Part shown: positions 1 to 64,000 of the stretch, piece after piece
Position numbering within the stretch: position 1 is the stretch's first letter
Layout: each line of letters begins with the position of its first letter
From: a virus
Lineage: Duplodnaviria > Caudoviricetes
DNA length: 64,000 nucleotides
Virus record (IMG/VR): IMGVR_UViG_3300032132_000748
Direction: 5' to 3' (one strand)
Position numbers and translations under genes: made by a program
The notes under the pieces: generated by a model
Seen by the model: the letters and a program-made list of their open reading frames with translations, nothing else
What the model was told of the DNA's origin: nothing
The model's database searches: none

Positions 1-216
1 TGGATTCTAGATGAACCGTAGATCAACAGAAGAGATATACTTTCATATTATTATGACCTTCATAACCTTATTTGTTTTTTGGGCTACCTGGGACTACATG
101 CCTTGGTCTATGAAACTTAGAATTGATACCCTCGAAAATCGAATAACTGAGCTTGAGAATAAGTAGTTGATAGTTAGCATGGCTTTTATTATTTGCTAAC
201 ATATGATAGGTAATCT

Positions 217-1128
217 ATGAGCAATATCTATGCAAGTTCATTTATTGATGGACCCGAACTGAACCCAGAAAACTTATTAGAATCTTTTGAAAATTACGCA
301 GCTAATTTAGAAGAAATGGCTACTAAGTATAAAAAACTCGTTAAGTTCATTCGTACAAAGAAGATTAAAATCTTAGAGGCGCACGGGCACTCTCATGGAG
401 GGTTTTTCCAGGTGGACGAAATTGATACAAACAGGCTTAAAAAGGCCGGTTTCGTTATTGATTTTGCAGATGAGCTTGAAGATGATGATAATATGCCAAC
501 GTTTTACGTAGATTCTGAGCTTGAAGAGGAGATGAAGGATATAGCTGAAGAACTTGAAGCAGAATTTGAGTTCGAGGCTGACGAATCTGACGAAGAAATT
601 CATCCCCACAAAGCTGAAATAGAGGAGACCGAGCTTTTTGCCGGTATCCTAGAACCAGATTTTGAGATACCTAAGATTTTCGAAATGGAGATTAAAGGAA
701 AACTTGAGGATAAAGATACTTACTTTTCCTTAAAAGATGTTATAGCCGCTTTTAAGGAAGATGATGACCTAAAGGCAGGTCAGATTGGGGTTGAAATTAA
801 AAATGTTGACGGCGTTAAATTCGATTTTAATCTATCAATTGCAGATTTAAACAGAAATCCAACTCATGTTCAGTTTGACCGAGAAGAGTGTGTATTTAAA
901 TATCAATGCGGATCTTGCGATTCCTGGCATTTCGAATCCCTAGCCTCTGTGTATAAAAGCCTAAAAACAGCTAATGCTTTATTTAGTAATTTAATGGTTA
1001 TGACTAAAAGCTGTAAAGAAGTTTTAGTAGCTTTTGATTTTGTAGATCATGACTTACGATTGTTGCAATCATTATTACGCTTTGACTACGCTTTAGATGA
1101 CGATGATGATGATGATGATGAAGATTAA
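217..1128 (+). CDS. Highly acidic hypothetical protein with poly-Asp C-terminus
   Basis: 303-aa ORF, very rich in D/E, one CxxC motif (CGSC), ends DDDDDDDDED encoded by a (GAT)n run. Confidence 0.75.
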   Translation: MSNIYASSFIDGPELNPENLLESFENYAANLEEMATKYKKLVKFIRTKKIKILEAHGHSHGGFFQVDEIDTNRLKKAGFVIDFADELEDDDNMPTFYVDSELEEEMKDIAEELEAEFEFEADESDEEIHPHKAEIEETELFAGILEPDFEIPKIFEMEIKGKLEDKDTYFSLKDVIAAFKEDDDLKAGQIGVEIKNVDGVKFDFNLSIADLNRNPTHVQFDREECVFKYQCGSCDSWHFESLASVYKSLKTANALFSNLMVMTKSCKEVLVAFDFVDHDLRLLQSLLRFDYALDDDDDDDDED

Positions 1129-1170
1129 GATTAGGTTACTTCGACTTAATTCTAAATGGTATACTTAAGT

Positions 1171-1725
1171 ATGATTTGTAGCAAATGTGGTCACAGCGAT
1201 TCCCTCGCACTATTTACTTCAATCCTGTGCGTCAGCGACGCCTGTGAATTTTATGATGCGAGTTACGCCCTGGAGAAGGGGTATAAGCCCGAAGAAGAGA
1301 AGACACAAATTATCTGTCGTCCTCCAGACGCACTAGAGCTGGCCAGACCTGTCATTACCGTGGCTAATGATCGCTGTGCTAAATCTGGAAATTACTGCGG
1401 AACAGATACCTGGGCTATTGGTTACACCTGCAACTGTGATCCCTGCCAGAAATGGTTTCATTGCGATGACATCTTAACGGATAGATTAAGTTTCAGTAAA
1501 TACACTTACGATTTTGGCAGCACGTTCACTTGGTCAGTAAATGATATCCCCGTATGGCCTGGATCGGCAACCTGGTCATCTGATTGGATTTATTCTTCAG
1601 GCATCTCAGATTATTCGATTGCTCCCTATTACAATAATAATGAACTTGGAGTTACCGTTACCAGTTCAGTAGGAACCCTTGCAACGTTTAACGAATCTGT
1701 TTGCATAACCTTTAACATCATTTAA
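1171..1725 (+). CDS. Cys-rich hypothetical protein
   Basis: ORF 1156-1725; likely start is ATG 1171, just after TATACT (1160-1165); multiple CxxC motifs. Confidence 0.6.
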   Translation: MICSKCGHSDSLALFTSILCVSDACEFYDASYALEKGYKPEEEKTQIICRPPDALELARPVITVANDRCAKSGNYCGTDTWAIGYTCNCDPCQKWFHCDDILTDRLSFSKYTYDFGSTFTWSVNDIPVWPGSATWSSDWIYSSGISDYSIAPYYNNNELGVTVTSSVGTLATFNESVCITFNII

Positions 1726-1834
1726 CGATGTTGACCCACTCTTGCTAGAGTTATAATATTAGTAGATAAAGATTAAACCCTTGACAGAGGTGATGTAAAT
1801 CATGGCCTTGGTTTAGTTAGAATTGAAGGATATT

Positions 1835-3730
1835 ATGGGTTTATTAGACTACAATGAGGAAGAATCCTCAAAACCTTCTGTTGATTTACAGGAGGTCAAA
1901 AAGAAATTAGAAAGTGCGTCAATTATTGCGTGCGACTTAGAAACCACAGGTCTAGAGCTAGACGAGGATAGAATAACTATCGTCGCATTTGCGGCAGAGA
2001 TAGACGGCAAAGTCGAAGGATGGGCTATTGAAACCAGCGACTACCCTATTGAAACTATTCGTAAAGAGCTATTCGATATTTTCCACGATGAAACTAAAGT
2101 TTGTGTGTATCATAATGCCAACTTCGATATTAAATTTCTAAACAAATACGGAATATATACACACAACCGAATAGCCGATACCATGATTATGGCTTGGCTC
2201 AATGATGAGGATCGTCTTAGACATAGTTTGGGTAAAGATGGAACGGGCGGGGGTAAGCGTGGTTACGGTCTTAAGTGGTGTGCTCTTAAACACCTCAACT
2301 ATAAAATGTCCTCATACGACGAGGCCAGAAGCCTGTTTGGTGATTTTGAAGACTACGCGGCAGATGACGCGGTTCAAACATTAAAGCTGTTTTTTAGTTT
2401 CCGCGAAAAACTACGCAAGCTTAAGTTGATGGATTGGTTCTGGCAAGTTGAGATGCCAACGGTTCAGTGCTTGATCGAAGCTGAAACTCGCGGGGTGATG
2501 CTAGACAAAGCCCAGCTTAAGAAGATCAAAAGAGAGGCTTGGGAAACAGTAGACGGGCTAGAGGCTAGAATTTATGAGCTAGTGGGTTACAAATTCGATA
2601 TTGGCTCTCCCGCACAATGGGCAAAAATCCTCTTCGAGGATATGAAAATTGGTTGGATCAACGAAAAGGTTAATGAATTTACCGAGAGAGGTAAGAGCGG
2701 TCAGTGGTCTACCTCTAACGCTATTCTTAAGGCCGTTGTTCAGAAGGGTATAACTGTTAAGGCAGAAGACCCAAAACGAGCAAGTGATTTAGCTAGAACT
2801 TTATTGGAATTCCGAGAAATCAACACGCGATTGAACGTTTTCATTCGTCCTCTACTAGAACGTTGCCGAACAAACCCATATATTCATCCGCGATTCTTAA
2901 TCACCGGAACAGTGACCGGAAGGTTTGCAAGTCGTAACCCTAACTACCAAAACCTTCCAAGAAAGGGGGGAGTTAGAAAGTCCTTCGTAGCACGTCCCGG
3001 ATATAAGATAGTCAAAGCCGACTACGCACAGGCGGAACTTCGCTTGATGGCTCATATGTCCGGCGATGCTATTATGATCGACATCTACTCAAACGGCGGA
3101 GATATCCACCAAACAACGGCAGATGCCTGTAATGTGACAAGACAAGCAGCCAAGGCCATTAACTTCGGTCTTATTTATCGAATGAGTGCTAAGAGACTAC
3201 AGGCACAACTCGCTTTCCAGGGAATTGAATTCCAGCTAGAAGAATGTTATAAGTTCGTTCAAAGATACTTCCGAAAGTATAGAAAAGTTCGTCACTACCA
3301 TAAGAGAGTCGAGCAGACCGTTATGGATCGGCTTGATAAGAACGGACAGTATGGCTGGGTTAAAACTCTCGGAGGGCGCTACCGTAGACTTGACTCACAC
3401 ATGCTCAGTTCAGTCGAGTATGGCTACACAACAATTACCAAGGCGATAAATACCACCATTCAGGGAGGCGTCAGTGATCTAATTAAGATCGCCATGCGTG
3501 ACACCCAAAATACTTTCAAAAAGAATGGTTGGCTCGACCCAGAAAACGACGTTTGGGATGCTTACATTCAAGGTCAAGTTCATGACGAAATCTTCGTTGA
3601 ATGTAAAGAAGAGATTGCTGAAGAAGTAGCTAAGATCATCTCTTACCATATGGAAAATGCTGGAAGAAAGTATAAGATAAAAGTCCCTATGACAGCCGAG
3701 GCTGAAATAGTGGATAACCTTGCTAAGTAG
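1835..3730 (+). CDS. polA: Family A DNA polymerase (3'-5' exonuclease plus polymerase, no 5'-3' exonuclease)
   Basis: ExoI DLETTG, ExoII HNANFD, ExoIII YAADD, TGRFAS, motif A DYAQAELR, motif B RQAAKAINFGLIY, motif C VHDEI; ATG 1835 follows AAGGA. Confidence 0.95.
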   Translation: MGLLDYNEEESSKPSVDLQEVKKKLESASIIACDLETTGLELDEDRITIVAFAAEIDGKVEGWAIETSDYPIETIRKELFDIFHDETKVCVYHNANFDIKFLNKYGIYTHNRIADTMIMAWLNDEDRLRHSLGKDGTGGGKRGYGLKWCALKHLNYKMSSYDEARSLFGDFEDYAADDAVQTLKLFFSFREKLRKLKLMDWFWQVEMPTVQCLIEAETRGVMLDKAQLKKIKREAWETVDGLEARIYELVGYKFDIGSPAQWAKILFEDMKIGWINEKVNEFTERGKSGQWSTSNAILKAVVQKGITVKAEDPKRASDLARTLLEFREINTRLNVFIRPLLERCRTNPYIHPRFLITGTVTGRFASRNPNYQNLPRKGGVRKSFVARPGYKIVKADYAQAELRLMAHMSGDAIMIDIYSNGGDIHQTTADACNVTRQAAKAINFGLIYRMSAKRLQAQLAFQGIEFQLEECYKFVQRYFRKYRKVRHYHKRVEQTVMDRLDKNGQYGWVKTLGGRYRRLDSHMLSSVEYGYTTITKAINTTIQGGVSDLIKIAMRDTQNTFKKNGWLDPENDVWDAYIQGQVHDEIFVECKEEIAEEVAKIISYHMENAGRKYKIKVPMTAEAEIVDNLAK

Positions 3731-3737
3731 GTGCGGC

Positions 3738-4088
3738 ATGATGCCAAAAATAGGTAACAGTTACAATTTAAGCCTCCCAAAAATCATTAATGATGAAGGG
3801 CTATTAGCAGATCTTGATAACCAAGAACTGTGCCCTACGGATTTAGATCATCAAATCTGGGACTCATCAGTGACCGGAAAACCCGTTAAAGTTTATGACC
3901 TAATGGTAGGATTTCCCGAAGGGAGAGCTTATGCCCTAGTCAATTTTGACGAGCCTTGGCAAACCTTGTCTTCCTTCGATATCATGGTTCCCATACAGTG
4001 GCTATCTGAAATCCCTTCGCCCATCAAATTATGCTCTTGTGATATGGCTGTGATAATAGCCAGAGGATGTCAGTGTGGCGGATCGTAG
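3738..4088 (+). CDS. Hypothetical protein with C-terminal CxC-x7-GCxCGG motif
   Basis: Ends CSCDMAVIIARGCQCGGS. Confidence 0.7.
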   Translation: MMPKIGNSYNLSLPKIINDEGLLADLDNQELCPTDLDHQIWDSSVTGKPVKVYDLMVGFPEGRAYALVNFDEPWQTLSSFDIMVPIQWLSEIPSPIKLCSCDMAVIIARGCQCGGS

Positions 4089-4293
4089 AAATGCTGTTAT
4101 AGACTTTAAGGGAACAATATATGCCATATCTAAAGGTGTGGTATACCAATTTATTGAACATGATTGGCTTGTAATAGAAACTCTTCCAGAGGGACTTTTC
4201 GTTAAAAACAAAAATGAATTATGGCTAAAGACACCCTGTAACTGTGACACCAAAGTTCTTTTCGCCAAAGGCTGTCAGTGCAATGGATGTTGA
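4075..4293 (+). CDS. Hypothetical protein with C-terminal CxC-x7-GCxC motif
   Basis: Ends CNCDTKVLFAKGCQCNGC. Confidence 0.65.
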   Translation: MADRRNAVIDFKGTIYAISKGVVYQFIEHDWLVIETLPEGLFVKNKNELWLKTPCNCDTKVLFAKGCQCNGC

Positions 4294-4395
4294 GACCTAC
4301 TTCTGGTAAACTACATACTCATGTGTAACACAATGAGTCCCATCCCAGACGACTAAATATAGAATCTTCTTACTTGTTAGCAAGAAGGAGATTCT

Positions 4396-4632
4396 ATGTA
4401 CACAGATAAAAACGAATTCAAAAAAATTCTCTGCGAATTTTGCGCAGACCCGGCTAAAATCACAAAGAAAATAAAAGCACCATACTGGCCTTTTGAAACT
4501 ATATCACTGATAGCATATTGTTATGAGTGTTATCAAGAAATAGTAAAAGGCCAGCTACCAAACGTTACTGGTCCGACAACCCAGAGCCGACGAGGGTCTG
4601 GGATCAAAAAAAGAGAACGATTGAAGGATTGA
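4396..4632 (+). CDS. Small zinc-finger protein
   Basis: AGGAG Shine-Dalgarno site; CEFC...CYEC; basic tail. Confidence 0.65.
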   Translation: MYTDKNEFKKILCEFCADPAKITKKIKAPYWPFETISLIAYCYECYQEIVKGQLPNVTGPTTQSRRGSGIKKRERLKD

Positions 4633-4661
4633 TCATACTCATCACTATGATATAGTCTAGT

Positions 4662-5147
4662 ATGAGCGATTTTGATTATATCAACGTATGGGGGTCGGAA
4701 CTTCTAGCCTCTTTAAAAGAAGAGATAGTATCTTTCTGGATAGATAACAACGCTATGTCCGAAGGTGACGCTAGACAGCGGATAAGCCAGGTTGGTTTTG
4801 TAGCTAAGCATCGAGAAACTGACAAAGTAGCCGCTGTGCTATCTGTTTTTGAAACACTCAGCCCAAGAATTAAGAAAAACTTTTATGCCTATAGGATTTT
4901 TGTAGGTGAGCAGTTTCGAAAGCAGCACCTGGCAGGAAGAGTACTAAATCTGGCAAATGCTTTTTTCGAGCAACAATTCTTGTTAGGTAAAACCGAGAAT
5001 GTGGGATTACTGATTGTTTCTGAAAACAAACAATTTAATGCTTATAGAAATGAAGCTGTTTGGCCCGCAACTGGATTTACTTTTATAGGGTATACGCCCG
5101 ATGGCAGCCAAATTCGCTTAAAGTATTTTAGAGAAGCTAGAATTTAG
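4662..5147 (+). CDS. GNAT-like hypothetical protein
   Basis: FVGEQFRKQHLAG resembles the acetyl-CoA-binding motif A; upstream TTGATC-16-TATAGT promoter. Confidence 0.55.
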   Translation: MSDFDYINVWGSELLASLKEEIVSFWIDNNAMSEGDARQRISQVGFVAKHRETDKVAAVLSVFETLSPRIKKNFYAYRIFVGEQFRKQHLAGRVLNLANAFFEQQFLLGKTENVGLLIVSENKQFNAYRNEAVWPATGFTFIGYTPDGSQIRLKYFREARI

Positions 5148-6967
5148 TCTGACGCGTAGATTTCTACGAACTCAAAGCTGCAGCACCAGTGAATAGTGTT
5201 AGCTGCGGCCCCGGTAACTCTCAGTAATAGATCTGTCCCGGAAGAAGCTAAATCTACTCCCCAGGTCACCGCTGATGATTCGGCTTTTGTAAGGGAAATT
5301 GGGCTTCCTGTTAAAACCAAAGTGCCGTCATCATTGTATGCAATTGCTTGATCAAGAACGAAAGAGACGTTTTCTGTCCCAACAGTTTCACTCCTACCAA
5401 CAACATTGATATGCAAAGAATAAGCTCTGTCGTTTTCTGTGTTAAAAGTAAGGAGAGTCGTTTGGGTTGCGTCAGAGGTGGAGATGTATTTTATTATCTT
5501 ACTGCACTGGGCGCGTCCTGAGCCATCAGATCGGTTTGATCCCCAAGATTTTTGATCATCTCTAGCAGCGTTAGCATAATGACCCTGAGCAAATCCTCGG
5601 GCACCGTCTATTCGACATTCTCGACCCTGAGCAAATCCATAAGCGCCACTTACCACGTTATCTCTGCCTTGGGCAAAACCTCCGCTGACTTCAACAGCAT
5701 TGTCTTCTCCTTGGGCAAAAGCATTAGTAACGTAGTCACTCATACTATTGTCGTCTCCCTGTACTAGAGAGGAGTAAACCCCGTAACCAACGCTGTGATC
5801 ATTTCCTTGAATAAAACAGTAATTTACTGGAGATTCACCAGATTCGCCTATCGAATGTGACGTTCCTTGAATCAAGTTCGCATTACCGCCTTCTAAGTAG
5901 ATGTCAAAAGTATCACCCCCTTGAATTAAGTTGGCATACCCAATCTCACCTATATCAAAAATACTGCCCTGAACAAAGTTCGCAGTTCCTTCTTCATCAA
6001 TATCAATAAATTTACCTTGAATAAAGTTTGCATTATATCCAGTAGAAGTAATATCTGTTCCTTGAACAAAAAAGGAACTTACACTCCCACCAAGGGCAGT
6101 AATATCAATTTCAGCACCCATAGCAAAGGAGTTATCTATGTCTACTCCTAATACTACGTCATCTCCGTGAGCTATACTGTTTTCTCCGGCTACTGTGGGA
6201 GCGGTTGCTCCTTTACCTACGGCAGAGTCCGTCCCAGCAGCGTCAGTAAAGAAGCCAGCACCGCCGCCACCCCCACCACCTCCGGGACCCCCTAAATAGG
6301 AGAAGAAGGAGATACTGCCCGTAGTCCCTACTTCTAGGACCCGGCCTACAATACTAGATATAGTGCCTGCTGTGAGACTTAACATACCGGGAGTATCACT
6401 CAGATAAACACTACCGTTTTGGACAAAGGACGAAGTATCTGCTTCAAAACTCCCCTCAAGGAGAAGGGAGCCTGTTCCATCTATTTCTATATCCTCTTGA
6501 GCAACACCCAATACCACAGCGTTAACTTCAGTTGTCGCGTTTGCCAGAATTACTTCTGGAACCTGCAAGGTAGCGTCAAAACCCGACTGCCTTACAACCA
6601 TTCCTTTTGTAATAATAGACCCAGAATCATTTTTGACCGTAAGTATTTCTCTGTCAGTCAAGTATGAGGTAGATACCTCAAAAGCACTATTTAAGTCATC
6701 GTCACTGGCAAAGAATACCCCAGCTCCCTGTCCGTTGTGATATACAGAGTTTCTCGTATTTACAGGTTTGAGCCGGATAAAAGACAAAGAACCTAGTAAC
6801 GCATGGAACACTGATCCAGTAGAGAGAACTTCGCAAGGCTCTTCGAGAAGCTTACCCAAATTTTCTAGGGATTGCTTCAGAAGAGGTGTTATAGTTTGTT
6901 TTTTGAGAGTAGAGTAGTAAGTTTGATTAGGAATAACAAAATCGCCAGCGGAATAGTTAATAGTCAT
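5144..6967 (-). CDS. Probable virion fibre/adhesin protein with beta-solenoid repeats
   Basis: 607 aa; repeated (N/F)xxQG units about every 14 aa (YadA-head-like), poly-Gly linker, N-terminal 'GSVYLSDTPG' segment typical of phage fibre/decoration proteins. Confidence 0.6.
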   Translation of the reverse strand: MTINYSAGDFVIPNQTYYSTLKKQTITPLLKQSLENLGKLLEEPCEVLSTGSVFHALLGSLSFIRLKPVNTRNSVYHNGQGAGVFFASDDDLNSAFEVSTSYLTDREILTVKNDSGSIITKGMVVRQSGFDATLQVPEVILANATTEVNAVVLGVAQEDIEIDGTGSLLLEGSFEADTSSFVQNGSVYLSDTPGMLSLTAGTISSIVGRVLEVGTTGSISFFSYLGGPGGGGGGGGAGFFTDAAGTDSAVGKGATAPTVAGENSIAHGDDVVLGVDIDNSFAMGAEIDITALGGSVSSFFVQGTDITSTGYNANFIQGKFIDIDEEGTANFVQGSIFDIGEIGYANLIQGGDTFDIYLEGGNANLIQGTSHSIGESGESPVNYCFIQGNDHSVGYGVYSSLVQGDDNSMSDYVTNAFAQGEDNAVEVSGGFAQGRDNVVSGAYGFAQGRECRIDGARGFAQGHYANAARDDQKSWGSNRSDGSGRAQCSKIIKYISTSDATQTTLLTFNTENDRAYSLHINVVGRSETVGTENVSFVLDQAIAYNDDGTLVLTGSPISLTKAESSAVTWGVDLASSGTDLLLRVTGAAANTIHWCCSFEFVEIYASD

Positions 6968-7027
6968 GTCGCTATTTTAACAAATAAGCCCCTTGCAATA
7001 TAAAAGTATTATTATACATTGAGGTGA

Positions 7028-7678
7028 ATGACCATAACCTTACTACTCCTCTACAGCTTTCTTTGGTGGCAATTTCTAGTTATCACAACACTTAGCTCCG
7101 GGTATCATCGATATTTTTCTCACCAAAGTTTTGAGGCCCCTACTTGGTATGAATATTTGGTATTACTGCTGGGGCCACTAAGTGGCACAGGCCATGCTAT
7201 AGGGTGGGCCGGAGTGCATCGAATGCATCATGCCCACTCAGATACAGAACAAGATCCCCATAGCCCGATTTTCCAAAATTTTTGGAGAGTCCTAACTTCA
7301 ACGTTTACCGTAGATCATCTACCAAGCAAATACTTTAAAGACCTTTTTAAGAACAAAAGGGTTAAGTTTTTCTACAAATATCATATCCCTATTAGACTAA
7401 TAACCTTTGTGCTAGGTTTCCTACTGTTACCTCTATTTTGGTTTTTAGCACTAATTTGCCTACCCATGTTTTGGGGCCGTTTAAGCTTTGGAGTTGTTAA
7501 TACTATTGGTCACTGGTATGCTGAGCCCCGAGCTTCTTTGCTTGCTAATATTCTTTTAGGGGGTGAGGGAGATCATAAATATCATCATGAAAATCCAGGA
7601 AGCTTTAGAATCTCTAAATACTGGGACCCTGCTGGCTGGTTTATTAGTCTAATACGTTTAAAACCTCCCGTCATTTGA
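7028..7678 (+). CDS. Membrane fatty-acid desaturase (delta-9/OLE1-like)
   Basis: Three His boxes HRYFSH, HRMHH, HKYHH; DPHSP; WDPAGW; hydrophobic segments; GAGGTG Shine-Dalgarno site. Confidence 0.9.
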   Translation: MTITLLLLYSFLWWQFLVITTLSSGYHRYFSHQSFEAPTWYEYLVLLLGPLSGTGHAIGWAGVHRMHHAHSDTEQDPHSPIFQNFWRVLTSTFTVDHLPSKYFKDLFKNKRVKFFYKYHIPIRLITFVLGFLLLPLFWFLALICLPMFWGRLSFGVVNTIGHWYAEPRASLLANILLGGEGDHKYHHENPGSFRISKYWDPAGWFISLIRLKPPVI

Positions 7679-7690
7679 TACCATCATAGT

Positions 7691-7906
7691 ATGGTCTTAG
7701 GGATTATAGGAGATTGCATGCCACAGCCGTGGGATGCTAGAAAATGCAAATGCCTTTGTCACAAGATACCAAAGATGAAGTTCTTTGAATCCCTGGCAAA
7801 GACATTTACTGAAGGATGTTGTGACTGTGAGAGGTGCAAAACCTGTGGCCGACACTTCAGCAAAAAATTATATGCACATGAGATATGGTGCGGAGCTATT
7901 CAATGA
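7691..7906 (+). CDS. Small Cys-rich protein
   Basis: CKCLCH, CCDCERCKTC. Confidence 0.5.
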   Translation: MVLGIIGDCMPQPWDARKCKCLCHKIPKMKFFESLAKTFTEGCCDCERCKTCGRHFSKKLYAHEIWCGAIQ

Positions 7907-8053
7907 TGTTATTTATTTTTGGAACCCTAGTAGGTATGTTTATTTGTTTACTGATCCCCCCTCACGAATTATTTAAGAAACTTGTTGTATTTTCTTTACG
8001 AACTTCTGAGAAGGTCAGTAAAAAGGCAGCAGAATTAGCAGAGAAAGAAAAAA

Positions 8054-8608
8054 GTGAGTAAAAGATGCTGCTCTAGTCCTATTTTAAGCGCAAGGGAGAT
8101 TCTTAAAAGGAATGATCGTCGAACATCAGTTGTTTATTTCTGTGATACATGTAAAACTCAATTTTTCGAACGGGTAAAAATACCCTCCCCACCACACCCA
8201 GAAGCATTACCTGGGAAAGAAGAGGCCGCCGAGAATCCTGTAATTGGAGACGAATGGCAGTGGAAATGCAAAAAAATATCTGTTATTGCAGTCACCAAGA
8301 AAAGCATAACTTGGAGAAAAGATAATAAAAAGGATAAAGGAGCTTGGGTTGTAGAGGGCAGAAATATTTTTAAAAACAGAGCACTTCAAACTTACTCTAG
8401 CCTACTTAAGCGAGGACCGGAAGTCATCCTTAAGTATAAACCTTCAAAACAGGTCCGATTGGAGAAAAAATCGTGGATTACTTGTCAGTGCGGCAAACGT
8501 GGTTTTTCTAGTAAAAAGCAAGTTCGGAACTCTACTCAAAAGCTAAATCACAATTATCGTATTTATAGATGTGAGCTTAGCTATACGTGGCACATCACTA
8601 AAAACTAG
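8054..8608 (+). CDS. Basic zinc-binding hypothetical protein
   Basis: CDTC, CQCGKRGF...YRCELSYTWHITK. Confidence 0.6.
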   Translation: MSKRCCSSPILSAREILKRNDRRTSVVYFCDTCKTQFFERVKIPSPPHPEALPGKEEAAENPVIGDEWQWKCKKISVIAVTKKSITWRKDNKKDKGAWVVEGRNIFKNRALQTYSSLLKRGPEVILKYKPSKQVRLEKKSWITCQCGKRGFSSKKQVRNSTQKLNHNYRIYRCELSYTWHITKN

Positions 8609-8640
8609 TTCGAACAAGTGTCTTTAGGTATAATATTTGT

Positions 8641-10068
8641 ATGTCTGATGCTAGATTTAGAGAGATAGAAAGACGCTGGAAAGCAGAACCTAGCCCCGAG
8701 TTAGCGATGCAATACCTGCAGGAAATAGTTCGAGCAGATCGAGGAGTAGACTTACTTGATATCCCAGGCTATATACTTGCTCAAAAAGAGATAAACCGAT
8801 ATCTAGAAGATATGAAGCGCGTCCGGTTTGCAGGAAGATCGTTTCCTGGTGTAGTGATGAACTTGCTGAACGAAAGACAGCGTGCCTTTGATGCTGGCTC
8901 TTCGATGGCCATCGCCTACGGTTTGGTGAATGCACCCCTTGATATTATCACCTATGCAGAGGAAAACTACGGGTCAGACGATGAAAGACGCACTAATATC
9001 ATTCAACAGTGGTCATTACATAATGCTCTTGAAATAGCGCTCCCAGAACCTGATCTCTCTTTTGAGATTGAATATGAGATAATAGCTCTTTATTGGGTTG
9101 CTCAAGGAGCCCCTATTCGTTCAGGATCTCTCAGTAACGCCCTCACAGAAGAGGGCAGAGAAGAAACCGAAGAGGGGGTTGAGTATAAATTACAGGCAAA
9201 CACCAAGGAACCTTATTTATTTGCCGTAATACGCACTAGCCACACCACAGAAATCACTGATGAGCTTCAAGACACCACCGAAGAGATTGATACAAATCGC
9301 TACTATTCCGTGTATTACAGACTGCGAGGAGAGAAGAAAACTATGTATCGCAGACCGTTGCCGGAAGAACTGGACTGGACAGTGATTCCTAGGTCAGGTT
9401 ATATTTATGATGGAATTTCCCCAAACCACCTTGGAGTAGAATTCAACCACGGAAATCAAATTTATAGGCTATTCGGCGACCTGAACAAAGAAAGAGACGA
9501 TGCCGAATGTACACAAGACGAAATAAACTCTGCTATGGAAAATGTAGATCGCTACAGAGAGTCAATATCTCAGACCATTGATCAAACATTCATAGATGTT
9601 CATGAAGAACGAGGCTTTGCCTCAGTAACCTTATTTGATCGATTTACGGACTCTCCAATAATTGATTGGCATGATCAGGCTGTATTCGAACTAATCGATG
9701 ATGGGTTTTTTCACGGACCTTTCAATGCCAATACCAGAGGCGAGTTTCACCAATCTGTTTACGAATATGCAGAAAGTCACGGACTGTTGCCCTGGCAAGG
9801 TAGTGAGGGTGAAACAGGGCACATGAGAAACCCCACAGAGCACGCAAGGTCCTGGCATATCTCTATAGGCCCTGCCCCGTTTAAAAAGACTACCATAGCT
9901 GCCTTCGGAACATTTGAGGCGTTGAGCAAAGCCGCCCTTCATTTTGGGGTCTCTTATGATAGAGAAGACGTAGAATATGGGGTAGAAGAAGAAACTAGAG
10001 CCCCTATGCTAACTGTTCAAACTCATGATGGGCGGTGGCTTCAGATCTGGCAGAATATCCAAAGATGA
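8641..10068 (+). CDS. Hypothetical protein with N-terminal 'D-x-x-(F/L)R-x-(I/L)ERR' motif
   Basis: 475-aa ORF; TATAAT-N6-ATG start. Confidence 0.75.
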   Translation: MSDARFREIERRWKAEPSPELAMQYLQEIVRADRGVDLLDIPGYILAQKEINRYLEDMKRVRFAGRSFPGVVMNLLNERQRAFDAGSSMAIAYGLVNAPLDIITYAEENYGSDDERRTNIIQQWSLHNALEIALPEPDLSFEIEYEIIALYWVAQGAPIRSGSLSNALTEEGREETEEGVEYKLQANTKEPYLFAVIRTSHTTEITDELQDTTEEIDTNRYYSVYYRLRGEKKTMYRRPLPEELDWTVIPRSGYIYDGISPNHLGVEFNHGNQIYRLFGDLNKERDDAECTQDEINSAMENVDRYRESISQTIDQTFIDVHEERGFASVTLFDRFTDSPIIDWHDQAVFELIDDGFFHGPFNANTRGEFHQSVYEYAESHGLLPWQGSEGETGHMRNPTEHARSWHISIGPAPFKKTTIAAFGTFEALSKAALHFGVSYDREDVEYGVEEETRAPMLTVQTHDGRWLQIWQNIQR

Positions 10069-10136
10069 GAGTACAAGAAAGAAGCTCGCCACGAATGACG
10101 AGCTTCTTCCAGAGCAGAACAGAGAAGAAAAGACAG

Positions 10137-11726
10137 CTATCCAAGTACTGTTTTAGTGTGTTCTTTTCCATCGAAGGTCCATCGAACCGATGAGCGATTA
10201 TTGTTATCGTCATCCTCAAAGGTGTCAATGTGAACGGGTCGCCTCCAAATCTTGAAGAGATTTTCCAGCGTATCCTTACCCTTTGTCGGGTCAAGCTCTA
10301 TCTGCTGGTCTTCGAATACGTGACGCATACGAAGCTCTCCTCTATGGGCGTGGTCCGCATTCTCGACCTGAATAACAGGTTGACCTCCATTAACAAGTAA
10401 CCGCAAGAAGTGATCTTTTACGTCGGTGAAATCCCTGGTGACTTCATCGTAACCGAATCGGTTTGGCTTGTAAGAGAACAACCGCTGCTCACGGCAAAAC
10501 TCTTCAGTCAAATATGTTTCGATAAACGTAACGTCGTTATGGCTTTGCCTGACTTTGAAAAGTTCAGCCTTTCCAAGACCTAATTTACGATCCCAGTTGG
10601 ACTTCTCCTCCATCGAGGTGCAACGCTCATACTCAGGACCAAATTGTCCCTTGTTCCACCGCTCCTCAATATTACGGTATAAAGCAAGACCAAGTCGGTA
10701 AGGGTTGATCGATTGTCCTTGAGCAATAGCCCTTGATTGGCTATCGCAGTAGTCAACAATTTCTGCGTCTGTGGCGAGCCGAGCGTCTGCATCACGACCA
10801 GTCATGAATTTCTGGTGGATAAACGTGGCCCAGCCCTCGTTCATTATCTTTGTCATTCTCTGAGGAGCAAAGTAATAAGCTTCCTCGCGAACCATCGCCA
10901 GAATATCTCGTTTCCATTGTTCATCTGCATGGAATTTTGCATTATTGACCAAGAACCCGAGAATATCTCTATCTGGGTTTACTGGCAACTTCTTGCGCTT
11001 ACTCTTATCATCAGCACGTTTTCTACGCTGAACTTCAAGGAATTCAGGAGTGTTGATGTAGCGATCCATGTAGGAATTAGCTTTAAGGCGTGGTAGCGGT
11101 TTCGCTTCCTCTTCCTCAGTAACCGGATCATCTTGTCGCTTAATGAGCGACATATAGGGATCAATCAAGTTTTCAAGTGACAGACAAACGTCTAACCAGT
11201 TTTCAACCTCCGAAGCCCCATGACGGTTCATAAATCGCTGAACACGACTGGCATTGTTAGCCATTTGATCAAGCATGTAGCGATCTGTAGGCCCGAACCA
11301 AGCGTTATTTCTGAAGAAATCAGCGTGCCCACAAACGTGGATCATAACTAATTTCTGCTCAACAAGAGTGTTAGTGCTCAAAAGATAGGCAATAACAGGA
11401 TTGGTGTTAATAACTAGTTCGTAGATTTTAGCGGCACCGTAGACATATTTACGGTGGAGGCTCTCAAAATCCATTCCGTAGGTCCAGTGGGACATACGAC
11501 GAGGAAAGCCTGTGTAGGCAGCAATACCATTTAGTTCTTTTGGCGTGACCTGTAAGAACTTGATTGGATCGAAGGTAAGACCATAATCCTCTGCAATTCC
11601 AAAAATCTTTTTTGCATGTTTTCTGAGATCAGCAGGCAATTCCCTATTCGGGAAACCCCTAACTGAGTTTTGGTAAACTACGGGCTTTTCATCCGTAGGC
11701 TTTGCTTTTGCTTTATGACCTGCCAT
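10137..11726 (-). CDS. spoVR: SpoVR family protein
   Basis: GFPRRMSHWTYG, KIYELVINTNP, HVCGHADFFRNN, YFAPQRMTKIMNEGWATF, NPYRLG. Confidence 0.95.
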   Translation of the reverse strand: MAGHKAKAKPTDEKPVVYQNSVRGFPNRELPADLRKHAKKIFGIAEDYGLTFDPIKFLQVTPKELNGIAAYTGFPRRMSHWTYGMDFESLHRKYVYGAAKIYELVINTNPVIAYLLSTNTLVEQKLVMIHVCGHADFFRNNAWFGPTDRYMLDQMANNASRVQRFMNRHGASEVENWLDVCLSLENLIDPYMSLIKRQDDPVTEEEEAKPLPRLKANSYMDRYINTPEFLEVQRRKRADDKSKRKKLPVNPDRDILGFLVNNAKFHADEQWKRDILAMVREEAYYFAPQRMTKIMNEGWATFIHQKFMTGRDADARLATDAEIVDYCDSQSRAIAQGQSINPYRLGLALYRNIEERWNKGQFGPEYERCTSMEEKSNWDRKLGLGKAELFKVRQSHNDVTFIETYLTEEFCREQRLFSYKPNRFGYDEVTRDFTDVKDHFLRLLVNGGQPVIQVENADHAHRGELRMRHVFEDQQIELDPTKGKDTLENLFKIWRRPVHIDTFEDDDNNNRSSVRWTFDGKEHTKTVLG

Positions 11727-11766
11727 TGTAATCTCCTCTACGCCAAGTCTGCTAACTTAGGTTATT

Positions 11767-11797
11767 ACCTGTGACCGGGTAAATCCCGGCCACAGGT
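11767..11797. promoter_or_regulatory. Intergenic stem-loop between prkA and spoVR
   Basis: ACCTGTGACCGGG-TAAAT-CCCGGCCACAGGT inverted repeat; no U-tract. Confidence 0.5.
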
Positions 11798-11816
11798 CAG
11801 GGTGTAACGTTAGACG

Positions 11817-13886
11817 TTACTGGTTGGCGGGGTCGCCACGGACAAAGACACTCGCGACGTAGTTAAGCACGTCTCGTGATGACTCGTCGTTGTAGCCATA
11901 GGTATCTATGAGCCGCTGGCGAACAACCTCAATCTGCTTCTGAGTATCAGCGTCAACCACATCGGTCATCAACGTGTTAAGGTTGATCGTGTTTTTGCTG
12001 TCCTCGAAGAGTTTCAGTTCCAAAGCCTTCTGCAAACGCTCGTTGTTCCAGTATTCGAACTTCTTACCGTCAACAGCAAGAGCACCAATGTAGTTCATCA
12101 ACTCGCGGCGGAAATCATCCTTACGGGAGGCAGGAATATCGATTTTCTCTTCGATAGAGCGCATGAGCTGCTCATCCGGCTCTTCTTCCTGGCCCGTGTA
12201 TTTGTTGCGAATACGTTCACGCTGGCAGAACGCCTTAACGTTGTCAACGTAGTTAGCACAAAGTCGCGCAATTGCTTCTTCGTCCGCACAGATAGCACGC
12301 TGAACCTCGTTCTTAACGATATCAGTGTACTCTTCTTCCACATCAGCCAGGAGTGCTTCGTACTTCTGACGCTGATCCTTGTTAACAAGGGCGTGGTTCT
12401 TCAACCCGTCACGAATCTCATTCATAAGAATGAATGCGTTGACGTGACTGTATTTATCAGTCGAAAGCGCGGCTGAAAGCTTGTCCTGAATGAAGCGAGG
12501 GCTAATACCCTCCATACCTTCTCTCAGTTCCTTACCTTCATCTCGAAGCTCTTGAACGTTATCGATGGTGTAACCGGGGAGGGTTTTACCGTCGTAAAGC
12601 TTAAGCTTCTGCATCAACGTGATATTGCTGTCACGGGGATCTTTAAGACGAGTCAAGATTGCCCACATAGCTGCGATTGTTATCGTATGCGGCGCAATGT
12701 GCTTCGGAGGTGCCGAGAAATCTCGCTTGTAGATTCGCTCTTCCTCAGTAAGCTCCAAGTTGTAAGCGATATCAACCTTAATGGTTCTATCCTTGAAAGC
12801 TTCCATCAACTCGTCATTCTGGAGCTTCTTGTATTCCGGGTTGTTCGTGTGACCGAGGATGACTTCGTCAATATCGGTTTGTGCGAACTTACGCGGCTTG
12901 ATTTGCTTTTCCTGCGTAGCAGTGAGCAAGTCATACAAGAAAGCGGTTTCCAGCTTCAGCAACTCGATGAATTCGATCATGCCGCGATTAGCAACGTTGA
13001 ATTCTCCGTCGAAGTTGAATGCACGAGGATCACTGTCCGAACCGTAGATGGCAATCTTACGGTAATTGATATCACCTGTAAGTTCTGTCGCATCCTGGCT
13101 CTTTTCGTCCTTCGGCTGGTAAGTTCCGATACCCATACGGTCTTTTTCGGAGATAATCATCCGCTTAACGCGGAAGTATTTCTGAATGACCGCCTGCCAG
13201 TCGCCGTTTTCTCGCTCTAAGAAGATAGAGAAGTATTTACGACTAGCCGGATCAAGTGTTCCCTTGTGGGCAACAATCGGATAAGCGGTTTTCACTCCAG
13301 CAAAGAGTTCATCAACAAACGCTTGTCGAACCTCTGAGGGAATGAGTTTGAGAGGCTCTTCGTGCATCGGTGAATCGATCCACTCCTCTTCACCCGCAGC
13401 CGCGTCTGGATCCTTAATCTGGAAGGTGAAAAGACGACCAGCATCAGAACGTGAGTAACGCTCCAAGCCTCGCTTCAAAAGACGAGCGATTGTTGACTTT
13501 GCGGAGCCAACAGGTCCGTGCATAAGAAGAATACGGCGCTCAACACCATAACCCTCTGCACCCGCCTTGAGCAACTCAACCAGCTTATTAAGCTCTGAGT
13601 CAATACCGAATACGGCGTCCTTACCATTACCTTCTTCGTCGTCGAAGAATTTCCAGCGACGGAAAGTCTCTCGATGACGCTCGTAGTCCTCGTGCCCGTG
13701 AGACACGATCATATCGTAGAGCCGCTGATAAGCATTTCTTGCGATACCTGGATCACCGCGCAACATATCGAGATACTCGATAAAGGTGCAAACCTGATTC
13801 AGTTCTTTAAACTGCTCGGTCAGCGAAAATTTCTTCATCAAACCTGCGGCTGACCCTACAGATTTGGCTGCTTTCGCTTTAGCCAT
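11817..13886 (-). CDS. prkA: PrkA/YeaG family AAA+ serine protein kinase
   Basis: Walker A GPVGSAKST, DEKSQDATELTG, DPRAFNFDGEFNVANRG, IAPHT, EGMEGISPRFI; ATG 13886 follows AGAGGA. Confidence 0.95.
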   Translation of the reverse strand: MAKAKAAKSVGSAAGLMKKFSLTEQFKELNQVCTFIEYLDMLRGDPGIARNAYQRLYDMIVSHGHEDYERHRETFRRWKFFDDEEGNGKDAVFGIDSELNKLVELLKAGAEGYGVERRILLMHGPVGSAKSTIARLLKRGLERYSRSDAGRLFTFQIKDPDAAAGEEEWIDSPMHEEPLKLIPSEVRQAFVDELFAGVKTAYPIVAHKGTLDPASRKYFSIFLERENGDWQAVIQKYFRVKRMIISEKDRMGIGTYQPKDEKSQDATELTGDINYRKIAIYGSDSDPRAFNFDGEFNVANRGMIEFIELLKLETAFLYDLLTATQEKQIKPRKFAQTDIDEVILGHTNNPEYKKLQNDELMEAFKDRTIKVDIAYNLELTEEERIYKRDFSAPPKHIAPHTITIAAMWAILTRLKDPRDSNITLMQKLKLYDGKTLPGYTIDNVQELRDEGKELREGMEGISPRFIQDKLSAALSTDKYSHVNAFILMNEIRDGLKNHALVNKDQRQKYEALLADVEEEYTDIVKNEVQRAICADEEAIARLCANYVDNVKAFCQRERIRNKYTGQEEEPDEQLMRSIEEKIDIPASRKDDFRRELMNYIGALAVDGKKFEYWNNERLQKALELKLFEDSKNTINLNTLMTDVVDADTQKQIEVVRQRLIDTYGYNDESSRDVLNYVASVFVRGDPANQ

Positions 13887-13899
13887 GGATAGTCCTCTC

Positions 13900-16236
13900 T
13901 TATTCCTCTTCAGTTCTGATAAGGAAAACAACTGCTTCCTTAAGGGATTCTAACGTGTAGCCCAGCGCTAACATGTTATTAACTGTTTTCTCGACAGTTT
14001 TTGCATGATCTGCCGGGACCACCAGTTTCCAATCTTCAGTATCCCACTTGGGAATTGAATTTTGGATTTTTTTCAATTGATCTCGCTGTTCCGTATCACT
14101 GTTTCTGCGTAGCGCATCAAGTAGATCTGAGAATAGCGTTTTGTAGGGAGGAAGCTGGCCCTTACCCAATTTATCTGAGTGTTTAGTTGCCCAAGCACCA
14201 AGCTTGCTAAAGAGAGCTTTACGACGATCCTTGAATTCGGATTTGTCGATACCCATCTTCTCTTCAACAGAGCGCATCAGGAGTTCGTTCGGGGGCTCAT
14301 ACTTTCCAGTTTGAGAGTTTTTAATCTTCTCATTCTGGGTCCAGGCTTTAACGCTATCAATGTAGCGAATAAAGAGTTCCTCGTATTGATCTTCTGAGAT
14401 CAACCCTGCAGCACTTCTTAGGTCTTGACGAAGCATTCTACAGTAGAATTCCTTTACTTCACCTAGGATTTTATCGGGAGCCAAGAAGCCCTTTTCGTAT
14501 TTAGAACCCTCATCGTTACCTTCGTGCAACTTAGTGAATTCATAGATACTCTTGTTTTCAATCACACCTTCGATGGTTTGAAACAAGGCCATAGGCGAAA
14601 GGTAGCGACGACGACGGTTGGTGTTAATAACTATCGTTTCCACGTCTCGATAAGAAGCACCACTTCGACCCTCATAGGAGGCGTCATCTATGCCACCACC
14701 CTGAACTGGAATAATACGATCACGAGTGTTTGCATACTCATTAGCAATATGCTTAAGATCTCGTTCCAGAGCATTACGATTCTTTTGAGACCAGGTGGGC
14801 GGACCACAACCTGTATCGTAGAGGTATGCCTTCTCTGTTCCTGTCAACTTCGATCCCATAGAATCTTCTGAACGCCGCAGACGAGTTAATACTGTCCACA
14901 AAGCAAGTATGCTCTTTGTGTGAGGAGCAATATGCGTCTTCGAGAGAGCTTCTTCAAGAGGAGCAGCTTCGTCGATAGTAATCGCGTGCTCATCCAAAAT
15001 TAACCCACAAGTTTCCTTAACATTACTCCATTGAAGCAAGTAAGGGACTTTAACGTAGACAAACCGACCATTAAACGAAGGCCAATCCGGGTGACGCTTG
15101 AATTTACTCAAGGTCTTTTCATTGTCCGTCGCAAAGATTACGCAATCAAGTTGGGCTGTGAAACCTGGCAGGTTAATTGTGCCCCACTCAGCAGTGTTGA
15201 GGAGGTATTTGTTCTCATCAGGGTGACGTTTAAAGATTTCACCATACTCAACGATGCCTCGGTTGGAATCAACAAGGTCGCCGTAAGGCTGGTGCATTGA
15301 TGCCATAGCAAGAGCGCGAGGAATACGGTAACTCTTCTCTAGTGTTAACTCACGAGAATGGGCGTCACCATTTCGGCAAGGATCAATTGATATAAGACCT
15401 TTACGGAATAACTTAGAGAAGTAAAACCGCTCGATTTGGACGTGACGAATTACCTTAGTCCAATCACCACCATTAGAAACAAGAAGCTGGCGAAAGATTT
15501 CTTTACTCTTTTGGCTCAACTCAGCTTCGTAAAGCGGGTGTGGTTGGGGAACTTTCAAAGCCCGGAGAAGCTTGGCACGCTCAGGAATAGGAATAAGCAG
15601 TAGAGGATTATCTTTCATGCTTGAAGGCAGCTTGAAAGTAACGTCCTCGGGATCTGTATGAGCAAGGGTATCGCTGTTGTAATCCTCGTTCTTACCTTGT
15701 CCCTTTGCAAAACCTAAAGCTTTTTCTTTCTCACCTACGTCGGAGAAAAGCCAGTTGAACGTATAAACGGCACCTTGGGGAAGTTTTGAGTATTCCTCTA
15801 CTGCCAACATGATGGAAGCGTTTAGGGAAGTCTTAGCCGAACCATTAGGTCCGTGCAAAAGAATGATTTTGTTTACACGGTTCTTAGCGAAAGAAGAAAC
15901 GTAGTTGTAAATCTGGTTTTGAGCAAACTCTTGACCGAAAACAGGGAAGAAACGATCAAAGATAGACCATCTTCTTACCATCTCTCCGGTTATTGCTCTT
16001 ACTTCATAATGACCAAAGTGATCAAAAACGTCCTTAAGGTATTGTGCCGAGCTTCGGCAATACTTCTCTGGCTCAGCTTTAACTGAGGCAATAAATTCTT
16101 GAAACGATTTAATCGTTTGATTTGTTTCAAAGCGATTCTTAATCGCGACAGAAACATTCTCCAAAACCCAATCTTCGGGCTCCGTTTGGATTTCAAAATC
16201 GTCGGCTGCTGTTGGTTTTTGACGCCTTGCCATCAC
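13900..16236 (-). CDS. prkA: Second, divergent PrkA-family AAA+ protein
   Basis: Walker A GPNGSAKTS, GDLVDSNRGIVEY, VKVPYLL, HIAPHT, YEGRSGASYRD. Confidence 0.85.
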   Translation of the reverse strand: MMARRQKPTAADDFEIQTEPEDWVLENVSVAIKNRFETNQTIKSFQEFIASVKAEPEKYCRSSAQYLKDVFDHFGHYEVRAITGEMVRRWSIFDRFFPVFGQEFAQNQIYNYVSSFAKNRVNKIILLHGPNGSAKTSLNASIMLAVEEYSKLPQGAVYTFNWLFSDVGEKEKALGFAKGQGKNEDYNSDTLAHTDPEDVTFKLPSSMKDNPLLLIPIPERAKLLRALKVPQPHPLYEAELSQKSKEIFRQLLVSNGGDWTKVIRHVQIERFYFSKLFRKGLISIDPCRNGDAHSRELTLEKSYRIPRALAMASMHQPYGDLVDSNRGIVEYGEIFKRHPDENKYLLNTAEWGTINLPGFTAQLDCVIFATDNEKTLSKFKRHPDWPSFNGRFVYVKVPYLLQWSNVKETCGLILDEHAITIDEAAPLEEALSKTHIAPHTKSILALWTVLTRLRRSEDSMGSKLTGTEKAYLYDTGCGPPTWSQKNRNALERDLKHIANEYANTRDRIIPVQGGGIDDASYEGRSGASYRDVETIVINTNRRRRYLSPMALFQTIEGVIENKSIYEFTKLHEGNDEGSKYEKGFLAPDKILGEVKEFYCRMLRQDLRSAAGLISEDQYEELFIRYIDSVKAWTQNEKIKNSQTGKYEPPNELLMRSVEEKMGIDKSEFKDRRKALFSKLGAWATKHSDKLGKGQLPPYKTLFSDLLDALRRNSDTEQRDQLKKIQNSIPKWDTEDWKLVVPADHAKTVEKTVNNMLALGYTLESLKEAVVFLIRTEEE

Positions 16237-16388
16237 TAGTCCTGTCTGCTTGCTCTCTGGCCTCTGCCAGCTTTTCCCCAGTATACCTGGGGAGCCGCAA
16301 GAGGCAACACTGAAGATTTCCAGTTAATTGGGCTAAATTTTACTCTTAATACAAATTCTGGTAAAATGGTAATGAAGGTCTTAAGATT

Positions 16389-17258
16389 ATGGCTAATAGT
16401 GGCTTTAAGTGTATTTATTTGATTTGTGTTGATCATAACAACGACGTTAACCACGTTATAGGAAGAAATCCGTCTTTAAAGCGCGCGAGAACACTAGCTT
16501 CAAATGCCCGAACTAAATGGCCTGATAAAGATATCTACATTTCTGTAGAAAAGATACTAGAGAATCCGATGATATCGGAAAACGATTCACTTCCTGAACT
16601 ATCCCAACCATATCCTATGGAGGAGGAGGATACAACCTCCGATACAGAGGAGCTACGAAATCCTGAAGCTATTTGTATCTGCGGTAAATTATCGGGGGAA
16701 TGCGTTGGTTTGCTTGATTGTCGATGTAATGCCTTAGCAAAATGCAAGAATCTTGATTTTAATAGAGACAATCCTTTTGATACCAACCCTGGCTGGGGAT
16801 TAAGCAGCGAATTACCTAAAAATATGTACAGAACCTTAATTCGAGTCGAAGGTTTTAGGCGGGGGATCATAGATACAGTTATCCCTGGCTGGGATCCAGA
16901 GCAAACCGTTAGCATTAGCGCAAATGAATTACCATCAGAAGCTTTGGCTAAAATAAAAGAAGGATATAAGTATTTTTACGCTAAGGTAAACTTAGACGCA
17001 GAAAACGTTGATGATCTAGTAATAGAATTTCTTGAGATGGGACCAAAGCAAGCGCCCACAAATGAAGAAGTTTTTGGAGAAGAGTTTGCTCATTTAGACG
17101 ACGAAGACGAAGACATACCTTGGAGTGAGGAAGAAGCTGAAGCTTGGGAAGACGAAGATGATTCCGAGGAATATGAAGACGAAGATGACGATGACTTCGA
17201 TGAAGAAACAGAGAATTTCGTAGAATCAGATGAAGACGAATATGAAGATTCTGAGTAG
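16389..17258 (+). CDS. Hypothetical protein with Cys cluster and acidic C-terminal tail
   Basis: 289-aa ORF; CICGK...C...CRC; last ~60 aa mostly D/E. Confidence 0.7.
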   Translation: MANSGFKCIYLICVDHNNDVNHVIGRNPSLKRARTLASNARTKWPDKDIYISVEKILENPMISENDSLPELSQPYPMEEEDTTSDTEELRNPEAICICGKLSGECVGLLDCRCNALAKCKNLDFNRDNPFDTNPGWGLSSELPKNMYRTLIRVEGFRRGIIDTVIPGWDPEQTVSISANELPSEALAKIKEGYKYFYAKVNLDAENVDDLVIEFLEMGPKQAPTNEEVFGEEFAHLDDEDEDIPWSEEEAEAWEDEDDSEEYEDEDDDDFDEETENFVESDEDEYEDSE

Positions 17259-17260
17259 AT

Positions 17261-17302
17261 AAAAGAAAACCCCCGATCAAATCAATGATCGGAGGCTCTT
17301 TT
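17261..17302. terminator. Probable bidirectional terminator
   Basis: CCGATCA/TGATCGG stem flanked by A and T tracts between convergent genes. Confidence 0.55.
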
Positions 17303-17320
17303 AAAATCCTGACCTACTAC

Positions 17321-18997
17321 TTAAAGCAGCCCAGCGCTAAAATCGCGAACGATCTTAGGAGTGGCGGTATCGAAGCCAACAATATCTAGCATACCCGGAT
17401 CTTTTGGATCGGCAATGCTGAACTTGGTTGGAGTCATAGCAAGAACAACAAGTCTAGCTGGGATGCCAGTCTTATCACGATACCTTTGGAGAGCTTGAAC
17501 TGGGTGTCCAGTCTTCCCTGCGCTATTACCTCTACGGCCCCAATATCCTCCGCCAGGTTTTCCATCGTACCAGGTTTCGTTATCGGTTAGGACAACGAAA
17601 GTATCGATTTCAATACCCCTTTCTGCTGCATATACCATAGGCAACGCGCAGTTAGTAGCACCGAAAGGAATGCCAGACATCTTTTTGATAACAGCACCGA
17701 GACTATCCTTCTTGGACAAGCCAAGATCGACAAAGTCGTGACTGAAACCCATAGCAAGTGACTTACGCTCTGTACGATAAATCGTCATAGCCAAAGCCGC
17801 CGCACCAATCCGAGGAGTGATGCCGGTCATACCTGCTAATTCTGGACCACCCATTGAACCACTAACATCGACGCCCAAAAGGAATCGTTTGTTTGCTGGT
17901 TCAACATTTTCGAATGAAGCGTAGAACGCCTCATCCAAAGAATCCATAATATCTGGAATCACTTCCCAGGTCTTCTTACCCTTAACACCTCGGCCACGAC
18001 CGTAGGTATTGATTGCTACAAGAACATTCAATGGGTGGATACGAGCTTTCTTAAGTGCTTCACGATTAGTTAAGCGCTCTTGAACTAGTTGCAGGTTATC
18101 CCAACCACCTTTCTTTAGAACCCCGTTAGAAGACAAGCTACCGAGGTTTCTAATAAGAGCAGTCATACCCAAAGATGGAAGCATAGCTTCCCATACTTTT
18201 GGAGTACGCAGATTGGTTGGGATGCATTCCCAAGGAAGCTTAAATTCTTCGACTAAGCGAATTACTTCTGCTTCACTGCCTGCACGTTTTGCTCGCTCAA
18301 AGGCCCAGATTTTACGTAGACCTTCTACCTGAGGAACTGTTTCAGGAAGACCCCCTCCTTCGTTACCTTTGATAATCCATCGGTAAATAAGGCTCTTTTC
18401 CTCATCATTAGTTTTAATGTGAGAAAGACGGAAAATATCTCGGTGAGACCATCCATTACGCTGCTGATACTTAGTAACTTGGTGCGCAAGTTCCCTTGGG
18501 CTCTTATCATTGTACCAACGGTTGAAAGCTTTGCTCACAGCTTTGGACCAACCACGAAGGGCTCGAATGTTTGAAGCAAATGCGAATAGATGTGTACCTA
18601 TACGCGCAACTTTTGGCATCTCTTTGAATGCGTAAGACTTAGTCTCTGCATCGCCCATGCTTGCAGCTAAGGCAAGAACGAACAAAGCAGCATCATTCCT
18701 AGGAGCACGACCTCCCTGAGAAATTTTAACAACTTCGTTTACAACACGCTTACCGTCAGCTTTAATGCAAGCTAGAACGTTTGTAGCATTTTCTTTAGTC
18801 AGCTTTGCTTCACCTACATAGTAGGTTCCGCCTTCTGATCCGAGAATCAAGAAGCGATGTAGCTGTGACCATTTATCAACGACAAAAGAGAAACCTCCTG
18901 CGTTGTTCTTTTCCTGGTTTGTACCAAGAATCTTTTCGCTTTGTGGGGTTTTTTCTCCACGACGTGCGCGCGTCTTGATGTGATCTGTGTATTTCAT
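17321..18997 (-). CDS. rsr: Ro60/Rsr TROVE-domain RNA-binding protein
   Basis: NNAGGFSF, RFLILGSEGGTYY, KYQQRNGWSHRD, ALIRNLG, ARIHP, vWA MIDAS DVSGSM, TDNETW, LDIVGFD; ATG 18997 follows GGAGG. Confidence 0.96.
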   Translation of the reverse strand: MKYTDHIKTRARRGEKTPQSEKILGTNQEKNNAGGFSFVVDKWSQLHRFLILGSEGGTYYVGEAKLTKENATNVLACIKADGKRVVNEVVKISQGGRAPRNDAALFVLALAASMGDAETKSYAFKEMPKVARIGTHLFAFASNIRALRGWSKAVSKAFNRWYNDKSPRELAHQVTKYQQRNGWSHRDIFRLSHIKTNDEEKSLIYRWIIKGNEGGGLPETVPQVEGLRKIWAFERAKRAGSEAEVIRLVEEFKLPWECIPTNLRTPKVWEAMLPSLGMTALIRNLGSLSSNGVLKKGGWDNLQLVQERLTNREALKKARIHPLNVLVAINTYGRGRGVKGKKTWEVIPDIMDSLDEAFYASFENVEPANKRFLLGVDVSGSMGGPELAGMTGITPRIGAAALAMTIYRTERKSLAMGFSHDFVDLGLSKKDSLGAVIKKMSGIPFGATNCALPMVYAAERGIEIDTFVVLTDNETWYDGKPGGGYWGRRGNSAGKTGHPVQALQRYRDKTGIPARLVVLAMTPTKFSIADPKDPGMLDIVGFDTATPKIVRDFSAGLL

Positions 18998-19080
18998 GGT
19001 TAAACCTCCATTTAACTTGTATACAACCAAATACGGATGAGAGCCCTCTGGCTGTCAAAAGAAATAAGGTCTTGGGATCT

Positions 19081-19113
19081 CAGGACTTAGGCGGCCTGGC
19101 CTGCCATAAGCCT
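19081..19113 (-). promoter_or_regulatory. Ro60 5'-leader hairpin that duplicates the upstream ncRNA hairpin
   Basis: Minus strand AGGCTTATGGC-AGGCCAG-GCCGCCTAAGTCCTG directly after a TATAAT box. Confidence 0.55.
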
Positions 19114-19176
19114 AATTATAGGGCAAATATAATAAATTCAATGTTTCAGTAATTATTTGGTTATTGATCTGAGTAC

Positions 19177-19213
19177 AAAGAAATAGCCCGGAGCATTAAC
19201 TCCGGGCTATTTC
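19177..19213 (-). terminator. Intrinsic terminator ending the ncRNA
   Basis: Perfect 14-bp stem GAAATAGCCCGGAG/CTCCGGGCTATTTC followed by TTT on the minus strand. Confidence 0.8.
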
Positions 19214-19410
19214 CCAACTAGCGAACGGCCAATGATTTGGCTTTACAGGATATTTGTCAGGGATCGCTCCCCTTCAGTCCCAAGCATACCCCAGGCCACG
19301 AGCCGAGTCAAGGGAGCCGTCAGAATTTTGACAACTAGCCGAGCCAGCAGGACTTATGGCTTGGCCCGCCATAAGTCCCGCAAAACCGACAAATCAGAGG
19401 TTGTTTGCTA
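19214..19410 (-). ncRNA. Structured Ro60-associated ncRNA (candidate Y-like RNA)
   Basis: GC-rich intergenic segment with nested helices UAGCAAAC/GUUCGCUA and AUUUGUCGG/CUGACAAAU, a 14-bp hairpin GCGGGACUUAUGGC/GCCAUAAGUCCUGC, and GCUCCCUU/AAGGGGAGC; has its own terminator; lies next to rsr. Confidence 0.65.
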
Positions 19411-19484
19411 CACCTTATAGATGGGGCCTATTGAGAGGGAATATACAGAATTAATGCAGATGCTTTGGCTAATTTTCTGAAAAG

Positions 19485-20024
19485 ATGTTAAAATCAATAT
19501 TGGAGTTTTCTATGTACGTTGGCAACACTTTGGGTTCTTATGGCGGTTTATCAGATGCGTGGGGTTTTGGTGATACAAAACCCTCAATTGTTGATCCTAA
19601 GCAGTATATACCTCAAAAACATGACATTTTAAATGCTGATCAAGCATCTTTATATCTTAAGAGACCTGGCGATAGAAAGCCTCCTGCAACTAAAAATACT
19701 AAGGGAGGTGTCTATTGGACCAATACTGGTCCACAATTTTCGAATAAAAAAATAAAAATCGGCAAAAAAGCAGAGAAAGTTCCAGCACCTAAAATTAAAT
19801 TTAGACCTAACGTAGAGGTCGTCCGAGATTTACCAAAATTAGATCTCGCCCCTGTCCCCGGACAAACTCCCCCCAAAGAAGCTCCAAAAACAAAAGCCAA
19901 GGCGAAAGCTGCGGCAAAGACAAAACCCCTTGCGGGATTTGCAGATGCCAAGAAAGGCAGTATATTACCTCTCTTAATTCTAGGTTTGGTAATCATGGGA
20001 CTTGTAAGATACAATAAGTCCTAA
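19485..20024 (+). CDS. Lys/Pro-rich protein with C-terminal transmembrane helix
   Basis: Ends ILPLLILGLVIMGLVRYNKS. Confidence 0.65.
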   Translation: MLKSILEFSMYVGNTLGSYGGLSDAWGFGDTKPSIVDPKQYIPQKHDILNADQASLYLKRPGDRKPPATKNTKGGVYWTNTGPQFSNKKIKIGKKAEKVPAPKIKFRPNVEVVRDLPKLDLAPVPGQTPPKEAPKTKAKAKAAAKTKPLAGFADAKKGSILPLLILGLVIMGLVRYNKS

Positions 20025-20151
20025 TTGATTATGAATCGGGAACTTTTGGGCCATTTCTACAGCTTATCTTCTTTTATGCTCCAAAATTACTATTTAGTGG
20101 AACACATCACGCTCCTTGGGCTTGTGGTGTGCTATTTATTATAGGTGGGAT

Positions 20152-21525
20152 ATGCAACAAAACCAAAAAGATCGCGAGCCGAAAAACTCAGATCTAAAAC
20201 TTATTGAAAAAGAAAAAATTACCGATCAGATCCAACCTGATGATATGCTCTCGGTATACATGCGGCAGATGGGAAAAATCCCACTCCTTAGCCGCCCTAT
20301 AGAATTACATTTAGCAAAAAAAATCGACCATTTTCGACAAGGAGGCAGGACATTGATCCTGTCTTTTAGTCCTTTCTTTCATGAAGCTGTAGATTTAATT
20401 GATGGGGTGATACAAGGTAAGAACGCCGTGGACCGCACCTTAAAAATTAAAGATACATCCACCTTGTATGAATACGCAACAAGAAAAGAAGAATTACGAG
20501 AGAAATTAAAAGCAAATGTAGGAGAGATTTACACAACTAGCAGTCGAATTCTACTACACACTAATCCTAAAATAATAAGCTCTTATGTGAAACAAGGAGT
20601 TTCTCTTCTCGAAGATTGCGGGCTGCAAATTAAGTTCATCCATAAAATGTATAGAAGATTAATGGAGGTCACTAGAGATTCTTTTTCTGAGAGTGGCTTT
20701 AGGCTTTCTTGGAAAGAATTTGTAAAACGACGACAACTCACAAAATTATTATTTGATGTTTACGAGGATGCAAAGCAGGATTTGGCTAATGGTAATTTAC
20801 GTTTAGTTGTAAGTATTGCTAAGAAATATAGAAATAGCCAGGTCTCCTTTTTAGATATTATTCAAGAAGGTAACGCAGGATTAATGCGGGCTGTTGAGAA
20901 ATATGAATTCAGAAGAGGCTTTAAATTTTCAACATATGCTACTTGGTGGATTAGACAAAGTATAACTAGAAGTTTAAGCGACTCCTCCCGCGTTATTCGA
21001 TTACCTGTTCACATAGTAGAGCAACTCAGTAAAATTGAGAAAGCAGTTAGGAAACTCAGCCAAGAGTCTAATAACGACCCTACACCAGAACAAATAGTTA
21101 ACGAAGTAAGGGTAAACTTCAAACATCCAGATTTTTCATTAAATGATTACTATAGAATACAGAAAGTAGCAAATAGCCCTGTTTCCCTCGATAAGCCAGT
21201 TTCTGGTGATGCAGAAGAAAGTCTTTTTGGTGATCTTTTGGAAGATAAGAGCAACGAGAGTCCCGTACAGCTTGCAGCTAAAAACATGCTCAAAGAGAGA
21301 CTCCTATTAACCATAGACAGTCTTTCTGCCAGAGAAAGAGAAATCATTAAGCTTCGATTTGGTCTTGGTGATGGATATATTTATACACTAGAAGAGGTGG
21401 GTAAAATTTTCAAGGTAACCAGAGAAAGAGTTCGTCAAATTGAAGCCAAGGCTCTGAGAAAGCTTAGACATCCGAGTAGATGTAAAGATTTAGAGAGTTT
21501 CGTGGATAAAAAACAAACCACATAA
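20152..21525 (+). CDS. rpoD: RNA polymerase sigma-70 factor (RpoD-like)
   Basis: Region 1.2 YMRQMGKIPLLS, region 2 NLRLVVSIAKKY and GFKFSTYATWWIRQ, region 4 TLEEVGKIFKVTRERVRQIEAKALRKLRHPSR. Confidence 0.95.
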   Translation: MQQNQKDREPKNSDLKLIEKEKITDQIQPDDMLSVYMRQMGKIPLLSRPIELHLAKKIDHFRQGGRTLILSFSPFFHEAVDLIDGVIQGKNAVDRTLKIKDTSTLYEYATRKEELREKLKANVGEIYTTSSRILLHTNPKIISSYVKQGVSLLEDCGLQIKFIHKMYRRLMEVTRDSFSESGFRLSWKEFVKRRQLTKLLFDVYEDAKQDLANGNLRLVVSIAKKYRNSQVSFLDIIQEGNAGLMRAVEKYEFRRGFKFSTYATWWIRQSITRSLSDSSRVIRLPVHIVEQLSKIEKAVRKLSQESNNDPTPEQIVNEVRVNFKHPDFSLNDYYRIQKVANSPVSLDKPVSGDAEESLFGDLLEDKSNESPVQLAAKNMLKERLLLTIDSLSAREREIIKLRFGLGDGYIYTLEEVGKIFKVTRERVRQIEAKALRKLRHPSRCKDLESFVDKKQTT

Positions 21526-21575
21526 CATTGATATTTTAGATATTCCGCTTACCCTATTCAAATAGGAGCAGCAGA

Positions 21576-22040
21576 ATGCAACCAGTAACTCAACCTACCG
21601 TCAAAGTTCAACTTCTTTGTGATGAGGCTCAGCTTCCCGTAAGGAAGCACGCAACTGATGCAGGAATGGACATCCATTCGTGTGAAGAAATCCTAATTAA
21701 GGCATTCGATCCGAACGGCCCCGAAGAGGGGCATCGAGTTATGGTTCGCACAGGGCTAGCTTTTGGTATTCCTTATGGAACAGGAATGTTTATTTGGGAT
21801 CGTTCTGGGATGGCAGCTAAGCACGGAATACATAGAGTAGCCGGAGTATTAGACGAGTCCTACACGGGTGAGCTAAAAATTGCTCTCGTTAATCTATCTA
21901 ATAAAGACTATCTCATTAAGGTAGGAGACAGAATTGCTCAAGCTGTCATCTCCCCGGTATTACTCCCTACTTTAAAACAAGTTGATCTCTTAGAAGAGAC
22001 TATCCGAGGCTCGGGCGGCTTTGGAAGCACTGGGCGTTAA
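21576..22040 (+). CDS. dut: Trimeric dUTPase
   Basis: AGMDI, RSGMA, GVLDESYTGE, GDRIAQ, RGSGGFGSTG. Confidence 0.95.
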   Translation: MQPVTQPTVKVQLLCDEAQLPVRKHATDAGMDIHSCEEILIKAFDPNGPEEGHRVMVRTGLAFGIPYGTGMFIWDRSGMAAKHGIHRVAGVLDESYTGELKIALVNLSNKDYLIKVGDRIAQAVISPVLLPTLKQVDLLEETIRGSGGFGSTGR

Positions 22041-22282
22041 TGATCGAAATCAAAGTAGAAAAAGACGAAACAAAGAAAAATAATTGGCATTTGATACTAC
22101 ACTTGGGGTTTTCATCATTCATTCCTCTCTATGGGGAGTTTTCTACCGAAGAGCAGGCCCAGGATCAAGCTGATGTTTATAACAAAGACTTAGAAAGGAC
22201 GCTTAAAGGTTGGTGTGCGGGCGAGGTTCGCGATGCAGTTAACACTAAATGGCTCCAATCAGCCTTAAAAGGAAAAATATAG
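22040..22282 (+). CDS. Hypothetical protein
   Basis: 80-aa ORF coupled to dut by TAATG overlap. Confidence 0.6.
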   Translation: MIEIKVEKDETKKNNWHLILHLGFSSFIPLYGEFSTEEQAQDQADVYNKDLERTLKGWCAGEVRDAVNTKWLQSALKGKI

Positions 22283-22743
22283 TGCAACAGTTTGATGACT
22301 ATCAAAAATTTACGGAAGTAACTGTATCCTATCCTGAAGATTCTGCTATTGGCTATACTGTTATGGGCCTAATAGGAGAAACAGGCGAGTATGCCGAGAA
22401 AATAATGGATCTTACTGATCAAGTCAGTAAAGTTCAACCTGACGAAGAAGAAGCTTTTCAGGAATTAAAAGAGATTCTAGCACAAGCTATAGAGGTTGGC
22501 CATCGAGCCGAGGTTCTCAAAAAACAATTAAGAGCACGAAAAGCTAGAATCCCAAATATTATTATTTGGGGTAGCGATCAACGTGATAATCTACAAAAAG
22601 AAATGGGAGACGTGCTTTGGTATTGTACTAGAGCAACTTGCGCTCTAGGTATGAAACTATCTGAAGTTGTAGATAATAACGTTTCAAAATTGATAAGCAG
22701 ACTTAAACGTGGTGTAATACAAGGAGAAGGGGACAACCGTTGA
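22282..22743 (+). CDS. MazG-like nucleotide pyrophosphohydrolase
   Basis: GLIGETGEYAEK, KEMGDVLWY, NVSKLISRLKRGVIQGEGDNR; likely GTG start at 22282. Confidence 0.88.
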   Translation: MQQFDDYQKFTEVTVSYPEDSAIGYTVMGLIGETGEYAEKIMDLTDQVSKVQPDEEEAFQELKEILAQAIEVGHRAEVLKKQLRARKARIPNIIIWGSDQRDNLQKEMGDVLWYCTRATCALGMKLSEVVDNNVSKLISRLKRGVIQGEGDNR

Positions 22744-23498
22744 TATCACGCATTGTTATAAATCTCTGTGGAAGAAAGAGAACCGGAAAAGAATCAGCAT
22801 TTAAGGTGATACAACCTTATGTAGATCGACCAGGAGAGTTTCAGTTCGCAACCCCGCTTAAAAAGTTCTGTATTGAAGTGTTGGGGCTAACTCAGGATCA
22901 ATGCTATGGAACTTCTGCGGATCGAGAAACCCCTACCAAGTATAATTGGTCCTGGGTTGATAGCGATATAAGAAAGAAATACGGAAAACCGGATGAGCAG
23001 GTTATGACTGCCAGAGATGTTCTCCAAGTGGTTGGAACAGATTTGATGCGACAGAAATTCTACAGAAATGTCTGGGCAGAAGCAGGGATTAGAGAGGCCG
23101 TTAATTCGACGGCTAATACCTGTATCTTCACCGATGGTCGGTTTCCTAATGAACTAGATTCTAGTCGAGACGCCTGGACCATGGACCAATCTTTTATGCC
23201 ATCGTCCATTGTTGTTCGATTGTATAGAGATACCGGACTCAGTGATGGCCATGATTCTGAAACAGCGCTAGATATATACGACATAGAGCCAAACCAAAGA
23301 AGAATAGCCCCAGAACACAGAAACAAGCTTATTGAAAGAGGATATCGAGAGATCAATGAGTCACTTTGGGAGTCTGATAGTAGTGAACTCCCTTTTGATT
23401 ACTTACTAGATAATAACTCTACGATAGAAAGTCTTCAAACCAACATTTTCTTTATTTTAAAGAAACGAGCAATCTTGGTGGAGCCAAGTTTGTCGTAG
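22740..23498 (+). CDS. Deoxynucleoside monophosphate kinase
   Basis: P-loop GRKRTGKES, FATPLK, RDVLQVVGTDLMR, TDGRFPNE, HDSE. Confidence 0.88.
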   Translation: MISRIVINLCGRKRTGKESAFKVIQPYVDRPGEFQFATPLKKFCIEVLGLTQDQCYGTSADRETPTKYNWSWVDSDIRKKYGKPDEQVMTARDVLQVVGTDLMRQKFYRNVWAEAGIREAVNSTANTCIFTDGRFPNELDSSRDAWTMDQSFMPSSIVVRLYRDTGLSDGHDSETALDIYDIEPNQRRIAPEHRNKLIERGYREINESLWESDSSELPFDYLLDNNSTIESLQTNIFFILKKRAILVEPSLS

Positions 23499-23506
23499 GA
23501 GGAGTC

Positions 23507-23851
23507 TTGATAGAACTGAATATTAGAGCCGAGGATAAGTTCGGCATGGATTGGATAGGTAAGGAAGGCGATCCTTACACTATTTGTTTTACAATTGGAG
23601 GAATTACCTTCAAAAGCCCTAAGATGGCCCGCAAAGAAGCCGAAGCTATGAAAGAGGCTATCTGGGGCCTGACTCGGCACGAATGCCAACATCCTAAGGT
23701 CATACCTACTTTTGATGAAGACGCAGCTAAAGACCTAGGAACAGAAGAAATACGTAAACACTGGCCAAGGTTCTTCGGCAAGTGTCCAGATTGCGATTTT
23801 AACGGTATTATGTATGCCAGCTACGCCCACTACATTTTTGGCGACTGGTAA
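23507..23851 (+). CDS. Hypothetical protein
   Basis: GGAGGAG Shine-Dalgarno site; CPDC; ends YASYAHYIFGDW. Confidence 0.65.
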   Translation: MIELNIRAEDKFGMDWIGKEGDPYTICFTIGGITFKSPKMARKEAEAMKEAIWGLTRHECQHPKVIPTFDEDAAKDLGTEEIRKHWPRFFGKCPDCDFNGIMYASYAHYIFGDW

Positions 23852-24021
23852 TGAAACATTGTAGGTGGTGTTCTTTATGTTCTCCTGGGGGGAGATGCGC
23901 TGACTGGATTGTTAGCGGCGGAGAGAGTTTTTGTTGCATCAGATGCTATGAAAGATTTACAGAAGAGCACGGCCAAGCTAAGAATATACTTAGAAAACTT
24001 TTAAGACACAGATGCAAATAA
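23851..24021 (+). CDS. Small Cys-rich protein (not in the ORF track)
   Basis: 56 aa MKHCRWCSLC...CCIRC..., coupled by TAATG overlap. Confidence 0.45.
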   Translation: MKHCRWCSLCSPGGRCADWIVSGGESFCCIRCYERFTEEHGQAKNILRKLLRHRCK

Positions 24022-24407
24022 TATCAACAGGATCAGGACCTTTTAAGGGGGATAAAACCTTTACTATGGTTCTCCCCGCAGGAACGTGGAACATTATTGG
24101 CGGGATTCAGGTCAATAGCACTGCGAGATCCTCGGGAAGAATTTCCATCCAAGAGCACCTGCACCGAACTCAAGGTGCTCGAAGGTTTCAATGGTATACA
24201 CGAAAGCGCGGGATACAGCATTTCACCCCAGGGTTTGTTTTACATCTAGATAAAGATACCATAATTGATATTAGGTTTGAAACAACGGGAGGTAGCCCAG
24301 AACTTGAAACGTATATTAGTTGCACTTTTTTGGCGGAGACAAAGCAAAAATGCAACTGCGATATGCAACTACTAATAGCACAAGGATGTAAATGTGGTGG
24401 AACGTAA
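24012..24407 (+). CDS. Hypothetical protein with C-terminal CxC-x7-GCxCGG motif
   Basis: Ends CNCDMQLLIAQGCKCGGT. Confidence 0.7.
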   Translation: MQIISTGSGPFKGDKTFTMVLPAGTWNIIGGIQVNSTARSSGRISIQEHLHRTQGARRFQWYTRKRGIQHFTPGFVLHLDKDTIIDIRFETTGGSPELETYISCTFLAETKQKCNCDMQLLIAQGCKCGGT

Positions 24408-24678
24408 AAAAGCCTTAGACGAATACTTACTAGAACATATAGAAGATTATCAAAGAGCTACAATCGTATATGACATTGATGGCCCAATAGGTATCAGTGA
24501 AAGCGACAACGCTTGGATATCTTTATTAGCAGCCCAAGATAGGCATGATGATACACGAGATTTATCGTGGATTAATATATCTGAATTGAATACAGCAATT
24601 GCTTTACGAGAAGCCCTTGACCGGTTTATAGCCAAAAAAGAGAAAGAACGATGCCAGAAGGCCCAGAATGCCAATTAG
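24394..24678 (+). CDS. Hypothetical protein
   Basis: 94-aa ORF in operon context. Confidence 0.5.
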   Translation: MVERKKALDEYLLEHIEDYQRATIVYDIDGPIGISESDNAWISLLAAQDRHDDTRDLSWINISELNTAIALREALDRFIAKKEKERCQKAQNAN

Positions 24679-25493
24679 TAGCCGATGCGGTCAAAGAGCA
24701 TTGTGAAGAACTCTTTGAATCGGCTGAGATAGTAGAAAATGTTCCAGGGAAACTTCACAGGTATTCCAGAAAACCCCCTAAGAACTTTTCAGAACTTCAA
24801 AATAAGCAATGGATCCTAAAAAACGCTTATACAAAAGGCAAGCTTATCTTTTTCGATATTGAAATCTATAAGACCGGAAAGAAGTGGGTAGGTCTTTCTA
24901 CTTTAGGGATGTCAGGCGACTGGAGGTTTAACTCCTCGGGTCATAAACATGCTCGACTTTCGTTCATTAGAGAACGAGGAGACCTTAGCCTAGTTGACGT
25001 TCGTTGTTTCGGAACCTTCCGGCTAGTAACCCCGGAAGAAGCTAGAGAAGCTAAGAACAAAATAGGCTGGGATTTACTTAAAGCCCCTATGCCCGAACCA
25101 GCCTGGGATCTTCTTAAACTTAACAAGAAGATCAAAGATAAACCTGTTGGGGAAATCTTGTTAAACCAAAACCTCTTTTCTGGGATTGGAAATATCTATA
25201 AATGCGAAACCATGTATGAAATAGGCATCAACCCTAAGCACACAGTAAGTTTTCTTCCCAAAGGTACGTGGAAAAAAATCAACATTACTGCCCACCAGAT
25301 TTTACAGAAAGCTTATGAGCTAGAAGGCTCTTCTATCGTTGATTTCACTGCTAACGGGGTGGAAGGTAAAGCACAGACTGTATTAAAGATTTACGGAAAA
25401 AAGAAGTGCCCTAGAGGTCACGAAGTTAGCACTATCAAACAAGGCAAAGGTTCAAATGAAAGAACTACCTGGTATTGTAAGAAGTGCTTGTAG
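24651..25493 (+). CDS. Fpg/Nei DNA glycosylase
   Basis: N-terminal MPEGPE, KGK, LGMSG, DVRCFG, H2TH SGIGNIY, C-terminal zinc finger with RTTWYC. Confidence 0.93.
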   Translation: MPEGPECQLVADAVKEHCEELFESAEIVENVPGKLHRYSRKPPKNFSELQNKQWILKNAYTKGKLIFFDIEIYKTGKKWVGLSTLGMSGDWRFNSSGHKHARLSFIRERGDLSLVDVRCFGTFRLVTPEEAREAKNKIGWDLLKAPMPEPAWDLLKLNKKIKDKPVGEILLNQNLFSGIGNIYKCETMYEIGINPKHTVSFLPKGTWKKINITAHQILQKAYELEGSSIVDFTANGVEGKAQTVLKIYGKKKCPRGHEVSTIKQGKGSNERTTWYCKKCL

Positions 25494-25500
25494 GTAACAT

Positions 25501-26391
25501 ATGCAAAAACACGAAGAATTCCAATACTTAGAGCTACTAGCCGATATAATGAACAACGGTGTAGACAAAGGTGATCGAACCGGCACCGGAAATCGATACG
25601 TCTTTTCAAGACACATGCGATTCTCTTTGCGCGATCAGTTCCCGATTCTAACTACTAAACGTGTTTACTGGCGAGGAATTGTTGAGGAATTGTTGTTCTT
25701 TCTTCGAGGGGATACCAATAGTCTCCATCTCGAAGAGAAGAAAGTAAATATCTGGAAAGGTAACACTCGACGAGAATTCCTAGACAACAAAGGTCTGAAT
25801 ATGCTACCGGAGGGTGATATAGGAACTTCCTACTCCCATCAATGGCGCAATTTTTCAGGAGAACATCCTCTTATCCCAGAAACAAAAGGGATGAAAGGGT
25901 TTGATCAAGTTAAATACGTTCTAGAAATGCTTAAAACCAACCCACTTGACCGAAGAATGATTATTAGCGGATGGAACCCTGCGCAGTTGAAGTATATGTC
26001 GCTCCCTCCTTGCCACCTGGTTTACCTGTTCAACGTTAATCCAGAGACTAATGAGCTAAATTGTCATATGACGCAACGTAGTTGTGATACCTTTTTAGGC
26101 GTGCCCTTCAACTTAAGTTCAATGGCATTAATGACTTATCTTTTTGCAGAAGTTTCTGGCTTTAAGCCGGGAGAGATAAGCTGGCTCGGGGTAGACGTTC
26201 ATCTCTACAAAGATCATATCGAGTCAGGAGTTGTCACCGAACAGGTGATGAGAGATCCTCGATCCTTCCCAACACTAAACATCAAAAAAGAACTTAACTC
26301 TCTTGAAGACATCGAAGCTCTCACTTATGAAGATTTAGAGTTAGTAGGCTACAAACCACACAAAAAACTTAAAGCCAAAATGGCTGTATAG
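25501..26391 (+). CDS. thyA: Thymidylate synthase
   Basis: DRTGTG, FPILTTKR, DRRMIISGWNP, LPPCH, QRSCDTFLGVPFN, DVHLY. Confidence 0.97.
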   Translation: MQKHEEFQYLELLADIMNNGVDKGDRTGTGNRYVFSRHMRFSLRDQFPILTTKRVYWRGIVEELLFFLRGDTNSLHLEEKKVNIWKGNTRREFLDNKGLNMLPEGDIGTSYSHQWRNFSGEHPLIPETKGMKGFDQVKYVLEMLKTNPLDRRMIISGWNPAQLKYMSLPPCHLVYLFNVNPETNELNCHMTQRSCDTFLGVPFNLSSMALMTYLFAEVSGFKPGEISWLGVDVHLYKDHIESGVVTEQVMRDPRSFPTLNIKKELNSLEDIEALTYEDLELVGYKPHKKLKAKMAV

Positions 26392-26400
26392 GAGAATATT

Positions 26401-26688
26401 ATGTCATGCTACTACCCACCTAATTGGAAAAACAATTCTATAAAACAACTTCACGAAGAGATCAAACAGATACTCGCTTATGAGCCTCCGCGATATATGA
26501 CAAATTTTGGATCTAATCTATGGAAAACGCACACACCTGTTGTAATTAACGTTAATTTTGATGCTATAGGAAAAAATACTGCATATGATTTTAAAACCAT
26601 CAAAGTTGAAAATTTCTTCAAACCACGTAAATGCTCCTGTAAAACACAAACACTAATGGCCTGTGGTTGTCAGTGTGGTGGTGTCTAA
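26401..26688 (+). CDS. Hypothetical protein with C-terminal CxC-x7-GCxCGG motif
   Basis: Ends CSCKTQTLMACGCQCGGV; AGGAG Shine-Dalgarno site. Confidence 0.7.
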   Translation: MSCYYPPNWKNNSIKQLHEEIKQILAYEPPRYMTNFGSNLWKTHTPVVINVNFDAIGKNTAYDFKTIKVENFFKPRKCSCKTQTLMACGCQCGGV

Positions 26689-26701
26689 TTAAAATGGACT
26701 A

Positions 26702-27055
26702 ATGAAGTTAGTCGAAATAGAATCCCCCTTTGCTGGACCCACAGTCGAAGATATAGAAAAAAATATTGAATATGCGAGAGCTTGTATGAGTGATTGTCTC
26801 CATCGAGGCGAGGCCCCCCTAGCCTCGCATATTCTATATACACAAAAAGGAATACTTGACGATACGATTCCCGAAGAAAGAAAACTTGGGATGGAAGCAG
26901 GTAAAGCCTGGTCTAAACTCGCTGAACTGGTCGTTGTTTATACTGACCGAGGCATGAGTAAAGGAATGAAGTGGGGTGTTGCGGAGGCAGAGAAGCATGG
27001 TATAACGGTTGAATACCGTAGTCTGCCGGAGTGGGTAGACTCTAATAATTCCTAG
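26702..27055 (+). CDS. Conserved phage protein, nucleoside 2-deoxyribosyltransferase-like fold
   Basis: IESPFAG, RGEAPLASH, VVYTDRGMSKGM. Confidence 0.7.
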   Translation: MKLVEIESPFAGPTVEDIEKNIEYARACMSDCLHRGEAPLASHILYTQKGILDDTIPEERKLGMEAGKAWSKLAELVVVYTDRGMSKGMKWGVAEAEKHGITVEYRSLPEWVDSNNS

Positions 27056-27129
27056 AGATCTGACGACAGGCCCTTGAGGCTCGGGCGTCTAAGGAGATAC
27101 CAGCCAAGAAGGTCTGGTAGGAGAATATC

Positions 27130-28326
<1,197 letters not shown>

Positions 28327-28343
28327 AATAGGGAGAAATCATT

Positions 28344-28374
28344 GAAATAGGTCGCTTCGGCGGCCTATTTCTTT
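28344..28374 (+). terminator. Intrinsic terminator after tuf
   Basis: GAAATAGGTCGC-TTCG-GCGGCCTATTTC-TTT with a cUUCGg loop. Confidence 0.85.
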
Positions 28375-28420
28375 GTACCGACATATCTTGTTGAAGTTAA
28401 GAAATCATATATCATGCAGT

Positions 28421-28987
28421 ATGATTAAACCTGAGAAACCTAGAAAACCAAAAAAACCAAAACCAGCAAAACCAACTCGAAGTATCACTGACATTTATTA
28501 TCTCTACCAAGTAACTGAATGGAAAGGGGAATATCCTGATGGTAAGAGTGTCACGTCCTATCAACTTATAGAAGATGACCTTATTCCGATGGCATACTTT
28601 GATAATGACGGCAGAGAAGTTTCAAAAGAAGATTATGATGATGAAACAGGTTACAGTGATTATGCTGGGGATTACGCTAAAATAGAGAATATCCAGTTAA
28701 CTGATTTGCTAAACTTGCTAAAAGAAAATAGTATCGATATTAAAGACGTTGAGGTTGATAACGAGTTTTACTACCGTAAGAACAACGGACAGTTAATCCT
28801 TCGGGTAGCCAGGCAGCTCAGTGATCAAGACTATAACAATTGGGTTAAAAATAACGAGGATCAGATGAAACAATATGAATTAGATATGGAAAAGTATCCA
28901 AAGTTCTTAGCTCAATATGAAAAACTTAAAAAGAAATGGGATATTTTTCAAACTGAAAAGAAATTAAAGGAACTAAAAGCAAAATGA
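28421..28987 (+). CDS. Hypothetical protein
   Basis: ORF with KP-rich N-terminus and coiled C-terminus; ATG 28421. Confidence 0.65.
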   Translation: MIKPEKPRKPKKPKPAKPTRSITDIYYLYQVTEWKGEYPDGKSVTSYQLIEDDLIPMAYFDNDGREVSKEDYDDETGYSDYAGDYAKIENIQLTDLLNLLKENSIDIKDVEVDNEFYYRKNNGQLILRVARQLSDQDYNNWVKNNEDQMKQYELDMEKYPKFLAQYEKLKKKWDIFQTEKKLKELKAK

Positions 28988-29475
28988 GCTTATCCCTAAT
29001 CGTCGCAATGGATCCCAACCGTGTAATAGGTAAAGATAATGATTTACCTTGGCCTCGTATCAAAGAAGATATGAAATTCTTTAGAAAGACTACCATAAAC
29101 CATGTAGTAATAATGGGTAGAAAAACCTGGGACTCTATCTTTGCAGGAATTGGTAAGCCCCTCCCCAAACGAAACAATTTCGTTGTTTCGAGACAAGAAG
29201 GTTTGAAAATCGAAGGCTGTACAGTCTTTAGTTCGTTTGACGAGGCAGTAAGGATTGCGTTGGAGATTGATCCCAGTCCGATGATTATCGGAGGTTCAGC
29301 TATCTATGAGCTAGCCCTACCTAAAGTAACTTGCATGTATATTACAAAAGTAGCCAAGGAATATGAGGGAGATACTTTCTTTCCTGAGTTTGACAAGGAA
29401 GCATGGAAAGAGGAGATTATCAAAGATACGGATGAAGCTGTTTATACAAAAGCTCTAAGAAGAACTGGCCTTTAG
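28984..29475 (+). CDS. folA: Dihydrofolate reductase
   Basis: IVAMDPNRVIG..LPW, DMKFFR, MGRKTWDS, PLPKRNN, IIGGSAIY, GDTFFP. Confidence 0.96.
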   Translation: MSLSLIVAMDPNRVIGKDNDLPWPRIKEDMKFFRKTTINHVVIMGRKTWDSIFAGIGKPLPKRNNFVVSRQEGLKIEGCTVFSSFDEAVRIALEIDPSPMIIGGSAIYELALPKVTCMYITKVAKEYEGDTFFPEFDKEAWKEEIIKDTDEAVYTKALRRTGL

Positions 29476-47314: not shown

Positions 47315-47811
47315 TGTCCCTACCAGTAATTGCGCTTGATTTAGCCACTAAAACTGGCTGGGCATTAAAAGATAGGGACGGGCGACTAGCCTCGGGGGTT
47401 CAAGCTTTCGAACTCAAACGAGGGGAGAGTCGTGGAATGCGTTTTCTTAGGTTTAGAAAATGGCTCAACGAAATGCTTGAGCTATGTCGAATGGGAAAAA
47501 AACACTCCGCTACAGAGCCCGGAATTATTATATTCGAACAAGCCCATCACAGAGGCGGGCACGCAACAGAATTAGCTGTTGGTTTAGTAACTGATGTTTT
47601 GGCTGAAGCAGCCCGGCACGGCTTAGAACATATGCCTGTCCATACCGGCGCTTTGAAAAAATGGGCAACAGGTAAGGGCAACTCCGGTAAGCCCTTGATG
47701 ATAGCCAGAGCTAAGGAACTTTTCCCTAAAGTAGAGATTATCGATGACAACCACGCCGATGCACTCTTACTCTTATCCTACGGAGCAGAAGAAGTAGGAA
47801 TTACTGTTTAG
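47314..47811 (+). CDS. RuvC-like Holliday junction resolvase
   Basis: ALDLATKTGWA, IIFEQ, LKKWATGKGNSGK, DDNHADA. Confidence 0.88.
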   Translation: MSLPVIALDLATKTGWALKDRDGRLASGVQAFELKRGESRGMRFLRFRKWLNEMLELCRMGKKHSATEPGIIIFEQAHHRGGHATELAVGLVTDVLAEAARHGLEHMPVHTGALKKWATGKGNSGKPLMIARAKELFPKVEIIDDNHADALLLLSYGAEEVGITV

Positions 47812-47857
47812 TCGTTGAACTTACTCGTATATTAGCTAACCTATGTGTAGGTGATAT

Positions 47858-48283
47858 ATGAGCGAATTTGATAGTTCCAAATCTTCAGACGATTTAAGCG
47901 GAGAAAAGATGCAAACTCTTATGGATAAGAGTTTTGTAACAGTAACTAAAACCAAGATGTATGAGTCGGATGATGAGATGCGACTTAAGGATCCCGGTGA
48001 AGAGTTCGCCATTAAGCCTTGGGGACCTCCAGGTAAAGTCTTGTGCTGGTCATACAGATTTGCATTTAACAACCAAGCACGTAAACGTAGATTTTTCTCT
48101 ACTGTTCTTACTGCTCCCGATCAAGAGTGGGATAATTACGTTAAATGGCAAGATGATATTAGTAATTATCAAGGACAGATTACTGTTGAAGCCCAAGTTA
48201 GAGTCCCGCCAGGTGAGGCCGGAAAGTTCAGATATCAATTCGAACAATTCTATACTAGAATAGTTGTAAAGGAAGATAACTAA
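47858..48283 (+). CDS. Hypothetical protein
   Basis: 141-aa ORF with AGGTG Shine-Dalgarno site. Confidence 0.6.
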   Translation: MSEFDSSKSSDDLSGEKMQTLMDKSFVTVTKTKMYESDDEMRLKDPGEEFAIKPWGPPGKVLCWSYRFAFNNQARKRRFFSTVLTAPDQEWDNYVKWQDDISNYQGQITVEAQVRVPPGEAGKFRYQFEQFYTRIVVKEDN

Positions 48284-48612
48284 TGGCTAATAAAACAGTT
48301 AAATGTATAATTAGTAAGGATCTCGTTCCAAGTCAACCGGATTTGTTAACATCGGAATGCCTGAGAGTTGAAACCCCAGATAAGATTGTTCTTACTCCCG
48401 GCTCAATGACTAAGATAAATCTTACGGTGTATAATAGTTCTACCAACGGTCGTATAGCACACATTAAAGCATCCTATGATAGTCGGGTAGTAAATGTCCA
48501 TATACCAGATCCATCTTTTTATGTTTCCCCTGACGGACAAACAACAACTTATGCATTGATCATGCCCCAATCACCCTCGGGGGACGCAGTCATCACTTTC
48601 GACGCAACTTAA
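48283..48612 (+). CDS. Hypothetical protein (beta-rich, possibly Ig-like)
   Basis: TAATG coupling; alternating beta pattern INLTVYN. Confidence 0.55.
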   Translation: MANKTVKCIISKDLVPSQPDLLTSECLRVETPDKIVLTPGSMTKINLTVYNSSTNGRIAHIKASYDSRVVNVHIPDPSFYVSPDGQTTTYALIMPQSPSGDAVITFDAT

Positions 48613-48708
48613 TTAACACTAATTTAAAGGTATTTATTCTTAATTTACCTTTATTTTTTTCTAATTATTGATTCTTCTTTTATTGGTTCTTACAATAGCA
48701 GTAGAGTA

Positions 48709-49110
48709 ATGATGACATTGAAGGAAACCTTGGATCGCATAACAGAGATACTACGTTGCATTCAATATGCAAACCAATCTAAAGAAGAATTAGTAGGGTT
48801 GCTTCAGAATCTAATATACCTGGTTGGACAAGTTTTGGTTCAACGAGATACAGCAGCCGAAGAGCTACAAAGATATAACAGCCAACTATGGATATCCCAT
48901 ATAGTCGGAGAGATTGAGTGTCCTGAATGCACTACCCGAGGTGATGACGGCAAACTACCAATTGATTTTTTCGTAGGATCTAAGGGCGCTATGGGCCAAC
49001 CAATTACCGCAGCTACTCAAGACGAGCTAATAGAACTTTTAGAATTTCCGCCTATTACAAAAGACGATCTGAAAACAAGCCCAATCCCAGATTGCATGCC
49101 AGACCTTTAG
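48709..49110 (+). CDS. Hypothetical protein
   Basis: 133-aa ORF; CPEC. Confidence 0.6.
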   Translation: MMTLKETLDRITEILRCIQYANQSKEELVGLLQNLIYLVGQVLVQRDTAAEELQRYNSQLWISHIVGEIECPECTTRGDDGKLPIDFFVGSKGAMGQPITAATQDELIELLEFPPITKDDLKTSPIPDCMPDL

Positions 49111-49155
49111 CTTTTTATGGGGTGCTTACCTTTACAGATTGGGTATAATTGATGC

Positions 49156-49740
49156 ATGGAAGAATCAGATTTCATTACTAGACATCACATAGATTCTCTG
49201 ACGCCTTGCAATGATCCTAGCACTTTCGAGCTGCTTAATCGTTATAGACACCCTCCAGTCGAGCCAAGACCGCGTCAGGGGCCTCCACAGCAGTTTGCTG
49301 GTAGCTTCCCTGTAGCAGTGCAAGGAAACTCCAACGAAGTCATGTTGGGGCATATGATTGGTCAGCTTCAAGGAACCTTACAAAATCAAAACCAGAGTCA
49401 GAAGTCTAATTTTGACGGGTTTTCGATGAATGTTAATTCTGATATTTTTAAATGGGTTATTCTTTTCATATTTTTAGCCCTACTAGTTTGGGTTGTTTTT
49501 AAGATTCAAAAGAACAACAACCCAGAAGATAAGCGGCTGAAAAGAATAGAGAGACAACTAAGAAAGCTACGACGTTTTAGTAGAAAAAAGAAAAATCCCC
49601 AACCAATTCAGGAAGAGGATGATTTATTAGCTTTCGATGATCCGTTTGATGATTTTGATGACTATGATGATTCAGACCCAGACTCAGCGCCAGACACCTT
49701 CGACGAAGACGTTGAAGAGTTAGATTTACTAGAAGACTGA
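49156..49740 (+). CDS. Membrane protein with basic and acidic tail
   Basis: Transmembrane segment WVILFIFLALLVWVVF; TATAAT-N6-ATG start. Confidence 0.7.
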   Translation: MEESDFITRHHIDSLTPCNDPSTFELLNRYRHPPVEPRPRQGPPQQFAGSFPVAVQGNSNEVMLGHMIGQLQGTLQNQNQSQKSNFDGFSMNVNSDIFKWVILFIFLALLVWVVFKIQKNNNPEDKRLKRIERQLRKLRRFSRKKKNPQPIQEEDDLLAFDDPFDDFDDYDDSDPDSAPDTFDEDVEELDLLED

Positions 49741-50591
49741 TCAATTTCATCTAGGTTTCTAGATAAACGCATAATAGAGAGAAGATCCTTGAAAAAACTA
49801 AATAGTTTTTTCCCTCTCTGGTGATATTTATCCATATGTTTCTTTTTTGGTAATGATCGGTAGCGAGATTTCCCTTCCTTTTTTATTGGGTGAGGTTTTA
49901 TTCCCTGCTTAAATTGTTTTAAGATCTCTACGAGCTTATTTATGCCATGATTAGCAGATTTGAGAGACAAACTAAGCTTAGTATCCTCACTATTTATAGG
50001 ATAAGTCGTTTCAGCAAGAAGCTCTCCCGCGTCTATTTCCTCATTTATATAGTGAATACTTACCCCAGCTTGTTTCTCTCCTTTGTAGAGTTTCCAAAAT
50101 CCAGGCCAAACTCCACGATATCCTGGTAGTATACCTGGATGCATATTTATGGTCGCTATTGAGGCCACTTGAATAGCTTCTGTTTTGAGTATTTGATCAA
50201 AGTATAGAGAAACAACCAGATCCGGCTTTAAGGCTTTAAGTGCTTCAAGACCTTTTCCTTCATTCAGATTTTCTGTATAAATAGTTTTTACGTCATATCG
50301 ATAGGCCAACTCATCCAAGGTTAACCATTGCCGTTTTCTCCACCAATAGAGAAATCCAGAAAAAAACAAACCTATCAAGTGTAGGTAAGAGATGAGCGCT
50401 ATCAGAACTCCATAAAATAGTCCAGATCTCTTCACTCCGTAAATTACATATTTCCAAAAGCTTTTAGTAAGAGGAGAGATGTCGCTTATTACTAAACCAG
50501 CGATGTCCAGCTCTCCTTTACTCCTGAACAGCTTGTTCAAGGCAAACTCCGCAGCCGGATGAAGCTTGGATGTCAAAATAACTATTTTCAT
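49662..50591 (-). CDS. Formyltransferase (Formyl_trans_N family)
   Basis: PDLVVS, INMHPGILPGYRG, GVSIHYINEEIDAG. Confidence 0.85.
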   Translation of the reverse strand: MKIVILTSKLHPAAEFALNKLFRSKGELDIAGLVISDISPLTKSFWKYVIYGVKRSGLFYGVLIALISYLHLIGLFFSGFLYWWRKRQWLTLDELAYRYDVKTIYTENLNEGKGLEALKALKPDLVVSLYFDQILKTEAIQVASIATINMHPGILPGYRGVWPGFWKLYKGEKQAGVSIHYINEEIDAGELLAETTYPINSEDTKLSLSLKSANHGINKLVEILKQFKQGIKPHPIKKEGKSRYRSLPKKKHMDKYHQRGKKLFSFFKDLLSIMRLSRNLDEIDQSSSKSNSSTSSSKVSGAESGSESS

Positions 50592-50638
50592 TTTTGTTCC
50601 ATACTTTAGTGACCCTGTATCTATGGTACAATCCGTCC

Positions 50639-53600
50639 ATGTTAAGTCTAGCTTTGATCGTTAAAAATGAAGAGAAAAACCTGGCACGGTGTTTAGATTC
50701 TGTAGCCGGGCTTTGGGATGAATTAGTTATTGTTGATACCGGATCTACGGATCGAACGGTAGAAATAGCAAAGGAGTATACGGATAACATCCACCATTTT
50801 AAGTGGGTGGATCATTTCGCTAAAGCTAGAAATTTTTGTTTTAGCAAATGCACTCAACCTTGGGTTATGTGGATTGATGCGGATGATATTTTAAAGCCAG
50901 AAGATGTTAAGAACATTAGAGAACAATTTCAGGAAATCATAGCCACTAAACCTCACGTAGATTACATTTTAATTAACTATCATTATTGGGTAGACCCACC
51001 AAGTGCATCAGGGACCCCAAGAGCAACACAACTTCGAGAGCGAATAATCAGAAAAGAAAAGGCTATTTGGACGGGCCGATGCCATGAGCATATTATGATT
51101 GATTGGTTGAGGAGCGAACCGATTAAAGATGCATACGTTTGGCACTTACGCGATGCTCATGATGTTCAGATGGATCAAAACAGAAATATCAAGTTAATGA
51201 AATTAGGAATTAAAGAAGATCCATCAGCCAGAAACCATTTTTACTTGGGAGACGAATTTACAGGAGCAGGACAACGAGAAGAGGCTATAAAAGTCTACAA
51301 AAAAGCTTATGAACTAGCGACAAATCCCGATCTTCTTTTTCAGGCTGCTTGGAAGATAGGTAAAAGTTATCGAGACAAGGGAAATGTAGCGGCAGACGCA
51401 GTAAAAGATTCAAAGAAGTCTGAAACTTTTCGAAAAAATAAAAACTTCGATAAAGCACTGTACTGGTTTAAGAAATCCTTAGAACACCATATTGCCTATC
51501 GTGAACCACTGCTTGCTATGGCTGGTGTTTACTCTGGAAGAGAGGACTACTCAAAAGCTGCGTTTTGGCTTGAAGCGGCCTTGCAGATAGACAAGCCGGA
51601 AAATCCCGCTATGTGTATTTTAGATAGTAGATATACCTTCGAACCCTATAATGCACTAGCAAAAGCATACTTTAAGATGAAAGAGTATGACAAGGCTGTT
51701 GAAGCCACGATGAAATTATACGAATATACTAAACAGCCCCATCTTTTAGGAGATATTAGCTTAATAAAATCAACAAAAAGAAAAACCTATAAAAGACCTA
51801 CGAAAACTACTAGATTGAATTTAGGTAGTGGACCAAAAACTATAGAGGGTTTCATAAATTGCGATCTATTCCCGGCCCCTGGTGTTGATGAAATATTCAG
51901 CATGGATGATATCCCGTATGCAAATTGCAGTGTCGATGAGATATCCAGTGAGCACGCTCTCGAACACTTACCTAGATTAGACGGAGAAAGAGCCCTCCGA
52001 GAAATGGCAAGGGTTCTTAAAAAGGGCGGGAAACTTACCATCAAAGTTCCTGATCTAGAGGAGTGCTGCCGTAAGTTCCTAGAACGACCTCACTTGCAGG
52101 ATAGTTGGTATATGCACACACTCTATGGAGTGCAGGATTTTAGAGATGATCCTCATAATGTTTTCCCTGAAAAGATTAACTACGGACAAATACACTATAC
52201 AGGGTTCACTGAACAAAGATTTCGGAAGCTCCTTACGGAGAATGGCTTTATTGTAGATAGGATGTGGAAATATGACGGATTCGATACCCCAAGCTTAGGC
52301 GTAGAGGCCCATATACCCAATATTCCAGAAGCAGAACAGAAGAAAATTGCCTTTATCAACAATACGTTAATGCCAAGATATCTAAGCTATGGGGATTATT
52401 GGGTTGATGCCTTCAAAGCGTCAGGACACTCTGTAACAGAATTTAAATACGAAGAAATATCTACATTATCAGATGAGTATGATATGTATTTCTTTATAGA
52501 AGCAGATTATCGATATGACCCAGAATCAATTCCGTTACATGCCCATCCAAGAGTGCTCTATACTCAGGAGAACCCCCCTCAAAAACAACTTAGTCACTTT
52601 GATCTGATAGCTACCCCCTTCATGGATAAGTCAGAGAGTTATGGCAAAGCAGGGCACTCTACGGTAGTGTTATCAAATGATAATCATTTACAGCAAGTAA
52701 ACACTCTATTAGAGTTAAATATTGAAAGCCTTAATAGAAAACAACCGGAGATAGTTGCTAAAACTGACACAGTAGACGTTATAATACCAAGCTATAAAAG
52801 TTGCAAATATCTGAAACTGGCTGTTGAATCAGTTAGGAGAAATAGTAAAAACTATAACTTAATAGTAGTTAATAGCGGCGATGACTCAGAGACACGAGAG
52901 TGGCTACAAAAACAAGATGATATTCATTTAATAGATTCAATTGAAAGAATGAGTTTTAGCCAAGCAGTTAATAAGGGGATAAGAAGAAGTTCCAATGACG
53001 TAGTAATACTAAATAATGATACTATTGTTGGTAAAGATTGGCTAAAGAATTTGAGAACAAGCCCTTTTGATATAACTAATCCTTATAGCAACTGTGACGT
53101 TGGCTGGATCCATAACAGAATTCTCAATGTTGACGGAGTGGACTTAAAGCCCGATATGACTGTCGATGATGTCAATGTGGAAGCTTTGTATGAAACAGGT
53201 AGCCCTCATGTTGATACTCGTAATAGAGATTGGGTTGCTTTTTACGCTACTTATATAAAAAGAGAAGTAATAAACGCTACTGGATTACTTGATGAGAAAT
53301 TTATAAATGGAGGCGAAGATTTTGATTATTGCCGCCGAGCAAATTTATACGGTTTTACTTGTGGCCATGTATTCTCTAGTTGGGTCTTCCATTTTGGCGG
53401 GAAAACAAGAAAAGTAAGTGAAAATGATAATTATGTTCAACACCATGAAGAAGATAAGTTAAATCAAAAATATATGCACCACAAAGCCAAGGAGACTGTA
53501 GTTATTTATACAGGTCCAGCTTGGGAATCATGGACTGTTGAGAATATCAATACTACAGGTATTGGAGGGTCTGAGACTTGTGCTGCTCTGTTGGCCAAAC

Positions 53601-54556
53601 AATTTGTAGAAAAGGGGTATAGATGTGTTCTTATAGGTGATTGCAAAGATTCTGAAGGAACTTACGACGGAGTAGAGTATTTACACCACACTAAATTCGA
53701 GGAATTTAAGTGGGAGAATTACGTAAACTACTTTATCAGCAGTAGAAAAGTAGGACCCCTATCGCATCAGATAGAAAATGGGAAAAATTATGTGTGGTCC
53801 CACGATATTTTTATTCCTGAGTGTCGAGGACAATATCCTCCAAACGCAGAAAAAATAACTAAGTTTGTGTGTCTATCTCCTTGGCATGTCGATTTCTTTA
53901 GTCAACACCACAGAGTTGATAAATCAGATATCTACATTCAAGGCAACGGGCTGGATATTTCTCGCTATGAAACCGCAGACCAGGTAGAGAAAGATCCCTA
54001 CAGATTAATCTATAGTTCCAGCCCAGATAGAGGGCTTATCCACCTATTGAGAATGGTCCCTAGATGGCGAGAAGAGTTCCCAGAACTTACCCTCCATGTG
54101 TTTTATGGTTTTGATAACTGGAAAAAAGCAGTTAAGCATAGAAATAACCCGTCAGAGATGGCTCACATGGAAGAGGTGGAAAGAGGTCTTAAGCAGCCCG
54201 GCGTTCACTATCATGGGCGCATCTCTCAAAAACAGCTTGCCGATGAACAAATGAAGTCTTCTCTCTGGGTTTACCCCACAGAGTTTACTGAAACATATTG
54301 TATTACAGCTAACGAAGCTATGCTTAGCGGCTGCGTACCTGTATGCACCACCCTAGCCGCTCTAGAAACTACTGTGCCGGATGATTGTGGGGTTAAGGTC
54401 AGCAGCCCCGAAGAATGTTTTGAGGCCACTGCAGACCTCCTAAGGCATCCTGATAAGCTTGAAGCTTACAGGAAGCGCGGAAGAGAGCATGTAATGAAAA
54501 ACTGTAATTGGGATTCGACAGTTGAAAATTGGATCAAGATGTTTAAAAATACATGA
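50639..54556 (+). CDS. Multidomain glycosyltransferase: GT2, TPR, SAM methyltransferase, GT2, GT-B
   Basis: IVKNEEKNLARCLDSV/DTGSTD/DADD; TPR helices; LNLGSG, HALEHL, LKKGG; VIIPSY, LNNDT, EDFDYC; YSSSPDRGL, ETYCITANEAM. Confidence 0.9.
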   Translation: MLSLALIVKNEEKNLARCLDSVAGLWDELVIVDTGSTDRTVEIAKEYTDNIHHFKWVDHFAKARNFCFSKCTQPWVMWIDADDILKPEDVKNIREQFQEIIATKPHVDYILINYHYWVDPPSASGTPRATQLRERIIRKEKAIWTGRCHEHIMIDWLRSEPIKDAYVWHLRDAHDVQMDQNRNIKLMKLGIKEDPSARNHFYLGDEFTGAGQREEAIKVYKKAYELATNPDLLFQAAWKIGKSYRDKGNVAADAVKDSKKSETFRKNKNFDKALYWFKKSLEHHIAYREPLLAMAGVYSGREDYSKAAFWLEAALQIDKPENPAMCILDSRYTFEPYNALAKAYFKMKEYDKAVEATMKLYEYTKQPHLLGDISLIKSTKRKTYKRPTKTTRLNLGSGPKTIEGFINCDLFPAPGVDEIFSMDDIPYANCSVDEISSEHALEHLPRLDGERALREMARVLKKGGKLTIKVPDLEECCRKFLERPHLQDSWYMHTLYGVQDFRDDPHNVFPEKINYGQIHYTGFTEQRFRKLLTENGFIVDRMWKYDGFDTPSLGVEAHIPNIPEAEQKKIAFINNTLMPRYLSYGDYWVDAFKASGHSVTEFKYEEISTLSDEYDMYFFIEADYRYDPESIPLHAHPRVLYTQENPPQKQLSHFDLIATPFMDKSESYGKAGHSTVVLSNDNHLQQVNTLLELNIESLNRKQPEIVAKTDTVDVIIPSYKSCKYLKLAVESVRRNSKNYNLIVVNSGDDSETREWLQKQDDIHLIDSIERMSFSQAVNKGIRRSSNDVVILNNDTIVGKDWLKNLRTSPFDITNPYSNCDVGWIHNRILNVDGVDLKPDMTVDDVNVEALYETGSPHVDTRNRDWVAFYATYIKREVINATGLLDEKFINGGEDFDYCRRANLYGFTCGHVFSSWVFHFGGKTRKVSENDNYVQHHEEDKLNQKYMHHKAKETVVIYTGPAWESWTVENINTTGIGGSETCAALLAKQFVEKGYRCVLIGDCKDSEGTYDGVEYLHHTKFEEFKWENYVNYFISSRKVGPLSHQIENGKNYVWSHDIFIPECRGQYPPNAEKITKFVCLSPWHVDFFSQHHRVDKSDIYIQGNGLDISRYETADQVEKDPYRLIYSSSPDRGLIHLLRMVPRWREEFPELTLHVFYGFDNWKKAVKHRNNPSEMAHMEEVERGLKQPGVHYHGRISQKQLADEQMKSSLWVYPTEFTETYCITANEAMLSGCVPVCTTLAALETTVPDDCGVKVSSPEECFEATADLLRHPDKLEAYRKRGREHVMKNCNWDSTVENWIKMFKNT

Positions 54557-54577
54557 TATAATACGGAAGGAGATATT

Positions 54578-55096
54578 ATGCGACCACAATCATCCGCCTT
54601 TAGGCCCCAAACATACAAAGACTGGCTAAATGAAGTTAATTTTTCATCTAAACCCCAGGAGATGGTTCAGGCTGGGCTAATGGCTGGAAAACTTGCCCCA
54701 AATAAACAGACTGCTCAACACGATCTAGCACTAGTTCTTGCAGAGAAATATCGGCAAGAAGTTCAACGTGCTCGCGGAAACTCCATGGTTGTTAAAAGCA
54801 TCAAGGCTAAATTCGATGAAGTAGCTAGAGATTTATTCAAAAGCAAGTTTTCCTCAATGCTAAACTACGTTATGCAGAATGAACCAAGCTTTGACCCACA
54901 AGCTTCGAGAGCCGCTAAAGGGGTGGCCTTAGGTTTTATAGGAGCAAAAACTACTCGTGATTCTGACGGACGTGTAAGAAATCCTCTAGGTTTCATAAAG
55001 AAGCCTTCAGGCAAAGGAGCAGGAGGAAAAGCTGCTCCGGGACTAGGATTTCTTGAGGAAGATAATTCCACAAATGGTTCGTTAGGTTTCTTATAA
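54578..55096 (+). CDS. Hypothetical protein
   Basis: AGGAG Shine-Dalgarno site; repeated LGF(I/L) motifs near the C-terminus. Confidence 0.65.
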   Translation: MRPQSSAFRPQTYKDWLNEVNFSSKPQEMVQAGLMAGKLAPNKQTAQHDLALVLAEKYRQEVQRARGNSMVVKSIKAKFDEVARDLFKSKFSSMLNYVMQNEPSFDPQASRAAKGVALGFIGAKTTRDSDGRVRNPLGFIKKPSGKGAGGKAAPGLGFLEEDNSTNGSLGFL

Positions 55097-55103
55097 TACA
55101 TAT

Positions 55104-55493
55104 ATGTATTGTAAGCCGATACCCATTACTGAATGGAAAACCATTAAACGAGGACCTTACAGGGTAATTGTTGCCAAAACTCCCTGCGAGAAGCAGCAAG
55201 GATTGCAGGGCGCAAAGAAATTACCACGTAAGACCATATTGTTTTTTATGGGTATTCGACCCAATATATTCTTTCACACCAGAAATTGCCAGTTTCCGAT
55301 AGATATTATCCCACTCACTAGTGGAGGTAGGGTGCTTTCTATCTGGGGAGCCTACCCTGGGGCAAATTTCATTGGCCCCACCCCTCCAGGAACATTTAAT
55401 GTTGTTGAGGCACCACTTGGTTGGGCTGAGAAAAACAAAATAAAGGTAGGAGACGTTCTATCTATGTTCGCGGTTGGGTATTGCTTTAAGTAG
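55104..55493 (+). CDS. DUF192 family protein
   Basis: VAKTP..KQQGL, FHTRNCQFPIDII, VVEAPLGWAEKNKIKVGD. Confidence 0.75.
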   Translation: MYCKPIPITEWKTIKRGPYRVIVAKTPCEKQQGLQGAKKLPRKTILFFMGIRPNIFFHTRNCQFPIDIIPLTSGGRVLSIWGAYPGANFIGPTPPGTFNVVEAPLGWAEKNKIKVGDVLSMFAVGYCFK

Positions 55494-55514
55494 TTCCGGT
55501 GCTATTATTTATGC

Positions 55515-56336
55515 ATGAGCCTAACTTATCCTTCTAAGACACACCCCTCGGATAATTTTGATCTTATTGATTACAGATATGTGCTAGGGAGGGATAATTA
55601 CACCTGCCGTTCCTGCGTATCTGAAATTCAGAATTCGAATTATTGTTTCCTTAAGGTTGATCCGAATGCAGAGGCTGACGCCTCAAATATCGGATTAGTG
55701 TGTAATGCTTGTTATGAAAATTATTTGCGTCCGCTAGCACATCCCTCAGATTTTAATGGACACCTAATTGCCATTACGGGACCTATGTATGCCGAAAAAA
55801 CAACTACTAGCGAATCTTATTACTGTAATTATGGTATTAAATATAAAAAACAAGCCTGGATAAAGCCTGATAGAGACGATCGATCAAAAGATAGTATTAC
55901 ACACAGTGGAAGAGTAATACCTTCACAAATAATAAGCGCAGACAGACCCGATCAGCATGTTGATCATCTTAAAGATTACGAGGTTATTGTCATCGATGAA
56001 ACTCAGTTCTTTAGCGAAAGGATTATATATTTAATACATCAGTTGCTTAGGAACGGCTGTTTAGTTATCATAAACGGATTAAAATTAACCGCAAAGAGAG
56101 ACTTTTTTGGTGTTATGCATTATTTATTGGCCGAAGCTGATGAAATAGTAAGCTTGCGGGCGGTATGTAATATTTGTATGCGAATTAATTGTGCCACACG
56201 AACAAAAAGTTTTGAAATTAACCCCCCTACGGTAAATACCGGAGGGGTGGACAAGTACTATGCCGTATGTCCGGCATGTGACGGAGGGGATGATGAAAAA
56301 CAATTCATTAAACAAGCGATTCAAACCAGAGGATAA
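55515..56336 (+). CDS. tdk: Thymidine kinase with N-terminal HNH-like zinc domain
   Basis: ITGPMYAEKTT, IVIDETQFF, LAEADEI, CNIC, GGVDKYYAVCPAC; N-terminal VLGRDNYTCRSC...NIGLVCNAC. Confidence 0.85.
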   Translation: MSLTYPSKTHPSDNFDLIDYRYVLGRDNYTCRSCVSEIQNSNYCFLKVDPNAEADASNIGLVCNACYENYLRPLAHPSDFNGHLIAITGPMYAEKTTTSESYYCNYGIKYKKQAWIKPDRDDRSKDSITHSGRVIPSQIISADRPDQHVDHLKDYEVIVIDETQFFSERIIYLIHQLLRNGCLVIINGLKLTAKRDFFGVMHYLLAEADEIVSLRAVCNICMRINCATRTKSFEINPPTVNTGGVDKYYAVCPACDGGDDEKQFIKQAIQTRG

Positions 56337-56510
56337 CTACAACTGGGACTCTAAGAAATACTTAGAGGACTGTATTCAGTTATGCAAAGAGACTCTAGAA
56401 TTCGATTTAGTTAGGACACACGGCAAGACCCCGAATAATTTTCTGTACAAGTTGAATCAGCTAGCTGATAAGTAGATCTTATGATATAATTTCGTTTAGA
56501 GACATATCAT

Positions 56511-57467
56511 ATGGTTGACACTAAAAAATTAAAAGAAGTCTCGGCAACTTTCTCAGCAACTGCCGCGTCACCAGGCTCATTCCCTGCAGCCGTAGCCGAT
56601 GGTGCTCCACAGGTCCTTACTGTATCTTCGGTAGGTGTTCAGTGGGTTTCTTTTGCATCAGAGGACGGTAGTGTTACGCTATCCGTGGTTGCAGATCAAG
56701 ATCCCGCACCAGCTACACCTACCGGGTTATTCGTAGAGGGTATTTATCGGGCTACGTTACCTACATACACAGACGGCGACGCCGCAGTAATGCATTTCGA
56801 TAGTCGCGGAAGACTATTAGTTTCTCCTGGAGAAACGGGATTATCTGCCGATGTCGATATAGATCAAGCAGCCGGTCCTGCAACTCCAACAGGTATTTAC
56901 CAGATTGGTAAAAGAGAAGCGACGCTACCTGCTTACGCTGATGGAGAAAACTCAGTATTTCACTTCGATTCTCGCGGTAGACTGATTGTTACAGCCGTTG
57001 ATCTCACTTCTGGATCCGAAGTAAGTATATCAACCGAAGATTCCGCTGGACCCACCAATCCTGTTGGAAACTTTCCTCTCGGATTATTTAGAACGGCATT
57101 ACCTACATATACTGATGGTGACGCCGCTAATATGCATTTCAGTGCTGCAGGTCGTCTATTAACCTCAGATTCCGGTGTAACATCAGGAACAGGAACAACA
57201 TCAACAGTAGCAGGAGCGGCTGCAAGCACTTCCTTGCTAGCTTCAAATGCAGCAAGATTAGGAGCTACTTTCTTTAACGACCAGCCGACGGATGGCACAG
57301 GAGAGATACTCTTTCTTTTGTTAGACGCTGCTGTAGCCTCAACAACAAACTACACTGTTCAGATGGCTCCAAACACTTATTATGAAGTCCCTTTTGGTTA
57401 TACCGGAGAGATTCGTGGTATTTGGGGTGCTGCTATAGGCGATGTAAGAGTAACGGAGCTAACATAA
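56511..57467 (+). CDS. Probable virion protein with three tandem repeats
   Basis: Three copies of PATPTG...R.TLPTY.DG....HF.S.GRL; C-terminal YYEVPFGYTGEIRGIW. Confidence 0.7.
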   Translation: MVDTKKLKEVSATFSATAASPGSFPAAVADGAPQVLTVSSVGVQWVSFASEDGSVTLSVVADQDPAPATPTGLFVEGIYRATLPTYTDGDAAVMHFDSRGRLLVSPGETGLSADVDIDQAAGPATPTGIYQIGKREATLPAYADGENSVFHFDSRGRLIVTAVDLTSGSEVSISTEDSAGPTNPVGNFPLGLFRTALPTYTDGDAANMHFSAAGRLLTSDSGVTSGTGTTSTVAGAAASTSLLASNAARLGATFFNDQPTDGTGEILFLLLDAAVASTTNYTVQMAPNTYYEVPFGYTGEIRGIWGAAIGDVRVTELT

Positions 57468-57468
57468 T

Positions 57469-64000: not shown

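What the first reader, a model, noticed from the sequence alone, without database searches (positions are those of the whole stretch)
19177..19410. Highly structured ~200-nt ncRNA upstream of phage Ro60, possibly a new Y-RNA class
Seen on the minus strand: the ends pair (UAGCAAAC/GUUCGCUA). A 9-bp helix AUUUGUCGG/CUGACAAAU encloses three arms: a 14-bp hairpin with loop GGGCCAA, UUGUCA/UGACGG, and GCUCCCUU/AAGGGGAGC. A GCCAA/UUGGC hairpin and a terminator follow. The GGGCCAA loop is complementary to UGGCCU in arm 3 and to UUGGCC near the 3' end, so a pseudoknot or switch is possible. Established: bacterial Y RNAs lie beside rsr and bind it through a GUC/GAC-containing helix. No YrlA-type T loop is visible, so this may be a different class.
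Basis: partly seen in the sequence, partly recalled or inferred. Interest (0 to 1): 0.8.

Follow-up and report, generated by a model that had tools for sequence, protein, structure and literature searches.

The report
Orphan small RNA beside phage Ro60
A probable small non-coding RNA gene lies just upstream of a giant phage's Ro60 gene, but it lacks the signature of known Ro60 partner RNAs (Y RNAs), much of its proposed fold is no better than chance, and I found no relative, so its link to Ro60 is still an untested guess.

Summary
The downstream gene (17321-18997, minus) is a canonical Ro60 with TROVE and vWA domains.

Only three elements exceed chance:
- the 14-bp hairpin (arm 1)
- a 16-17-bp terminator-like hairpin
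- a 21-nt terminal inverted repeat

The remaining 115 nt fold no better than shuffles. The proposed Ro-binding helix, AUUUGUCGG/CUGACAAAU, has about 3% probability in the full-length ensemble. It competes with the terminal stem.

A model of the canonical Y-RNA handle, built here from 54 phage and bacterial examples, found 98 hits in 50 of 80 phage Ro60 loci. All lie on the Ro60 strand. It found nothing near this Ro60. Rfam, tRNA scans and a T-loop search were also negative.

I found no homologue of the RNA, so covariation could not be tested.

Arm 1 is truly duplicated at the start of the rsr leader.

Best reading: an independently terminated minus-strand sRNA, possibly an accessory non-canonical Ro60 partner (about 35%).

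The scan had noted this same stretch before, on an overlapping window of the same genome, but not on other DNA.

The parts
19177..19410 (-). The 3' end is well defined by the terminator. The 5' end is uncertain; candidates are about 19489, about 19408 and about 19276.
   Evidence: Sequence; fold z = -6.1; no promoter-like site is enriched over shuffles.
19390..19410 (-). 5' strand of the 21-nt terminal stem (pairs with 19219-19239).
   Evidence: Inverted repeat I1, 76% complementary. Ensemble p about 0.9. Duplex energy -14.4 kcal/mol on the minus strand (63 of 1000 shuffles as good) and -24.5 on the plus strand (0 of 2000).
19219..19239 (-). 3' strand of the terminal stem. It overlaps the GCCAA-AUCA-UUGGC hairpin (19241-19228), which is an alternative pairing.
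19347..19381 (-). Arm 1: 14-bp hairpin (13 Watson-Crick pairs and 1 G.U) with the 7-nt loop GGGCCAA. It is the only internal element clearly beyond chance.
   Evidence: Inverted repeat I4; p 0.66-0.99; removing it abolishes the excess stability.
19386..19394 (-).
   Evidence: It is the MFE in the isolated core. In the full-length RNA p is about 0.03, and the fold with this helix forced is 1.8 kcal/mol above the MFE. No match to handle model R2.
19252..19260 (-).
19315..19336 (-). Arm 2: hairpin AGUUGUCA-AAAUUC-UGACGGCU with two G.U pairs. It repeats the UUGUC/GAC motif of the 9-bp helix.
   Evidence: p 0.57-0.97. It lies in the inner 115 nt, which fold no better than shuffles.
19266..19317 (-). 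Arm 3 (GCUCCCUU/AAGGGGAGC around 36 nt). It competes with a GNRA hairpin, GGGGA-GCGA-UCCCU, at 19272-19259.
   Evidence: p about 0.17; alternative folds lie within 2-3 kcal/mol.
19178..19215 (-). Terminator-like hairpin: 16-17-bp stem, 6-nt loop, GC-rich core, U-rich 3' side (AUUUCUUUGU).
   Evidence: p about 1.0. The plus-strand tail is U-poor. The design matches the terminator after rsr at 17299-17266. The simple scan did not flag it, because its U-tract is partly paired.
19081..19110 (-). Degenerate copy of arm 1 at the predicted 5' end of the rsr mRNA. 25 of 28 positions are identical, there is a 2-nt indel, and the stem is imperfect.
   Evidence: Repeat D2; pattern match; local alignment score 34 against 15.6 +/- 2.3 for shuffles, 0 of 500 as good.
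19115..19120 (-). Perfect TATAAT, the likely -10 box of the rsr promoter, 5-8 nt upstream of the leader hairpin.
17321..18997 (-). rsr: Ro60 orthologue of 558 aa (TROVE and Ro60-type vWA domains), with RBS GGAGG, followed by a terminator at 17299-17266.
   Evidence: Pfam PF05731 at 1e-37 and PF25045 at 9.6e-56; PHROG 850; 6680 homologues; terminator.
19232..19420 (+). 62-aa ORF that overlaps the RNA on the opposite strand. It is most likely not a gene.
   Evidence: No Pfam hit; no homologue, and not even a called gene; exhaustive HMMER gave only a repetitive false hit.

Best explanation
The region is an independently transcribed small RNA gene on the minus strand. It is about 100-310 nt long depending on the unknown start. 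It ends at a strong intrinsic terminator (19215-19177), 60 nt before the rsr promoter.

Its solid features are three: a terminal stem formed by its two ends, one long hairpin (arm 1) with a GGCC-containing loop, and the terminator.

I think it most likely works as an accessory, non-canonical Ro60-associated RNA. Ro60 would hold it by a stem, either the terminal stem or the alternative bulge-less GUCGG/CUGAC helix. It would be functionally coupled to rsr through the arm 1 hairpin, a copy of which opens the rsr mRNA. That shared hairpin could be a common binding or processing site and would allow feedback on Ro60 synthesis.

Shown: the sequence elements, the terminator design, the absence of coding signal, the hairpin duplication, and the adjacency to a canonical Ro60.

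Inferred: the strand, the existence of the transcript, any contact with Ro60, and any regulatory coupling.
For: - A terminator-type hairpin with a U-rich tail only on the minus strand sits in a divergent intergenic region. No minus-strand ORF lies upstream of it.
- rsr itself ends in a hairpin of the same design.
- There is no coding signal.
- The position and strand match those of Ro60 partner RNAs. All 98 handle hits in 50 of 80 phage Ro60 loci lie on the Ro60 strand, mostly within 1 kb upstream. Chen et al. 2014 (PMC4201824) report the same for more than 250 species.
- The two ends pair into a long imperfect stem, as in Y RNAs.
- Arm 1 is significantly duplicated at the start of the rsr leader.
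- There is precedent for non-canonical RNAs encoded upstream of rsr that bind it weakly: D. radiodurans RNAs a, b and d (PMC4201824).
Against: - The canonical handle is absent. Model R2 gives at best 5.8 bits (E = 1.5) near Ro60. A regex scan and Rfam were also negative.
- The GUCGG/CUGAC helix pairs the C that is bulged in every canonical site, and it is a 3% conformer.
- Outside arm 1 and the terminator the fold is at chance level.
- The terminal stem is much better on the plus strand.
- No homologue was found in 160 Ro60 loci, phage genomes, plasmids or IMG/VR.
- Complete huge phages keep canonical Y RNAs about 125 kb from Ro60. Earlier unchecked notes place YrlA-type RNAs 155 and 221 kb away in this genome, so adjacency is weak evidence here.
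- Promoter-like sites are not enriched over shuffles.
Confidence: 0.35

Rival explanations
1. It is an unrelated phage sRNA. It is a real minus-strand small RNA, but its neighbourhood with rsr is incidental. It would act on other targets, for example by base pairing or by binding another protein through the arm 1 hairpin. Ro60 would use canonical Y RNAs encoded elsewhere in the genome.
For: - The same transcript evidence as above applies.
- The canonical handle is absent.
- Canonical Y RNAs lie more than 100 kb from Ro60 in two complete huge phages. Per earlier unchecked notes, the same holds in this genome.
Against: - The arm 1 copy at the first bases of the rsr mRNA links the two units.
- The position and strand are exactly those of Ro60 partner RNAs.
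Confidence: 0.27
2. Only the 3' third is the RNA. A transcript of about 100 nt would start near 19276 from TTGACT-N17-TATGCT (19311-19283). It would hold a GNRA hairpin (19272-19259), a single-stranded stretch, the GCCAA/UUGGC hairpin and the terminator. Arm 1 and arm 2 would lie upstream as promoter-region or relic sequence.
For: - This is the best sigma70-like match on the minus strand inside the region, 9 of 12 with a 17-nt spacer.
- The layout is typical of an sRNA.
- The inner structure of the long form is not beyond chance.
Against: - Matches of 9 of 12 occur 1.7 times per kb per strand in the window and are not enriched over shuffles.
- It leaves the significant arm 1 hairpin and the terminal inverted repeat unexplained.
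Confidence: 0.12
3. The functional strand is plus. The terminal stem and arm 1 would belong to a plus-strand RNA, for example a long structured leader running into ORF 19512-20024 and the sigma-factor gene, or a divergent sRNA.
For: - The terminal stem has 19 of 21 pairs and -24.5 kcal/mol on the plus strand (0 of 2000 shuffles as good). On the minus strand it has 16 of 21 pairs and -14.4 kcal/mol.
- The plus-strand body without arm 1 has z = -2.9, against -0.3 for the minus strand.
- The plus-strand 5' arm carries a CGAA.
- A perfect TATAAT lies on the plus strand near 19128-19133.
Against: - There is no terminator after 19410 on the plus strand, and the big hairpin's plus-strand tail is U-poor.
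- ORF 19512-20024 has its own extended -10 promoter at 19465-19494 and an RBS.
- Arm 1 and arm 2 lose pairs on the plus strand.
- Handle model R2 finds nothing on this strand either.
Confidence: 0.1
4. There is no dedicated RNA function. The region would be an insulating terminator plus decayed leftovers, for example of a former Y-RNA array or a small inverted-repeat element, and the other helices would be chance pairings in G+U-rich sequence.
For: - The inner 115 nt fold like shuffles.
- The arm 1 copy in the leader has uncompensated changes.
- The element is bounded by imperfect 21-nt inverted repeats that end in TA.
- No homologue was found.
Against: - A perfect 14-bp hairpin and a 16-17-bp terminator with intact stems argue for maintenance.
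- There is no second copy of the inverted repeat or of the element in the 64-kb window.
- A terminator needs a transcript to terminate.
Confidence: 0.16

Closest known systems
YrlA / YrlB (Salmonella, Mycobacterium and mycobacteriophage Y RNAs; Chen et al. 2014, PMC4201824)
   Same: It is encoded just upstream of Ro60/rsr on the same strand. The 5' and 3' ends can form a long imperfect stem. Several such RNAs often precede rsr, and here there is one RNA plus a hairpin copy in the leader.
   Different: It has no GNCGAAN0-1G motif, only GUCGGU. It has no bulged C, no T arm, D arm or acceptor-like stem, and no match to the handle model R2 or to Rfam families. At about 230 nt it is longer than most of these RNAs.
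Minimal phage and bacterial Y RNAs (stem-bulge type, 55-75 nt), as aligned here in A3; nematode sbRNAs (Rfam RF01656) are the nearest curated family
   Same: Both have a helix containing GUC/GAC next to a G.U pair. They share the genomic position.
   Different: The canonical consensus is GGGYC-GRAG ... GGUUAYC ... CUUGRCCC, a two-helix coaxial stem. The window RNA has a multi-branch interior, lacks GGUUAYC, and pairs the C that is normally bulged.
D. radiodurans RNAs a, b and d (and Yrn2), encoded upstream of rsr
   Same: They are non-canonical RNAs encoded upstream of rsr alongside canonical Y RNAs, and some bind Rsr only weakly. That is the role proposed here.
   Different: RNAs a and b still carry T-arm-like hairpins. 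Their binding to Rsr was shown experimentally, whereas nothing has been shown here.
Thermus phage phiLo Yrl1 / Yrl2 (PMC12135203)
   Same: They are phage-encoded RNAs upstream of a phage Ro60. They were predicted from position and fold, then shown to bind.
   Different: They were picked by their CGAA motif in a stem-bulge-stem. The window RNA has no CGAA on the Ro60 strand.

Membership tests
Y RNA (Ro60 partner RNA: YrlA/YrlB/Yrn/Yrl, sbRNA) | Encoded within a few kb of Ro60 on the same strand | tested here: met
   The RNA's terminator ends 180 nt upstream of the rsr start codon. The strand is inferred from the terminator tail, not proven.
Y RNA (Ro60 partner RNA: YrlA/YrlB/Yrn/Yrl, sbRNA) | Conserved Ro60-binding handle: helix, bulged C, G.U and A-U pairs (GNCGAA / CGRAG on the 5' strand, CUUG on the 3' strand) | tested here: not met
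   Model R2, built from 54 handles, gave 98 hits in 50 of 80 phage Ro60 loci. Within 16900-19600 its best score was 5.8 bits, E = 1.5, with filters off. The regex scan was negative. Rfam gave only chance-level hits to unrelated families at E <= 10.
Y RNA (Ro60 partner RNA: YrlA/YrlB/Yrn/Yrl, sbRNA) | GGUUAYC motif at the top of the second helix | tested here: not met
   None in 18998-19484 on either strand.
Y RNA (Ro60 partner RNA: YrlA/YrlB/Yrn/Yrl, sbRNA) | Long stem formed by pairing of the 5' and 3' termini | tested here: met
   A 21-nt imperfect stem with ensemble p about 0.9. On the minus strand it is only marginally better than shuffles, 63 of 1000.
YrlA subfamily | tRNA-like module (T arm, D arm, acceptor-like stem) | tested here: not met
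   No tRNA or tRNA-like match at E <= 10. ARAGORN finds nothing there. No T-loop sequence is visible on inspection.
Y RNA (Ro60 partner RNA: YrlA/YrlB/Yrn/Yrl, sbRNA) | Physical binding to Ro60, or Ro60-dependent accumulation | not testable with these tools
   This needs EMSA, RIP or a Northern blot.
Any conserved structured RNA family | Homologues with covarying base pairs | tested here: inconclusive
   No homologue was found in 160 Ro60 loci, INPHARED phages, PLSDB plasmids or IMG/VR. The contigs of the close Ro60 relatives could not be fetched.
Intrinsically terminated small RNA gene | GC-rich hairpin with a U-rich tail, no ORF, and its own promoter | tested here: inconclusive
   The hairpin, the tail and the absence of an ORF are met. 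No promoter can be told from background.
MITE-like inverted-repeat element | Terminal inverted repeats plus several copies in the genome | tested here: inconclusive
   Inverted repeats are present. No second copy lies in the 64-kb window. The rest of the 859-kb contig is not available.

The most novel reading that the evidence does not exclude
The RNA is the founding member of a new class of Ro60 partner RNA. It would be recognised without the canonical bulged-C handle, through the bulge-less GUCGG/CUGAC helix or the terminal stem. Its arm 1 hairpin, repeated at the 5' end of the rsr mRNA, would let Ro60 or the RNA control Ro60 synthesis. That would be a Y-RNA-based autoregulatory loop in a giant phage.
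Probability: 0.12. Interest if true: 0.7.

Novelty: new variant of a known kind. Interest (0 to 1): 0.35.

Why it matters
If this RNA binds Ro60, then Ro60 can recruit RNAs without the handle that defines every known Y RNA from bacteria to humans. The duplicated hairpin would then be a first hint of how Ro60 synthesis is coupled to its RNA partners in a virus.

If it does not bind, it is one more orphan phage sRNA.

The practical lesson holds either way. In giant phages, adjacency to Ro60 is weak evidence, because canonical Y RNAs can lie more than 100 kb from the gene. Long perfect hairpins can also make an otherwise chance-level fold look highly structured.

Tried and rejected
1. Rfam, at gathering threshold and at E <= 10. 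Only chance-level hits to MicC, STnc260 and similar families, on the terminator hairpin.
2. blastn and nhmmer of the region against 160 Ro60 loci. Nothing.
3. Single-sequence covariance model R1 against the window and 161 loci. It found only itself and its palindromic arm 1.
4. blastn against INPHARED phages and PLSDB plasmids. Nothing.
5. IMG/VR scan for the arm 1 hairpin pattern. Nine hits, all unrelated, with eight in one recurring sequence and none forming the hairpin.
6. Relatives of the phage through Ro60, the sigma factor and ORF179. No Ro60 relative was closer than 50% identity, no full-length sigma-factor relative closer than 43%, and ORF179 had none. Nothing in the GTDB genomes.
The DNA next to the close Ro60 relatives P0002-P0016 was therefore never seen.
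8. The coding explanation for the 62-aa ORF is rejected.
9. Antisense pairing between arm 2 and the rsr leader (12 of 13 pairs). My estimate of about 1.3 such matches expected by chance puts it at chance level. The whole-length duplex energies were uninformative.
10. Pseudoknot or switch through the GGGCCAA loop. The matches are 5-6 nt and built on the palindrome GGCC, so they are not beyond chance.
11. The MITE idea. No second copy in the window.
12. Retron msr/msd, omega RNA and riboswitch-leader readings. There is no RT, IscB or TnpB neighbour, and a promoter separates the terminator from rsr.

Full report
**What is there**

The next gene downstream is a canonical Ro60 at 18997-17321. It has 558 aa, an RBS GGAGG, and Pfam TROVE (1e-37) plus the Ro60-type vWA domain (9.6e-56). 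It also matches PHROG 850.

The region lies between two divergent genes. On the plus strand the neighbour listed as 19485-20024 more probably starts at 19512. That start has an RBS GGAG, and an extended -10 promoter-like site lies at 19465-19494.

The window looks like part of a huge phage. It carries PolA, a sliding clamp, dUTPase, MazG, ThyA, a dNMP kinase, EF-Tu, a sigma70-type factor and many ORFans. Its own contig is 859 kb. No whole genome is held for it.

**How much of the structure is real**

The 234 nt fold to -103.8 kcal/mol, z = -6.1. The excess stability, however, comes from two long perfect hairpins.
- Arm 1 (19381-19347, 14 bp) and the terminator-like hairpin (19215-19178) account for nearly all of it.
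- Without the terminator, the body has z = -2.8.
- Without arm 1 as well, z = -0.3.
- The inner 115 nt have z = +0.7 on the minus strand and +0.4 on the plus strand.

In the full-length ensemble the 9-bp helix AUUUGUCGG/CUGACAAAU has a probability of about 0.03, and arm 3 about 0.17. The 5' GAUUUG instead pairs with CAAAUC further 3' and extends a 21-nt terminal stem (19410-19390 with 19239-19219), with p about 0.9. It remains a possible conformer but is not the favoured one. The loop complementarities (GGGCCAA with UGGCCU and UUGGCC) are short and built on the palindrome GGCC. I rate them as chance.

**Strand**

The pairings do not decide the strand.
- Arm 1, arm 2 and the 9-bp helix hold four G.U pairs on the minus strand.
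- The three A.C mismatches of the terminal stem are G.U on the plus strand. There the stem reaches -24.5 kcal/mol (0 of 2000 shuffles as good), against -14.4 (63 of 1000) on the minus strand.

What favours the minus strand is the terminator.
- Its GC-rich core is followed by AUUUCUUUGU on the minus strand but by AUUUCCCAAC on the plus strand.
- No minus-strand ORF lies upstream of it.
- rsr itself ends in a hairpin of the same design at 17299-17266.
- The plus-strand neighbour has its own promoter-like site and RBS downstream of the structure.

I put the minus strand at about two in three.

The 5' end is open. Candidate starts lie near 19489, 19408 (a poor TATAAG -10) and 19276 (TTGACT-N17-TATGCT). 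Sites of that quality occur 1.7 times per kb per strand and are not enriched over shuffles.

**Coding**

The 62-aa plus-strand ORF has no Pfam match. It has no homologue among 5.8 billion clustered proteins, and the window's own copy is not even recorded there as a called gene. An exhaustive HMMER search gave only a repetitive 527-aa false hit. Translation does not explain the region.

**Is it a Y RNA?**

Upstream of Ro60 in other loci I found one strong recurring element: GGGYC-GRAG, a second helix ending in GGUUAYC, and CUUGRCCC on the way back. This is the GNCGAA/CGAA handle of Chen et al. 2014 and of the phiLo study. From 54 minimal examples I built alignment A3 and model R2.

R2 gave these results:
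- 98 hits at E <= 0.01 in 50 of 80 IMG/VR Ro60 loci, every one on the Ro60 strand.
- In the window, only a weak 38-nt hit at 7202-7239 on the opposite strand (E = 0.06).
- With filters off, nothing above 5.8 bits between 16900 and 19600.

Rfam has no match at E <= 10 beyond chance-level hits. In the positive-control loci, Rfam's curated families caught few handles, which is why I built R2. ARAGORN and the tRNA model see no tRNA-like module.

But it pairs the C that is bulged in all canonical sites, it has GU where CGAA has AA, and it lacks GGUUAYC. The plus strand offers an equally approximate look-alike, UAGCGAAC/GUUUGCUA. This shows how cheap such resemblances are. Membership in the known Y-RNA families is therefore tested and not met. 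Only location, strand and the end-to-end stem fit.

**Relatives**

I found no homologue of the RNA.
- blastn and nhmmer against 160 Ro60 loci gave nothing.
- Single-sequence model R1 against those loci gave nothing.
- INPHARED, PLSDB and IMG/VR gave nothing related.

IMG/VR and the GTDB genomes hold no close relative. Covariation, the decisive test, could therefore not be run.

**Context that lowers the prior**

Two complete huge phages whose Ro60 has no adjacent handle carry three canonical handles each, about 125 kb from the gene. Two other complete huge phages have none detectable. Earlier notes of this scan say that this same genome holds YrlA-type Y RNAs 155 and 221 kb before the window, inside tRNA arrays. 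Those notes come from AI follow-ups and I could not check them, because the rest of the contig is not held. If they are right, Ro60 already has canonical partners.

**Context that raises it**

Arm 1 is duplicated. A 30-nt copy lies at 19110-19081, 5-8 nt after a perfect TATAAT, so at the first bases of the rsr mRNA. It matches 25 of 28 positions with a 2-nt indel (score 34 against 15.6 +/- 2.3 for shuffles, 0 of 500 as good). The copy folds imperfectly and its changes are not compensated. It may be a functional variant or it may be decaying.

Tandem RNA units in front of rsr are the norm at Ro60 loci. In D. radiodurans, non-canonical RNAs a, b and d encoded upstream of rsr bind it weakly.

**Verdict**

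The region most likely encodes a discrete, intrinsically terminated minus-strand small RNA. Its function is unknown. My best guess, at about 35%, is an accessory non-canonical Ro60-associated RNA coupled to rsr through the shared hairpin.

The rivals are an unrelated sRNA (27%), non-functional remnants (16%), a shorter 3' sRNA (12%) and a plus-strand RNA (10%).

The finding is a reasonable lead, not a demonstrated new Y-RNA class. The structural claim is weaker than it looked. The same stretch was noted before by readers of this window or of an overlapping window of the same genome, but not on other DNA.

Noticed in passing
window 7202-7239 (+): A 38-nt hairpin with a near-canonical Y-RNA handle: GGGUGGGC-CGGAG, a 5-bp hairpin, then CAU-GCCCACUC. 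Model R2 gives it 17.5 bits, E = 0.06. It lies inside an ORFan (7028-7678, no Pfam hit) on the strand opposite Ro60. It may be chance or a mini handle.
   Followed up: partly
window 17266-17299 (-): A strong intrinsic terminator (14-bp stem, U-rich tail) directly after the rsr stop codon. rsr is therefore a monocistronic unit bracketed by two terminators. The terminator overlaps the listed 99-aa ORF 16981-17280, which may not be real or may start later.
   Followed up: partly
window 19485-20024 (+): This ORFan more probably starts at the in-frame ATG at 19512. That start has an RBS GGAG 8 nt upstream, and an extended -10 promoter-like site lies at 19465-19494. It has no Pfam or PHROG match and no relative in IMG/VR.
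   Followed up: partly
window 37348-37735 (+): Five tandem tRNA-model hits. ARAGORN reads four of them with 8-nt or 6-nt anticodon loops (taag / aa). Earlier notes of the scan already treat them as four-base-codon tRNAs.
   Followed up: no
L092 2767-2886; L097 2862-2983; L102 2379-2509 and 2833-2960: Directly upstream of other phage Ro60 genes lie full tRNA-model matches that carry insertions of about 60 nt in the anticodon arm. They appear to be Y RNAs whose ends sit at the acceptor stem, the reverse wiring of YrlA.
   Followed up: partly
G003 (contig of L106) 177-184 kb; G004 (contig of L107) 4.7-7.6 kb and 465 kb: In two complete huge phages of about 460 kb, the canonical Y-RNA handles lie about 125 kb from the Ro60 gene. 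Two other complete huge phages with Ro60 (the contigs of L086 and L119) show no canonical handle at all.
   Followed up: partly
window 10137-16236 (-): Two tandem PrkA-type kinase genes (one divergent) and spoVR, with no yeaH/DUF444 gene detected in this stretch, in a phage-like context just downstream of the Ro60 unit.
   Followed up: no
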